Below, piece after piece: positions 1 to 53,736 of a stretch of 53,736 nt of DNA. Source of the DNA: Candidatus Hydrogenedentota bacterium (GTDB taxonomy: Bacteria; Hydrogenedentota; Hydrogenedentia; Hydrogenedentales; SLHB01); NCBI GenBank assembly GCA_029974275.1, contig JARKSN010000280.1, forward strand, positions 1 to 53,736, in the 5' to 3' direction. A program made the translations under genes and the position numbers. The notes beneath the pieces are model-generated. The model saw only the letters and a list, made by a program, of their open reading frames with translations, had not been told where the DNA came from and ran no database searches. How positions within the stretch are numbered: position 1 is the stretch's first letter; every line of letters begins with the position of its first letter.

Positions 1-23
1 GACCCGGATCAGTGCGCCCAGAC

Positions 24-139
24 CCGCCCGGCACAGAGACCGGGCGCTACAATGACGGAAATCGTGCGCCAAACGGTGAAATCGGGACGAATATGGAGCC
101 AAAAAGCCCTAATGACTCAGAATTTTGTTGCAATGGCCC
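24..139. repeat. ~115-bp dispersed non-coding element, copy 1, containing a GTAG-type REP-like hairpin (minus strand)
   Basis: Closely matches 22763-22875. The hairpin core CGCCCGG-N8-CCGGGCG also occurs at 49630-49655. Confidence 0.85.
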
Positions 140-154
140 CGGGAGAGGTATTTC

Positions 155-183
155 TTGACAAAATCGTGGTTTATGAAGATACT
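155..183 (+). promoter_or_regulatory. sigma70-type promoter for the EPS operon
   Basis: TTGACA-17 nt-GATACT about 100 bp upstream of the GT4 gene. Confidence 0.6.
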
Positions 184-283
184 ATGATCGGCACGGAATG
201 GAGGAGGCCGGTGTCGCGCAAGGATTCTTTTTTGTGCGTATGAGGACCGGGGAAGGGGAACAGATGCGGGAGGACCGGCGGGT

Positions 284-1402
284 ATGCGCATTGCCTTTCT
301 AGGCACGCGTGGGATACCGGCGAACTACGGCGGATTTGAGACGTTTGCCGAGGAGCTCAGCGTGCGGTTAGCGGCGCGGGGGCATGAAGTCACGGTCTAC
401 TGCCGCAAGGCGAGCTATGCCGATTGTGCAGCAACCTACTGCGGGGTGCGGCGGGTAACGCTGGGCAGCGTCCATACCAAGTACCTGGACACGCTCTCGC
501 ATACCTGTTTATCGACGCTCCATCTGTTGCCCGAGAAGGTGGACATCGCGTACTACTGCAATTCGGCAAATGCCTGTTTCACGTGGCTGCCGCGCGTGTT
601 TGGGGCGAAGGTCGTGCTGAACACCGACGGGCTCGAGTGGGAACGCGCAAAGTGGAACTGGGCGGGCAAGACGTATTACCGGCTTTCCGAGCATCTTGCC
701 GCGTTGTTTCCCGACCGGCTGGTGTCGGATTCTCGGGTGATCCAGCGGTATTACAAGGAGAAATTCGGGGTCGACAGCTCGTTCGTCGCATACGGCGCGG
801 ATCCGCTCGAACGCGGGTATGGCGCGGAACGACTGGCCGAATTGGGCGTTGAACCGGAAAAGTATTTTTTGTACGTCAGCCGGCTCGAACCGGAGAACAA
901 CGCGCACTTGGTGGTGAAGGCCTTCGAGCAAACGCCGGCGGACTTCGCGTTGCTGATGGTGGGCGGGGCTCCGTTTGCGCACGATTATATTCGCGAACTG
1001 AAGTCGACCCGCGACCCGCGCATCCGTTTTCTTGGGCCGCTGTACGGCGAAACCTACAAGGCGCTGCGCGCGAACGCGTATGTTTACGTGAACGCCATGG
1101 AAGTCGGCGGCACGCACCCGGCGATCCTTGAAGCGATGGGCGCGGGCAACTGTGTGCTCGTGAGCGACATTGCGTACAATACAGAAGCGGTGGCCGAGGC
1201 GGGGGTGACGTTCCGCAACAAGGATGTCGTCGATCTGCGCGAGAAAATGGCGTATCTTGTCGATCATCCGGACGAAGTGCGTGCGTATGGGCGCAAGGCG
1301 GCGGTCCGGGCGCTCGCGGAGTACGACTGGGAAAACGTGACGAGCGCGTACGAAACGCTCTTTCAGGAGTTGCTGGAAGGCAAGCGGCCTCTTTCGACGT
1401 GA
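284..1402 (+). CDS. GT4 glycosyltransferase (DUF1972/WchF-like)
   Basis: N-terminal GTRGIPANYGGFETF, SRLEPENN and GT-B EVGGTHPAILEAM motifs; RBS GGAGG. Confidence 0.9.
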   Translation: MRIAFLGTRGIPANYGGFETFAEELSVRLAARGHEVTVYCRKASYADCAATYCGVRRVTLGSVHTKYLDTLSHTCLSTLHLLPEKVDIAYYCNSANACFTWLPRVFGAKVVLNTDGLEWERAKWNWAGKTYYRLSEHLAALFPDRLVSDSRVIQRYYKEKFGVDSSFVAYGADPLERGYGAERLAELGVEPEKYFLYVSRLEPENNAHLVVKAFEQTPADFALLMVGGAPFAHDYIRELKSTRDPRIRFLGPLYGETYKALRANAYVYVNAMEVGGTHPAILEAMGAGNCVLVSDIAYNTEAVAEAGVTFRNKDVVDLREKMAYLVDHPDEVRAYGRKAAVRALAEYDWENVTSAYETLFQELLEGKRPLST

Positions 1403-1446
1403 AAGGCGCCGGTCGTGACGGGACAAGGCAACGGAGAGATGGACGA

Positions 1447-2427
1447 ATGACTCTGGACTGGCGCGGGCGAACCGTGGCGGTGACCGGCGCGGGCGGCTTT
1501 ATCGGCAGTCATCTGACCGAACGCTTGCTTGGGCTGGGCGCGCACGTCCGTGCGGTGGTTCACGGCAACATGCGCGGCAGCGTCGGCCACCTGTCCCGCA
1601 CGCCCGCGGAGTGTCTGGATCGACTGGAAATTCTTCACGGCAATATTTGCGACGTCGCGTTCGTGCATCAGGTCCTGCGGGACATGGACACCGTGTTTCA
1701 TTTGGCCGCGATCACGAGCGTGGCCTATGCCTACTCGAATCCCGAGGAAACCATCCTGACCAACGTGTCGGGCACCGTGAACATCTGCACGGCGGCGCGG
1801 GCCGCCAAGCCGCGCCGCATGGTCCATGTATCGTCCGCTGGCGTGTATGCAAGCACCGATATGGACGAGCCCATCAGCGAGACCCATCCCGTGCGCGCCT
1901 ACAACCCGTACACCGCGTCCAAGCTGGCGGCGGACAACGTTGTCGAAAGCTTTCATCTGTCCTACGATATCCCCGTTGCGACATGCCGTATCTTCAACGC
2001 ATACGGGCCGCGCATCAGCCGGTTCCTGGTGATCCCGACGATTATCACGCAGTTGCTCAAGGGCAACGAACTGCGCCTGGGAGACCTCTCGCCGACGCGG
2101 AACTTCACGTACGTCGACGACATCATCACCGCGTTCATCCGGATGGCCGAGGAAGACAGCGTGGTGGGCGAGGTGGTGAATTTCGGTTCGCCGCGCGCGG
2201 TGACGATCGGACAGCTCGCGCAGATCATCGCCGATCTCATGGGGCGCGATGTCGAGATCATCACGGAAGACAATCGTCTGCGCCCCTCCAAAAGCGAGAT
2301 ACAACGCGTGCTCGCGGATAGTTCCAAAGCGAAGCGCATATTGGGATGGGAACCGACCGTCGACCTGGAAGAAGGTCTGCGGCGCACCATCGAATGGGTC
2401 CAAACGGCCTCCGAAAAACAACGATGA
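1447..2427 (+). CDS. NAD-dependent NDP-sugar epimerase/4,6-dehydratase (extended SDR)
   Basis: TGAGGFIGSHL, HLAA, YTASK (YxxxK), FNAYGP, RNFTYVDD. Confidence 0.9.
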   Translation: MTLDWRGRTVAVTGAGGFIGSHLTERLLGLGAHVRAVVHGNMRGSVGHLSRTPAECLDRLEILHGNICDVAFVHQVLRDMDTVFHLAAITSVAYAYSNPEETILTNVSGTVNICTAARAAKPRRMVHVSSAGVYASTDMDEPISETHPVRAYNPYTASKLAADNVVESFHLSYDIPVATCRIFNAYGPRISRFLVIPTIITQLLKGNELRLGDLSPTRNFTYVDDIITAFIRMAEEDSVVGEVVNFGSPRAVTIGQLAQIIADLMGRDVEIITEDNRLRPSKSEIQRVLADSSKAKRILGWEPTVDLEEGLRRTIEWVQTASEKQR

Positions 2428-3167
2428 AACAGACCGCGACCCAAAAGAGCCGGCGGAATATTCGCCCCGCCTTCGTCCAGATGCTGGGGGGCGCGGTCGT
2501 TTGCGCGTGCGCGCTGATGGCGGGGCCGTGGGCGTGGGCGGACCCGGAGATTCACTATCACGGGTTTCAGTTGGACGAGCAGATCAAGGTGATCTTCGAA
2601 CAGGAAAACGGGTTGGTCCGCATCACGCTGGTCTCGCGAACGCGTCCGGTCGGAATCGAGCCGAATCAGGAGCCGGAGGATCCGGAGAAAGCCCTGCTGG
2701 GCCGCCACGCCCAGCGACGCGTGCTGGCGCAAGCGCGCGCCGAGGTGCTGAAGCCATCAGCTCCAAACTATTTGCGCAATCCCGGCCAACGTTATAGAGT
2801 GATCGTCGAGGGCGTGTCCATCTGTCCCGAGTACGCGACGGTGTTCGAAGTCAACGCGGCCCAGGCGCGCAAAACGATGGAAGGGGAAATACGCAAGCTC
2901 GCGGCCCGCGCATACGGCGTCGATCGCATCGCGCTTGGATACGCGGCCACGATGGTTCCGGACATTCTGAATCAGGCGGATCGCATGCCCGCGGCCCTGT
3001 CGGACACGGTGCTGCGCAGCGAGGTAGGACGGATTCGCGTCTCGAAGGGGACGCTGCAACGCCGGGCGCTTCCCACGACGGCCCCATCGATGGCCGGTCC
3101 GTTGCCCGAAGCCCCGACGTCGCCCGCGGAACAGGAAGCAAACCTGCAAGGGGTCGCCCCGCGGTGA
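2424..3167 (+). CDS. hypothetical exported protein in EPS operon
   Basis: ATGA overlap with upstream stop; signal-peptide-like N-terminus ending AWA; Pro-rich tail. Confidence 0.65.
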   Translation: MKQTATQKSRRNIRPAFVQMLGGAVVCACALMAGPWAWADPEIHYHGFQLDEQIKVIFEQENGLVRITLVSRTRPVGIEPNQEPEDPEKALLGRHAQRRVLAQARAEVLKPSAPNYLRNPGQRYRVIVEGVSICPEYATVFEVNAAQARKTMEGEIRKLAARAYGVDRIALGYAATMVPDILNQADRMPAALSDTVLRSEVGRIRVSKGTLQRRALPTTAPSMAGPLPEAPTSPAEQEANLQGVAPR

Positions 3168-3214
3168 ACGCGCCATGCGTTTTTCGCGGCACAACGAACC
3201 CGGGGGAGGGATCT

Positions 3215-4570
3215 ATGGTTGCACACGCTATTCGTCGGAGTTGCTGGATCGCCATTGCGGCGCTGGCGCTGACCGGTCTGGGCTGCGCCACGTCGACCGG
3301 CATCACCGTCATCGATCCCGCCGGCAAGACCATGCGCGTCACGCCTGAGGAAATGGCGGCCATGAGCGGCGGCGATCAGCCGTATCTGCTTCAGGTTGGC
3401 GACGAGATCGATCTGGCGTTTCGCGTCAAAAACTTCAGCCAGGGCGATGTTCCGTGGGACTATCGCCTTGAGGTCGGCGACAGCATGGAGGTCCGGCTCA
3501 GCCCGGAAACCCTCGACAGTTCGCGGTATCTCATCGACACGGGCGACGTCATTGGCGTGAGTTTCCTCAACAACTGGCCGCTGAACGTCACGCGCACGGT
3601 CCGGCCCGATGGGAAGGTGAGCCTGACCCAAGTCGGCGACGTGCAGGCGGCGGGTCTGACGCCGCCCGAGCTGCAGCAGCGACTCGTCGATCTCTACAAA
3701 GCCACGCAGATCATCCAGGGCGAACCGGACATCACCGTGAACGTGGACTTCGTGAATCTCGACCGTCTCGAAAGCGTGAGCCGCAACGTCACCGTCCGCG
3801 CCGACGGCAAGATACGTCTGCCGGGATTGAAGACCGATGTGCATGTGGCGGGGTTGACCTTGACCGAGGCGGCCGGCGCGCTCGGCGATCAGATGCTCGC
3901 GCTGATGCGCAACAAGCCTATCGTGGGGCTGGTCGTGTTTCCCGGCATCAACCACGCGCTCGCGAGCATGAACGGCGTGTTGACGATTCGTCCCGACGGC
4001 AAGATTTCCGTGCCGCGCATCGGCGATGTGCAGGCGGCGGGATTCAGCGTCGAAGAACTGCGGACGCGTCTGGGCGAATCGGCCAAGACGGTCGCCTTCA
4101 ACCCGATCGATCCGGCGGTCCGCTTGGTCACGGCGACGGGATCGCGCGTATACGTCGGCGGCGAAGTCGGCGTGCCGGGCGTGTACCCCTTGGCCAGCAG
4201 CCCGACGGCGCTCCAGGCCATCATGATGGCGCGCGGCCTGCAGAACACGTCGCGGCTGCGTTCGGTCATCGTCATGCGCCGCAACCCCGAAGGCAAGCCG
4301 TTCGTCTTCAAGACAAACCTGTACATGGCGCTTTACAAGGGCTACACCGAAAACGACATCGCGTTGCGGCCTTTCGACGTCGTGTACGTGCCAAAAAAGA
4401 TGGTGTCGCGCGCCAATCTCTTCGTCACCCAATACATCGACGACATCGTGCCTTACAACAATTCCCAGGGTGTTAGCGGAACCTATTATCTCAACACCCA
4501 GAGAGTCCATTCGGTGTCGCATAACGGCAACCTGAATCTGAATGTCGGCCCCGGATCGTTTGTCCCGTAA
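3215..4570 (+). CDS. polysaccharide export lipoprotein (Wza/OPX family) with three nested Poly_export motifs and an SLBB domain
   Basis: Lipobox GLGC; three YxLxxGD motifs; three xRxDGK motifs; VYVGGEVGVPG; LRPFDVVYVPK. Confidence 0.88.
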   Translation: MVAHAIRRSCWIAIAALALTGLGCATSTGITVIDPAGKTMRVTPEEMAAMSGGDQPYLLQVGDEIDLAFRVKNFSQGDVPWDYRLEVGDSMEVRLSPETLDSSRYLIDTGDVIGVSFLNNWPLNVTRTVRPDGKVSLTQVGDVQAAGLTPPELQQRLVDLYKATQIIQGEPDITVNVDFVNLDRLESVSRNVTVRADGKIRLPGLKTDVHVAGLTLTEAAGALGDQMLALMRNKPIVGLVVFPGINHALASMNGVLTIRPDGKISVPRIGDVQAAGFSVEELRTRLGESAKTVAFNPIDPAVRLVTATGSRVYVGGEVGVPGVYPLASSPTALQAIMMARGLQNTSRLRSVIVMRRNPEGKPFVFKTNLYMALYKGYTENDIALRPFDVVYVPKKMVSRANLFVTQYIDDIVPYNNSQGVSGTYYLNTQRVHSVSHNGNLNLNVGPGSFVP

Positions 4571-4688
4571 CGCACGGGCGCGCGGGCCTCATCTCCACGG
4601 GGACCCTCCGCGAATGGAAACATGAAACGGTCCGATTCCGGATCGGACGCACATGAGTGCCCGCCGCGCGGGCGAAGGGGGTAGGGTC

Positions 4689-6713
4689 ATGGAACAACGG
4701 CAACTGTTCCTCCGAGACGTCTTGACGGTGTTGTTCAAGCGCAAGGTCTCCATCGCGGTCTTCGTGCTGGCCGTCTTCGCCGTGGTGTTCGCCGGCAACT
4801 TCGCGTGGCCGCCCGCCTACGAGTCCTCGGCGAAAATACGCCTGATGCGCGGACGCGAAGTGTCGCAAGTCGATCCGACCGTCGTGCGTTCTTCCTCGGG
4901 CATCGCCGCGGTGCAACTGAGCCGCGAAGACGTCAACTCCGAAATCGATCTCTTGTACAGCAACGACGTGCTGCAAGAAGTCGTGAAGCAGACCGGGCTG
5001 GACAAGCCCGTTCCCGCCGAAGCGGGGCTGTTGCGTCGCGGATACTACGCGGCGGCGCATGCCGCCAAAAGCGCGCTGTACGCGCTCGGCCTCAAGCACA
5101 GGCCGAATGCCGTTCAAGAAGCCGTCGAATCGTTGCACAAGGCGCTCGATGTAGAGTTGGTCAAAGACTCGCATGTGCTGGACGTTCGCGTGCGGCAACG
5201 TTCGCCGGAACAGGCCCAGAACGTTTTGCAGGAGTTGCTCAAGGTTTACACGCTCAAGCACATTGACGTGTTTTCGACCCCCAAGTCCGTCGCCTTCTTC
5301 GAAGACCAGATGAAAATCGTCCAGGACAAACTCAGTCAAGCGCAACAGGCGCTCGAAGCGTTCCGCGCGGAAAACAAGGTCGTCTCGCTCGATACGGAAA
5401 AGACCCTTCTTCTCGAGCAATACACCGACGCGAAACGCCTGCTGACACAGCTTGTCGAAACCGAGGCCGCCGCCGCCGCCGCGCCCGGCGTCTCGGGCGT
5501 TTCGTTGGAGGAATCCGGCATCACCCAGACGCTTTCGCGGACGACCAACAGCGCCGTGGTGACCGAACTGCAACTGCGGCTGCTCGAATTGCTGTTGCAA
5601 CGCAACCGGCTCGAGCAATCGTTGGGCCCCAAACATCCCGAAGTTATCGGCGTGCGCCGCGAAATCGAGGGCGCGCAGGCTCGTCTGCAGGACGCCATCC
5701 AGAGCGCGCGGAAAAACACCGAATTCAAGCTGAGCGAATTGGAAAAGCGGCTTCAAGAACTCAACCAGGTCCAGGCGCGGCTCGAGGACCTTGAGCGCGA
5801 AGCGCGGATTCAATCGGAATCCTTCGAGTATTACGCGAAGAAAATGGAAGAGGCGCGCGTGGCCGACGAGATGAGCAAACAAGACATGTCCAACGTCAAG
5901 GTCGTGTCCGAGCCCAATGCGCCGGTCAATCCGGTGACGCCGCGCAAAACCCTGAACCTGCTGCTAGCGTTGATCGGGGGACTCATTGGCGGTTTGGCGC
6001 TGGCGTTCTTTCTCGAGTGGCTTGACCATGGCGTCAAGAACCCTGAAGACATCGAGCATTACCTCGGACTCGCTCCGTTGGCCTCGTTTTTCCAAGGGCC
6101 ATACGAGCAGCTCGACCCGAAGGAGGCCCAGCGTCTGCGGGCGTTGCTCGACGCGATGGACGGCGAAAAGCCGCGAAGCCTTCTCGAAGTCATCAGCGCG
6201 ACTCAAGACGAATCCTCGCATCACGTCGCTCGCGCGCTGGCCGAGGCGTACGCCGAAAACCCCGAAACCCGCACGGTGTTCATCGATCTCGTGGGCGACG
6301 GCATCGAGGATATTCCCAGCGGACGCGGCCTTCTGGACGTGCTTCAAGGCGATGCGTCGCTGGACGACGTCATGACGCGGACGGGGCTCCTGAGCGTCGT
6401 GGGCCGCGGCTCCGCCCCGGATTGCCCCGCATATCTGTGGACCTCCGAGATCATGCATCAGACCTTGCAGGCGCTGCGCACGAGATTCGACGCCATCATC
6501 GTTCACGCCGCGCCCGCGTTGCAGGCGTCCGACGGACTGAACATCGCGCGATTCGCGGACGGCATCCTCATGGTCGTCCGTGCGGATCGCACCCGGCGCG
6601 AGGTTGTTCTGCGCGCCCTCGACACCCTGCGCGAAGCCAAAGGAACCGTCCTGGGAGCGGTGCTCACCGAACGCCGCCGCGTGATCCCGAAGGCCGTGTA
6701 CAAACGCATGTAG
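4689..6713 (+). CDS. polysaccharide co-polymerase (Wzc/GumC-like) with degenerate BY-kinase domain
   Basis: Wzz-like N-terminus, coiled coil, HPEV motif, second TM segment (PRKTLNLLLALIGG...), C-terminal CpsD-like fold (ADGILMVVRA) lacking the GK[ST] Walker A. Confidence 0.88.
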   Translation: MEQRQLFLRDVLTVLFKRKVSIAVFVLAVFAVVFAGNFAWPPAYESSAKIRLMRGREVSQVDPTVVRSSSGIAAVQLSREDVNSEIDLLYSNDVLQEVVKQTGLDKPVPAEAGLLRRGYYAAAHAAKSALYALGLKHRPNAVQEAVESLHKALDVELVKDSHVLDVRVRQRSPEQAQNVLQELLKVYTLKHIDVFSTPKSVAFFEDQMKIVQDKLSQAQQALEAFRAENKVVSLDTEKTLLLEQYTDAKRLLTQLVETEAAAAAAPGVSGVSLEESGITQTLSRTTNSAVVTELQLRLLELLLQRNRLEQSLGPKHPEVIGVRREIEGAQARLQDAIQSARKNTEFKLSELEKRLQELNQVQARLEDLEREARIQSESFEYYAKKMEEARVADEMSKQDMSNVKVVSEPNAPVNPVTPRKTLNLLLALIGGLIGGLALAFFLEWLDHGVKNPEDIEHYLGLAPLASFFQGPYEQLDPKEAQRLRALLDAMDGEKPRSLLEVISATQDESSHHVARALAEAYAENPETRTVFIDLVGDGIEDIPSGRGLLDVLQGDASLDDVMTRTGLLSVVGRGSAPDCPAYLWTSEIMHQTLQALRTRFDAIIVHAAPALQASDGLNIARFADGILMVVRADRTRREVVLRALDTLREAKGTVLGAVLTERRRVIPKAVYKRM

Positions 6714-6734
6714 CCGCCCCTCTCCCTGCACGCG

Positions 6735-6764
6735 CCCGCGCGCTCCGCCGGAGGAGCGCGCGGG
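6735..6764. terminator. GC-rich hairpin between convergent genes
   Basis: CCCGCGCGCTCC-gccgga-GGAGCGCGCGGG, 12-bp stem. Confidence 0.55.
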
Positions 6765-6787
6765 GACGGTGCGCAATGCCGGCGGCG

Positions 6788-7882
6788 TCACAACGCCTCT
6801 TTCTCGATGATCTGCGTCACGTCGCACAGATGCAGTATCTGATTCACGAGATATTTCACGGGATTGCGGCGAACGTAGCGCTTGTCCTGCGGCGGGCACG
6901 CCAAAATCTCCGCTGCCGCAAGTTCGACGGCGCCGCCGCTTCGACGCACCAAGCCCCGAGACTCAAAATGCGCCAAGGCGGCATGCACCTCCTCGGCGGG
7001 ATGGTCGCGCGTCGCCGGTTCCACGAAACGGAGCGTTGCCGCCGCCGCAATGCGTCGCACGCGATCGACGATCGCATCGATGCGCACCGGTTCCGTGCGC
7101 CGGTGCAAGCAACGGAGATACAGAATCGTCGCGACCAGTTGGGCGGCGTTGAGTTCGATCAAATCGCCCATGCGATACGCCGCCTCGGAATCAAACCGCC
7201 GCTGCGCCGCGCGATCGGCGCCGGGTTCGAGGTAAAGGGCCTCCCCGAAAATCAGGGTCGATCGCTGGTTTGCAGGATTCCATGTCCGCACGACGGGAAC
7301 CGTCGGCACGGGAGGATTGGGCTTCGCTCGCTGCGTCTGCGCCACAAAAAACGAGATGCCGCCCGGTTCGGCGATCCCGTCGCGGTACTCGAAAAACAAC
7401 CCCGTCCGCGATCGCGTTCCCCCGGGGAACATTCCAAACGGCTGCTCCTCGCGCAACAGCGTCACGAACGGCTTAAGCTGCGCTATCGTGACCCGGTCCC
7501 GGTCGATCATGAAAGCGCCCATCCGGATAAAGAAATCGTTCAGGCCCAGCGCCTCGGAAAACGGAACCCCCTTGAAAAAATCGTGGCGCATCATGTACCG
7601 GATGCGCACGGCCTGATTCGTGGCGCGGAAGATCGCGTTGAACAACAACTGCGGATCATCGAAACGCAAATGGTTGCCCACGAAAATGGCCGGGCCCGAT
7701 TGAGGGCAGCGCTCCGGGAAAAGCGTCCGGCAGCGCACAGGCCATTTTCCGATGCTTCCCAAGACCGTGAGGAGCTCGTCAAAAACATCCGTAAGCGACG
7801 GCGGACGGGCCCACCCCGCCCGATACGCCAAAAAACGCAGGACCTTCCAGCCGCACACCAGCCAACTTCGCAGTTCTTTCAT
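6788..7882 (-). CDS. lysophospholipid/glycerol-3-phosphate acyltransferase (PlsC family) with C-terminal extension
   Basis: NHLRFDD (HX4D), GAFMIDR and FPGGTRS motifs; start codon uncertain. Confidence 0.8.
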   Translation of the reverse strand: MKELRSWLVCGWKVLRFLAYRAGWARPPSLTDVFDELLTVLGSIGKWPVRCRTLFPERCPQSGPAIFVGNHLRFDDPQLLFNAIFRATNQAVRIRYMMRHDFFKGVPFSEALGLNDFFIRMGAFMIDRDRVTIAQLKPFVTLLREEQPFGMFPGGTRSRTGLFFEYRDGIAEPGGISFFVAQTQRAKPNPPVPTVPVVRTWNPANQRSTLIFGEALYLEPGADRAAQRRFDSEAAYRMGDLIELNAAQLVATILYLRCLHRRTEPVRIDAIVDRVRRIAAAATLRFVEPATRDHPAEEVHAALAHFESRGLVRRSGGAVELAAAEILACPPQDKRYVRRNPVKYLVNQILHLCDVTQIIEKEAL

Positions 7883-8109
7883 GCCGGGATTGTATCGACC
7901 CGAATTGTTCCAGGCAACCTGTCCGAGGTTGCGCCACCCCCCGGTTCTGGCATATCGTAAAAACGATCGCGTTGATCGCTGGGGGGCGATCTCTCGCAAG
8001 AACGCCTCTTCCAAAAAACAGAGAGACGCGGCGTCGAAGCGCATGGCGCCGGTTTCGAAAACGTGACCGCCGCCTTTTCGGCATGACCTGAAACAAGGAG
8101 GGGCATACG

Positions 8110-8514
8110 ATGGCTATCCGAAGATTCTTGATCGTAGGCATCGCGTCCATGGCTGTGTTTGGATTGCTCGGGTGCGGATCTCCCGCGCGTATCGGAGCCA
8201 GGTCCGACGTCTCCGCCGCATCGGTCGGCGCAAGCGCCAAACACGAACTCAAAACGTCGCGAAAGGCGCGCAAACACCGCAGACACGTCGTGCGGCACGA
8301 AAGAAAGCAAGACAAAAAAGACGCCAAGCAAGACGCGAAGACCCAAAAAGCCCGCGCGAAAATAGCCGAGAAAGAAGCGAGCCAAAAAGCCAAGGAAGAC
8401 AAGGCCCGCGCGGAAAAAGCCCGGAAAGAAGCCGAGAAAAAAGCCAAAGAAGACAAGGTCCGCGAAGAAAAGGAATTGGAGGACAAAGCCCTGACGGAAA
8501 CCGACGCCCACTGA
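8110..8514 (+). CDS. Lys/Ala/Glu-rich low-complexity lipoprotein
   Basis: RBS AAGGAGG; lipobox LLGC; KAKEDK-type repeats. Confidence 0.75.
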   Translation: MAIRRFLIVGIASMAVFGLLGCGSPARIGARSDVSAASVGASAKHELKTSRKARKHRRHVVRHERKQDKKDAKQDAKTQKARAKIAEKEASQKAKEDKARAEKARKEAEKKAKEDKVREEKELEDKALTETDAH

Positions 8515-8579
8515 GATTCCGGCGTTGCGAACGCCCCTCTTCGAGAAAGCGCGCGGGGCCATGGCGCGACGGGAGAACT

Positions 8580-10043
8580 ATGACGACCGAACAAGCCAGA
8601 TGGCCGCTATCGGCAATCCTGCCGCTGTCGCTGTTGTTGGCGGGGTGTGTGACTTTCTGTTACCCTAGCCCCTCTTCGCCGACGGGATATGACGGCGCAG
8701 AGCATCCGCCATCCACCACACAAAGGGACAACACGATGAGCAGCAATAACGTTTACACGCCGACCGAATCGAACCTGCGCGCACGCGAATGGTTTCAGGA
8801 CGCCAAATTCGGCATGTTCATTCACTGGGGCGTATACAGCGTCCTGGGGCGCGGCGAATGGGTGATGTTCAAGGAAAAGATTCCCCTCAGCGAGTACGAG
8901 AAACTGCCCGCGCAGTTTAATCCGACGCATTACGACCCTGCCGCATGGGTGAGCCTCGTCAAGCGCGCGGGAATGAAGTACATCACCATCACCAGCAAAC
9001 ACCACGACGGCTTCGCCATGTGGGATTCACGCGTCAGCGACTACACCATCGTCCAAAAAACGCCGTATGGCAAGGACGTCCTGAAAATGCTCGCGGAGGA
9101 ATGCCGCAAGCAGGACATAAAACTCTTTTTCTATCACTCCCACCTCGATTGGCGCCACCCCGACTACTTTCCCCTGGGCGCGACGGGACAATTCAGCGGT
9201 CGCCCCGCGCAGGGCGACTTCAACAAATACCTCGACTATATGGACGCGCAGTTGGCGGAATTGCTCGGTGGCGACTACGGCGAGGTGGCGGGCATCTGGT
9301 TCGACGGCTGGTGGGACCAGCAATACAAGAACATGGGACAGAAGGACGCGGACCCGACGAAGACGCAGATCGATTGGCGGCTGGAAAAGACCTATCGCCT
9401 CATTCACAGCCTCCAGCCACAAGCGCTCATCGGCGACAACCATCACGTCCGGCCGTTTGACGGCGAAGATTTCCAAATGTTCGAGAAGGACCTGCCCGGC
9501 CAAAACACCACCGGCTTTGGGGCCGACGCGGAGATCGGCCAACTGCCGTTGGAAATGTGCGACACCATTGGCATCGACTGGGGCTACAACGGCACGGAAA
9601 CCGAGAAGGATTTCAAAAGCGTCAAGCAATTGATCGGCCTTCTCGCAAACGCCGCCGGCAACAACGCCAATTTCCTGTTGAACGTCGGTCCGACGGCGCA
9701 AGGCGTGATTCAGCCGGAATTCATCGAGCGCCTCGAGAAAATGGGCGCCTGGATGGTTGCAAACGGCGACTCGATTTACGGCACGCGGGGCGGTCCCATG
9801 CCGCCGCAACCCTGGGGCTGCATGACGCACAAGGGCGCCACGCTTTACGTTCACCTGCTGGACGCAAAACCCGGCGAGACGCTGACTTTGCCCAACACGA
9901 CGGGACGGCGCGTGCGCAAGGCGCATCTGTTGTCGAATGGAGTCCCTGTCGCAATCGAGGCCCGGGGCGACTTGATCCTGCACGCGCCCGACGCGCTTCC
10001 GGATGTTGACGACACTGTCGTGGCAATCGAACTCGAACCATAA
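8580..10043 (+). CDS. alpha-L-fucosidase (GH29), probable lipoprotein
   Basis: WFQDAKFGMFIHWGVYS, TSKHHDGF, IWFDG, FLLNVGP; lipobox LAGC (alternative start 8736). Confidence 0.92.
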   Translation: MTTEQARWPLSAILPLSLLLAGCVTFCYPSPSSPTGYDGAEHPPSTTQRDNTMSSNNVYTPTESNLRAREWFQDAKFGMFIHWGVYSVLGRGEWVMFKEKIPLSEYEKLPAQFNPTHYDPAAWVSLVKRAGMKYITITSKHHDGFAMWDSRVSDYTIVQKTPYGKDVLKMLAEECRKQDIKLFFYHSHLDWRHPDYFPLGATGQFSGRPAQGDFNKYLDYMDAQLAELLGGDYGEVAGIWFDGWWDQQYKNMGQKDADPTKTQIDWRLEKTYRLIHSLQPQALIGDNHHVRPFDGEDFQMFEKDLPGQNTTGFGADAEIGQLPLEMCDTIGIDWGYNGTETEKDFKSVKQLIGLLANAAGNNANFLLNVGPTAQGVIQPEFIERLEKMGAWMVANGDSIYGTRGGPMPPQPWGCMTHKGATLYVHLLDAKPGETLTLPNTTGRRVRKAHLLSNGVPVAIEARGDLILHAPDALPDVDDTVVAIELEP

Positions 10044-10077
10044 AATCGGGCTCTTGCCCTCCCGCGCAACCAAACAG

Positions 10078-10116
10078 AAAGGCCAACGGGCTAGATTTCC
10101 CAGCCCGTTGGCCTTT
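10078..10116. terminator. bidirectional intrinsic terminator
   Basis: AAAGGCCAACGGGCT...AGCCCGTTGGCCTTT, 15-bp inverted repeat between the fucosidase and tRNA-Asp. Confidence 0.8.
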
Positions 10117-10127
10117 GCTCGTTTACA

Positions 10128-10204
10128 TGGCGGGAGCGACGAGACTCGAACTCGCGACCTCTGCCGTGACAGGGCAGCGTTCTAACCAACTGAACTACGC
10201 CCCC
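10128..10204 (-). tRNA. tRNA-Asp(GTC)
   Basis: Cloverleaf with acceptor GGGGGCG/CGCTCCC, anticodon arm CTGCC-CTGTCAC-GGCAG, GTTCGA T-loop, encoded CCA. Confidence 0.97.
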
Positions 10205-10250
10205 GCACCATGGCGCGGCGCGAAAGGGCGTGCCCTCTCGCAGGAAAAAA

Positions 10251-10279
10251 ACTATAGCATGCGCCGCGGCGAAAATCAA
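10251..10279 (-). promoter_or_regulatory. sigma70 promoter for tRNA-Asp
   Basis: TTGATT-17 nt-TATAGT with extended TG on the minus strand. Confidence 0.6.
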
Positions 10280-10398
10280 ATGTTGCGACGCGGTTTTTGA
10301 TGACGCGATTCGCCATCCACCCGGTCCTCCTCGGCAGGATGTCAAATGGCAGGACGATAATCCCTTCGGTAAGATTTTAAATGGCGCGATTCGCGATT

Positions 10399-10427
10399 TT
10401 GAAAACGGAAGCGCAAGAGGATACTAT
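10399..10427 (+). promoter_or_regulatory. sigma70 promoter for the KS cluster
   Basis: TTGAAA-17 nt-TACTAT. Confidence 0.5.
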
Positions 10428-10535
10428 GTTTCTGCCCGTGCGCAGGCGGCGCTTGGGCGCGCGGGGGCAGGGACTGCCTGCCGGGCTTTTGGGGACGCGC
10501 GCGGCACGGGACCGGCAGGCCCGAAAATGCCGCAT

Positions 10536-11819
10536 ATGTGGTTTGCGGCGCGAGCGAATAGATTGGGGTGTGGGCATATCGAGCGGCACGTCGCGATAAC
10601 GGGACTTGGGATTGTCTCCTGTTTGGGAAGCGAGCTGAACTCCGTTGCGGAATCTTTGCGTGCGGGGCGTTCGGGGATCGTATGTGATCGCGAGCGGGAG
10701 CAGCGCGGCTTTCGGTCGCCCTTGACGGGGGCGCTTCGGGGGTTTGACCTCGAAAAGCGCCATATTCCGAAGAAAGCATTGCGGACCATGAACGAGCCTG
10801 CGCGGTATGCGTATGCGGCGGTGATGGACGCGATCGCGGATGCGGGTTTTTCGCCGGACGCGTTGCAGGGCGAACGTTGCGGCATGGTGTTTGGCAACGA
10901 CAGTTGCGTGGGCGCGTCGGTGGAGGCGATCGATATCGCGCGGGAATCCGGGGAAACGCATAGCATTGGCAGCAGCCATATTTTTCGCGCGATGAATTCC
11001 GTGGTGACGATGAATCTTGCCGCGGCGTTGGGCGTGGGCGGGGCGTCGTGGACCGTGAGCGCGGCGTGCGCCAGTGGGGCGCATGCGATTGGCCAGGCGG
11101 CGATGTTGATCGCGAGCGGGCTCCAGGACGTTGTCGTTACGGGCGGGGCGCAGGAGTTGTGTTGGGAGGGCATGGCCCCGTTCGACGCGATGGATGCGTT
11201 TTCGACGCGCGTGGATGCGCCGGAGAAGGCTTCGCGTCCGTTCGATCATGCGCGGGATGGGCTGGTGCCTAGCGGCGGCGCGGCGTGCGTTGTGCTCGAG
11301 GCGCTCGATCATGCGCGGGCGCGCAACGCTCGGACGTATGGCGTCGTGCGGGGGTATGGGTTTTCGTCGGACGGTTCGGGGCGTTTGACGCAGCCGAATG
11401 TGGATGGCGCGATCCGCGCGATGCGCATGGCCCTCGAGAATGCGGGCGTGGATCCGGGCGACGTGGATTATGTCAATGCGCATGGGACGTCGACGCGCGT
11501 GGGCGACTTGGCGGAGGCGAAGGCCATTGCCGAGGTGTTCGGGACGGATGTCGCGGTGTCGTCGACGAAATCAATGACGGGCCATGAGTGCTGGATGGCG
11601 GGCGCAAGCGAGGTCGTGTACACGACGCTGATGAGCGCGCATGGGTTTATCGCGCCGAATATCAATTTCGATCGGCTTGATGATGACTGCCCGCCGATCA
11701 AGGTGGTCAACCAGACAACGGCGGCGAACATCAAGGTGGCGGTGTCGAATTCGTTCGGGTTTGGCGGTACGAACGCGGCTCTTGTGTTGGATTATGGCGG
11801 GATGGGGAGGTGGGCGTGA
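10536..11819 (+). CDS. beta-ketoacyl-ACP synthase (FabB/FabF-like KS1)
   Basis: VAITGLG, SAACASG (catalytic Cys), NAHGTST, KSMTGHE, SNSFGFGG; start uncertain (10536-10578). Confidence 0.93.
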   Translation: MWFAARANRLGCGHIERHVAITGLGIVSCLGSELNSVAESLRAGRSGIVCDREREQRGFRSPLTGALRGFDLEKRHIPKKALRTMNEPARYAYAAVMDAIADAGFSPDALQGERCGMVFGNDSCVGASVEAIDIARESGETHSIGSSHIFRAMNSVVTMNLAAALGVGGASWTVSAACASGAHAIGQAAMLIASGLQDVVVTGGAQELCWEGMAPFDAMDAFSTRVDAPEKASRPFDHARDGLVPSGGAACVVLEALDHARARNARTYGVVRGYGFSSDGSGRLTQPNVDGAIRAMRMALENAGVDPGDVDYVNAHGTSTRVGDLAEAKAIAEVFGTDVAVSSTKSMTGHECWMAGASEVVYTTLMSAHGFIAPNINFDRLDDDCPPIKVVNQTTAANIKVAVSNSFGFGGTNAALVLDYGGMGRWA

Positions 11820-12082
11820 CGCGGGAGGAGATAGCGATTCGGATCGACCGGATACTTGTCGAGGGGTTCGAGGTGGACGCCGCGGCGATAGGCCCAGAGG
11901 CGCGTTTGGGCGATGATCTGGGATTGGACAGTCTGGATGCGGTCGATCTGGTGGTGGCGATCGAGAAGGCCTTTGGTTGTCGTATCCGAGAAGCCGACGC
12001 GCGAAATATGCGCGCCATGAAGGACGTTTACGACTACATCGAGCGCTGGAACGGCGGCGCGGCAAAGGCGGTGATTCCATGA
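11816..12082 (+). CDS. acyl carrier protein 1
   Basis: LGLDSLDAVDL phosphopantetheine motif; GTGA overlap with KS1; RBS GGGAGG. Confidence 0.93.
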   Translation: MTREEIAIRIDRILVEGFEVDAAAIGPEARLGDDLGLDSLDAVDLVVAIEKAFGCRIREADARNMRAMKDVYDYIERWNGGAAKAVIP

Positions 12083-13194
12083 ATCCGCCCAATGCGGCAG
12101 CGGAGACGGCGTGTTTCATGAAAGACCTGGCGGCGGAGAAGGCGCGCCCGATCGCGGGGACGGAGTTTTCGCGTGAGGAAATAGACGAGGCCTTGCGCAC
12201 GAATGGGCTGCTCTCGGTCGAATTGGAAATGACCCGCCTGTGCAATCTCCGGTGCACGTACTGTTATTCCGAAGCGGGACGGCCCATTCCGGATGAGTTT
12301 TCTTTCGAGGAACTCACGGGCGCCGTGCGGCAGGCGCGGGCGTTGGGCGCGAAGAAAGTGGCGATACTGGGCGGGGGCGAGCCGTGCTGTTACCCGCAGT
12401 TGCGCGAGTTGATCGCCTGCATTCGCGACGAGGGGATGTACGCCGAGCTTTTCACGAACGGCACGCTGGTGACGGGGGAGCTTGCCGCCTTTTTCTATCG
12501 CCACGAGGTGACGGTGGTGGTCAAGCGTAATTCCGACGTCGCCGCTGTCCAGGATGCGCTTGCGGGCGTCGAAGGGACGTTCAACCGGATCGAGCAAGGC
12601 ATGGCCGCGCTCATGGACGCAGGCTATCCCGACGAGACGCATGGCCTTGGCATCCAAACGATCGTGTGCCGGCAGAATCTACATCGCTTGGCCGACCTGT
12701 GGGTGTGGGCGCGCGAACGCAATATCCATCCCTACTTCGAATGCATGACGCTCCAGGGGCGCGCCACCGAACACAACGAACTCTACGTTTCGCCGGAGGA
12801 GGCGAGAGACGTCTTTTTCGAACTGAGCCGAATCGATCGGGAGCGGTATGGGCGGTATTGGACGCCGCATCCGCCGCTTGCGGGATCGTCGTGTCGGCGT
12901 CACGCCTACAGCGCCTTTATCAAGGCCAATGGCGACGTTTGCCCGTGCGTCGGCGTCGAAATTTCGTTGGGGAATCTGCGCGAGACGGCGCTGGCGGACA
13001 TTTTGCGCGACCATCCGGTCGCTCAGGAACTTCGCCATGCGCATGCGCGGGTCAAGGGCGCGTGCCGCACCTGCGAGCTTGGCGACGAGTGCTACGGTTG
13101 CCGCGGCAACGCGTTTCAAATGTCGGGCGATTATTTGGGTTGCGACCCGTATTGTTGGATCAGCAGCGCCGCGCCGGACGCCGGTCGCGAATAA
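12079..13194 (+). CDS. radical SAM/SPASM-domain protein
   Basis: CNLRCTYC, GGGEP, FTNG; SPASM cysteines SSCRR, GDVCPC, CRTCELGDECYGCR, DPYC; ATGA overlap with ACP1. Confidence 0.93.
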   Translation: MNPPNAAAETACFMKDLAAEKARPIAGTEFSREEIDEALRTNGLLSVELEMTRLCNLRCTYCYSEAGRPIPDEFSFEELTGAVRQARALGAKKVAILGGGEPCCYPQLRELIACIRDEGMYAELFTNGTLVTGELAAFFYRHEVTVVVKRNSDVAAVQDALAGVEGTFNRIEQGMAALMDAGYPDETHGLGIQTIVCRQNLHRLADLWVWARERNIHPYFECMTLQGRATEHNELYVSPEEARDVFFELSRIDRERYGRYWTPHPPLAGSSCRRHAYSAFIKANGDVCPCVGVEISLGNLRETALADILRDHPVAQELRHAHARVKGACRTCELGDECYGCRGNAFQMSGDYLGCDPYCWISSAAPDAGRE

Positions 13195-13316
13195 TTCCGA
13201 TTGCGAGGGGGCCTGTGCGGCTTTTCCCGGAACGGCGGCCCGCCGCGGCCTGTGCGCAATGTCCCCGTTTCCGGCGCCGCGCATCGCGCTGGAACGGCTC
13301 TTGGAGGAAATGCTCG

Positions 13317-13784
13317 TTGCCATCACGCCGGGCGAAACTGCCACGCGGGAAATACCTGGAGCACGCCATTTCATTGCACGTGCAGTTGCGCGAGGTCGAT
13401 GCGTTGGGGGTCGTGTGGCACGGCAACTATCTCGCCTATTTCGAGGCCGCGCGCGAGGCCTTTGGGCGCCGGTATGCCCTTGGCTTCGACGAGATTGCCG
13501 GCGCGGGCCTCATGGCTCCGATCGTGCAGGTCTCCTGCGATTATCTGAGCCCGGCGAAATACGGCGACGAACTGGATATAACGGCGCGCCTGTTCCGGCA
13601 GGACGCAGCCAAGGCGGTTTTTCATTTCGAAGCGCGGCGCCGTGCGGACCAAACCCTGCTTGCCGTGGGCCGCACGGTCCAGGCGTTTACCACGCTCAAC
13701 GGCGAGTTGCTGCTATCGTCGCCGGATTTCATGAACCGTTTCTATGCGTTGTGGGCCGGCTCCATGCTGGGTTCCGATGAATAG
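13317..13784 (+). CDS. hotdog-fold acyl-ACP/CoA thioesterase (4HBT/YbgC-like)
   Basis: EVDALGVVWHGNYLAYFEAARE motif; TTG start 9 nt after GGAGG. Confidence 0.88.
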   Translation: MPSRRAKLPRGKYLEHAISLHVQLREVDALGVVWHGNYLAYFEAAREAFGRRYALGFDEIAGAGLMAPIVQVSCDYLSPAKYGDELDITARLFRQDAAKAVFHFEARRRADQTLLAVGRTVQAFTTLNGELLLSSPDFMNRFYALWAGSMLGSDE

Positions 13785-14937
13785 CTCCCCGTGCGTCATC
13801 ACGGCGGCGTCCGCCGTCACAGCGCTCGGCGCGGATGTCGAGGCGGCATGGAGCGGCATGATGCGCAACATTCGCGGCATTCGCCCCATGCAACGCTTGC
13901 CGCGCGGACGGTATCGCAGCGACGTGGCAGGCGAAATTCCCGCCGAACTCGAGGCCGCGCTTGAGGCGCCGCCGGGCGCGCGCGTGCGCCGACTTGCCTT
14001 GCATGCGGCCCGGCAGGCCTTGCGGCAGACCCCGGGATCGCGCGATCGGACGGGGCTTGTCCTTGCGACGACGAAAGCCGATCTCGACGGCCTCGGCGCG
14101 GCGCTCCGCGGCGAGATCGCGCAGTGGCCCGCGCACTATGATCCCGCCGCGTTGGCGATCGACCTCGCGCAGGCGCTTGGACTTGAGGGCCCCGTTCTTG
14201 CCGTGTCCAACGCGTGCGCGTCGGGGCTGGTCGCGGTGGCGCAGGCGGCGCGCCTGCTGCGTCGGAACGACGCGGAACATATGCTTGTCGTCGGCGTCGA
14301 TGTGTTGAATGAATTTGTTCTCGGCGGGTTTTCGAGTTTGGCCGCGCTGAGCCTGGATCCCTGTCGCCCGTTCGACGCGAATCGGACGGGTCTGTCGCTT
14401 GGCGAAGGCGCCGGCGCGATCGCGTTGTGTCGCGCGGGGAGTTTGGCCGGGGCGGGACTGGGCGTTGTGCGCGGCTGGGCCGTGACCAACGACGCTCACC
14501 ACCTGACGGGGCCGTCGCCCACGGGCGAAGGCCTGCAACGCGCCCTGCGCGGCGCGCTTGCCATGGCCGGGATGGCGCCGGAGGCCATCGATTACATCAA
14601 TGCTCACGGCACGGGCACGGCGTACAACGATGCCATGGAGATGAAGGCCGTCACGGCGGTCTTCGGCGAAAATGCGCCGCCGATGACCTCGATGAAGGGA
14701 TATTTTGGGCATACGCTGGGCGCGTGCGGCGTCATTGAGTTGGCGTTGTGTTTGAAGGCGATGGAGCAGCGGACGATTCCCGCGTCGATGGGGCTCGAGT
14801 CGCTCGATCCGGGCGTTGCGTTGCGCATTCCGGCGGAGCACATGCCCGTGCCGCGTCTCGACGCGATCGTGTCGATGAAATCCGGATTTGGCGGCGTGAA
14901 CGCCGCCGTGGCGCTTACGAGCATGGAAGCGGCATGA
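13777..14937 (+). CDS. beta-ketoacyl-ACP synthase (KS2)
   Basis: VSNACASG, NAHGTGT, KGYFGHTLGA, KSGFGG. Confidence 0.92.
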   Translation: MNSSPCVITAASAVTALGADVEAAWSGMMRNIRGIRPMQRLPRGRYRSDVAGEIPAELEAALEAPPGARVRRLALHAARQALRQTPGSRDRTGLVLATTKADLDGLGAALRGEIAQWPAHYDPAALAIDLAQALGLEGPVLAVSNACASGLVAVAQAARLLRRNDAEHMLVVGVDVLNEFVLGGFSSLAALSLDPCRPFDANRTGLSLGEGAGAIALCRAGSLAGAGLGVVRGWAVTNDAHHLTGPSPTGEGLQRALRGALAMAGMAPEAIDYINAHGTGTAYNDAMEMKAVTAVFGENAPPMTSMKGYFGHTLGACGVIELALCLKAMEQRTIPASMGLESLDPGVALRIPAEHMPVPRLDAIVSMKSGFGGVNAAVALTSMEAA

Positions 14938-15707
14938 GCGACGACATCGTTATCACGGCGTGGGGATTTGCCGATGCGCGGGGCTTTTGCGGGGCGCGGG
15001 GCGCGGGGGGCGCGTTTGGACAGGATGCGGCGCAGTGGCCGGAGGCGTTTCCGGAGGCGTTTCCGCGTTTTGGGCGGCTTGATCCGCCGTGCAAGTTGGC
15101 GATGGTTGCGGCGGAATTGCTGGGGCTGAAGCCGCCGCGGGATGGCGTTCATGCGGACATCGGCGTGTCCTTGGGAACGCGTTACGGATGCCTCGACGCG
15201 GACGCGTCGTTTTTCGCGACGCTGTGGCGGCCCGAAGGCGCGAGCCCGGCGCTGTTCACGTACACCTTGCCGAGTTCCGTCATTGCGGAGGTCGCCATGC
15301 GCTACAAACTCGGCGGCCCCAACGCATGTTTCCTGGCGGGCGAGGCGAGCGGCTTGACTGCTCTGTGGGAGGGCGTGCGTCTCGTTGAGAGCGGCGAAGC
15401 GCGCGCATGCGTGTGTCTTGCATGCGATGGGGTGACGCCCGGAACGGCCGCGAAAATGCCCGGCTTTGATGCGCCGGACGCCTGGGAGGCGTCGGCGTTT
15501 CTGATTGAGCGTTTGGAGTATGCGCGCGCGCGTGATCGCGCGCCATTGGCTGCGGTGTCGATTCACTGTGCGAGCGACACCGAGACGACGGGCGGAAATG
15601 CGCTGTCCGTCCTGCGCGCATGCGTGCGCGGCGAACGCGACGCCGCGTTTGCAAGTCCGGCGGCGCTGCGGCGCGACGAGGCGCTGGTCGTTACGGCGCA
15701 ACGGTAA
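14934..15707 (+). CDS. short KS-like protein lacking the catalytic Cys (chain-length-factor-like)
   Basis: FGRLD, SPALFTYTLP; active-site loop reads AGEASG; ATGA coupling to KS2. Confidence 0.78.
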   Translation: MSDDIVITAWGFADARGFCGARGAGGAFGQDAAQWPEAFPEAFPRFGRLDPPCKLAMVAAELLGLKPPRDGVHADIGVSLGTRYGCLDADASFFATLWRPEGASPALFTYTLPSSVIAEVAMRYKLGGPNACFLAGEASGLTALWEGVRLVESGEARACVCLACDGVTPGTAAKMPGFDAPDAWEASAFLIERLEYARARDRAPLAAVSIHCASDTETTGGNALSVLRACVRGERDAAFASPAALRRDEALVVTAQR

Positions 15708-15763
15708 AGAGAAGGGGACTGCAACGGCGCTACGGCGCGGCGAGCTTTCTCCGGAAGGGAATC

Positions 15764-16021
15764 ATGGACGCCTTGGAGTTGGAAGTGGCGAAAGGGATTG
15801 TCGAGGCCTTGAATCTTCAGCAGGTCGCGCCGGAAAGCATCGATCCGGCGGCTCCGTTGTTTGGCGAGGGGCTGGGGCTGGATTCGATCGACGCGCTGGA
15901 ACTGATTGTGATGTTGCATCGCAACTACGGCATCAAAGTAGCGGACGCCGAGATTGGCAAGGCCGCCTTCGCTTCCGTCGGCGCGCTGGCGGCGTTCGTT
16001 CGGGAGCGCCGCGTGACATGA
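15764..16021 (+). CDS. acyl carrier protein 2 (aryl-polyene-cluster type)
   Basis: PLFGEGLGLDSIDALEL motif. Confidence 0.92.
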   Translation: MDALELEVAKGIVEALNLQQVAPESIDPAAPLFGEGLGLDSIDALELIVMLHRNYGIKVADAEIGKAAFASVGALAAFVRERRVT

Positions 16022-17232
16022 CCGAACGGCGCGTCGTCATCACGGGCATGGGCATCGTCTCCGCCTTGGGCTGGACCCTGGAGGAGACGTGGTTCGCCTT
16101 GCGCGACGAACGCAGCGGCTTGCGCCAACTGTCGCTGTTCCGTCTCGACGATCGTCCCGCGCTCCTCGTGGGCGAGGTGAAGGAAGACCCTGCGGTGCGC
16201 AGCGGCTTGCGCCTGGGATCGCGCACCGAACATTTGGCCGTCTGTGCGGCGCGCCAAGCCTTCGAACACGCGGGGCTGTCCGCGCTTCCTCTCGAAGCGC
16301 GCCGCGGCATCGGCGTCGCGCTCGGCGTATGCACTGGCGGCATGCTGGACTCCGAGGAATATGTCGCACAAACGCTTTGCGGGGCCGATCCGAACCTGGA
16401 ACTCTTGCGCCGGCATGAATGTTCTTGCGCGACGAATGCGATCGCCGAGGCGTTGAACCTTGGCGGTCCGTGCAGCACGGTGTCGGTGGCCTGCACCTCG
16501 GGCGCCGCAGCCATTTCCGTTGCCCGCGACATGATTGCGAGCGGCGAGGCGGACATGATGCTCGCGGGCGGGGCGGATTCGTTGACGCGCCTGACGGTCT
16601 GCGGGTTTCTGTCGTTGCTGGTGGTCGCGCCGGATGGATGCAAGCCGTTCGATGCGCGCCGCGCCGGGATGTGCCTGGGCGAAGGCGCGGGCATTCTTGC
16701 GCTTGAATCGGAGGCGCACGCTCAGGCGCGCGGGGCGCGAGCGCTGGCGCGGCTTTGCGGCGCGGCGAACACGTGCGATGCGCATCATTGCACGGCCCCT
16801 GCTCCCGGCGGCGCGGGCATCGTGCGCGCCATGCAGACGGCGCTCGCCGAAGCGGGGCTTTCGCCCGAAGACGTGGATTATGTCAACGCGCACGGCACCG
16901 GCACGATCGACAACGACATCGCCGAGGGCAAGGCGCTTACGGATGTCTTTTCGCCAAGATTTCCGTGGATATCATCGACCAAGCGTTTTTTCGGCCACAC
17001 GCTTGCGGCGGCGGGGGCCATCGAGGCCATCGTGGCGATCTTGGCGTTGCGCCGCCAGTATGTGCCCGCGAATTTGGGTCTGGAAGTCGCGGATCCGTCG
17101 CTGCCGTTCGCGCCGTGCCTGCACACGACTCCCGCGGCGCTGCGCGTCGTGATGAGCAACTCGTTGGGTTTTGGCGGCAGCAACGCATCGCTTGTCTTCT
17201 CGCGTGTCGCGGGGGAGGAAAAGGCTTCATGA
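16018..17232 (+). CDS. beta-ketoacyl-ACP synthase (KS3)
   Basis: RRVVITGMG, VSVACTSG, NAHGTGT, KRFFGHTLAA, SNSLGFGG. Confidence 0.93.
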   Translation: MTERRVVITGMGIVSALGWTLEETWFALRDERSGLRQLSLFRLDDRPALLVGEVKEDPAVRSGLRLGSRTEHLAVCAARQAFEHAGLSALPLEARRGIGVALGVCTGGMLDSEEYVAQTLCGADPNLELLRRHECSCATNAIAEALNLGGPCSTVSVACTSGAAAISVARDMIASGEADMMLAGGADSLTRLTVCGFLSLLVVAPDGCKPFDARRAGMCLGEGAGILALESEAHAQARGARALARLCGAANTCDAHHCTAPAPGGAGIVRAMQTALAEAGLSPEDVDYVNAHGTGTIDNDIAEGKALTDVFSPRFPWISSTKRFFGHTLAAAGAIEAIVAILALRRQYVPANLGLEVADPSLPFAPCLHTTPAALRVVMSNSLGFGGSNASLVFSRVAGEEKAS

Positions 17233-18344
17233 TCGAGGCGCGACACCTCGCCGTCGACGTTGCGGGCGTTGGAAGCATTTTTCCCGCGCCCGCGCCCGAA
17301 ATGCGAGCATTGCCGCAGGAACTGGGCGGCGAGTCCTATCCGGCGTATGCCTGCGCGGCGGCGCCGGGAAAAGACCTAATCGTTCCCGGCAAGTTGCGTC
17401 GGTTGGGGCGGGCGCAGCAACTGGCTCTAGGCGCGACGCTGCTTGCGGCCCCCGACGGCGCGCTGCCGCCGGACGTTGGCGAACGAGGCGCCGTGTGCGT
17501 GGGCACGGGGCTTGGCGAGACGGGAAGCACGGCCGCTTTCTTGAAGAGCGTGCTGGGACCGGGGCAGCGTTTTCCGCGGCCAAGCCATTTCATCAATTCC
17601 GTCCACAACGCGCTGGCTTCCGAGATCGCCATGGAACTGGGGTTCAAGGGCGAAAACTGCACGGTCACGCACGGCGCGATTTCGTTTGAGTTGGCGCTGC
17701 GGCGCGCCATGTTTTTGCTGCATGCGAGGCGCTGCGATGCCGCTGTGGCGTGCGGCGCGGACGAGTGGACTCCGTATGCCGTGAAATTTGGACAGGCGCA
17801 CGGGTGGTGGCGCCGTTCCCCGGATCCGCTCGCGCCGATGGCGGAGGCGTCTGCCCAGGCGGGCGCGTTGCCCGGCGAAGGCGCAGCGGCGTTTCTGCTC
17901 GCACGTCCGGGATTCGTTCCCGATCCCATCGCGCGGATCGCGGCCTGTGCGGCGCGTTTGGGGCGCGGCGAGGCGCGAGAGTCCGCCCGGGTCTTCCTTG
18001 AGAGCCTGATCGCCGAGGCGGGCGCGCAATGGGCCGATATTCAACTCGTGGTGCTCGGGGCAACCGGCGATGCGCGCACGGACGCAGCGTATTCGGGCGT
18101 TATCGAAGAATGCTTGGCCGCAGCCGGCGGAAATTTCGCCTACGCCGTTTACAAGCACGCGACCGGCGAGTTTTGCACGGCCTCCGCGTTGGGGACGGCG
18201 CTTGCGGTCGAGGCGGTGCATACGGGGGCGCTGCCCGATCGGCTCCGCCTCCTCCATGCCGCCCCGGCGGAGCGCATTACGCGTGCGCTCGTATATCATG
18301 CGTCTCCCTCCGGATATCATGGCGCCTGTCTCGTCGCGTCGTGA
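17229..18344 (+). CDS. KS chain-length-factor-like protein (no catalytic Cys)
   Basis: KLRRLGR, FINSVHNA, PGEGAAAF, YKHATGE; active-site position reads HGAISF. Confidence 0.82.
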   Translation: MIEARHLAVDVAGVGSIFPAPAPEMRALPQELGGESYPAYACAAAPGKDLIVPGKLRRLGRAQQLALGATLLAAPDGALPPDVGERGAVCVGTGLGETGSTAAFLKSVLGPGQRFPRPSHFINSVHNALASEIAMELGFKGENCTVTHGAISFELALRRAMFLLHARRCDAAVACGADEWTPYAVKFGQAHGWWRRSPDPLAPMAEASAQAGALPGEGAAAFLLARPGFVPDPIARIAACAARLGRGEARESARVFLESLIAEAGAQWADIQLVVLGATGDARTDAAYSGVIEECLAAAGGNFAYAVYKHATGEFCTASALGTALAVEAVHTGALPDRLRLLHAAPAERITRALVYHASPSGYHGACLVAS

Positions 18345-18387
18345 CGATTCGGTTGCGTCCTTTGCTCATGCCCGGTAGACTTCGCCC

Positions 18388-19875
18388 ATGAAAGAGGTTG
18401 CCATTGTAGGGGGCGGCGTGGGCGGTTTGAGCGCCGCCGTCGTCTGCGCGTCGCAGGGACATGCCGTCACGATTTTTGAAAAGGAGCCGCGTCTGGGCGG
18501 ATATGCCGTCTCGTTCATGCGGGAAGGCTACGCATTCGACGTGTCGCCGCGAATGGTTCCGGCGCTGGGTTCCGGCCACGAATTCAGCGCGTTGTTTGCC
18601 GAGTTGGGAATTCTCGATCGCGTGACGATAACGAGAATCGAGCAAGGCGTTCACGCGCGATTGGGCGCCTATTCGATTCGAATGGCCCCTTCGTACGCCG
18701 CCTTGTTTTCTCAACTCGCGGAGGCGTTTCCCGAGGAGCGCGAGGGGCTTGGGGCTCTTTTTCGAACCCTGGAGCGGTTGGGAAGCCTCTACGCGCGGGC
18801 GCTCGACGATTCGCTGAGCGCGTGGCGGACAATTCCGCCGTTTTTGCCCCGTTTGCCCGGCTTTCTTCGATACAGCTATATGTCCACGCGCCGTTTTCTG
18901 GAGCGATATGTCACGAACCGCCGCTTGACGGCGATACTGTTTCAGCCGGCTGTGTTTTGGGGCATTCCCGCGGATGAGCTGCCCGCGGTGAACTTCATCG
19001 TGTTTTATTTCATGGCATACGGCTACGGCATGTATACGTTTCCGGACGGGGGGCAGTCGGTCGTGGACGCCTTGATCGATCGGATGCGCGTTTTGGGCGT
19101 GCGGATCGAGACGCGGACCGCCATCGACGCCGTTCTCGTGGAGAAACGGCGCGTTGTGGGCGTGCGGACTGTGAACGGCGACACGCGTCCCTGTGCTGCG
19201 GTGATCGGCAACGTCAACGCTCCTTTCCTTATCCGCGATCTCATCGGCCCGGCGCATTTCCCGGCGTCCTATCTCCGGCGACTCGACAGCCTGCGCCCCT
19301 CGCTGTCGGTGTTGCAGTTGCACGTAGGGCTGGATTGTCCGGTCAGCGAAGCGGGCATCCGCGATCATTTCGTCATCATTTTTCCCGACGACGACGTCGA
19401 CGCATGCATCAAGCGGCAGCGCGCCTCGTTGTTGCCGCAAGCGTTCGCGGTGGAATCGCTTTCCGCCTGCGGCGACAACGTCTTGGGGAAGCGCCAATCG
19501 GTTTTGAGCGTCGTTGGGGGCGTGTCCGGGGCGCGATGGCTCGCGCTTTCGGAGGCGGAATACGCCATCGCCAAGGCGCGCGCGTCCGAAGATATGCTCG
19601 CCCATCTCGACAAGGTCTACCCCGGTCTGCGCGAACACATCCGCGTCTTCGATCTTGCAACGCCGCGCACGTTCGCGCGGTATACGGGGAATCCGGACGG
19701 CGCCATTTTGGGCTATCGCTGCATCTGCGGTTCCCACCGCAACATCATGAAGGCCAGTCGTCCGCCGATCAAAGGACTTTACCTGGCCAGCGGCTGGACC
19801 AAGCATCTGGGAGGCTTCCTGCAGAGCATGAAGGCCGGCGTTCTTGCCGCCCGCGCCGTCGCCCGCGCAAGATGA
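18388..19875 (+). CDS. FAD-dependent oxidoreductase, phytoene desaturase/retinol saturase family
   Basis: GGGVGG Rossmann motif, EKEPRLGG...REGYAFD, ATPRTFARYTGNPDGAILG, GLYLA. Confidence 0.88.
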   Translation: MKEVAIVGGGVGGLSAAVVCASQGHAVTIFEKEPRLGGYAVSFMREGYAFDVSPRMVPALGSGHEFSALFAELGILDRVTITRIEQGVHARLGAYSIRMAPSYAALFSQLAEAFPEEREGLGALFRTLERLGSLYARALDDSLSAWRTIPPFLPRLPGFLRYSYMSTRRFLERYVTNRRLTAILFQPAVFWGIPADELPAVNFIVFYFMAYGYGMYTFPDGGQSVVDALIDRMRVLGVRIETRTAIDAVLVEKRRVVGVRTVNGDTRPCAAVIGNVNAPFLIRDLIGPAHFPASYLRRLDSLRPSLSVLQLHVGLDCPVSEAGIRDHFVIIFPDDDVDACIKRQRASLLPQAFAVESLSACGDNVLGKRQSVLSVVGGVSGARWLALSEAEYAIAKARASEDMLAHLDKVYPGLREHIRVFDLATPRTFARYTGNPDGAILGYRCICGSHRNIMKASRPPIKGLYLASGWTKHLGGFLQSMKAGVLAARAVARAR

Positions 19876-19914
19876 CGCGCGCCGCCGGAGGTTTTTCTCA
19901 CGCGAAAGAGAGGC

Positions 19915-21423
19915 TTAGGCGGGGATCCGAGCGGCTCCGGTGGCAAGGTGCATGATTTTCTCCTGGGTCGCTGCGGCGCGATCGAGTTCGCCCGCCAAAC
20001 GGCCCTCGTGCATGACGAGAATGCGATCGCACATGCCGAGAACCTCGGGCAATTCACTCGATATCATGAGAATGCATACGCCTTGGCGCACGAGATCGTT
20101 CATGAGCTTGTAGATTTCAACCTTGGCGCCGACGTCAATGCCGCGGGTCGGCTCGTCGAAAAGGAGGACGCGCGACTGCGTGAACAGCCATTTGGCGAGC
20201 ACGACTTTCTGTTGATTGCCGCCGCTGAGGTTTTGGGTGATCTGTTCGGAAGAGGGCGTCTTGATGCGCAGGTCCTGGATGTAGCCGTTCGCCGTGTCGC
20301 GTTCCCGGCGGCGATCGACAAATCCGAGCAGACGCGTCAACGCGCCGAGGTTGGCGAGGGTCATGTTCTCCCGCACGGTCATGCCCAGCACGAGACCTTG
20401 CTGTTTGCGGTCTTCGGTGAGCAGGCCAATGCCCTGCCGGATCGCGTCCTGCGGCGATCGCACCCTGATCGGCTTGCCTTCGAGGAAAATGCGTCCTCCG
20501 TCGATGCGATCCGCCCCGAACAGCGCGCGCGCGACCTCCGTGCGCCCTGCGCCCACGAGACCTGTCAGGCCGACGATCTCGCCTTTGTGCAGGCTGAAGG
20601 AGACGTCTTTGAACGCGCCGTTCCGGGTGAGATGTTCGATGCGCAGGCGTTCGGCTCCTCGCGCAAAGGTTTCCTTCGGGAATTCATTCTTGAGCGTGCG
20701 CCCGACCATCATGCCGATGATCAGGTCGCGGGTGAGTTCCGACACCGGTTTGGTGGCGATGTATTCGCCGTCGCGCATGACGGTTACGCGATCGCCGATT
20801 TCGAAGACTTCTTCGAGCCGGTGCGAGATGTAGATCATGCCGATGCCGTCGCGTTTCAACTCGCGGATGAGCGAGAACAGCGCTTCGAGTTCGTGGTCGG
20901 TCAATGTCGCCGACGGCTCGTCCATCACGATGATTTTCGAGTTGAACGAGAGCGCCTTGGCGATTTCGACCATTTGCTGTTGTGCGACGCTGCATTCGTT
21001 GACCGGTCGGCGCACGTCGATGTCCATGCGGATGCGCGCCAGCAATGCGCGTGCGTCTTGGTGCATTTTCGCCCAATCGATGAACGGCGTTTTGCCGATG
21101 CGCGGCTCGCGGCCCAAGAAGATGTTCTCCGCGACGCTGAGAAACGGACTCAGGTTGAACTCTTGATAGATCATGCTCACGCCGAGCTGCTGTGCGTGGT
21201 GGGGCGATGCGATATGAACCGGAGCGCCGCCGAGGCGAATCTCTCCGGAATCCATCGGCTGCGCGCCCGCGAGTATTTTCATTAATGTCGATTTGCCTGC
21301 GCCGTTTTCGCCCAGCAGGCAATGGACTTCGCCCGGTTTCAGATCGAGTTGCACGCGGTTCAGGGCCAGCACGCCCGGAAAACGTTTCACCACATCGCGC
21401 ATCTCGAGTGCGAACTCGCTCAT
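19915..21423 (-). CDS. sugar ABC transporter ATP-binding protein (RbsA/MglA family, two NBDs)
   Basis: [33 protein letters not shown]. Confidence 0.93.
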
Positions 21424-21470
21424 TGGAAACACCTCGCTGGGACTGTTTCCGATACTGTACCGGACGCGCG

Positions 21471-21932
21471 TCATGCTCGCAACCGCCGTGCGCGCATCTG
21501 GTCTTGCTTGGCATCTTCGCGCGCCCGGGTTAGATCGCGTACGGCTTCTTGCTCAGGCGTGGGCGGGTGGACTTCGGTGAGCATTCCAGCCTTGAGCAGT
21601 TGGGCCAATTTGCGGGCATCGCGCCGATCCGTTTTCACTCGCTCGCCCGGCTTGACCGGAATCAACGAGGGCGCCACCACTTGGCAGGCAACACCCAAAC
21701 CATCCAGTGTCCGCTTGAGCGCATATCCGCACGGTCCGGCTTCATAGGCGGCCACCAAGCTGCCCTTCGACAGTTCCTTGAGTTTGTTGGCCAACCGCTC
21801 GAGCGCTCCCGGCTCATGGGCAATCTGACATTCAAAAGCGATTTCATTAGAACGCGGCATCATGACGGCGACATTGATGGTGGCTTTGTGCGCATCGAGC
21901 CCCACATATGCGATACTCTCATTGATGGACAT
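21471..21932 (-). pseudogene. IS110 transposase fragment (DEDD RuvC-like domain only, ~153 aa)
   Basis: [36 protein letters not shown], then stop; the C-terminal Tnp domain is missing. Confidence 0.88.
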
Positions 21933-22035
21933 GACCGACTCCTTTCGCATGTAGCTCTGGGCTACTGTTCGCTCCGAATGTACATAGCCTAACCTACGCA
22001 TATGCCATTCGGAGCCGGTCGGTCCATTCTGTCTA
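21933..22035 (-). ncRNA. candidate IS110 bridge-RNA-like non-coding end
   Basis: Outer stem GACCGGCTCC/GGAGTCGGTC; inner inverted repeats GCTCCGAATG/CATTCGGAGC and GTAGC/GCTAC; lies directly upstream of the transposase ATG. Confidence 0.6.
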
Positions 22036-22081
22036 CGAAGAGCAGAGAACGCTGGCGTTCGTGACGGTGGGCTTGCTGCTT

Positions 22082-22279
22082 TCACTCGTGTTCGACGGCT
22101 TGCAGGATTTGTTTCACGAGTTTGGGGTGCAGGTCTTTTCCGGCGTGGAAGGGGACGACGCAGCGTTGCGTTCCTTTGCCGTAAACCCGGTGACTTCCCC
22201 GTGTGCGGAGTAGTGTAAACCCCGCGTCGAGCAGGAGACGCTCGGCGTCGGCGGGAGTTAGGCGAGGCGCCTTAGGCAA
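22082..22279 (-). CDS. hicA: HicA family mRNA interferase toxin
   Basis: GFTLLRTRGSHRVY, VVPFH, DLHPKLVKQIL; TTG start overlapping the hicB end. Confidence 0.85.
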   Translation of the reverse strand: MPKAPRLTPADAERLLLDAGFTLLRTRGSHRVYGKGTQRCVVPFHAGKDLHPKLVKQILQAVEHE

Positions 22280-22496
22280 GCGCCACCTCCAGCGATAGGC
22301 TGATGATTTCTTTGCTGAGCAGGTCGCGGCGTTCGTCTTCGTCGAGGGTTTCGAGGTAGAGGACGGCGGCCTCGCGGATGTTGGCGAGGGCCTCTTCGAA
22401 GGTGTCGCCCTGCGTGTGGCAGCCGGGTAAGTCGGGGCAGTAGGCGAAGAACCCGTGCTCGTCTTGTTCGATAACGACGTTAATCTTTCCCGACAT
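22272..22496 (-). CDS. hicB: HicB family antitoxin (short form, no DNA-binding domain)
   Basis: CPDLPGCHTQGDTFEEALANIREA motif. Confidence 0.9.
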   Translation of the reverse strand: MSGKINVVIEQDEHGFFAYCPDLPGCHTQGDTFEEALANIREAAVLYLETLDEDERRDLLSKEIISLSLEVALA

Positions 22497-22675
22497 GGGC
22501 AGCTTCCTTTTTGTGCAGACTCTGTCGACCTGTCACCATTATACCCCAAGCGTTTTTGAAGGTCACACGAATGCGTAGTCGGTGCGATGGTTGTCTTTCG
22601 TTGTGTCTCGTTGTGGAAATCCGGAGTTGAACCACAACGGGCACGACGAGTCACGACGTTTGGAAGGGAAGGACT

Positions 22676-22748
22676 TCTCTGCGATCTTTGCGTCCTCTGC
22701 GCCTCTGCGTTGAAGAATCTTAACGCAGAGCCGCGGAGAACGCTGAGA
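22676..22748. repeat. palindromic CTCTGCG/CGCAGAG short-repeat element
   Basis: Tandem CTCTGCG units inverted around CTCTGCGTT-gaagaatctt-AACGCAGAG. Confidence 0.65.
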
Positions 22749-22762
22749 AAAGAAGAGAAGAA

Positions 22763-22875
22763 CCGCCCGGCACGGAGACCGGGCGCTGCAAAACGAAAAT
22801 CGTGCGCCAAACGGAAAATCGGGACGTATATGGGGCCGTAAAGTCCGAATGGCTCAAATTGTAATGCAATGGCCC
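22763..22875. repeat. ~115-bp dispersed element, copy 2
   Basis: Direct-orientation match to 24-139. Confidence 0.85.
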
Positions 22876-23044
22876 TGCGGGCCGTCGCGGCAAGCGGCGC
22901 CGGCGTTGCGAAATACGTGAAAGGGCGCGGGCCATAGCAGGCGCATTGTTACGCAGAACCGGGGAAGGCCCCCTCGCCTCGGCTTTTTGATTGCGATACC
23001 TGGCGTGGCAAGGCAACGGGGAAGACTCGCGAAACCGGAACGCC

Positions 23045-23506
23045 CTATGTCGGAGGCGCGACCTCGTTCTGCAATTTGGCGTAGCGCGTGTTGGTTTCCC
23101 GGAGACGGTGGCTCAGGGTGCCGATGATGTTCAGAAGGATTTGGATGGACACGCGTTTGGTGAGAAGTCTTTGAAAGGTCGTCTCGCTGAGCATGAACAG
23201 ATGGCAGTCCTCGGCCGCTACGGCGGTCGCGCTGCGAGGCTCGTTGTTAATCAAGGCCATTTCGCCGAACATGTCGCCCGTCCGCAGCAACGCCAACGGT
23301 TTTTGCCCCTCGTATAGGGCGACGCTGCCGCCCAGGACGACGTACATCGTATTTCCCGTTGCGCCTTGATAGAAAACGACTTGTCCCTTGCCCATGCGCA
23401 ACGTATTGCCGTGTGCGAATATCTTCGACACGTCGTCCGGACTGAGGCTTCGGAACAACGGCACAGTCCGCGCCAATACCTGCGCTTGACTCGCGCTGAA
23501 CGACAT
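23045..23506 (-). CDS. stand-alone cyclic-nucleotide-binding domain protein
   Basis: VPLFRSL, MYVVLGGSV, GDMFGEMALINNEPRSAT; no HTH. Confidence 0.9.
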   Translation of the reverse strand: MSFSASQAQVLARTVPLFRSLSPDDVSKIFAHGNTLRMGKGQVVFYQGATGNTMYVVLGGSVALYEGQKPLALLRTGDMFGEMALINNEPRSATAVAAEDCHLFMLSETTFQRLLTKRVSIQILLNIIGTLSHRLRETNTRYAKLQNEVAPPT

Positions 23507-23549
23507 CTTCGCGTCTCCCCATAGTCAATAGTCATGCATTGCCGTATGT

Positions 23550-23578
23550 AGGGTACTTCGCAACTCCAACTATGTCAA
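23550..23578 (-). promoter_or_regulatory. sigma70 promoter for the cNMP-binding gene
   Basis: TTGACA-17 nt-TACCCT. Confidence 0.55.
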
Positions 23579-23816
23579 CATGCCCTCCCGCGCTTTTATT
23601 CAGGGAGGGATTCGTGGCACAATCTCCTGCATTCGGCTGGAACCTGCGATGCGGGTTGCTTCTTCCAGAAGTCCCTGCGCGTCCGGGCGGGCGTTGCGTT
23701 GGGTGCGCGATGGGGGGCCGGCATGCGCATACGAATGTATATATGTTAAAGCGCAACAAGAGGTTGTGGCCTCTTGGCGACGCGGAGGAAGACCCTCAAG
23801 AGGAGTGTTTTTTGCC

Positions 23817-25733
23817 ATGATGAACGTGTATCTGCCCGACGGTTCGGCGCGTGAGATGCAGGACGGCGCGACAGCCTTGGAGTTGGCGGAACAGATCGGC
23901 CGCCGTTTGGCCAAGGATGCCGTGGGCGCGATGATCAACGACGAGGTGCGCGACCTTGCCACGCCGTTGAAGGAGGGAGATCGCGTCGCGATCCTGACGT
24001 TTGCCACGCGCGAAGGCCAAGACGTGTTTCGCCACAGCGCGTCGCACGTGATGGCGACCGCGATCATGCGCGTGTTTCCCGAGACGAAACTGGCCATCGG
24101 CCCGAGCATCGAGGACGGTTTTTATTACGACATCGACGCGCCGCGCCCGTTGACGGAGGAAGACTTTGCCGCCGTTGAGGCGGAGATGGCGAAGATCGTG
24201 GCCGCGGACGTGCCGTTCGTGCGACGCGACGCGCCGAAAGCGGAGGCGGAAAGGTTCTTTTCGGAACGCGGCGAGACGTACAAACTGGAACTCATCCGCG
24301 ATCTGAGCGACGGCACGATCACCTTCTACGAAAACGGCGAGTTCACGGATCTCTGTCGCGGGCCGCATCTGCCGTCGACCGGCCGCATCAAGGCCTTCAA
24401 GCTGCTGAGCGTGGCCGGCGCCTATTGGCGCGGCGACGAGAAACGCCCGATGCTGCAACGCATCTACGGAACGGCCTTTCCGAGCCAGAAGGAACTCGAC
24501 GAATACCTGCGCCTGCGCGCCGAAGCGGAGAAACGCGACCACCGCAAACTGGGCAAACAACTCGACCTTTTCAGTTTTCACGAGGCAGGGCCGGGGTTTC
24601 CGTTCTTTCACCCGAAGGGCATGGTCGTGTTGAACACCCTGCTGGATTTTTGGCGCGCGGAACATCGCAAACGCGGCTACGGCGAACTGCGCACGCCGAT
24701 CATCCTCGACCGGGGCCTGTGGGAGCAGTCGGGGCATTGGGACCATTACCGCGAGAACATGTACTTCACGAAAATCGACGAGCGCGATTTCGCGGTGAAG
24801 CCGATGAACTGCCCCGGCGGCATGCTGGTGTTCAAGTCGGGCCTGCACAGCTACCGTGAATTGCCGTTGCGTTTCGCCGAGCTGGGCACCGTGCATCGCC
24901 ACGAGAAATCGGGCGTGTTGCACGGTCTCACGCGCGTGCGCATGTTCACGCAGGACGACGCGCACATCTTCATGACGCCCGACCAGATTCAGGACGAGGT
25001 GATGGGCGTGATCGATTTCGTCGATTACGTGTATTCGATGCTGGGTCTGGAGTACGCCGTCGAATTGAGCACGCGCCCGGAAAAGTCCATCGGCAGCGAC
25101 GAGATGTGGGAGCGCGCGACGGCGGCTCTGCGGCAGTCGCTCGAGGCCAAGGGGATGGTCTTCAAAGTCAACGAAGGCGACGGCGCGTTTTACGGGCCGA
25201 AGATCGATTTCCACGTGCGCGACTGCCTGAAACGCTCGTGGCAATGCGCGACGATTCAGCTCGACTTCGCGATGCCCGAGAAATTCGACCTCGAATACAT
25301 GGGCCCCGACGGCGAGCGGCATCGTCCCGTGATGATCCACCGCGTGATCTACGGCGCGATCGAACGTTTCTTCGGTATTCTCATCGAGCACTTCGCGGGC
25401 GCGTTTCCGTTGTGGCTCGCGCCGGTGCAGGTGATGGTCATTCCCGTGGCCGACGCCTACGCGGACTATGCGAAGTCCGTGCGCGACAGACTGCTCGCGG
25501 CGGGGTTTCGCGCGGAGGCCGACCTCGGTTCCGATACGATGAAATACAAAATTCGCAACGCCCAAACGCACCAGATTCCCTACATGGCCGTGGTCGGGGA
25601 ACGCGAACAAGAGAACGGGGCCGTCGCCGTCCGTCACCGGCGTCTTGCCGATCTCGGCGCGATGTCCTTCGACGCGTTTCAGGCAAAACTCGCGGACGAA
25701 GTTGCGACGAAGGCCTTGGAACCGCAACCGTGA
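23817..25733 (+). CDS. thrS: threonine--tRNA ligase
   Basis: TGS domain, HSASHVMA, DLCRGPH, RDHRKLG, KPMNCP, FYGPKID, HFAGAFPLWLAP. Confidence 0.98.
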   Translation: MMNVYLPDGSAREMQDGATALELAEQIGRRLAKDAVGAMINDEVRDLATPLKEGDRVAILTFATREGQDVFRHSASHVMATAIMRVFPETKLAIGPSIEDGFYYDIDAPRPLTEEDFAAVEAEMAKIVAADVPFVRRDAPKAEAERFFSERGETYKLELIRDLSDGTITFYENGEFTDLCRGPHLPSTGRIKAFKLLSVAGAYWRGDEKRPMLQRIYGTAFPSQKELDEYLRLRAEAEKRDHRKLGKQLDLFSFHEAGPGFPFFHPKGMVVLNTLLDFWRAEHRKRGYGELRTPIILDRGLWEQSGHWDHYRENMYFTKIDERDFAVKPMNCPGGMLVFKSGLHSYRELPLRFAELGTVHRHEKSGVLHGLTRVRMFTQDDAHIFMTPDQIQDEVMGVIDFVDYVYSMLGLEYAVELSTRPEKSIGSDEMWERATAALRQSLEAKGMVFKVNEGDGAFYGPKIDFHVRDCLKRSWQCATIQLDFAMPEKFDLEYMGPDGERHRPVMIHRVIYGAIERFFGILIEHFAGAFPLWLAPVQVMVIPVADAYADYAKSVRDRLLAAGFRAEADLGSDTMKYKIRNAQTHQIPYMAVVGEREQENGAVAVRHRRLADLGAMSFDAFQAKLADEVATKALEPQP

Positions 25734-25862
25734 ACGGACGGCTATCGGGTTGGGGCATTGGATGCTCGGTCTTTGGCCGGGGCGTTCTCCGGGGAGCGTT
25801 CGAGCGAGCCGCGCAACATCTGCGAAGCGATCGGAAAGCCATCGTGCAGTCTTGAGGAAACC

Positions 25863-27419
25863 GTGCGTCAGTCTCACCTAATTTTGTCGAACGCCGCGAT
25901 TATGTGGGCAATGCAGATTCTGCAACTGGCGCCTCAGTTGATCCTGGTCCCCTACTTGATTGGCTCCCTCGGAGAATCCGGTTACGGCATCTATGCGCTC
26001 GTCTGGTCACTGATGACGTCGATCGAGCAACTTCAAACCTCGTTGCAGCAAGGCGTCGTCAAATACAGCGCCGGGTTTCTCTCACAAGGACGCGTAGACG
26101 ACGTCAACAAGGTGGTCGGTTCGAGCCTTGTGTACTCGTTGCTGTTGGGCGCCGTGGCCAGCGCGGGCATCCTAACCGCCGCTGCCGCCTACCGCGACCC
26201 GTCCGGTCAGATTGGCCCCGCGTTGGCTATCATTGGGGTCATGCTTTTGTTTGTTTTCCCCTTGACTCCTTACGTCGCGGTAATTCAGTCGAAGCAATGC
26301 TTCTATATCGGCGCGCTTGCCGACACCGTGGCGAAATATGGCGGCCTCTTTCTCGTCATGGCTTGGTTTCACGGGTTCCAACCTTCTGTCAGGGCATCAA
26401 TCGCCATCATGGCAGGCATGTTGCTTTGTTCTCGACTTGTTCAGCTCCCTATGGCATATCGCTTGGTGCCTGGTCTGCGCAGCCGATTCTCCTTGTTTGA
26501 CTGGAAGATGTTTCGGCTCATCGCTTTTTTCGGCGCGGCGACCGTTTTTGCTTCGGCATGCGTCGTCATGAATTTCACGGGCTCTCGTTGGGTCATGAAT
26601 GCGCTTGTTTCGCCGCGATTTGTCGCTCATCTCTCGATCATCCTCATGCCGGTCCTGCTTCTATGGCAGACGATCGCGGCCGTTACAACAATCGTCATGC
26701 CTGCCACAAGCGCGTATGAAGCCTCCGGCAATACGCATATGCTGAGAGAATTGCTGATCTGCGGCATGCGCTACGTCATGATCGTGACGCTGGCCGGGCT
26801 TTTTGCCGCAAGTTTGTTGATGCAAGACATATTGTCCATTTGGGTTGGCAAGGAATACCGATTCCTGGCCCCCTACTCGATTGCATTGTTGGCAAGCGCC
26901 GCTTTCATGTTGAGTACATTCACGTGTCAGCATATGTTGAAGGGGTTGGGCAAACTGCGGACGGTTGCAATCATATACCTCTGGGGGTTTGTTTTGGCGC
27001 CATTCAGTTTGTTGATCGCTCTCTCGCTCGCGGGAGTGGATCCGTATATCGCCGTCACGGCGGGTTTGGCCGCCGGACATATAACCTACGGGTTACTCCA
27101 GGTGAATGCTGGAGCCAAAGCGGTTCGCGTCAGCGCCTGCGAGATTTGGAGACGCGCCTACGGCCAACCTCTCGCCATTGCTGCAGGCGTGGCCGCAGCG
27201 ACTTTTGGCGTGGCGGTTGTCGGCAGTTCCATTCGCGCATTGAATGGCGAGGCCGGCCGGATGCTTCTTGCATTTGCATCGGTGTCCGCCTTTCTGTATG
27301 GATGCTATTGGTTGATAGCCACTCCGCGCGAGCGTCAACAGTTTCACGGGGCAATGCGCCTATTGCTTGCCAAATTCCGCGCGGTTTTGGGGAAAAGAAC
27401 TACAATCGGGACGCCATGA
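25863..27419 (+). CDS. oligosaccharide flippase (Wzx/MOP family)
   Basis: Many TM segments; LGESGYGIYALVWS signature; start uncertain. Confidence 0.8.
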   Translation: MRQSHLILSNAAIMWAMQILQLAPQLILVPYLIGSLGESGYGIYALVWSLMTSIEQLQTSLQQGVVKYSAGFLSQGRVDDVNKVVGSSLVYSLLLGAVASAGILTAAAAYRDPSGQIGPALAIIGVMLLFVFPLTPYVAVIQSKQCFYIGALADTVAKYGGLFLVMAWFHGFQPSVRASIAIMAGMLLCSRLVQLPMAYRLVPGLRSRFSLFDWKMFRLIAFFGAATVFASACVVMNFTGSRWVMNALVSPRFVAHLSIILMPVLLLWQTIAAVTTIVMPATSAYEASGNTHMLRELLICGMRYVMIVTLAGLFAASLLMQDILSIWVGKEYRFLAPYSIALLASAAFMLSTFTCQHMLKGLGKLRTVAIIYLWGFVLAPFSLLIALSLAGVDPYIAVTAGLAAGHITYGLLQVNAGAKAVRVSACEIWRRAYGQPLAIAAGVAAATFGVAVVGSSIRALNGEAGRMLLAFASVSAFLYGCYWLIATPRERQQFHGAMRLLLAKFRAVLGKRTTIGTP

Positions 27420-27490
27420 AGAGGGCATAATCTCGTCGTGAAATTGCGGCGGGGGCGCGGGCATTTGCCGCTGCAGGAGCCGAACAACAA

Positions 27491-28816
27491 ATGGCCGTCA
27501 ACAATATCTCGACCCCGACCTTCCGCCGCCTTTGCGTCGCGACAAAAGCGGGGTTGCTTTTCTGTGTTCTTACGGCCCTCGTTTGGGGGGGCATCGAGCT
27601 TTGTTCTTTTGCGCTAGCGTCGCGCGTATTTTTCACGTCCATTCCGTGTCCCCATTGCAGCTATCTCCGTCAAGACGAAACCATGGGCTGGGTGCTCACT
27701 CCCTACGCCGTTCATCGCTCTGTCAGTCACGCCAAAGGGTTTGATGTCGTCTACAGAACCAATGACGCTTTCCGTCTCGATGGGCAGGAAATCCATGCCT
27801 CGGGCGCATGCGATATCGTGCTGCTGGGTGATTCGCACGTCTTCGGATTTGGCGTGCCCGAGGATCAAACCTTCTCGAGTCACCTGCATCGCCTGCTCAA
27901 AGAAAAGCATGCGGCGCGCGTTCCGCTCGTGCTTAACGCGGGCGTTCCTGGTTACGGCCCAGAGCAGTATTATCTCCGCCTCAAGTCGCTTGGCGCACTG
28001 CGCCCGAACGCTTGGGTGGTCGTATATCTGAATCCCGTGAACGACATGACAAATCTTTCGGCAGGCATTGACTATAGGTATCCCAAACCTCATGCTTTTG
28101 TGCAGCACGATCAGCTCGCCTATACCCGTCCCCTGTTATACGATCCCCAGATTCCGTTGCGATTTGCATCCGACTTTGATGGCTTGAATCGTCGCTTCAA
28201 CATTCCGCCCGGGGTGTCGCCTCCGATGATCGCTCGCATCGCTCCGTGGAGCCCGACGGCACAACTCATGCGCGCGATACGGGCAGGGAGTCTCCGCTTT
28301 CGATGGACCCCCCTGGTAACACAGGAAACTATGGAAACCGATTGTCCGCCCGAGGAATACGAACGTCGTCAACAGGAGCAGGTCCGCAAAGACCCGTTTC
28401 ACTATGCGGCGCGTTATTGGCCGGCCATCGCCGATTTGAAAACAGAGCGGACGACGGCCGTTGACACGCTTCGGCGTCTCTTTGCCGCTATGCGAGAGGC
28501 CGTCGCAAGCCAGAACGCCCGTCTGCTTGTGGTGATAGCCCAAGAATGCTATCGTGAGCAAGCGTACTGGATTCGACTTACGAATATTCTGGCGGAACGG
28601 CTGCCGGAATATACGTTTCAATGGACACTGCCCCAGGAAAATGTCGTGCAGGCCGCAACACAAGCAGGTGTTTCTACGTTGACCATCCGCTATCCGCCGG
28701 AACGCATCGAGGCTATGTTTGTCCCATGCGATGGCCATACTTCCGGCGATGGATTTTCGGAAGTTGCCGAGCAGGTCATGGAGTACATGGATCAGCATGG
28801 AGGTATTGGGCAATGA
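27491..28816 (+). CDS. membrane-anchored SGNH/GDSL hydrolase-fold protein (possible polysaccharide O-acyl transferase/esterase)
   Basis: LLGDSH block I, NAGVPGYG block II, VND block III, DGH block V; N-terminal TM. Confidence 0.82.
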   Translation: MAVNNISTPTFRRLCVATKAGLLFCVLTALVWGGIELCSFALASRVFFTSIPCPHCSYLRQDETMGWVLTPYAVHRSVSHAKGFDVVYRTNDAFRLDGQEIHASGACDIVLLGDSHVFGFGVPEDQTFSSHLHRLLKEKHAARVPLVLNAGVPGYGPEQYYLRLKSLGALRPNAWVVVYLNPVNDMTNLSAGIDYRYPKPHAFVQHDQLAYTRPLLYDPQIPLRFASDFDGLNRRFNIPPGVSPPMIARIAPWSPTAQLMRAIRAGSLRFRWTPLVTQETMETDCPPEEYERRQQEQVRKDPFHYAARYWPAIADLKTERTTAVDTLRRLFAAMREAVASQNARLLVVIAQECYREQAYWIRLTNILAERLPEYTFQWTLPQENVVQAATQAGVSTLTIRYPPERIEAMFVPCDGHTSGDGFSEVAEQVMEYMDQHGGIGQ

Positions 28817-29394
28817 ACGCCCTTGGGATGCTTTCGATTGTAAGAGACGCGCTGCACAAAAGGCTCTCGCCCGAGTCTTACGCGCGGAAAATCGGGGTGC
28901 GGTTTGGGGAAGGGTGTCGATTTATCAACGTCGATTTCGGAACGGAGCCATACCTGGTAACCCTTGGGAACCATGTGAGTATAACGGACTCTCATTTTGT
29001 TACGCACGACGGGGTTTTGTGGGTTTTTCGGCATGAAGCGCCGGATTCCGATCTATTTGCGCCGATAACCGTGGGAAATAATGTATTTATCGGCATGGGC
29101 TGCATCATTCTTCCCGGGGTCGCCATCGGCGACAATGCAGTGATCGGCGCTCATTCATTGGTTAACAAGGATATTCCGTCGGGGGTAATTGCCGCAGGCG
29201 TTCCAGCGCGGCCCATAGGCGAAACCGCCGCGTATTGGCAGAAGGTGCAAGCACGCACCTTGCCGACAAAACGAATGAGCGCACACGAAAAACGCGCCTA
29301 TCTGGAAAAGCATTGCTGGGCGGGCCGCGATGCTCCTTCCGTCACAAATACACGCGAGAATCGCGGGGGCATGGGTTCGGGACAGGGAGAATAA
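28813..29394 (+). CDS. hexapeptide-repeat O-acyltransferase (LbH)
   Basis: FGTEPYLVTLG, FVTHDG, ITVGNNVFIG, ILPGVAIGDNAVIGA, AGVPAR. Confidence 0.9.
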   Translation: MNALGMLSIVRDALHKRLSPESYARKIGVRFGEGCRFINVDFGTEPYLVTLGNHVSITDSHFVTHDGVLWVFRHEAPDSDLFAPITVGNNVFIGMGCIILPGVAIGDNAVIGAHSLVNKDIPSGVIAAGVPARPIGETAAYWQKVQARTLPTKRMSAHEKRAYLEKHCWAGRDAPSVTNTRENRGGMGSGQGE

Positions 29395-29427
29395 CGTGTC
29401 GCATCGGTTCCAGCCGAGGATCAAGAC

Positions 29428-29518
29428 CGACGGCCTTTCCGTCAGACAGGACAGTCTTCGGCACTCATTATCTTTTGCAGGCAATTTGCTTTTGGGGAAG
29501 CGGACATGTTGTCCTCTT
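29428..29518 (+). repeat. ~90-bp direct repeat, copy A
   Basis: Nearly identical to 30791-30883. Confidence 0.9.
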
Positions 29519-29583
29519 TCGGCGGGCGGGCGCGGGACACGGGAGGCCGTTTTACGTTTTCGTTGCGGCGAAGGGAGTCGTGC

Positions 29584-30708
29584 ATGACCGCAATGGAGAA
29601 GCTGAACATTGGCATTGTCGGGGCGTGCGGGCGCGGCGCGGGTTTCCAAGGCGCCTGCGACGTCCTTGACCGGGTCCGTCTTCATGCCGTGTGCGACGTC
29701 AACGCCGAGAAACTGTCCGCTGCGGCGGAACGTCTGGGCGCGGCGGAGCAGTACGTGGAGTACGAGGAGATGCTCGCCTCGTCCGAACTCGATGCCGTGA
29801 TTATCGGAACGCCCATGCCGTTTCATGTGCCGCAGAGCGTCGCCGCATTGGCGCGCGGCCTGCATGTCCTCAGCGAGGTTCCGGCTGGCGTGTCCATCGA
29901 GGAATGCCGCGTCTTGACTCAGGCGTGTCATGCCTCGAAGGGGGTCTACATGATGGCCGAGAATTACACCTACCTCCGTTCGAACGTGATCGTGCGATCG
30001 CTGGTGGAGGCGGGGTTGTTTGGCCAGCCGTACTATGCCGAGGGCGAGTATATTCACGAACTGAAGGAATTGAATGAGCAAACGCGCTGGCGACGGAAAT
30101 GGCAGACCGGCATCGACGGCGTCACCTACGGCACTCATTCCCTCGGCCCAATCCTTCAATGGATGCCGGGCGACCGCGTCGTGTCGGTTTGTTGCGCCGG
30201 ATCGGGCCGCCACTATCGCGATCCCCGCGGCGATTGCTACGAAAACCAGGATTCTTGCGTCATGCTGTGCAAAATGCGCAGCGGCGGCCTCGTGAAGATA
30301 CGCGTCGACATGCTTTCCGATCGGCCGCACGCAACGACGAACTATCAGCTTCAAGGAACGGACGGCGCCTACGAATCCGCGCGCGCCCCCGGCGAGAAAG
30401 ATCGCATTTGGCTTCGCGGGCGTTCTCCGGCGACGGAATGGATGGAGTTGGAAAGCCTCGCCGGCGAATTTCTTCCGGACTATTGGAGGCGTGGCGAGGA
30501 AGAAGCCGCCAAGGCGGGGCACGGCGGCGGCGATTATTTCGAGTTGTTGGATTTTGTTGACGCGATTGAGGGGCGGCGTCCCTGCAGCGTCGGCATCCAT
30601 GAATCCATGGATATGACATTGCCCGGCTTGTGCAGTCAGGAATCCATCCATTGCGGCGGCGTGTGGGTGGATGTTCCGGATTCGCGGGATTGGTCCATGG
30701 CTCCATAA
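29584..30708 (+). CDS. Gfo/Idh/MocA family oxidoreductase
   Basis: IGIVG, AVCD, HVLSEVP, YMMAENY, GEYIHE, YGTHSLGP, GHGGGD. Confidence 0.9.
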   Translation: MTAMEKLNIGIVGACGRGAGFQGACDVLDRVRLHAVCDVNAEKLSAAAERLGAAEQYVEYEEMLASSELDAVIIGTPMPFHVPQSVAALARGLHVLSEVPAGVSIEECRVLTQACHASKGVYMMAENYTYLRSNVIVRSLVEAGLFGQPYYAEGEYIHELKELNEQTRWRRKWQTGIDGVTYGTHSLGPILQWMPGDRVVSVCCAGSGRHYRDPRGDCYENQDSCVMLCKMRSGGLVKIRVDMLSDRPHATTNYQLQGTDGAYESARAPGEKDRIWLRGRSPATEWMELESLAGEFLPDYWRRGEEEAAKAGHGGGDYFELLDFVDAIEGRRPCSVGIHESMDMTLPGLCSQESIHCGGVWVDVPDSRDWSMAP

Positions 30709-30790
30709 CGGTTTTTCGGGCGCCGGGCGAGGTGATGGCGCCCGGAAAGCGGGAAGCCGCCGCCGGTTCGTCTGAGCCGGGGATGTGCGG

Positions 30791-30883
30791 CGACGGCCTT
30801 TCCGTCAGGCAGGACAGTCTTCGGCACCACTCGTTATCTTTTGCAGGCAATTTGCTTTCGTGAAGCGGACATGTTATCCTCTT
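30791..30883 (+). repeat. ~90-bp direct repeat, copy B
   Basis: Nearly identical to 29428-29518. Confidence 0.9.
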
Positions 30884-30974
30884 CCCTGCTTTTGCGGCGG
30901 ACGGGCGCTGCGGCGCGCGATAACGCGCGACCTCCTGCTGCCGCGCGCCGCCAAGCGTGTCGCCTATCTTCGGC

Positions 30975-31052
30975 GTCCCCATCGTCTAGCCTGGCCTAGG
31001 ACACCGCCCTTTCACGGCGGCGACAGGGGTTCGAATCCCCTTGGGGACGCCA
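30975..31052 (+). tRNA. tRNA-Glu(TTC)
   Basis: Acceptor GTCCCCA/TGGGGAC, anticodon arm CCGCC-CTTTCAC-GGCGG, GTTCGAA T-loop, encoded CCA. Confidence 0.97.
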
Positions 31053-31492
31053 ATTTTATTTTCGCTTGTCCCGATGGACGTTTCTTGATGATCCCCTCCT
31101 GACGAACACCTCGCAGCCCAGGCGATCGTGCCCGGTCTGTGTCCAGATTGCGCGCCAAACTGTGCCAAAACCTGCACGCAACCCCGGATCGCAGGAACAT
31201 GCCAAGCTTCTATGGGAGCGAGCATGCGATGACGCATAGAACGACGACGCGACGGCTCATGGCGTTCCTGTCTTCAGCCCGAAGGCTTGGGTTGCGGACG
31301 AAATGCGCGGGGGTTATAGCATGCGCCGAGCTCTGGAATCACCTCGGCGGAAAAGGGATTGGGGTGGTTCTTTCGAAATAACGCACGGGGGTGTGTCCGC
31401 GCCCTGATCTTGCGGCACGATTTCCCGAGTGCTATCGTCTCGGGCATGCAGGCGCGCAGGGAAAGCGCCTGGATCGGGGCGGAAGGAGACGC

Positions 31493-33271
31493 ATGAGTCA
31501 CGAGAAACGTGAAGCGATCGCTTGCGGCGCCACGGTCGCGAAAATCGCATGGACGGCGGCATGGCTGCTTTCGGTTGCGGCGCACGCCGGGGAACAACCA
31601 GCGCGCGCCATGGACGGCTGGGACTTTCGCGCGAAAGAGTTCATCATTGCCGCGTTCAACCCGCCCCCTGCGACGGATGTCGACTACGCGCTCTATCGCG
31701 AGGCGGGCTTCAACCTCGTCATGTCGCCGCGTTATCAGGACCCGCAAACCGCCCTCGACCTTGCGCAAAAACACGGCCTCATGGTCCTTGTCGACACGTA
31801 CACGCCCAACGGCAATCCCTGGGGCGGCGTCGAAGGCGAGTATGCGCCGCATCCTTTCCATCATCCTGCGACGTTGCCGGAGTTGCAGTGGCTGCACGCG
31901 CGGTACGGCAAGCACCCGGCCTTGGCGGGGTTCCTGCTCGGCGATGATATTGGCATGGCGCCGCCGCCGCTTGTCGCCACGACGAACTGGATGCGACAGA
32001 ACTGCCCGGACCTGTTCCCGTGGATATGCCAGTGCTATTTCCATCCCGAATCGCTTGCGCAGGTCGGCGCTCCCATCGCCAATCCGCAGTTCTACCCGAC
32101 GCTCTACAACGCCCGCCGGTCCGCCGCCAAGCAGGCCGAAATTTACTGCAATCAACTGTTGGCGTTGCGCGACGCCGCCGTGCAATACGGCCTGTTGCCG
32201 TGGCCGATGTTCAACGTGGCGACGCTCGACCTCGACAAGCCCTTCACGAGCGCGTCGCTGGCTCGTTTCCAGGTGTATGCGTCGCTGGCCTATGGCGCGC
32301 AGGGCCTCTGGTATTTCACCTATCAGGATTTCGGCGCCTTGGCGACAAAGCCCGTTGCGCCGAATATGACGATCGATGAGGCGCGCGATCGACTCGACCC
32401 GAAATGGCGCGTCGCCAAGGATGCCAACCTGCGCGTGCAGGCGTGGGGCCCGAAACTGATCGGGCGCACCTGCGAGATCGTCTACCACAGCGGCGCCTGG
32501 CCGAAAAAGCCAACCCCCGTCGAGTTCGAACGCGTGGACAAGACCCTTTTCTTCAACTGGGAGTATGAATCGCCCTTCCCTGAAATGGACATCGACCATT
32601 TCGAGGTCGTTTGGACCGGATTCATCAAGGCCAAGAGTTTCGAGCCAATCGCCTTCAACGCGGTGTCCAACAACGGTTGCAGAGTGTGGATCGACGGCAA
32701 GAAAATCATTGATAACTGGGACTATTCGGACGGCGCCTTCCAGGCATCCGCCACGGTAACGTTGCCGATGGGCAAGCTTGTCCCCATCCGCGTCGAATAT
32801 TATGAGCGCGACAACGAAGCGGCGATGATGTTGGAATGGTTCGCGGACTCTTTTCCCAAGGAGGCGACGCCCTCCGACAACTTGTTCACCGACGAGACGG
32901 AGCGCAAAACAGGGCTCGTCGGTCATTACCGCACGACCGCGCCGCCTGCGCTCTATGACCGCAGCGGACGTCCGGGGCGCGGCGAATGGGTGACGCGCAT
33001 GAGCGACGACCTCCTGGTGGGCATTCTCGCCAAGCCCGGCGAGGCTCCTCTCGCGATGATCGTCGACAAACGCGTTGAGCGGGGCCCGGATACGTTGTCC
33101 GCGCGGACGGTGCGCGTCACGTTTCGGCAGGGCGTAACGGCGGTCACGTTGTTCGATGTCGCGTCGTCGCACACGATCAAAGGGCGGACCGTCGTCACGG
33201 CATTGCCGCCCGGCGGAGGCCAGCTTGTGCAGTTGGCGATGTCCCCCATGATCGCGGAGCTTCCTGGATGA
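31493..33271 (+). CDS. secreted protein with a GH-like N-terminal domain and an inserted PA14 domain
   Basis: Signal peptide ending AHA; HPALAGFLLGDD; LAYGAQGLWYFTY; PA14 motifs FEVVWTG, RVWIDGKKIIDNW, IRVEYYE. Confidence 0.75.
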   Translation: MSHEKREAIACGATVAKIAWTAAWLLSVAAHAGEQPARAMDGWDFRAKEFIIAAFNPPPATDVDYALYREAGFNLVMSPRYQDPQTALDLAQKHGLMVLVDTYTPNGNPWGGVEGEYAPHPFHHPATLPELQWLHARYGKHPALAGFLLGDDIGMAPPPLVATTNWMRQNCPDLFPWICQCYFHPESLAQVGAPIANPQFYPTLYNARRSAAKQAEIYCNQLLALRDAAVQYGLLPWPMFNVATLDLDKPFTSASLARFQVYASLAYGAQGLWYFTYQDFGALATKPVAPNMTIDEARDRLDPKWRVAKDANLRVQAWGPKLIGRTCEIVYHSGAWPKKPTPVEFERVDKTLFFNWEYESPFPEMDIDHFEVVWTGFIKAKSFEPIAFNAVSNNGCRVWIDGKKIIDNWDYSDGAFQASATVTLPMGKLVPIRVEYYERDNEAAMMLEWFADSFPKEATPSDNLFTDETERKTGLVGHYRTTAPPALYDRSGRPGRGEWVTRMSDDLLVGILAKPGEAPLAMIVDKRVERGPDTLSARTVRVTFRQGVTAVTLFDVASSHTIKGRTVVTALPPGGGQLVQLAMSPMIAELPG

Positions 33272-33963
33272 CGCAGCATCGATTTCGCGCGGCGATCCTG
33301 GACATGGACGGCGTGCTTGTGGACAGTGAGCCGGTGCATGGCAGGGCGTGGGAATGCGTGCTGACGGCGTTGGGCGCGCCGTGTGAACCCGGCTGGTTTC
33401 TTCCGTGGATCGGAGTGCCCGATGACGCCCTCGCGGATCGCCTCGTTGCGTCGGGCGCGGTTCCTCTTGCCAAGTCCGAGTTGTTGACGCGCAAACGCGA
33501 GACCTACAACGCCCGCGTTCTCGAAGAAATGCGGGCGTTTCCCGGGGTCGAGGACGCCTTGCGCGAACTGAACGGAACGCCGTGCGCCGTGGCCACGAGC
33601 AGCGGTCGCGACAGCGCGCGGCTGGCGCTGGGCCTCGCAGGGCTGCTGCCCTATTTCGCCGCGATGGTCTGTTGGGAAGACGTCGCGCGCCACAAGCCCG
33701 CGCCGGATCCCTATGTGCGCGCGGCGCAACTGCTCGGCGTGCCTCCACGCGACTGCGCCGCCGTCGAGGACTCGCCCGCGGGCATCGCGTCCGCGAAAGC
33801 GGCGGGGTGCGTCGCGCTTGCCGTGAAGACGTCCTATCCCCACGAGCGCCTCGTCGCCGCCGATTACGTGTTTGAGACGCCTCGCGACGCCCTGGATTGG
33901 CTGCGCCCGCGCCTTGCCGCGGCGACTGGCCCTACGGAAACGCCGCGCCCCGAAAATGCATGA
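33268..33963 (+). CDS. HAD-superfamily phosphatase (beta-PGM/CbbY-like)
   Basis: DMDGVLVDSE, ATSS, KPAPD, EDSPAG. Confidence 0.92.
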   Translation: MTQHRFRAAILDMDGVLVDSEPVHGRAWECVLTALGAPCEPGWFLPWIGVPDDALADRLVASGAVPLAKSELLTRKRETYNARVLEEMRAFPGVEDALRELNGTPCAVATSSGRDSARLALGLAGLLPYFAAMVCWEDVARHKPAPDPYVRAAQLLGVPPRDCAAVEDSPAGIASAKAAGCVALAVKTSYPHERLVAADYVFETPRDALDWLRPRLAAATGPTETPRPENA

Positions 33964-33978
33964 CCGACCGCCGGTTGT

Positions 33979-35985
33979 TTACGCCAAATCAAGGCACAGG
34001 ACGCGCACCTCGTACGGACGGAGCGCCAGGCTGTACGCCGCGCCCGCGGGCATCTCGGCGCGCATGCCGCTGCTGGAATCACAGCGCACGGGGCCGTTGG
34101 CTTTCCATGCGCTTGACACGGTCACGGCGGCGTCCTTGCCGGCGATTTCGGCGACGACGATGCTCGCCCGTCGCGTCGCGGCGTTGTGATAGACCTTCGC
34201 CATCACGCCTTCGCGATGGTTGAGGCAGATGCCTTCCTCGTCGCGAAAATCGGCGTAGACGTAGTAGTCCTTTACGCGCTTGCGCAGATCGGCATGGGCT
34301 TTCACGAACGCCGCGTACTTCGGGTACTTCGTGATGGGCGCGTCGCCGCCGTCGATCTTCATGTCGAGATGCAGCTTGTATGCAAAGGCCTTGTTCGTTT
34401 CCTCGAACTCCATCGCGTCGACTTCGAGGCTGCCGTACAGCCACGGCACGGTGCACAAAACCGGCTCCGGAAAATCGAGAAGCGCCGTCCAGTCCCACGA
34501 GCTGTCGCACCACTGCCCCGTGAAATCGTTGAGGCACTCCGAGATCATCACGCCCTCGGGGTTCACCTCGCGGATGCACGCGCGCACTTTCGGCAACAGC
34601 TCCGCCATGCCGTCGACGTACACGCGGTCCGGCGTCGTGACAATATGATCAGGGTTGTAATCGACCAGCATCTTCTCCGCGATCTGATCGAGCTGCGTGT
34701 TGCCAAAGCCGTAATCCTGGATGATGCGCTTCATCGTCGCGAGGAAATACTCGCGCATCTCGGCGCACGGCGCGATCTCGTGGTGGAGCATGGCGCGGTT
34801 GCGGGTCTGCGCGTCGAAGTTGTGGCGCGCCCAATCGCCCGCGTAATACGGATGGCCGACGTAGGTGTGCGCCTCCCACCGATGGCCGAATTCCTTATGC
34901 TCTTCCAAGCCGATGTTCGCGAGCGTTCCGTTGTAAAACGGCATGATTTCGACGCCCATCGAGCGCGCCGTCGCGACGGCTTCGCGCAGGGCCTTTTCGC
35001 CGCCCCAGTCCTCGTTGGGGACATACCGGTACATGTAGTTGTTGTCATGCCCGCCGGTCTGCCAGCCGAACAGCAGGATGTACGGGCAGCCCGCATCGAG
35101 CGCCGCCTGGGCCATCTTCGGCATATCGGCATAGGTGAACGGCGCCCAATCGTCCTGGTGCTTCATGAAGTAGAAGTGCCAGCCGATGGCCTCGGCGAAT
35201 TTCGCGGGCCGGTCCGGTTTTTGAATCCACGTCTCGAGCCATGCGCGGTGCGATTCCGCGATCGCGTGCCAATCGCCCGCATGCACCGCGATGCGCACCG
35301 GCGAGGATTCGTAGGTCTCGCCAGGCTTGATGCGGCGCGGATGCACCGTAAAGACGTCGAGCGTGCGCCGCGCGGGCTCGAAGGTCTTCTCGAGTATCTT
35401 GTGCGCGGAAAAATCCAGAATCGAAAAATCCTTGTGGCGCCCTTCGAGGCCGATGCCCTGCGCGGCGTTGCCGTAGTCGCACCACGCCGACAGGAGATGG
35501 GCGGGATAGCGCGCATCGAGCTTTTGCGTCCACTCGTTCCACGTGACGTGATCGCCGCCGACCCCCTTGCCGAAAATGTCCGAGTATTTTCGCCGGAACC
35601 ATTGCGGCCAGACGAAATCGGCGTTTGGCAGCGGCGCGAGCGACCGCACGTACGGAAACATCACTTCCTCGATATTGACCGCGCCGGTGTTGGTCACTTT
35701 CAGTGCGGCCATGATCCCGTCGCCCTCGAGCGTAAGGGTCGCCACGGCGTCCGCGCCGTCAAGCTTGTACGTAAGCGTGGCCGTGGCGCCGTTCACGTCA
35801 ATCTTCGGCGAGGCGGCGTTGATATGCGCGTGGACCGCGCCGGGCTGCGGGGCGATGAGCCGGAACAGCAACGCGCGGTCCGGCGCGCCGATGTAGTCGT
35901 TGCCGAAGCGCTTGTCAATGATCGACGCGAATCCGCCGGTTTTCGGGTCAAGTTCCACGCGCACCAGATCGTTTTCGAGACGCAT
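33979..35985 (-). CDS. putative glycoside hydrolase-like protein (DUF6259-like)
   Basis: Host-like codon usage with RBS GGAG; beta-sandwich N-terminus, HAGDWH, LFGWQTGGHD, QLDQ, ISE. Confidence 0.6.
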   Translation of the reverse strand: MRLENDLVRVELDPKTGGFASIIDKRFGNDYIGAPDRALLFRLIAPQPGAVHAHINAASPKIDVNGATATLTYKLDGADAVATLTLEGDGIMAALKVTNTGAVNIEEVMFPYVRSLAPLPNADFVWPQWFRRKYSDIFGKGVGGDHVTWNEWTQKLDARYPAHLLSAWCDYGNAAQGIGLEGRHKDFSILDFSAHKILEKTFEPARRTLDVFTVHPRRIKPGETYESSPVRIAVHAGDWHAIAESHRAWLETWIQKPDRPAKFAEAIGWHFYFMKHQDDWAPFTYADMPKMAQAALDAGCPYILLFGWQTGGHDNNYMYRYVPNEDWGGEKALREAVATARSMGVEIMPFYNGTLANIGLEEHKEFGHRWEAHTYVGHPYYAGDWARHNFDAQTRNRAMLHHEIAPCAEMREYFLATMKRIIQDYGFGNTQLDQIAEKMLVDYNPDHIVTTPDRVYVDGMAELLPKVRACIREVNPEGVMISECLNDFTGQWCDSSWDWTALLDFPEPVLCTVPWLYGSLEVDAMEFEETNKAFAYKLHLDMKIDGGDAPITKYPKYAAFVKAHADLRKRVKDYYVYADFRDEEGICLNHREGVMAKVYHNAATRRASIVVAEIAGKDAAVTVSSAWKANGPVRCDSSSGMRAEMPAGAAYSLALRPYEVRVLCLDLA

Positions 35986-36237
35986 GAGGATTCTCCATAG
36001 TTCGTAAGCGGTTTGCCGTACACGCGGCCATGCGGCAGGCCGCGCGCCCGGAAATGATAGAGTCGTCCGCGCCGGGTTTCAACCATCGAGCCTGCGGCGC
36101 GTTTGTGCGATGGCGTATAATGCCCTGCGCTCGCACGGCGGGAAGAAGATGCCATCGGAACGCGTCTCTGCGCTATAGTGCGCGGAAGCGGAAAGGATAC
36201 CCGTTTCCGTGAAGAGACGAGGAAAGGATCGGCGCAC

Positions 36238-38622
36238 GTGGCCGAAACTTATGTCATAAAGTGCGTTTGCGGTCATCCGATGAAGGTGACGGGGGACCAC
36301 TTTGGGCAAACGGGGCGTTGCGCCAAATGCGGAAGGCCCATTTACATCTCGCGCGGCAGCCTGCTCTCGGGGTATAGGGGATCGGCCATGACGACGATGC
36401 AGCAGGCATCGCGCGCGGCAGGGCCGGACGGCGTTCCCTTCGACTGGCAAGAGGGCGATGCCATTCTCGATCTGTACGACGTCCGGCGCCTGCTCGGACG
36501 CGGCGGCATGGGTTCCGTGTTTCTGGTGCATCACCGGCGCTGGGGCATCGATCTGGCGGTCAAAGCCCCGCGTCTGACGATGGCAAGCAAGGCAAGCGGC
36601 ATCGAGGCGTTCGAGCGCGAGTGCGAGACCTGGGTCAATCTGGGCGAACACCCCAATATCGTCAAATGTTATTACGTGCGGCGCCTGGGCGGCATTCCGC
36701 GCGTCTTCGCAGAATACGTGAGGGGCGGCAACCTCGGCGAGGCGATCCTCTCGGGCCGTTTGTATCGTGGCGGAAAGGATGTCGCTCTCGGGCGCATCCT
36801 GGACATGGCCATTCAGTTGGCGCGCGGACTGGCGTATGCCCAGGGAAAGGGTCTTGTCCATCGCGACGTAAAGCCGGCCAATGTCATGTTGACCCTCGAC
36901 GGAACGGCCAAGGTCACCGATTTCGGCATTGCCGCCATGATCGCGCACGACGGGGCGCACGTGACCGAGGGGGCCATGACCGGCACGCCGCTGTATGCGT
37001 CCCCGGAACAGAGCGCCGGTCGCAACGTAACCCGCCAAACAGACCTGTGGAGCTATGGGATGTCCGTGCTCGAGATGTTCATCGGCGGCGTCACCTGGAT
37101 GGCTGGACCCGCGGCTCCGGACGTGTTGGAGGGCTACCTCGAACAAGGGCCTGAGTCGCTCGACATTCCGCAGGCCCCGGACAAGGTGGCGGCGCTGCTG
37201 CGGCAATGTTTTTGCCTCCATCCCGAAGATCGCCCGCGCGATTTTGGCGAAGTCGAGCGAATCCTTGTCGAGGCGCACCGCGAATGTTGCGGAACGCCCT
37301 ATGCGCGGGAGACGCCGCGCGCGATCGAAGAATCGCCCGATGTGCTGTGCAATCGGGCAATGTCGTATCTTGACTTAGGCCGGACCGCCGACGCGGAATC
37401 GCTATGGCAGGAGGCGATCAAGGCCCAGCCCGATCACGCCGAGACGTTGTACAACCAGGGGCTCTATCTCTGGCGCGCAGGACGCATCACGGACCGCGAT
37501 TTGGTCGCGGCGCTATCCAAACTGTGCGAGGGACGGCCCGGCGAATGGCTGCCGCTATATCTCTTGGCGGAGGCGCACCTCGAGCGCGGCGACGCCGTGA
37601 GCGCGCAAGCCTGCCTTGACCGGATTCCCAGCGACTGCGGCGAGGACAACGACCTGCGCGAACTCGCTCGGGCGATCGCGACCCAAATGACGAACTCCCG
37701 AGGCCGGATCAAGAATTTTTGGGGTCACAATAGCGCGGTGAGCGCCGTCTACTTGGGATGGGACGCGAGCGTCGCGCTGTCCGGAAGCGTCAACGGCGCG
37801 GTGCGATTGTGGGACATGGCCACCCTTACGGAACGCTTCGCGCTGACCGGCCACAAGGCATTCATTTCTTCCGTGGTCTTGAGCGCCGATGGACGCTACG
37901 TCCTGAGCGCGAGCGCCGACGCTTCGGCCCGCGTGTGGGACGCCCTCACCGGCGAGGGCATACGGACCTATCAGGGCCATGCCGGACCCGTCACCGCAGC
38001 GGCGCTGACGGGAGACGGCCGCTGCGTGCTGACGGCCTCGATGGACGGATCCATTCGCGTGTGGGAAATGGCGACTGGCGTCTGTGAATGGGTCCTTCAA
38101 GGGCACGCGGGCGGCGTCCGCAGCTTGTTCGTCGCCGAGTTTGGCCGGTATGCCCTGTCTGGCGGCATGGACGGAAACGTGAACGTGTGGGACATTGGGT
38201 CTGGCGATTGCCAGGCGTCGATGGCGGGCCACAGCGGCCCCGTGCTGGTGGTGAGTCTCCGGCGCGATGGCCGCTATGCCTTGTCCGCCGGGGAAGACGC
38301 GACGTTGCGGCTGTGGGAAGTGGGCACGGGGCGTTGTCTGCACGTATTCGAAGGCCACCGCACGCGCGTGACCAGCCTGTGCATGGAACGCAACGGCGCG
38401 TACGCGTTATCCGCCGACGAAGCGAAGACCATGATGCTGTGGGAAGTGAATACGGGACGCTGCCTGCACACGTTCCAGGGCCAAGGCCCTCTCAGCCTGA
38501 GCGGCAACGGCCAATTTGCTCTGACGGGCGACCAAGACGGCAAATTGCACCTGTGGTCGGTGGCTTGCGGCGCGCCGCCGGTCGCTGCGAGAATGATGTT
38601 GTGTCGCACGGGTGCGGAGTGA
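36238..38622 (+). CDS. Hanks-type Ser/Thr kinase with N-terminal Zn ribbon, TPR and WD40 repeats
   Basis: CVCG...CAKC; LGRGGMG, AVK, HRDVKPAN, DFG, GTPLYASPE; about seven GH...WD/WE repeats. Confidence 0.93.
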   Translation: MAETYVIKCVCGHPMKVTGDHFGQTGRCAKCGRPIYISRGSLLSGYRGSAMTTMQQASRAAGPDGVPFDWQEGDAILDLYDVRRLLGRGGMGSVFLVHHRRWGIDLAVKAPRLTMASKASGIEAFERECETWVNLGEHPNIVKCYYVRRLGGIPRVFAEYVRGGNLGEAILSGRLYRGGKDVALGRILDMAIQLARGLAYAQGKGLVHRDVKPANVMLTLDGTAKVTDFGIAAMIAHDGAHVTEGAMTGTPLYASPEQSAGRNVTRQTDLWSYGMSVLEMFIGGVTWMAGPAAPDVLEGYLEQGPESLDIPQAPDKVAALLRQCFCLHPEDRPRDFGEVERILVEAHRECCGTPYARETPRAIEESPDVLCNRAMSYLDLGRTADAESLWQEAIKAQPDHAETLYNQGLYLWRAGRITDRDLVAALSKLCEGRPGEWLPLYLLAEAHLERGDAVSAQACLDRIPSDCGEDNDLRELARAIATQMTNSRGRIKNFWGHNSAVSAVYLGWDASVALSGSVNGAVRLWDMATLTERFALTGHKAFISSVVLSADGRYVLSASADASARVWDALTGEGIRTYQGHAGPVTAAALTGDGRCVLTASMDGSIRVWEMATGVCEWVLQGHAGGVRSLFVAEFGRYALSGGMDGNVNVWDIGSGDCQASMAGHSGPVLVVSLRRDGRYALSAGEDATLRLWEVGTGRCLHVFEGHRTRVTSLCMERNGAYALSADEAKTMMLWEVNTGRCLHTFQGQGPLSLSGNGQFALTGDQDGKLHLWSVACGAPPVAARMMLCRTGAE

Positions 38623-38662
38623 CGCAGCAAAAAAAGAGAGGTCGTCTCCTGGGAGAAAGCGC

Positions 38663-39109
38663 ATGAATCGGCAGATACCGGAAGGAAGAAAGACGCTCTA
38701 TTACGTCGGCACGGCCCTTGCCGCGATCGGCCTCCTGTCATTCCTGTCGACGTTTTTAACGTTTGCAATGCATTTCGGCGATTTCCGCAACTTCGAAGCC
38801 CATGCACGGTCCGACATGTTCCGGGCCTTTGGCGGAATGATCCTCATGATAATCGGCCTCGTCGTGCGGGGGATTGGCGCGGCGGGCTTGGCCGGGTCCG
38901 GCGTGGTGCTTGACCCGCAGCGCGCGCGCGAAGACCTCGAGCCGTATACGCGCATGGCCGGAGGCATGGTGAAGGATGCGATGCAGGAAGCCGGCATCCA
39001 CGTGGGGGCTTCCGAACCTCGGCAGATCGTCGTAATCAAATGCCCCTCGTGCGGCAAACGGAACGAGGAAGACGCCAAGTTTTGTCAGGAATGCGGACGC
39101 CAACTGTAG
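38663..39109 (+). CDS. two-TM membrane protein with C-terminal zinc ribbon
   Basis: Two hydrophobic helices; [19 protein letters not shown]. Confidence 0.8.
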
Positions 39110-39126
39110 CAAGGAAGAATCCTTTC

Positions 39127-40533
39127 ATGAGCGAAGACACGACGCAGTATCGCATGGAACGCGACACCATGGGCGAGATGCCTGTTCCGGTTGACCGCTA
39201 TTACGGCTGCCAGACGGCGCGGTCCTTGGTGCATTTCAAGATCGGCGCGGAGCGCATGCCGCGTGAAATCATCCGCGCGTTGGGCGTCTTGAAGAAGGCC
39301 GCGGCGCTGGTCAACCGCGACATGGGCCTGCTCAAGCCCGAACTGTGCGAACTCATCTGTTTGGCGTGCGATGAAGTCATCGAGGGAAGACTCGATGACC
39401 ATTTTCCGCTCTCGATCTGGCAGACCGGCAGCGGCACGCAGACCAATATGAACGCGAACGAGGTTATCTCGAACCGCGCCATCGAAATGCTCGGCGGCGA
39501 ACTGGGCAGCAAGACGCCCGTCCACCCGAACGACCACGTCAACATGTCGCAATCCTCGAACGACACCTTCCCGACGGCCATGCATATCGCCGCTGCCGAG
39601 CAAATCGTGCATCGGCTGTTGCCTGCGCTGACGCGCCTGCGCGACGCGTTCGCGGAAAAGGCCGCGGCGTTCCAGGGCATCGTCAAAATCGGACGCACGC
39701 ACCTCATGGACGCCACCCCCCTCACGCTCGGCCAGGAGTTCTCGGGCTACGTGCAGCAACTGACATACGGCATCGAGCGCATCGAGTCGACCGTGCCGCA
39801 TGTGTACGAACTTGCGATCGGCGGCACCGCCGTCGGGACGGGGCTCAACACCAAGAAGGGCTACGATGAAAAGGTCGCATCGCGAATCGCCGAGTTGACG
39901 GGCCTGCCTTTTGTCACCGCGCCGAACAAGTTCGAATCGCTCGCCGCGCACGATGCGCTCGTAATGATTTCGGGCGCGCTCAAAACCGTGGCGTGCAGCC
40001 TGATGAAGATCGCCAACGACATCCGCTGGCTGGCGAGCGGCCCGCGGTGCGGGCTCGGCGAACTGCTCATTCCCGAAAACGAGCCGGGCTCGTCGATCAT
40101 GCCCGGCAAGGTGAACCCGACGCAGTGCGAGGCCGTCACGATGGTGGCGGCGCAGGTCATGGGCAACGATGTTTCCGTCAGCATGGGCGGCGCGATGGGG
40201 AACTTCGAACTCAACGTGTTCAAGCCGGTGATGATTCACAACGTGCTGCAATCGGTCCGTTTGCTGGCCGATGCCGCCGACTCGTTCCGCGAACATTGCG
40301 TCGTGGGCATCGAGGCCAACGAAAAACGCATCGACCAACTCCTGCACGAGTCGCTCATGCTGGTGACGGCGCTGAATCGCCGGATCGGCTACGACAACGC
40401 CGCGAAGATCGCCAAGACCGCGCATCAGAATGGAACCACGCTGCGGCAAGAAGCCGTCAGGCTGGGGCTCCTCACGGGAGAGGAATTCGACGAACTCGTC
40501 GATCCCGGCAAAATGATAGGCCCGTCGGCCTGA
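39127..40533 (+). CDS. fumC: class II fumarate hydratase
   Basis: [39 protein letters not shown]. Confidence 0.98.
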
Positions 40534-40628
40534 AGCCGTTGCCTGTCGTCAAGGTTCTCTTGTTGATCGCACCGCCCGGCGTGCGTATTGTGGCCATGTT
40601 CGCGGGGGCTGAAAGGGCGGGTGTCGTC

Positions 40629-42593
40629 ATGCTGATGCGTTGGCTCTCTGTAGTCTGTCTTCTTGCGGCGGGGATTTCATGTTCCCAAAATGTCGAGACC
40701 GCCCCTCCGCAGTCTTCGTCGCCTGTTTCGCGAACACTGCATCCCCCGCGCGATCTCGAGGGACTGTACACGCTTGCCGATTATCGCGCGCTGAAGAATT
40801 CTTTCATCCTCGGCCTTGAAACGCGCGCGCACATGACGCCCGCGTTAATGCCCGGGCAACGAATCGTGGTGATGGACGCGCAAGGATGCGGCAGCATTCG
40901 GCACATTTGGCAGACGGATAAACGCACACCCTTGCGCTTCGAGTTCTTCGTCGACGGCGAAACGACGCCAAGCATCGCCGGAACGATGCGCGACCTAGCC
41001 CCTGCGGCGGCGATGTGTCAGCAGCCGTTTGTTTCCAACGCGGGCGGAATCATCCCCAAAAAATCCTACAACATCTACCTGCCTATCCCGTTCGAAAAGT
41101 CCATGCGCATCGAAGTCGCGGCCCCCGAGGTCTCGATCGAACAACTCAGCCTGAATTTCCTTCAGATCGAGTACCGCCTCGACGATTCCTCGCTGAACGG
41201 GGTGCGGCTGCGGTACGACGCGAACGGTTTCCGGTATGAAGGGCTGGACAAAGCGGCCCACGCATCGCCCCCCGAGCAAGTGACGGTGCAATCCCGAACG
41301 TTTAGCATGAAACCGGGCCAGCGGGCCGCGATACAAGGCCCCGGCATTATCCGGACGCTCTCCGTCGATGGATTCGACCCGAACGACGTCTTGCGCATTT
41401 ATTTCGATGGCGAGACGACGGCGGCGGTGGATGTGCGTCTCGCGGACCTTTTCGGCCCATTCCATGGGGTCGCGTTCGCGAAAAACGCCTGCAACCTGCC
41501 GATGCCCTTCAAACAAGAAGCCCAGTTCGAAATCGTCTCCAAGAACATGCGTCCGCAGCGCACGGCGCTCGTCAACACGGAGCCGGTTTCCGCATTCGCC
41601 GCGGATTGGGGGTACTTCCACGCGAAAAGTCATGCCGAGAACCGCACGCGCGGTTATGTTCCCTACCCGGTCTTGTTCACCAAGGGGCGCGGGCAATTCG
41701 TCGGCATGGCCTTGTTCAACACCGGCCATGACCACGGCGGAGCGGACTTCATGGTTGTCGACGGCGGCGCGCCGCGACCGGATTTTCTGCACGGAACGAA
41801 CGGCGAGGATTACTTTGGATTCGCATGGTTTGGCGCGGGAAACAACCCCCCGTACTCGGAAGCCGTGAACAACGTGCTGGGTCGCATGCGGCTTCACCTC
41901 GAGAACGTCGTCCCGTTCCGCGAGTCCATCGAAGTTTCCTGGGGGGCCTTGGAGAACCTCGACCTCCGGTCCGTCGCGTACTGGTATCAGGACTCGCCCG
42001 CTGACTTGACGCAAATGGGCGACGCGGCGCTCGGACGCGAGTGGGAGGTGTTTGGGCCGGTGACGGCGCTCACGCCCCCGGGCAAGCCGCTGCCCGACAT
42101 GAGCAGCGCAGACGCCCTGTTTGCCGCGCTTCCATCGGAGGCCGATCTGGACGCGCGAAAGGCCGTCCCGATCGAGCACCGCTATCACGATGTCTACCCC
42201 GGAACGTTCAAGGGCTGGAAAACGCAACGCGCCGTCGCCAACGATCTCAATCTTATGTACATCTACCGGCACGTCCTCGCGCTCAACGAGCGAAGCCACA
42301 TGGGCATATACCCGCGAAGCATGATGGCGCGCACGACCATCAAGAGCGCTACGGAACAACCCGTCACATTTCAGTTGTCGTACGACGACCCGCTCGAAGT
42401 GCGCCTGAACGGGGCCGTCGTCCACACGGACCTGACCGTCCATCCCGGTTTTGTGACGCAGCGATTTTCCGGGACGCTTCGCGCGGGCGACAACGCGCTC
42501 CTGGTTCGCATGCTCGACACCGCGAACTGGAACACCGCGTGGGCCGCACTCAATCTGCGCGTGCTCGATGCGCAAGGGCGCGAATTGCCGTAG
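40629..42593 (+). CDS. DUF2961 (GH172-like) lipoprotein
   Basis: Lipobox-like GISC; two DUF2961-like lobes (GSIRHIW...VDGETTP; GPGIIR...FDGETT); HGTNGEDYFG. Confidence 0.75.
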   Translation: MLMRWLSVVCLLAAGISCSQNVETAPPQSSSPVSRTLHPPRDLEGLYTLADYRALKNSFILGLETRAHMTPALMPGQRIVVMDAQGCGSIRHIWQTDKRTPLRFEFFVDGETTPSIAGTMRDLAPAAAMCQQPFVSNAGGIIPKKSYNIYLPIPFEKSMRIEVAAPEVSIEQLSLNFLQIEYRLDDSSLNGVRLRYDANGFRYEGLDKAAHASPPEQVTVQSRTFSMKPGQRAAIQGPGIIRTLSVDGFDPNDVLRIYFDGETTAAVDVRLADLFGPFHGVAFAKNACNLPMPFKQEAQFEIVSKNMRPQRTALVNTEPVSAFAADWGYFHAKSHAENRTRGYVPYPVLFTKGRGQFVGMALFNTGHDHGGADFMVVDGGAPRPDFLHGTNGEDYFGFAWFGAGNNPPYSEAVNNVLGRMRLHLENVVPFRESIEVSWGALENLDLRSVAYWYQDSPADLTQMGDAALGREWEVFGPVTALTPPGKPLPDMSSADALFAALPSEADLDARKAVPIEHRYHDVYPGTFKGWKTQRAVANDLNLMYIYRHVLALNERSHMGIYPRSMMARTTIKSATEQPVTFQLSYDDPLEVRLNGAVVHTDLTVHPGFVTQRFSGTLRAGDNALLVRMLDTANWNTAWAALNLRVLDAQGRELP

Positions 42594-42680
42594 GAGGCGT
42601 TGCCGTTGTTGCAGCCCGGACGGGCAGGGTGTAGAGTGCACCTGTTTTTGCGGGGGCGTACAGGGACAAGGAGCGAGGGC

Positions 42681-43697
42681 ATGAAAACGAAGCTCTGGAT
42701 GATGACCGCCGGCGTCGCGTTGTTGTTTGCCGGATCCGCCGCCGCCCAGATGGCTGCCGAGCCAAAAGGAGACCACCCGGTTATCAAGCCGTATCCCAAG
42801 TCATTGCTCCAGAAGGGCGAGAGCGAATGGCGCGAGAATTTCTCCTGGGCGTTCAACGTGACCAACGCGGAAACAGACGAAACGGAAACGAAAACAGTCC
42901 AAGGAAAGTACTGGCGGCTCACGTATGTCGTCATCGGCAAAGTGGAGCGGAAAGCCCCGGAAAAGCCGGCCGCGCCACAGCCATCCGCAGACGCCGCCGC
43001 CTCGTCCGGCGAGGAAGAGGATCCGGCGGAGGCTCGCGCCGCCGCGTCGACCTCGGCGCAACCGGCAGAACTGGAATCAGAACCCGTTGCCGGCCCGGAA
43101 AAGAATGAAGCCGTCACGGCAAAACACATCGCCGAGCACTACCTGCAATTCGCCCAGGAGAAAAACGCCCGTATCGTTTACGACGACGTGAAAAACGGCG
43201 CGTTGACGTTTGTGCTTTCCGACGACGCCGGGAGCAAAACGTGGTGTCATGTCGAGGCGGGCGCGGGGGAATACGGCCTGTGGATCATGGACGAACGATC
43301 GAACGAAAAGCGTCTGACGTTCAACGCCAGCCAGATCAAGAAGACCCTGGACGCCGCGGGACGGGTGGCGCTGTACGGCGTTTATTTTGAAAGCGGCAAA
43401 TCGTCTCTCAAGACGCAATCGTTCGCGACGCTGCAGGAGCTGGTCAAGCTGTGCCGGGCCTACCCGGACCTTGCGCTGGAAGTCCAGTGCCACACCGACA
43501 ATCAGGGCGACGAAACGCACAACCTTGAAATGTCCAAGCAACGCGCGGAAAACGTGAAGTCCTTTCTCGTGTTGTTCGGCGTGGACTCGGCGCGCATCAC
43601 GGCCCAGGGATGCGGCGGCGCGCAGCCGATTGCATCGAACGACGCCGAAGAAGGGCGCGCGCAGAATCGTCGCGTCGAGATAGTGAAGCAGAAGTGA
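42681..43697 (+). CDS. OmpA-family peptidoglycan-binding protein
   Basis: Signal peptide; YGVYFESGK, HTDNQG, NLEMSKQRA, NRRVEI. Confidence 0.9.
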   Translation: MKTKLWMMTAGVALLFAGSAAAQMAAEPKGDHPVIKPYPKSLLQKGESEWRENFSWAFNVTNAETDETETKTVQGKYWRLTYVVIGKVERKAPEKPAAPQPSADAAASSGEEEDPAEARAAASTSAQPAELESEPVAGPEKNEAVTAKHIAEHYLQFAQEKNARIVYDDVKNGALTFVLSDDAGSKTWCHVEAGAGEYGLWIMDERSNEKRLTFNASQIKKTLDAAGRVALYGVYFESGKSSLKTQSFATLQELVKLCRAYPDLALEVQCHTDNQGDETHNLEMSKQRAENVKSFLVLFGVDSARITAQGCGGAQPIASNDAEEGRAQNRRVEIVKQK

Positions 43698-43755
43698 TGG
43701 CTATCGCCCCCAAACGATGATTTCCATTGGCAATCCAAGCGGAGGAATCGCCCGC

Positions 43756-45186
43756 ATGTCTCGCGACCTATTCATCACCGAGGATTTTTTGTTGGAGACC
43801 GAAGCGGCCCGGCGCCTTTTTCATGAATGCGCCAAGGACCTGCCCATCATCGATTACCATTGTCATCTTCCGCCGGAACACATCGCGACGGACCATCGGT
43901 TCGCCAACCTGACGGAGATATGGCTTCACGGCGACCACTACAAATGGCGCGCGATGCGCACCTGCGGCGTGCCCGAGCGATACTGCGCGGGAAACGCCCC
44001 CGACAAGGAAAAGTTCCTGAAATGGGCCCAAACCGTGCCGCAACTCGTGCGAAACCCCCTCTACCACTGGACGCACCTCGAGTTGAAACGGCCGTTCGGC
44101 ATTTCGGATCGCCTGCTGAATCTCGACACCGCCGAAGGCATCTGGAACGAATGCAACGAGAAGCTGGCGCAGCCCGAGTTCTCCTGCCGCGGAATCATGA
44201 AGCGCATGAACGTCGCGCTGGTCTGCACGACCGACGACCCCGTCGATCCGCTGCAACACCACCGCGCGATCCAAAGCGACGCGTCGTTCCGAATTCAGGT
44301 GCTGCCGACCTGGCGCCCCGACAAGGCCATGGCCGTCGAGGATCCCGCCGCGTTCAACCGCTGGGTGGATATGCTGGCCGTTGCGGCGAACGAAGACATC
44401 CGCGACTATGCGGCCTTCATGGACGCCCTGCACAAGCGCCACGCCTATTTTCACGACATGGGATGCCGGCTGTCCGACCATGGCCTCGAGACGATCTGCG
44501 CGGAAAGCGGCGCCGCGAGCGAAATACCGGCCATTTTCGCGAAAGTCCGCAAACAAGCCTCGCTGACCCGAGAGGAAATCCTCAAATTCAAATCGGCGAT
44601 GCTTCATGAATTCGCCGTCATGGATCATGCGCGCGGCTGGACGCAGCAATTTCACCTCGGCGCGCTGCGCAATGCGAACTCGCGGATGTTCGATCTCTTC
44701 GGTCCGGACAAAGGCTACGACTCGATCGGCGATTTCGAGATCGCTCGCCCGATGCGCCGTTTCCTCGATCGCCTGAACCGCACGGACCAACTCGCGCGCA
44801 CCATCGTCTACAACCTGAACCCGCGCGACAACGAACTGCTCGTCGCCATGATGGGGAATTTCCAGGACGGCGTCACCCCGGGCAAAATGCAACACGGCAG
44901 CGCGTGGTGGTTTCTCGACCAAATGGACGGCATGCAAAAACAGATCGAGTCGCTCTCCCAACTCGGCGCGCTGAGCCGGTTCGTCGGCATGCTCACCGAT
45001 AGCCGCTCGTTCCTGAGCTACACGCGCCACGAGTATTTCCGGCGCATCCTCTGCAACATGCTCGGAAACGATATGACGCGCGGCCTGATCCCTTCCGATA
45101 TGCAACTCATCGGGAACATGGTTCGCGACATCTGCTACAACAACGCCGCCGCCTATTTCGGCTTCGATCTGCCGGCGCCCAGATAG
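43756..45186 (+). CDS. uxaC: uronate isomerase
   Basis: IIDYHCHL, GDHYKWRAMR, CTTDDP, GSAWWFLD, GMLTDSRSFLSY. Confidence 0.97.
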   Translation: MSRDLFITEDFLLETEAARRLFHECAKDLPIIDYHCHLPPEHIATDHRFANLTEIWLHGDHYKWRAMRTCGVPERYCAGNAPDKEKFLKWAQTVPQLVRNPLYHWTHLELKRPFGISDRLLNLDTAEGIWNECNEKLAQPEFSCRGIMKRMNVALVCTTDDPVDPLQHHRAIQSDASFRIQVLPTWRPDKAMAVEDPAAFNRWVDMLAVAANEDIRDYAAFMDALHKRHAYFHDMGCRLSDHGLETICAESGAASEIPAIFAKVRKQASLTREEILKFKSAMLHEFAVMDHARGWTQQFHLGALRNANSRMFDLFGPDKGYDSIGDFEIARPMRRFLDRLNRTDQLARTIVYNLNPRDNELLVAMMGNFQDGVTPGKMQHGSAWWFLDQMDGMQKQIESLSQLGALSRFVGMLTDSRSFLSYTRHEYFRRILCNMLGNDMTRGLIPSDMQLIGNMVRDICYNNAAAYFGFDLPAPR

Positions 45187-45406
45187 CCCGCATTTCCTGC
45201 CGCAACGCGCTTGGGCTCCCGGCGCCCTCTGCCCCAACCCCGGCGATTCGCCCCTGTCGATTCGCCCCTTGAACGGCAGGAAGGCAACGATTATGCTGTT
45301 CCGATAACTTTGGGACGTATGTTGCGGCCTGACGGAGACCCCGGCGCTATCGGTGGAAAGACGGCGCGGGGGCGCCCGGAAGCCGAGGTGAAGCATCGCG
45401 CATTAT

Positions 45407-47302
45407 ATGCAGACGCAAGTCGAAGAGAATGAGGGCCATCGTTCGAAGTCGTTGGCCGTTTTAGTGTTGGGGGCGCTGGGGATCGTGTACGGAGACATCG
45501 GCACCAGCCCCCTCTATGCCTTGCGGGTCTGTTTCGGGAAAAACCATCCTTTCGAACCGTCCCCCGAAAACGTGCTCGGAATTCTGTCGCTCATCTTCTG
45601 GGCGCTGATGCTTGTCATCTCGCTCAAATACATGGCCTTTGTTTTGCGCGCCGACAATCGGGGCGAAGGCGGCATCATGGCGTTGATGGCGCTGGCCGCC
45701 GGCCGGAGGGCCAACGGCAAGCGGGGGCTGCTGGTGGCGCTGGGACTGTTCGGGGCCTCGCTGCTGTACGGAGACGGGATGATAACGCCCGCCATCTCCG
45801 TGCTGAGCGCCATCGAGGGCATTGGGGTGCTTGCCCCGCAACTGGAGCCTTACGTCGTTCCGCTCACGGCGCTCACGCTCGTTTTCTTATTCCTGTTCCA
45901 GAAACGGGGCACCGCCAAGATCGGGGCCGTTTTCGGTCCGATTATCCTGGTGTGGTTCTTCTCGATTGGCCTGTTGGGGGTGTGCGCGATCGTGCAAGAG
46001 CCGCGCGTGCTGGCCGCGATCAACCCGATGCATGCCGCGTTGTTCATGGCGCATCACGGCGTATCGGGTTTCTTGGTATTGGGCGCGGTTTTCCTCGTCG
46101 TGACGGGAGGAGAAGCCCTGTATGCCGATATGGGGCATTTCGGACGGAGTCCGATCCGATGGGGGTGGTTTGCGGTGGCCTTGCCCGGCCTGTTGATGAA
46201 TTATTTCGGCCAGGGGGCGTTGCTGCTGTTGGATGCCAGGACCATCGATAACCCGTTTTACGGGTTGGTGCCGCGGTGGGGGTTGCTGCCGATGGTGGGG
46301 TTATCCACGGCGGCGACGGTCATTGCGTCGCAGGCGGTGATATCAGGGGCCTTCTCGATGACGCGGCAGGCGGTTTTGCTGGGGTATTTGCCGCGCGTCA
46401 ACATCATCCATACCTCGGCGCACACCATCGGCCAAATCTATATTCCCGTCGTGAATCGTTTCCTGTTTGTCGCGACGATTGGACTGGTCATAGGGTTCCG
46501 GTCTTCGGACAATTTGGCGGCGGCATACGGCGTTTCCGTGACGACGACGATGCTGATCACGACGCTCTTGCTGTTTGTGGTGGCGCGCCGGCGGTGGGGG
46601 TGGGGGCGGCTCTCGGCCTGCGCCTTAACGGGGCTGTTTTTGGTCTTTGATGTCAGTTTTTCCAGCGCCACGCTCACCAAGGTGCTTTCGGGCGGTTGGT
46701 TTCCATTGGTCATGGGCGTGTTGGTTTTTCTCGTGATGGAGACATGGCGCCTGGGCCGTGCGGCGCTCAACGAGCAATTCGCGGCCCGATCGTTGTCGCT
46801 AGACCTGTTTATCCAGAGCATCACCCTTGCCGAACCGACGCCCGCGCGGGTGCCGGGAACGGCCATTTTCATGTCGGGCAACCAGCACGGAACGCCCCCG
46901 GTGCTCTTGCACAACATCAAGTACAACAAAGTGTTGCACGAAGTCATCGCGGTGGTTACGGTGCTGATCGAAGAGGCGGCCTACGTTCCCGAGGCGGAGC
47001 GCATCGAGATGGAAAACCTGGGGCAGGGCTTTTACCGGATCAGACTGCGATACGGATTCATGGAAAGCCCCGATGTGCCCCAGGCGCTTGTCGCGTGCCG
47101 GGAACAGGGGCTTCCCTTCGACGAGCGCCTGTCCGGCTATTTCCTGGGCCATGAAAACGTCCGTATCGCAAACAAATCCGGAATGCCCTCTTGGCGGCAG
47201 CGACTTTTCGCATTTCTGACGCGAAACGCGTATGGCGCCACGGGTTTCTTCAATATCCCCCCCAATCAAGTGGTCGAACTGGGCGTCCAGGTGGAGCTCT
47301 AG
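45407..47302 (+). CDS. kup: KUP/HAK potassium transporter
   Basis: GIVYGDIGTSPLY, ADNRGEGG, GDGMITPAISVLSA, EALYADMGHFG. Confidence 0.97.
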   Translation: MQTQVEENEGHRSKSLAVLVLGALGIVYGDIGTSPLYALRVCFGKNHPFEPSPENVLGILSLIFWALMLVISLKYMAFVLRADNRGEGGIMALMALAAGRRANGKRGLLVALGLFGASLLYGDGMITPAISVLSAIEGIGVLAPQLEPYVVPLTALTLVFLFLFQKRGTAKIGAVFGPIILVWFFSIGLLGVCAIVQEPRVLAAINPMHAALFMAHHGVSGFLVLGAVFLVVTGGEALYADMGHFGRSPIRWGWFAVALPGLLMNYFGQGALLLLDARTIDNPFYGLVPRWGLLPMVGLSTAATVIASQAVISGAFSMTRQAVLLGYLPRVNIIHTSAHTIGQIYIPVVNRFLFVATIGLVIGFRSSDNLAAAYGVSVTTTMLITTLLLFVVARRRWGWGRLSACALTGLFLVFDVSFSSATLTKVLSGGWFPLVMGVLVFLVMETWRLGRAALNEQFAARSLSLDLFIQSITLAEPTPARVPGTAIFMSGNQHGTPPVLLHNIKYNKVLHEVIAVVTVLIEEAAYVPEAERIEMENLGQGFYRIRLRYGFMESPDVPQALVACREQGLPFDERLSGYFLGHENVRIANKSGMPSWRQRLFAFLTRNAYGATGFFNIPPNQVVELGVQVEL

Positions 47303-47360
47303 CGCCTTTTCGCGGAGGATGCGCGCGCGCCCGCATGGCGAAACGTGGCGGAGTCGGCAG

Positions 47361-48124
47361 ATGACCGTTAGCGAGTTGTACCGGAACCCCTTGTATTACG
47401 AGATTGCCTTTTCCTTTCGCGACCTGGATCGGCAGATGGCGGTCATGGAAGAGGCGATGGATCGCTATTCCCGCATTCCGGTGACGCGCGTGCTGGAGAT
47501 TGCCTGCGGCAACGGCCCCCATGTGCCGTTATGGTTGCGGCACGGTCGGGGATCGACCTCAGCGAGCCGATGTTGCGGTACACGGAACGGAAAGCGGCCC
47601 GCTGCAAGGGCAACGCGACGCTGCTGCAATGCGATCTCGCCGATTTCACGCTGGACGAACCCGTCGATTTCGCGTGCGTGTTGCTGGGCTCTCTTTACGT
47701 GAAGACCACGGATCAATTGCGGTCGCATTTCGATTGCGTGGCGCGGGCGCTCCGGCCCGGCGGATTGTATTTCCTGGATTGGTGCGTCGATTTCGACCCG
47801 ATGACCGAGACGGCGATCGGGTGGGAATGCGCGCGCGACGGCATCCGCGTGCGCACGAGTTACTGGACGCGCCACGCCGACCGCGTCGCCCAAACCTATG
47901 AAGAAAACGTGTTGCTGGAAATTGACGACAACGGCGTGCACAAGCGCATACACGAGCGATGCCTCAAGCGCGCGGTGTACCCCCAAGAATTTTTGCTGTT
48001 CGTGGAAACGCATCCCTGTTTCGAATTCGTGGGATGGTGGAACGAGTGGGATTTTGACCAGCCCATCGACGGCGCCGACATCGTCAACCGTCCGATCGCG
48101 CTTGTGCGCCGGACAGGGTATTGA
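47361..48124 (+). pseudogene. class I SAM-dependent methyltransferase with a frameshift near 47545-47550
   Basis: One frame gives VLEIACGNG (motif I); the continuation GIDLSEPML...ALRPGGLY is in a different frame. Confidence 0.8.
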
Positions 48125-48139
48125 ACCGAGGGCGAACGG

Positions 48140-48781
48140 ATGTCCCGAAAGAAGACCGGCGACCCATCCTTGTCCGCGCTGGTGCGCGAGGTGCGCGCCT
48201 GCCGAATATGCGAGCAGGATTTGCCGCTGGGTCCGCGTCCGGTCTTGCGCGCGACTCGGACCGCTCGTCTTCTCCTTGTCGGCCAAGCGCCCGGCGTGCG
48301 CGTCCACGAAACCGGCATTCCCTGGAACGATCCCAGCGGAGATCGCTTGCGGGCGTGGCTCGACGTGTCGCGCGAGATTTTCTATGACGACGCGCGGATC
48401 GCGATTATTCCCATGGGGCTTTGCTACCCTGGTCGGCATGCGCGCGGCGGCGACTTGCCTCCACGCCCCGAATGTGCCCGGACATGGTTTTCGCGCTTGC
48501 TCGAATGCCTGCCGAACGTCGAGTTGACGCTGCTCATCGGCCAATACGCCCAGCGCTACCACCTTGCCGATCGCGCGAAATCGTCGCTTGCCGAAACCGT
48601 CCAGGCATGGCGCGAATACCTGCCTCGCCATCTACCGTTGCCGCATCCCTCCTTCCGCAACCTGCAATGGTTTGCGCGCTGTCCCTGGTTCGAGGCGGAG
48701 GTGTTGCCGGAAGTGCGCCGACGCGTCCATGCCGTTCTGTTCCGCGACCCTCCCGAGCGATCGCGTCATCACGGCGTTTGA
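48140..48781 (+). CDS. uracil-DNA glycosylase superfamily protein
   Basis: CRIC, GQAPG, WNDPSG, MGLCYPG, LPHPS. Confidence 0.88.
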   Translation: MSRKKTGDPSLSALVREVRACRICEQDLPLGPRPVLRATRTARLLLVGQAPGVRVHETGIPWNDPSGDRLRAWLDVSREIFYDDARIAIIPMGLCYPGRHARGGDLPPRPECARTWFSRLLECLPNVELTLLIGQYAQRYHLADRAKSSLAETVQAWREYLPRHLPLPHPSFRNLQWFARCPWFEAEVLPEVRRRVHAVLFRDPPERSRHHGV

Positions 48782-48802
48782 GATCGAATCCGGGAGATGT
48801 GT

Positions 48803-49399
48803 TTACGCAAGCAGATTGAGAAGCTGGCCGAGGGGACGGCTTTCCTGATACGAAATCCGTTGACGGTCCATGGCCGGAGAAACGCGCGCGGCGCCCCCGG
48901 CGTCCGTAGGGGCGCTCCCTTGCGTTCGGGCAAGGGCGATTTCCGCCGCCTGGTTCATGCCGTTGATGAGCGAACGCGCTTGCGCGGCGACGCGTTTTTC
49001 CGCAGTGGCCCGTTCCAGCGACAGATTTGTCTTGCCGGAAACGCCCAAGAGATTCTCGTTCGCCGCGTCCGAATCTTGCGGCGTTGACGGCGCCTCGTCG
49101 GCCTGTTTTTGTTGGGCGGAATCGATCAGCCCGCGGACAAAGCGCAGGTTGGTCCCCATCGTGCGGACGGCCTCGCCCGAAGGCATGACGGTGCCCTCGC
49201 CAAACCCAATCCGCGGAGCGGGCTGCCGCTCACGCCCGAATAGAGCCGCCCCTTCCTCCGTCTGGGACCGGAAGGACCCGGATGTCCCCTCCCGATTTCT
49301 GGGGGATCGGGCAAACGGCGGCGCATACGTCCCCTCATACGGTGCACGCTCGCGCGTCACCGCCAACACAGAAGGCGCTGCTCCGATTTCCAAGCCCAT
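48803..49399 (-). CDS. hypothetical protein
   Basis: Fills the gap between flanking genes; near-consensus promoter upstream. Confidence 0.55.
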   Translation of the reverse strand: MGLEIGAAPSVLAVTRERAPYEGTYAPPFARSPRNREGTSGSFRSQTEEGAALFGRERQPAPRIGFGEGTVMPSGEAVRTMGTNLRFVRGLIDSAQQKQADEAPSTPQDSDAANENLLGVSGKTNLSLERATAEKRVAAQARSLINGMNQAAEIALARTQGSAPTDAGGAARVSPAMDRQRISYQESRPLGQLLNLLA

Positions 49400-49502
49400 C
49401 GCGCCGCCGTCCTTTCGGGCCTTCCCGCACGCGCCGATTCGCCCTTCGCGTGCGGCGTCTCATGTTCCAAAGAAACGCGAAATGCTCACTATTCCCATAT
49501 GA

Positions 49503-49531
49503 ATTATGCCCCGGTCGTCAAATCCTGTCAA
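49503..49531 (-). promoter_or_regulatory. sigma70 promoter
   Basis: TTGACA-17 nt-CATAAT. Confidence 0.65.
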
Positions 49532-49629
49532 GCCTCCTGCTAGGGCTCTACACTCACATTTCGATTCGTCCGAGCTTTCGTGTCCCTTTTGGGGCGCCGA
49601 CTTGCCGTCTCGTTCATCTCTTTGTCCGT

Positions 49630-49655
49630 GTAGCGCCCGGTCTCCGTGCCGGGCG
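49630..49655 (+). repeat. GTAG REP-like hairpin (third copy of the core)
   Basis: GTAG-CGCCCGG-tctccgtg-CCGGGCG. Confidence 0.8.
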
Positions 49656-49709
49656 TGTTCGTCAAGGCAGCACAGTGCATGAGTGCGACACTTGGATTTG
49701 GTCGTTGAC

Positions 49710-49738
49710 TTGACTATTCCCGGGGAGTCGCATACCCT
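49710..49738 (+). promoter_or_regulatory. sigma70 promoter for the radical SAM operon
   Basis: TTGACT-17 nt-TACCCT. Confidence 0.45.
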
Positions 49739-49847
49739 AACGGTGCGAGTCGTCGTGAGGCTGCGGCGCTTGTCGCGGGAGAAGTCGGCGCGCGAGAGGC
49801 TCGTCCCCTGGAGGGGGGGCGGGGCAACATAAAGGGATGATGCAGCA

Positions 49848-51128
49848 GTGACGGCGACGATTACCGGGTCAGCGGGGGAAGTGTTGAAGACCAAGAAGCG
49901 CGTGCTGACGCGGCGGGGCGTGATATGGCTGGGCCAGACGTGCAACCAGCGTTGCTACTTTTGCTATTTCCTCAACAAAATCTCGAACGAGAGCCATCCC
50001 GAGCACGCCTTCATGTCGTTCGACAAGGCGAAACAAATCTGCAAGACGTTGGTTGATTTCTACCATAACAACGCGATCGACATTCAGGGCGGCGAGCCGA
50101 CCATCTACCGCGAGATTCTCGACCTGTGCCAGTATTGCCACGACATCGGCCTGTACCCGACGTTGATCACGAACGGGATCGCGCTGTCGCAGGAGGGCAA
50201 GCTCGAACAGTACCGCGACCACAGGCTGCGCGATTTTTTGGTCAGCCTGCACGGCATCGGGAAAGTGCACGATCAGGTCGTGGGCGCGCCGGGCGCGTAT
50301 GGCTGCATCACCAAGGCCCTCGAAGGCATGGTGCGGCTGGGCATTCCGCGCCGTATCAACTGCACGATGTCGAAACCGGTCGTGCCGTTGATCCCGGAGA
50401 TTGCGCGCAAGTCCATCGAATACGGCGCGCTCGCCGTGAACTACATCGCGTTCAACCCCTTTGAAGACCAGAAGGCGGGCATCCGCACGCACGAGAACGT
50501 GCCGAGGTATTCGGACTTGCGCGGGCCGTTAACCGAAACCCTCGACATGCTCGAAGAAGCGGGCATCGAAGCGAACGTCCGCTACGTGCCGTTGTGCATG
50601 GCCGAACCGCGGCACCGCAAGAATTTCTACAACTTCCAGCAGCTTCCGTATGACACGCATGAATGGGACTATGAAAGCTGGATGTGGACGATGATGTATC
50701 CGCAGCGCATGCGCGACAGCAGCCTGAACGCGACGTATCGCTTGGGGTATGGGGCGAGCGGGTTGTATCGCAGCGATGCGTTCCAGCGGCGCGATGCCTT
50801 CGAGCAAAGTCCCGTGAAGGGCCGCATCAAGTATGGCGTGCAGCACGTGCTGGCGCGCGTCGAATCGGCGGTGCGCGGACGCGATGTATTGTATCGCGAG
50901 GAAGCCAAACTCCGCGCCTCGGTGGACTGCGGCTACCGGTACCACGATGGCTGCAACCGATGCGCACTGAAGAACATCTGCGACGGGTTCCATGGCGACT
51001 ATGCCGATCTCTTCGGCACCGCCGAGGCGAAACCGGCCACCGATCTGCGCCCGATTGACGACCCGCTTTATTTCATCAAAGACCAGGTGAAAGTGGTCGA
51101 GCCGGAAGACAAAGAGTGGGCGATGTAA
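49848..51128 (+). CDS. radical SAM protein with C-terminal auxiliary Cys motif
   Basis: CNQRCYFC, QGGEPT, ITNG, VSLHG, VPLC, CNRCALKNICDG; start 49848 or 49881. Confidence 0.92.
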   Translation: MTATITGSAGEVLKTKKRVLTRRGVIWLGQTCNQRCYFCYFLNKISNESHPEHAFMSFDKAKQICKTLVDFYHNNAIDIQGGEPTIYREILDLCQYCHDIGLYPTLITNGIALSQEGKLEQYRDHRLRDFLVSLHGIGKVHDQVVGAPGAYGCITKALEGMVRLGIPRRINCTMSKPVVPLIPEIARKSIEYGALAVNYIAFNPFEDQKAGIRTHENVPRYSDLRGPLTETLDMLEEAGIEANVRYVPLCMAEPRHRKNFYNFQQLPYDTHEWDYESWMWTMMYPQRMRDSSLNATYRLGYGASGLYRSDAFQRRDAFEQSPVKGRIKYGVQHVLARVESAVRGRDVLYREEAKLRASVDCGYRYHDGCNRCALKNICDGFHGDYADLFGTAEAKPATDLRPIDDPLYFIKDQVKVVEPEDKEWAM

Positions 51129-51178
51129 ATGGGGCGGACGCGCCGAGGAACGCCGGCGATCGCGGCGCGCATGACGCC

Positions 51179-53533
51179 ATGACCCAATCGTATGCCGAAC
51201 AACGCATTCCTCCGTTGCGCGGGTTGATCCCTGTCTTGAATGCGCAAGGCAGGCCCTACGCGATGATCGACCTGAAGCGATGGATCCACCTTGCCAGCGT
51301 TGCGCACAAGATAAAAAAAGCCGATCTACTCGCGCCGACGGCGCAGACCAACGGCTTCGGCGAATTAATCGAATACGCGCGCGCTTTCGATATCCGCGTT
51401 TCACTGCGCACCGATTGTTCGATTCCGCCGGAAAACGCCCGCGCCCTGACCGGCCTGGACCTGCTCGACGTCATGCTATGTCCCGCGTCGGACGACGCGC
51501 CATTTGTCGACGAATGGCTTGCCGCCGCGCATAATGCCGGGTTGCGCGTGCGGCTGCAGTTGCCCGTGGCCGCCATCCCGGACCCTTCCGGCGATGGCTT
51601 TGCGGAACGTCTCCGGAAGGCGGACGTTGCGGCCGTGAACTTCGTCGTGCGCGATCCGTTTCAACCATCAACGCAACGCGGCAAGACCGCCGCGGGGCAT
51701 CTGGCGAAACTTGCGGAAATGGCGCCCGCGCTCGAAAAAAACGGCATCGAGGTCAACGTCATCGGCGCGCCGTTCTGCGCCATCGACAAGGCGCTCTGGC
51801 CGAACGTCGTCAACAGCCGCCAGTTCTTCCTCGATCACCAACACTACCAGCGCGAGAATTACGAGCTCGCCAAGATTCTTTATAAAAAAGGCCCGATTAT
51901 CTGCGGCAAGATCATTTTGGCGTTGTTGCGACGTCATACCGTTCAAGTGGACCTCATCGACGAACGCCTGTTGCCGTGGCTGTTGTGGAGCCCGTGGAAG
52001 AATGCGCGCATGGCGGCGTGGCGAAAACTGACGCGGCACCTCCGGTTCTTCCGTTCGGCGCCGAAGGCCGTCGAGGAAACGGTCGAAGCGCTGGAGCGCG
52101 AGATGCAACGGCTGCGCGAGGCCGAAGCCGAACTCTGCGGCCCTGTGTGTTCGACGTGCTACCTGCGGCGCATCTGCGATCGCCGAACGCCCGAATTTCG
52201 CAAGGCCGCTCCCGGCGTCGCGGTCGCCGCGCAAAAAGGAGAGGACCTTGTCGCGTCGCCGCTGCATTTTTCGGTGCGACAGCATAAATATTTCGACGCC
52301 ATCGATCAGGTCCGCTACACGATGCGCGAGGGCATGATGGCGCTCGCGCACGAGGCCAACCTACTGCTCGTCAATCGTCCCTCGACCCGTTTGCTGACTT
52401 CGGCGGACTATGGCGTCGACAAAACTTACTATGATCCGATGGAAGGCGGCGTGCGCTGGTTCAGCGTCAACAACAGCGAGAAACGCAGCACGAGTTTGGG
52501 GCAGTTTCAGCCGCCGTTCACGCTGTCGTTCATGGTCGCGGGCGGCATCGCCGAGTACGTCGGGTACAGCGTCGGGCGCCACGCGCGGTTGTTGTGTCCG
52601 ATGGAGGCGTTCCGGCACGAGATCACATTGCACGTCGACGCGGACGGCAACCACGTGCTGCTGCGCGATGGCAAGGCCGTGAGGCCGATGGAGTTCGAGG
52701 GCGCGTACTACACGCCGTTGCGCATTGGCGGGCTTGTCGAGCCGCGCATCGCGTTGTGGAACATCGACGGCAACATCGTGACGCAAGCCGTGCGCGTGTG
52801 GGAAGGCGACGGGGCGTCCGCAAAGGATGTGGAGCGCATCAAGTTCTCCTTCGTGACGGTATGCACGCGGTATGCACGGCGGTTGCAGGCCATGCTGCGC
52901 AGCATCGTTCATCAACGTGGCGTCGACCTGTCGCAAATCGAAATCGTCATCGGCTACGTGCCCGGACTCGACGGCACGGACGATTTGCTCGACTCGATTC
53001 ACTGGACGTTCCCCGAGGTGCGGCTGTTGCGGGCTCCGTTCCCGCAGGAACGCACCCATTCGAAAGGCTACATGATCAACGAGGCCTGCGCGATGGCCTC
53101 GGGCGAATGGGTTATCCTGCTCGACGCCGACACGATGCTGCCGCCGCAGTTTCTGGCGTTGGTCGATCAAGCGGGACCGGACACGCATTTCATCGCGACG
53201 GACGGACGCAAACTCCTCGAACGCGAGGTCACGGCGCGCATTCTCCTCGGCGAAATCGACCCGTGGGACCACTGGGACGAACTGCTCCAAACGCCGGGCG
53301 AATATCGCCAACGCGAAGCCAAGGGCATTCCTATCGGTTTTTGCCAAGCCGTGCGCCGGTCATGTTTCGAGAAGGTCAAGTACAACGAGTTCGAACATTT
53401 CGAAACAGCGGACATGGACTTCGCCGTCGATATCCGCCGCGAATTCGGCCTCGAAAAACGCCTCGACGGCGTCATTGCCCTGCACCTCGACCACGGCGGC
53501 AGCCGGTGGTATGGGACATTGAAGCATTTTTGA
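51179..53533 (+). CDS. fusion of a degenerate radical-SAM-like domain, a beta-rich linker domain and a GT2 glycosyltransferase
   Basis: N-terminal half aligns by eye to the upstream rSAM but has no CxxxCxxC; C-terminal FSFVTVC, KGYMINEA, ILLDAD, HLDH GT-A motifs. Confidence 0.8.
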   Translation: MTQSYAEQRIPPLRGLIPVLNAQGRPYAMIDLKRWIHLASVAHKIKKADLLAPTAQTNGFGELIEYARAFDIRVSLRTDCSIPPENARALTGLDLLDVMLCPASDDAPFVDEWLAAAHNAGLRVRLQLPVAAIPDPSGDGFAERLRKADVAAVNFVVRDPFQPSTQRGKTAAGHLAKLAEMAPALEKNGIEVNVIGAPFCAIDKALWPNVVNSRQFFLDHQHYQRENYELAKILYKKGPIICGKIILALLRRHTVQVDLIDERLLPWLLWSPWKNARMAAWRKLTRHLRFFRSAPKAVEETVEALEREMQRLREAEAELCGPVCSTCYLRRICDRRTPEFRKAAPGVAVAAQKGEDLVASPLHFSVRQHKYFDAIDQVRYTMREGMMALAHEANLLLVNRPSTRLLTSADYGVDKTYYDPMEGGVRWFSVNNSEKRSTSLGQFQPPFTLSFMVAGGIAEYVGYSVGRHARLLCPMEAFRHEITLHVDADGNHVLLRDGKAVRPMEFEGAYYTPLRIGGLVEPRIALWNIDGNIVTQAVRVWEGDGASAKDVERIKFSFVTVCTRYARRLQAMLRSIVHQRGVDLSQIEIVIGYVPGLDGTDDLLDSIHWTFPEVRLLRAPFPQERTHSKGYMINEACAMASGEWVILLDADTMLPPQFLALVDQAGPDTHFIATDGRKLLEREVTARILLGEIDPWDHWDELLQTPGEYRQREAKGIPIGFCQAVRRSCFEKVKYNEFEHFETADMDFAVDIRREFGLEKRLDGVIALHLDHGGSRWYGTLKHF

Positions 53534-53543
53534 TGGAAGACAG

Positions 53544-53577
53544 GGGGGAAACCTTTTTAATAAAAATGGTTTCCCCC
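53544..53577. repeat. palindromic element / possible terminator
   Basis: GGGGGAAACC-tttttaataaaaat-GGTTTCCCCC. Confidence 0.6.
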
Positions 53578-53712
53578 GGACCCCCTTCCACAAAGAACTT
53601 CAAAATTTGCGGAGGGTGGGTGAGGGTGCCGGGGCCTGTCGCGTACGGTAGCGACACCCGGCACCCATTGAGAGGGGCGGGTCACGGCGCTTGTGGCCCA
53701 GACCAAAGTCTT

Positions 53713-53736
53713 TGTGGGAGGGGCATCCTGCCCCGA
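53713..53736 (+). repeat. GTGG-type REP-like hairpin
   Basis: GTGGGA-GGGGCA-tcc-TGCCCC-ga at the window edge. Confidence 0.4.

Follow-up and report, generated by a model that had tools for sequence, protein, structure and literature searches.

A three-domain protein encoded in the genome of a Candidatus Hydrogenedentota bacterium is, in the reading that we favour on balance, a cytoplasmic glycan glycosyltransferase of the GT2 family with a non-catalytic N-terminal module that derives from a radical SAM (rSAM) enzyme and is predicted to retain an Fe–S site. The stretch of DNA analysed (the window) is 53,736 nucleotides long; the fusion protein, ORF2, is encoded in it downstream of an intact rSAM enzyme, ORF1, and all features described here lie on the forward strand.

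ORF2 occupies positions 51179..53533, and the contig ends 203 bp past it. Its frame is open from a GTG at 51116, but the ATG at 51179 is the likely start, in agreement with the N-termini of its homologues. An earlier note on this DNA had given the coordinates of both ORFs, which were borne out, and a length of 785 aa for ORF2, which had to be corrected to 784 aa, one codon fewer. The homologues form 90 clusters, nearly all of ∼750–820 aa and covering 96–100% of the query; a few shorter ones (506–679 aa) cover 65–87%, and some of these are labelled partial. The named relatives of the fusion are Hydrogenedentota metagenome-assembled genomes. Three domains can be delimited: an rSAM-derived pseudo-enzyme domain (residues 1–385, 51179..52333), a middle domain consisting of one helix followed by a β-sandwich (residues 386–545, 52334..52813) and a GT-A domain (residues 546–784, 52814..53530). 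The AF2 model of residues 386–784 has a pLDDT of 91.1 and places the strands of the middle domain at model residues 19–157. Homologues are on average less alike in the N-terminal domain (mean pairwise identity 0.37) than in the middle (0.54) and GT (0.55) domains. The earlier note had called this architecture unfamiliar, and no description of it was found in the literature searched.

Residues 546–784 are likely a GT2-family GT-A glycosyltransferase, predicted from profile matches, the DxD motif and the modelled fold to transfer a glycosyl group from an NDP-sugar. Two GT2 Pfam models match residues 557–734 (PF13641, 37.8 bits, cut-off 27; PF00535, 32.9 bits, cut-off 23.3). The metal/NDP-sugar motif DAD (D649 and D651, residues 649–651; 53123..53131) is invariant in 46 of 46 homologues. 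The β-rich domain followed by a DxD-bearing GT-A domain, as proposed before, is supported. An H-x-D-H motif is also invariant, and the retention of both motifs makes the GT-A domain the likely catalyst. Comparison of the model with known structures by VIA-align gave matches to TarS (Z 20.9, rmsd 2.5 Å over 196 aligned residues), K4CP (Z 20.3), WrtF (Z 20.2) and SpsA (Z 19.4). ORF2 thus resembles the GT2 enzymes with accessory domains (TarS, TarP, K4CP, SpsA, WrtF and GlfT2) in its GT-A fold (Z 19–21, rmsd 2.3–2.8 Å) and in its DxD motif, but it is only 11–20% identical to them and none of them has an rSAM-derived domain. GlfT2 has an N-terminal β-sandwich domain, placed ahead of the GT-A domain as in ORF2. 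It was the top Foldseek match of the middle and GT domains together (E 6.2e-12, 431 columns), but the two-domain superposition is poor (rmsd 22.7 Å, TM 0.33), and VIA-align superposes the GT-A part only (Z 14.3).

The upstream gene, ORF1 (49848..51128, 426 aa, GTG start), encodes, judged by its motifs, a bona fide member of the rSAM superfamily of an uncharacterised twitch/SPASM-like family. It matches PF04055 (55.9 bits, cut-off 29.5) and carries the CX3CX2C cluster motif CNQRCYFC (C32, C36 and C39; 49941..49964) and the SAM-binding motif GGEP (50088..50099), both in all 41 homologues aligned. Its auxiliary-site cysteines, C250 (in PLC) and C369-x2-C372-x5-C378 (CNRCALKNICD), lie within 50595..50981 and are equally conserved (41/41). 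The best NCBIfam match is the paired rSAM maturase HxsC (TIGR03977), but ORF1 scores far below its cut-off (62.6 versus 267.9 bits), and therefore no NCBIfam equivalog applies. Searched against the PDB, the family profile matches PqqE, GDGT-MAS, BlsE, MoaA, SkfB and anSME. The family is widespread (1,432 matches at E≤1e-3, more distant rSAM proteins included) and has no characterised member.

The N-terminal domain of ORF2 is related to this family at a distance that pairwise comparison barely registers: BLASTP of the two proteins returns a single HSP of 83 aa (27% identity, E 1e-4). A profile comparison of 46 fusion homologues trimmed to residues 1–385 with 41 rSAM homologues by hhalign aligned 335 columns with Prob 99.3 and E 8.8e-21, pairing fusion residues 33–378 with rSAM residues 62–423; the collinear stretch of ORF2 spans residues ∼10–380. 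Run globally with another alignment, the comparison gave Prob 99.6 and E 1.5e-23; as controls, the other two domains of ORF2, middle and GT, scored Prob 0.2 and 0.1. The collinearity that the earlier note had claimed thus holds, and the five pairs of matched segments on which it was based are all in register. Beyond the rSAM core the two families have the motifs PxC, NxxQ..D.H.., CxxCx5CD and P.xF...Q.K in common.

No Pfam or NCBIfam model covers the N-terminal module; Pfam searches gave no PF04055 match in ORF2 at E≤1, and its sequence profile found no match in the PDB (best E 0.21). Against 1.84 billion proteins, however, the profile gave 219 matches at E≤1e-3, the top ∼75 of which are the fusion family itself, and 32 of 34 weaker matches scanned contain PF04055. 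The AF2 model (pLDDT 85.1, pTM 0.83) shows a (βα)-barrel core, with alternating β/α elements at residues 14–195, and a helical C-terminal part. In an all-against-all structure search with VIA-align, rSAM enzymes made up 23 of the top 30 chains (Z 9.1–11.0), several of them classed as such by enzyme name. Residues 1–385 therefore combine a partial (βα)6 TIM-barrel fold with detectable homology to bona fide rSAM enzymes. That chance or composition explains the likeness, the domain being an unrelated TIM-barrel-like fold, has a negligible probability and is effectively refuted: although pairwise identity is only 16–27% and generic TIM barrels lead the Foldseek search of the PDB (best E 4.9e-6, TM 0.35; one rSAM enzyme, HydE, at rank 31), the profile alignments hold against same-protein negative controls, the HMM search reaches rSAM proteins alone beyond the fusion family, the common motifs are family-specific, and 20 of 30 feature matches in the ESM Atlas fall within the rSAM set. 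In the phylogenetic tree a stem of 3.2 substitutions per site leads to the domain, which falls outside the rSAM clade of the phylum. On these alignments and this tree, it is a paralog that parted from the ORF1 family long ago and has diverged strongly since, not a recent duplicate of its neighbour.

What the module has lost is clear-cut. CX3CX2C is absent from the first 200 aa of every fusion protein searched (0/46 in alignment A1, 0/50 in A3), and GGE is absent from all 50, its aligned position reading K-x-D-x-L; both motifs, whose loss the earlier note had pointed out, are present in 41 of 41 rSAM homologues. The β1–α1 loop, which carries CX3CX2C, is ∼20 residues shorter than in ORF1. With this loop deleted and GGE gone, the domain is not expected to cleave SAM in the canonical way. 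The auxiliary cysteines have been kept, again in line with that note: C200 (in PFC) and C324-x2-C327-x5-C333 (CSTCYLRRICD), encoded within 51776..52177, are each found in 50 of 50 fusions in A3 and align with C250, C369, C372 and C378 of the rSAM family. In both proteins this set (CX2CX5C plus an upstream cysteine) would, by sequence, suit an auxiliary Fe–S cluster. Conservation patterns indicate purifying selection on the barrel, on the C-terminal region specific to the family and on the four-cysteine site, with one cysteine after β6 followed by CX2CX5C.

The twitch/SPASM rSAM enzymes (PqqE, BlsE, anSME, SkfB and MoaA) are among the closest known systems. The ORF1 core matches them in sequence (E 2.7e-10 to 1.2e-7), the pseudo-domain model aligns with them at Z 9.1–11.0 (for anSME, 263 residues over model positions 12–376), and the arrangement of one cysteine after β6 plus CX2CX5C recalls their auxiliary-cluster site. 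Unlike them, ORF1 and ORF2 have ∼120 mostly helical residues between the first cysteine and CX2CX5C, neither gives a Pfam match to SPASM (PF13186), and the pseudo-domain lacks the rSAM cluster and GGE. The NCBIfam entry TIGR04347, 'pseudo-SAM/SPASM protein', embodies the same concept, which from its name we take to be an rSAM-derived protein minus the hallmark motif; no fusion to a glycosyltransferase is reported for it. ORF2 does not match this model, and ORF1, at 54.8 bits, stays far below the cut-off of 525.

Both genes belong to glycan loci of the Wzm/Wzt type. In relatives, genes for an ABC-2 permease, a Wzt-like ATPase whose C-terminal extension is long, GT2 and GT1/GT4 glycosyltransferases and a methyltransferase surround the fusion and the rSAM gene, as in ABC-transporter-dependent O-polysaccharide-type pathways; this context resembles the polymer-building pathways of other GT2 enzymes with accessory domains. 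In several loci the fusion is followed directly by GT1/GT4 genes and has a GT2 gene and one for a Wzt-like ABC ATPase upstream. Unlinked rSAM copies adjoin Wzt/Wzm genes in six loci (L080, L081, L083, L084, L088 and L089). In the source genome a Wzt-like gene is on another contig (C321), and no transporter gene is adjacent within the window. The fusion domains show no relationship to the ∼450-aa extension at the C-terminus of Wzt (Prob ≤0.2). We know of no rSAM enzyme in the textbook Wzm/Wzt pathways. Outside this arrangement there are an intact rSAM::GT2 fusion (P0320) and degenerate rSAM::GT1-like fusions (P0308 and P0342); synteny, the intact fusion and these independently degenerate ones tie the ORF1 family to surface-glycan synthesis of the Wzm/Wzt type.

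In our preferred interpretation, ORF2 would be a GT2 glycosyltransferase of an ABC-transporter-dependent envelope-glycan pathway. Its N-terminal module would keep one auxiliary [4Fe-4S] cluster and assist the transferase as an accessory domain with no catalysis of its own; it may hold the acceptor, the glycan or a lipid, or provide a scaffold, with the substrate-facing part of the ancestral enzyme put to new use. ORF1 would tailor a sugar or glycan in this pathway and be a frequent but dispensable neighbour. Against this last point, the recurrent adjacency described below and an unrelated rSAM found in the same upstream slot argue for a tighter link. Cluster binding, donor sugar and acceptor are all putative.

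We surveyed 135 genomes of the phylum, with a threshold of E≤1e-30 for the family rSAM. The fusion is present in 125 of them, including 82 of the 86 of high quality, often as tandem pairs, and the family rSAM in 90. Both genes occur in 88 genomes, the fusion alone in 37, the rSAM alone in 2 and neither in 8. Five genomes were searched with the rSAM-family profile: at 1e-6 it found no match in three that are 95–96% complete (G069, a closed chromosome, G066 and G128), and it gave weak, core-only matches in G072 and G056 (1e-14 to 1e-15). Neither rSAM type was found in seven genomes (G069, G063, G066, G072, G126, G128 and G130), with G056 and G049 as positive controls.

These counts bear on the proposal of the earlier note that ORF1 and the pseudo-rSAM domain form an active/pseudo-enzyme heterodimer that passes a radical-modified sugar or acceptor straight to the glycosyltransferase. 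A precedent for such pairing is the AdoMetDC/prozyme of trypanosomes, in which a dead paralog is reported to be the obligate activator of the active enzyme (PMC5201418). The resemblance lies in a catalytically dead paralog encoded together with an active enzyme; the difference is that in ORF2 the dead paralog is joined to a second enzyme and is found in 37 genomes that lack the active one. The partners are indeed paralogs, a common basis for heteromers, and the rSAM gene directly precedes the fusion on the same strand, with gaps of ≤410 bp, in at least 29 of the 88 two-gene genomes, spread over at least seven families (f1, f2, f3, f4, f5, f6 and f11). In family f8 and in locus L014 the same upstream slot is held by an unrelated rSAM; the fusions P0320, P0308 and P0342 also speak for the proposal, and one rSAM-less sub-lineage (g30) has lost the four cysteines too. 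Against the proposal stand the limited adjacency of the two genes (29 of the 88 genomes that have both), the genomes with the fusion and no family rSAM, as in family f10 (fusion in 14 of 15, rSAM in 1 of 15), the seven genomes with neither rSAM type, the location of the two genes on separate contigs in most members of f1, the family of the window, the many genomes with two fusion copies and one rSAM, and the ancient divergence of the domain. As a general rule the heterodimer falls, the fusion being found without an adjacent rSAM gene, an outcome that had been set beforehand as telling against it, and an obligate pair of the prozyme type is rejected for want of strict co-occurrence. Because many relatives keep the fusion without an rSAM neighbour, we consider the heterodimer improbable and a constant pairing of the two enzymes unlikely; a partnership confined to some lineages, or a facultative one, may exist.

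A related possibility, which we regard as quite improbable, is that the module is a dedicated partner that both docks and activates, serving as such for glycan-tailoring rSAM enzymes, its ancestral homodimer-like surface pairing with ORF1 or, in f8, with the non-orthologous rSAM of the same slot, so that radical modification and glycosyl transfer would proceed on one complex. If this were true, the independent degenerate rSAM::GT1-like and the intact rSAM::GT2 fusions would have achieved such coupling in other ways.

The pattern of constraint bears on two further alternatives to the non-catalytic accessory module. The N-terminal domain could still be an enzyme, carrying out non-radical or non-canonical sugar chemistry (dehydration, isomerisation or redox) through its remaining Fe–S cluster or the barrel alone, which would make ORF2 bifunctional. 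Alignment A3 has 13 invariant columns, among them the charged and polar residues R14, S75, D97, R125, Q215, Y223, D261 and D376 lining the barrel or the C-terminal region; two of these, R125 and D97, correspond to R169 and D129, which are invariant in the rSAM family. However, judging by twitch/SPASM clusters, all four cysteines seem to be ligands, leaving no open iron site, the domain changes more quickly in sequence than the GT domain does, and one sub-clade has deleted the CX2CX5C segment and kept the rest of the protein; we consider a second activity very unlikely. Less probable still is a role in sensing redox state or oxygen, or in switching stability, that would gate glycosyltransferase activity or protein turnover. 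It would accord with four cysteines conserved despite the lost catalytic motifs and with oxygen-sensitive rSAM enzymes in the same pathway of the host lineage, but the barrel and other non-cluster residues, needless for a simple cluster switch, are conserved too. Variants without the cysteines also persist: all four are lost in a sub-clade comprising L076 and the second copy of L078, and therefore the Fe–S site is not essential to every member. The copies of f8 and f10, which lack the family rSAM, retain all four.

To our knowledge, rSAM pseudo-enzymes have rarely been described. The one presented here is nearly phylum-wide, likely keeps an auxiliary Fe–S site and is fused to a glycosyltransferase. 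With ORF1, it offers rSAM biochemists a concrete protein pair with which to ask which radical chemistry acts on glycans bound for export, and what role the non-SAM half of such an enzyme has alone.

ORF1 and ORF2 occupy the 3' end of the window on the same strand; the window is the entire contig C257 of a 4.38-Mb genome in 342 contigs, and the contig ends 203 bp past ORF2. ORF1 (49848..51128, +) has a GTG start and encodes 426 aa. ORF2 (51179..53533, +) encodes 784 aa from a probable ATG at 51179, a start that agrees with the N-termini of its homologs, the frame itself being open from 51116. The ∼1 kb lying 5' of ORF1 (48803-49847) holds no convincing gene, only overlapping ORFs on both strands. 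Scans of this gap and of the operon for Rfam families (no match better than E 0.13) and for promoters and terminators gave nothing above chance; one strong promoter-like site lies within the gap at 49531-49503 on the minus strand. Elsewhere in the window, a 425-aa open frame contains a second, distant radical SAM (rSAM)-like gene (12229-12636, +; 24% identity to ORF1 residues 28-169, E 5.7e-7).

ORF1 is an intact rSAM enzyme. It scored 55.9 bits with PF04055 (cut-off 29.5), and its translation carries GGEP (residues 81-84) as well as the cluster motif CNQRCYFC (residues 32-39). No NCBIfam equivalog applies, the best being HxsC (62.6 bits; cut-off 267.9). A profile of 41 homologs, picked among 120 listed and 58-86% identical to ORF1, matched in the PDB the cores of PqqE, GDGT-MAS, BlsE, MoaA, SkfB and anSME. 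Nine cysteines are invariant in all 41 sequences (C32, C36, C39, C97, C172, C250, C369, C372 and C378). In one family member, P0310 (714 aa), ∼350 extra aa separate the core from the C-terminal CxxCx5C region; by eye, this insertion resembles an intein that includes a homing-endonuclease portion.

The N-terminal domain of ORF2 is a paralog of this rSAM family. A single BLASTP comparison of ORF1 with ORF2 returned one HSP of 83 aa (27% identity, E 1e-4). Profile-profile alignment of fusion residues 1-385 (46 homologs) with the 41-row rSAM alignment gave Prob 99.3 and E 8.8e-21 over 335 aligned columns, with fusion 33-378 in register with rSAM 62-423; the middle and GT domains of ORF2, used as controls, gave Prob 0.2 and 0.1 against the same rSAM profile. 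A second alignment of 50 fusion rows taken from DNA references, from which 2 of 51 N-terminal references (L061:1504-2643 and L054:2716-3828, with an in-frame stop in the orthologs) were left out, gave Prob 99.6 and E 1.5e-23 in global mode. The collinearity with the upstream rSAM proposed in the earlier note thus stands (hhalign Prob 99.3 and 99.6, controls at most 0.2), and all five segment pairs quoted there fall in register in the profile-profile alignments. When the HMM of the 50-row alignment was run against 1.84 billion representatives, 219 proteins were recovered at E<=1e-3, the top ∼75 being the fusion family; PF04055 was present in 32 of the 34 weaker matches scanned. In the ESM Atlas, 20 of 30 feature matches belonged to the 'radical SAM protein family' set (score 0.91). 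A search for the domain as a stand-alone protein, which reaches only candidates sharing short exact words with the query, yielded a single fragment (328 aa, from a contig of 1.3 kb).

In Foldseek against the PDB, the AF2 model of the N-terminal domain (residues 1-385; pLDDT 85.1, pTM 0.83) matched only generic TIM barrels (best E 4.9e-6, TM ∼0.35), the single rSAM listed being HydE at rank 31, and a PDB search with the sequence profile of the domain returned nothing, the best match being a Cas4 Fe-S motif at E 0.21. In an all-against-all VIA-align comparison, rSAM enzymes made up 23 of the 30 top rows, with Z scores of 11.0 for PqqE (226 residues), 11.0 for viperin, 10.4 for BlsE, 10.0 for anSME (263 residues across model 12-376) and 9.1 for MoaA; the rows also include TigE, AbmM, 4jy8 and MqnE, which we take to be rSAM enzymes. 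The remaining seven rows were de novo TIM designs, dispersins and one aldolase. Because Foldseek yielded generic barrels only, hhalign and the wide VIA-align comparison were relied on for the fold.

The C-terminus of ORF2 is a GT-A domain. Pfam matched GT2 only, at residues 557-734, and the model of residues 386-784 (pLDDT 91.1, pTM 0.89) comprises a helix, a β-sandwich and the GT-A domain, bearing out the earlier description of a β-rich domain followed by GT-A with DxD. VIA-align placed the GT-A part with TarS (Z 20.9), K4CP (Z 20.3), WrtF (Z 20.2) and SpsA (Z 19.4); the best Foldseek match for 386-784, GlfT2, spans ∼430 columns but at an rmsd of ∼22 Å. Invariant residues in the GT part are D649 and D651 and, at the C-terminus, H769, D771 and H772.

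The N-terminal domain has lost the motifs for SAM cleavage and kept a four-cysteine site, in agreement on both counts with the earlier reading of the single copy. CX3CX2C and GGE occur in 0/46 and 0/50 fusion sequences against 41/41 rSAM sequences. In the model, β1 spans 14-18 and α1 29-41; in ORF1 the cluster loop comes after 'RRGVIWLGQ', and the helix that pairs with fusion residue 33 starts near 62. From these positions, ∼20 loop residues are absent from the fusion. Four cysteines are present in 50/50 fusions, C200 (in 'PFC') and C324-x2-C327-x5-C333, aligned to rSAM C250, C369, C372 and C378; the rSAM invariants C97 and C172 are without counterpart. By analogy with twitch/SPASM domains, one cysteine after β6 plus CX2CX5C may point to a single auxiliary [4Fe-4S] cluster with all its ligands. 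The N-terminal domain evolves faster than the middle and GT domains (mean pairwise identity 0.37 versus 0.54 and 0.55, respectively), and 13 of its columns are invariant.

A fusion sub-clade of 761-763 aa, comprising L076:5673-7964 (genome G128, genus g30) and L078:6246-8531 (the second copy of G077), has lost all four cysteines: WPR stands in place of PFC, and the segment with CxxCx5C is gone. Barrel, β-sandwich and GT-A are retained at 43% identity. The family rSAM, too, is missing from genus g30.

The copy is not recent. A quick IQ-TREE analysis covered 17 of the 50 fusion rows, 11 of the 41 rSAM rows, 18 wider rSAM sequences (including the rSAM part of P0320, discussed below), two pseudo-rSAM sequences with GT1-like parts and four other rSAMs. 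In the resulting tree the fusion domains were monophyletic (SH-aLRT 100), with a stem 3.2 substitutions per site long, and fell outside the rSAM clade of the phylum (support 99). This long stem and this position argue that the N-terminal domain is not a recent duplicate of ORF1; treekit issued long-branch attraction warnings, and the tree gives monophyly and a long stem without naming a sister group.

Two further proteins, P0308 (1174 aa) and P0342 (899 aa), begin with a GT1-like part, after which comes a degenerate ORF1-family copy with the cluster loop deleted. BLASTP of P0308 against ORF1 (E 1e-11) left a 19-residue gap exactly over the loop, and both proteins retain PFC and CxxCx5C. Their weak join with the fusion domains in the tree (support 71) may be long-branch attraction; the two are an independent pseudo-rSAM::glycosyltransferase fusion, and their degenerate rSAM part indicates that the radical site was lost more than once inside glycosyltransferase fusions. 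Intact rSAMs of the wider ORF1 family are also found fused, to an ordinary GT2 in P0320 (714 aa), whose GT2 has only a generic likeness to that of ORF2 (23% identity, E 0.009), and to a class I methyltransferase in P0306 (719 aa).

The fusion is conserved phylum-wide, and its linkage to the rSAM gene is frequent but not obligatory. ORF2 homologs formed 90 clusters at E<=1e-3, nearly all of ∼750-820 aa with 96-100% query coverage and 40-54% identity, except for its own 99%-identical cluster; a few shorter clusters, some labelled partial, had 65-87% coverage. Across all 90 clusters, those with a source name were mostly Hydrogenedentota MAGs. Among 135 genomes of the phylum, the fusion (E<=1e-20) was found in 125, including 82 of 86 high-quality ones, and the ORF1 family (E<=1e-30) in 90. 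Both genes occurred in 88 genomes, the fusion only in 37, the rSAM only in two (G091 and G006) and neither in eight. Fusion and rSAM were present in 10/10 versus 0/10 members of family f8, 14/15 versus 1/15 of f10 and 5/8 versus 0/8 of genus g30. At E<=1e-6 the rSAM family profile had no match in G069 (a closed 7.9-Mb chromosome), G066 or G128, and weak matches, to the rSAM core only, in G072 and G056.

Among the 150 of 192 fusion matches listed, at least 29 genomes have the rSAM immediately upstream on the same strand (gap <=410 bp). Such pairs occur in the window's own family f1 (G000, the window's genome, G088, G090 and G118), f2, f3 (most members), f4, f5, f6 and f11; in most f1 genomes the two genes are on separate contigs. 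Of 15 loci from named genome records, three (L008, L010 and L015) have the family rSAM directly upstream. Two fusion copies, 43-48% identical to ORF2, are common and often in tandem (for example L001:5977-10702, G042:C372, G048:C12 and G106:C41); the window's genome has a single copy, at the contig end. At L077 (G088:C55:34000-48000), where a match had been reported at 40618-41937, tblastn with the ORF2 domains found nothing, and this locus was left out. The frame of otherwise full-length fusion orthologs is broken by a single stop (TAG, TAA, TGA) at G098:C206, G105:C647 and G092:C19, and the rSAM adjoining the fusion at G031:C65 is split in two pieces; sequencing errors in these MAGs are a possible cause.

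At two loci of f8 (L085 and L086) and at L014, from Candidatus Hydrogenedens terephthalaticus, the upstream slot holds a different, non-orthologous rSAM of 357 or 403 aa (L085:6007-7077, L086:9513-10586, L014:4756-5964) that scores 69.9-72 bits with PF04055, lacks CxxCx5C, has a long branch to itself in the tree and is adjoined by a divergently transcribed rSAM/SPASM gene. This type is present in G056 and G049; at 1e-8 it was not found in G069, G063, G066, G072, G126, G128 or G130.

Fusion and rSAM genes lie in a glycan-pathway context. GT1/GT4 genes are directly downstream of the fusion at L004, L006, L009, L011, L014, L078 and L085, and an ABC ATPase resembling Wzt (700-930 aa), sometimes accompanied by a GT2, is upstream at L006, L009, L010, L014, L085 and L087. 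The same ATPase adjoins unlinked rSAM copies, some in tandem pairs, at L080, L081, L083, L084, L088 and L089, with an ABC-2 permease gene beside it at L081 and L083. In the window's genome the Wzt-like gene is on another contig (G000:C321:2152-4392, −; locus L090), its product 48% identical to that of L088; it contains one in-frame TGA, possibly a sign of misassembly, of a pseudogene or of recoding. The C-terminal extension of Wzt was ruled out as a relative of any fusion domain or of the rSAM (Prob <=0.2).

No Pfam or NCBIfam model covers ORF2 residues 1-550. Full-text searches of the literature open without subscription returned no paper on ORF1's rSAM family or on a glycosyltransferase joined to a domain of rSAM origin, an architecture that the earlier note had not recognised either. 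ORF2 can be set beside two known kinds of protein: GT2 enzymes that carry accessory domains, and rSAM derivatives in which the canonical site is missing. The earlier proposal of an active/pseudo-enzyme heterodimer that channels a radical-modified sugar or acceptor to the transferase did not hold as a general function, the fusion being without the family rSAM in 37 of 135 genomes; in lineages with adjacent genes it is possible. We infer that the N-terminal module of ORF2 still binds an auxiliary cluster and would act for the transferase as a binding domain or scaffold with no catalytic role, and that ORF1 may tailor a sugar or glycan in the same pathway.
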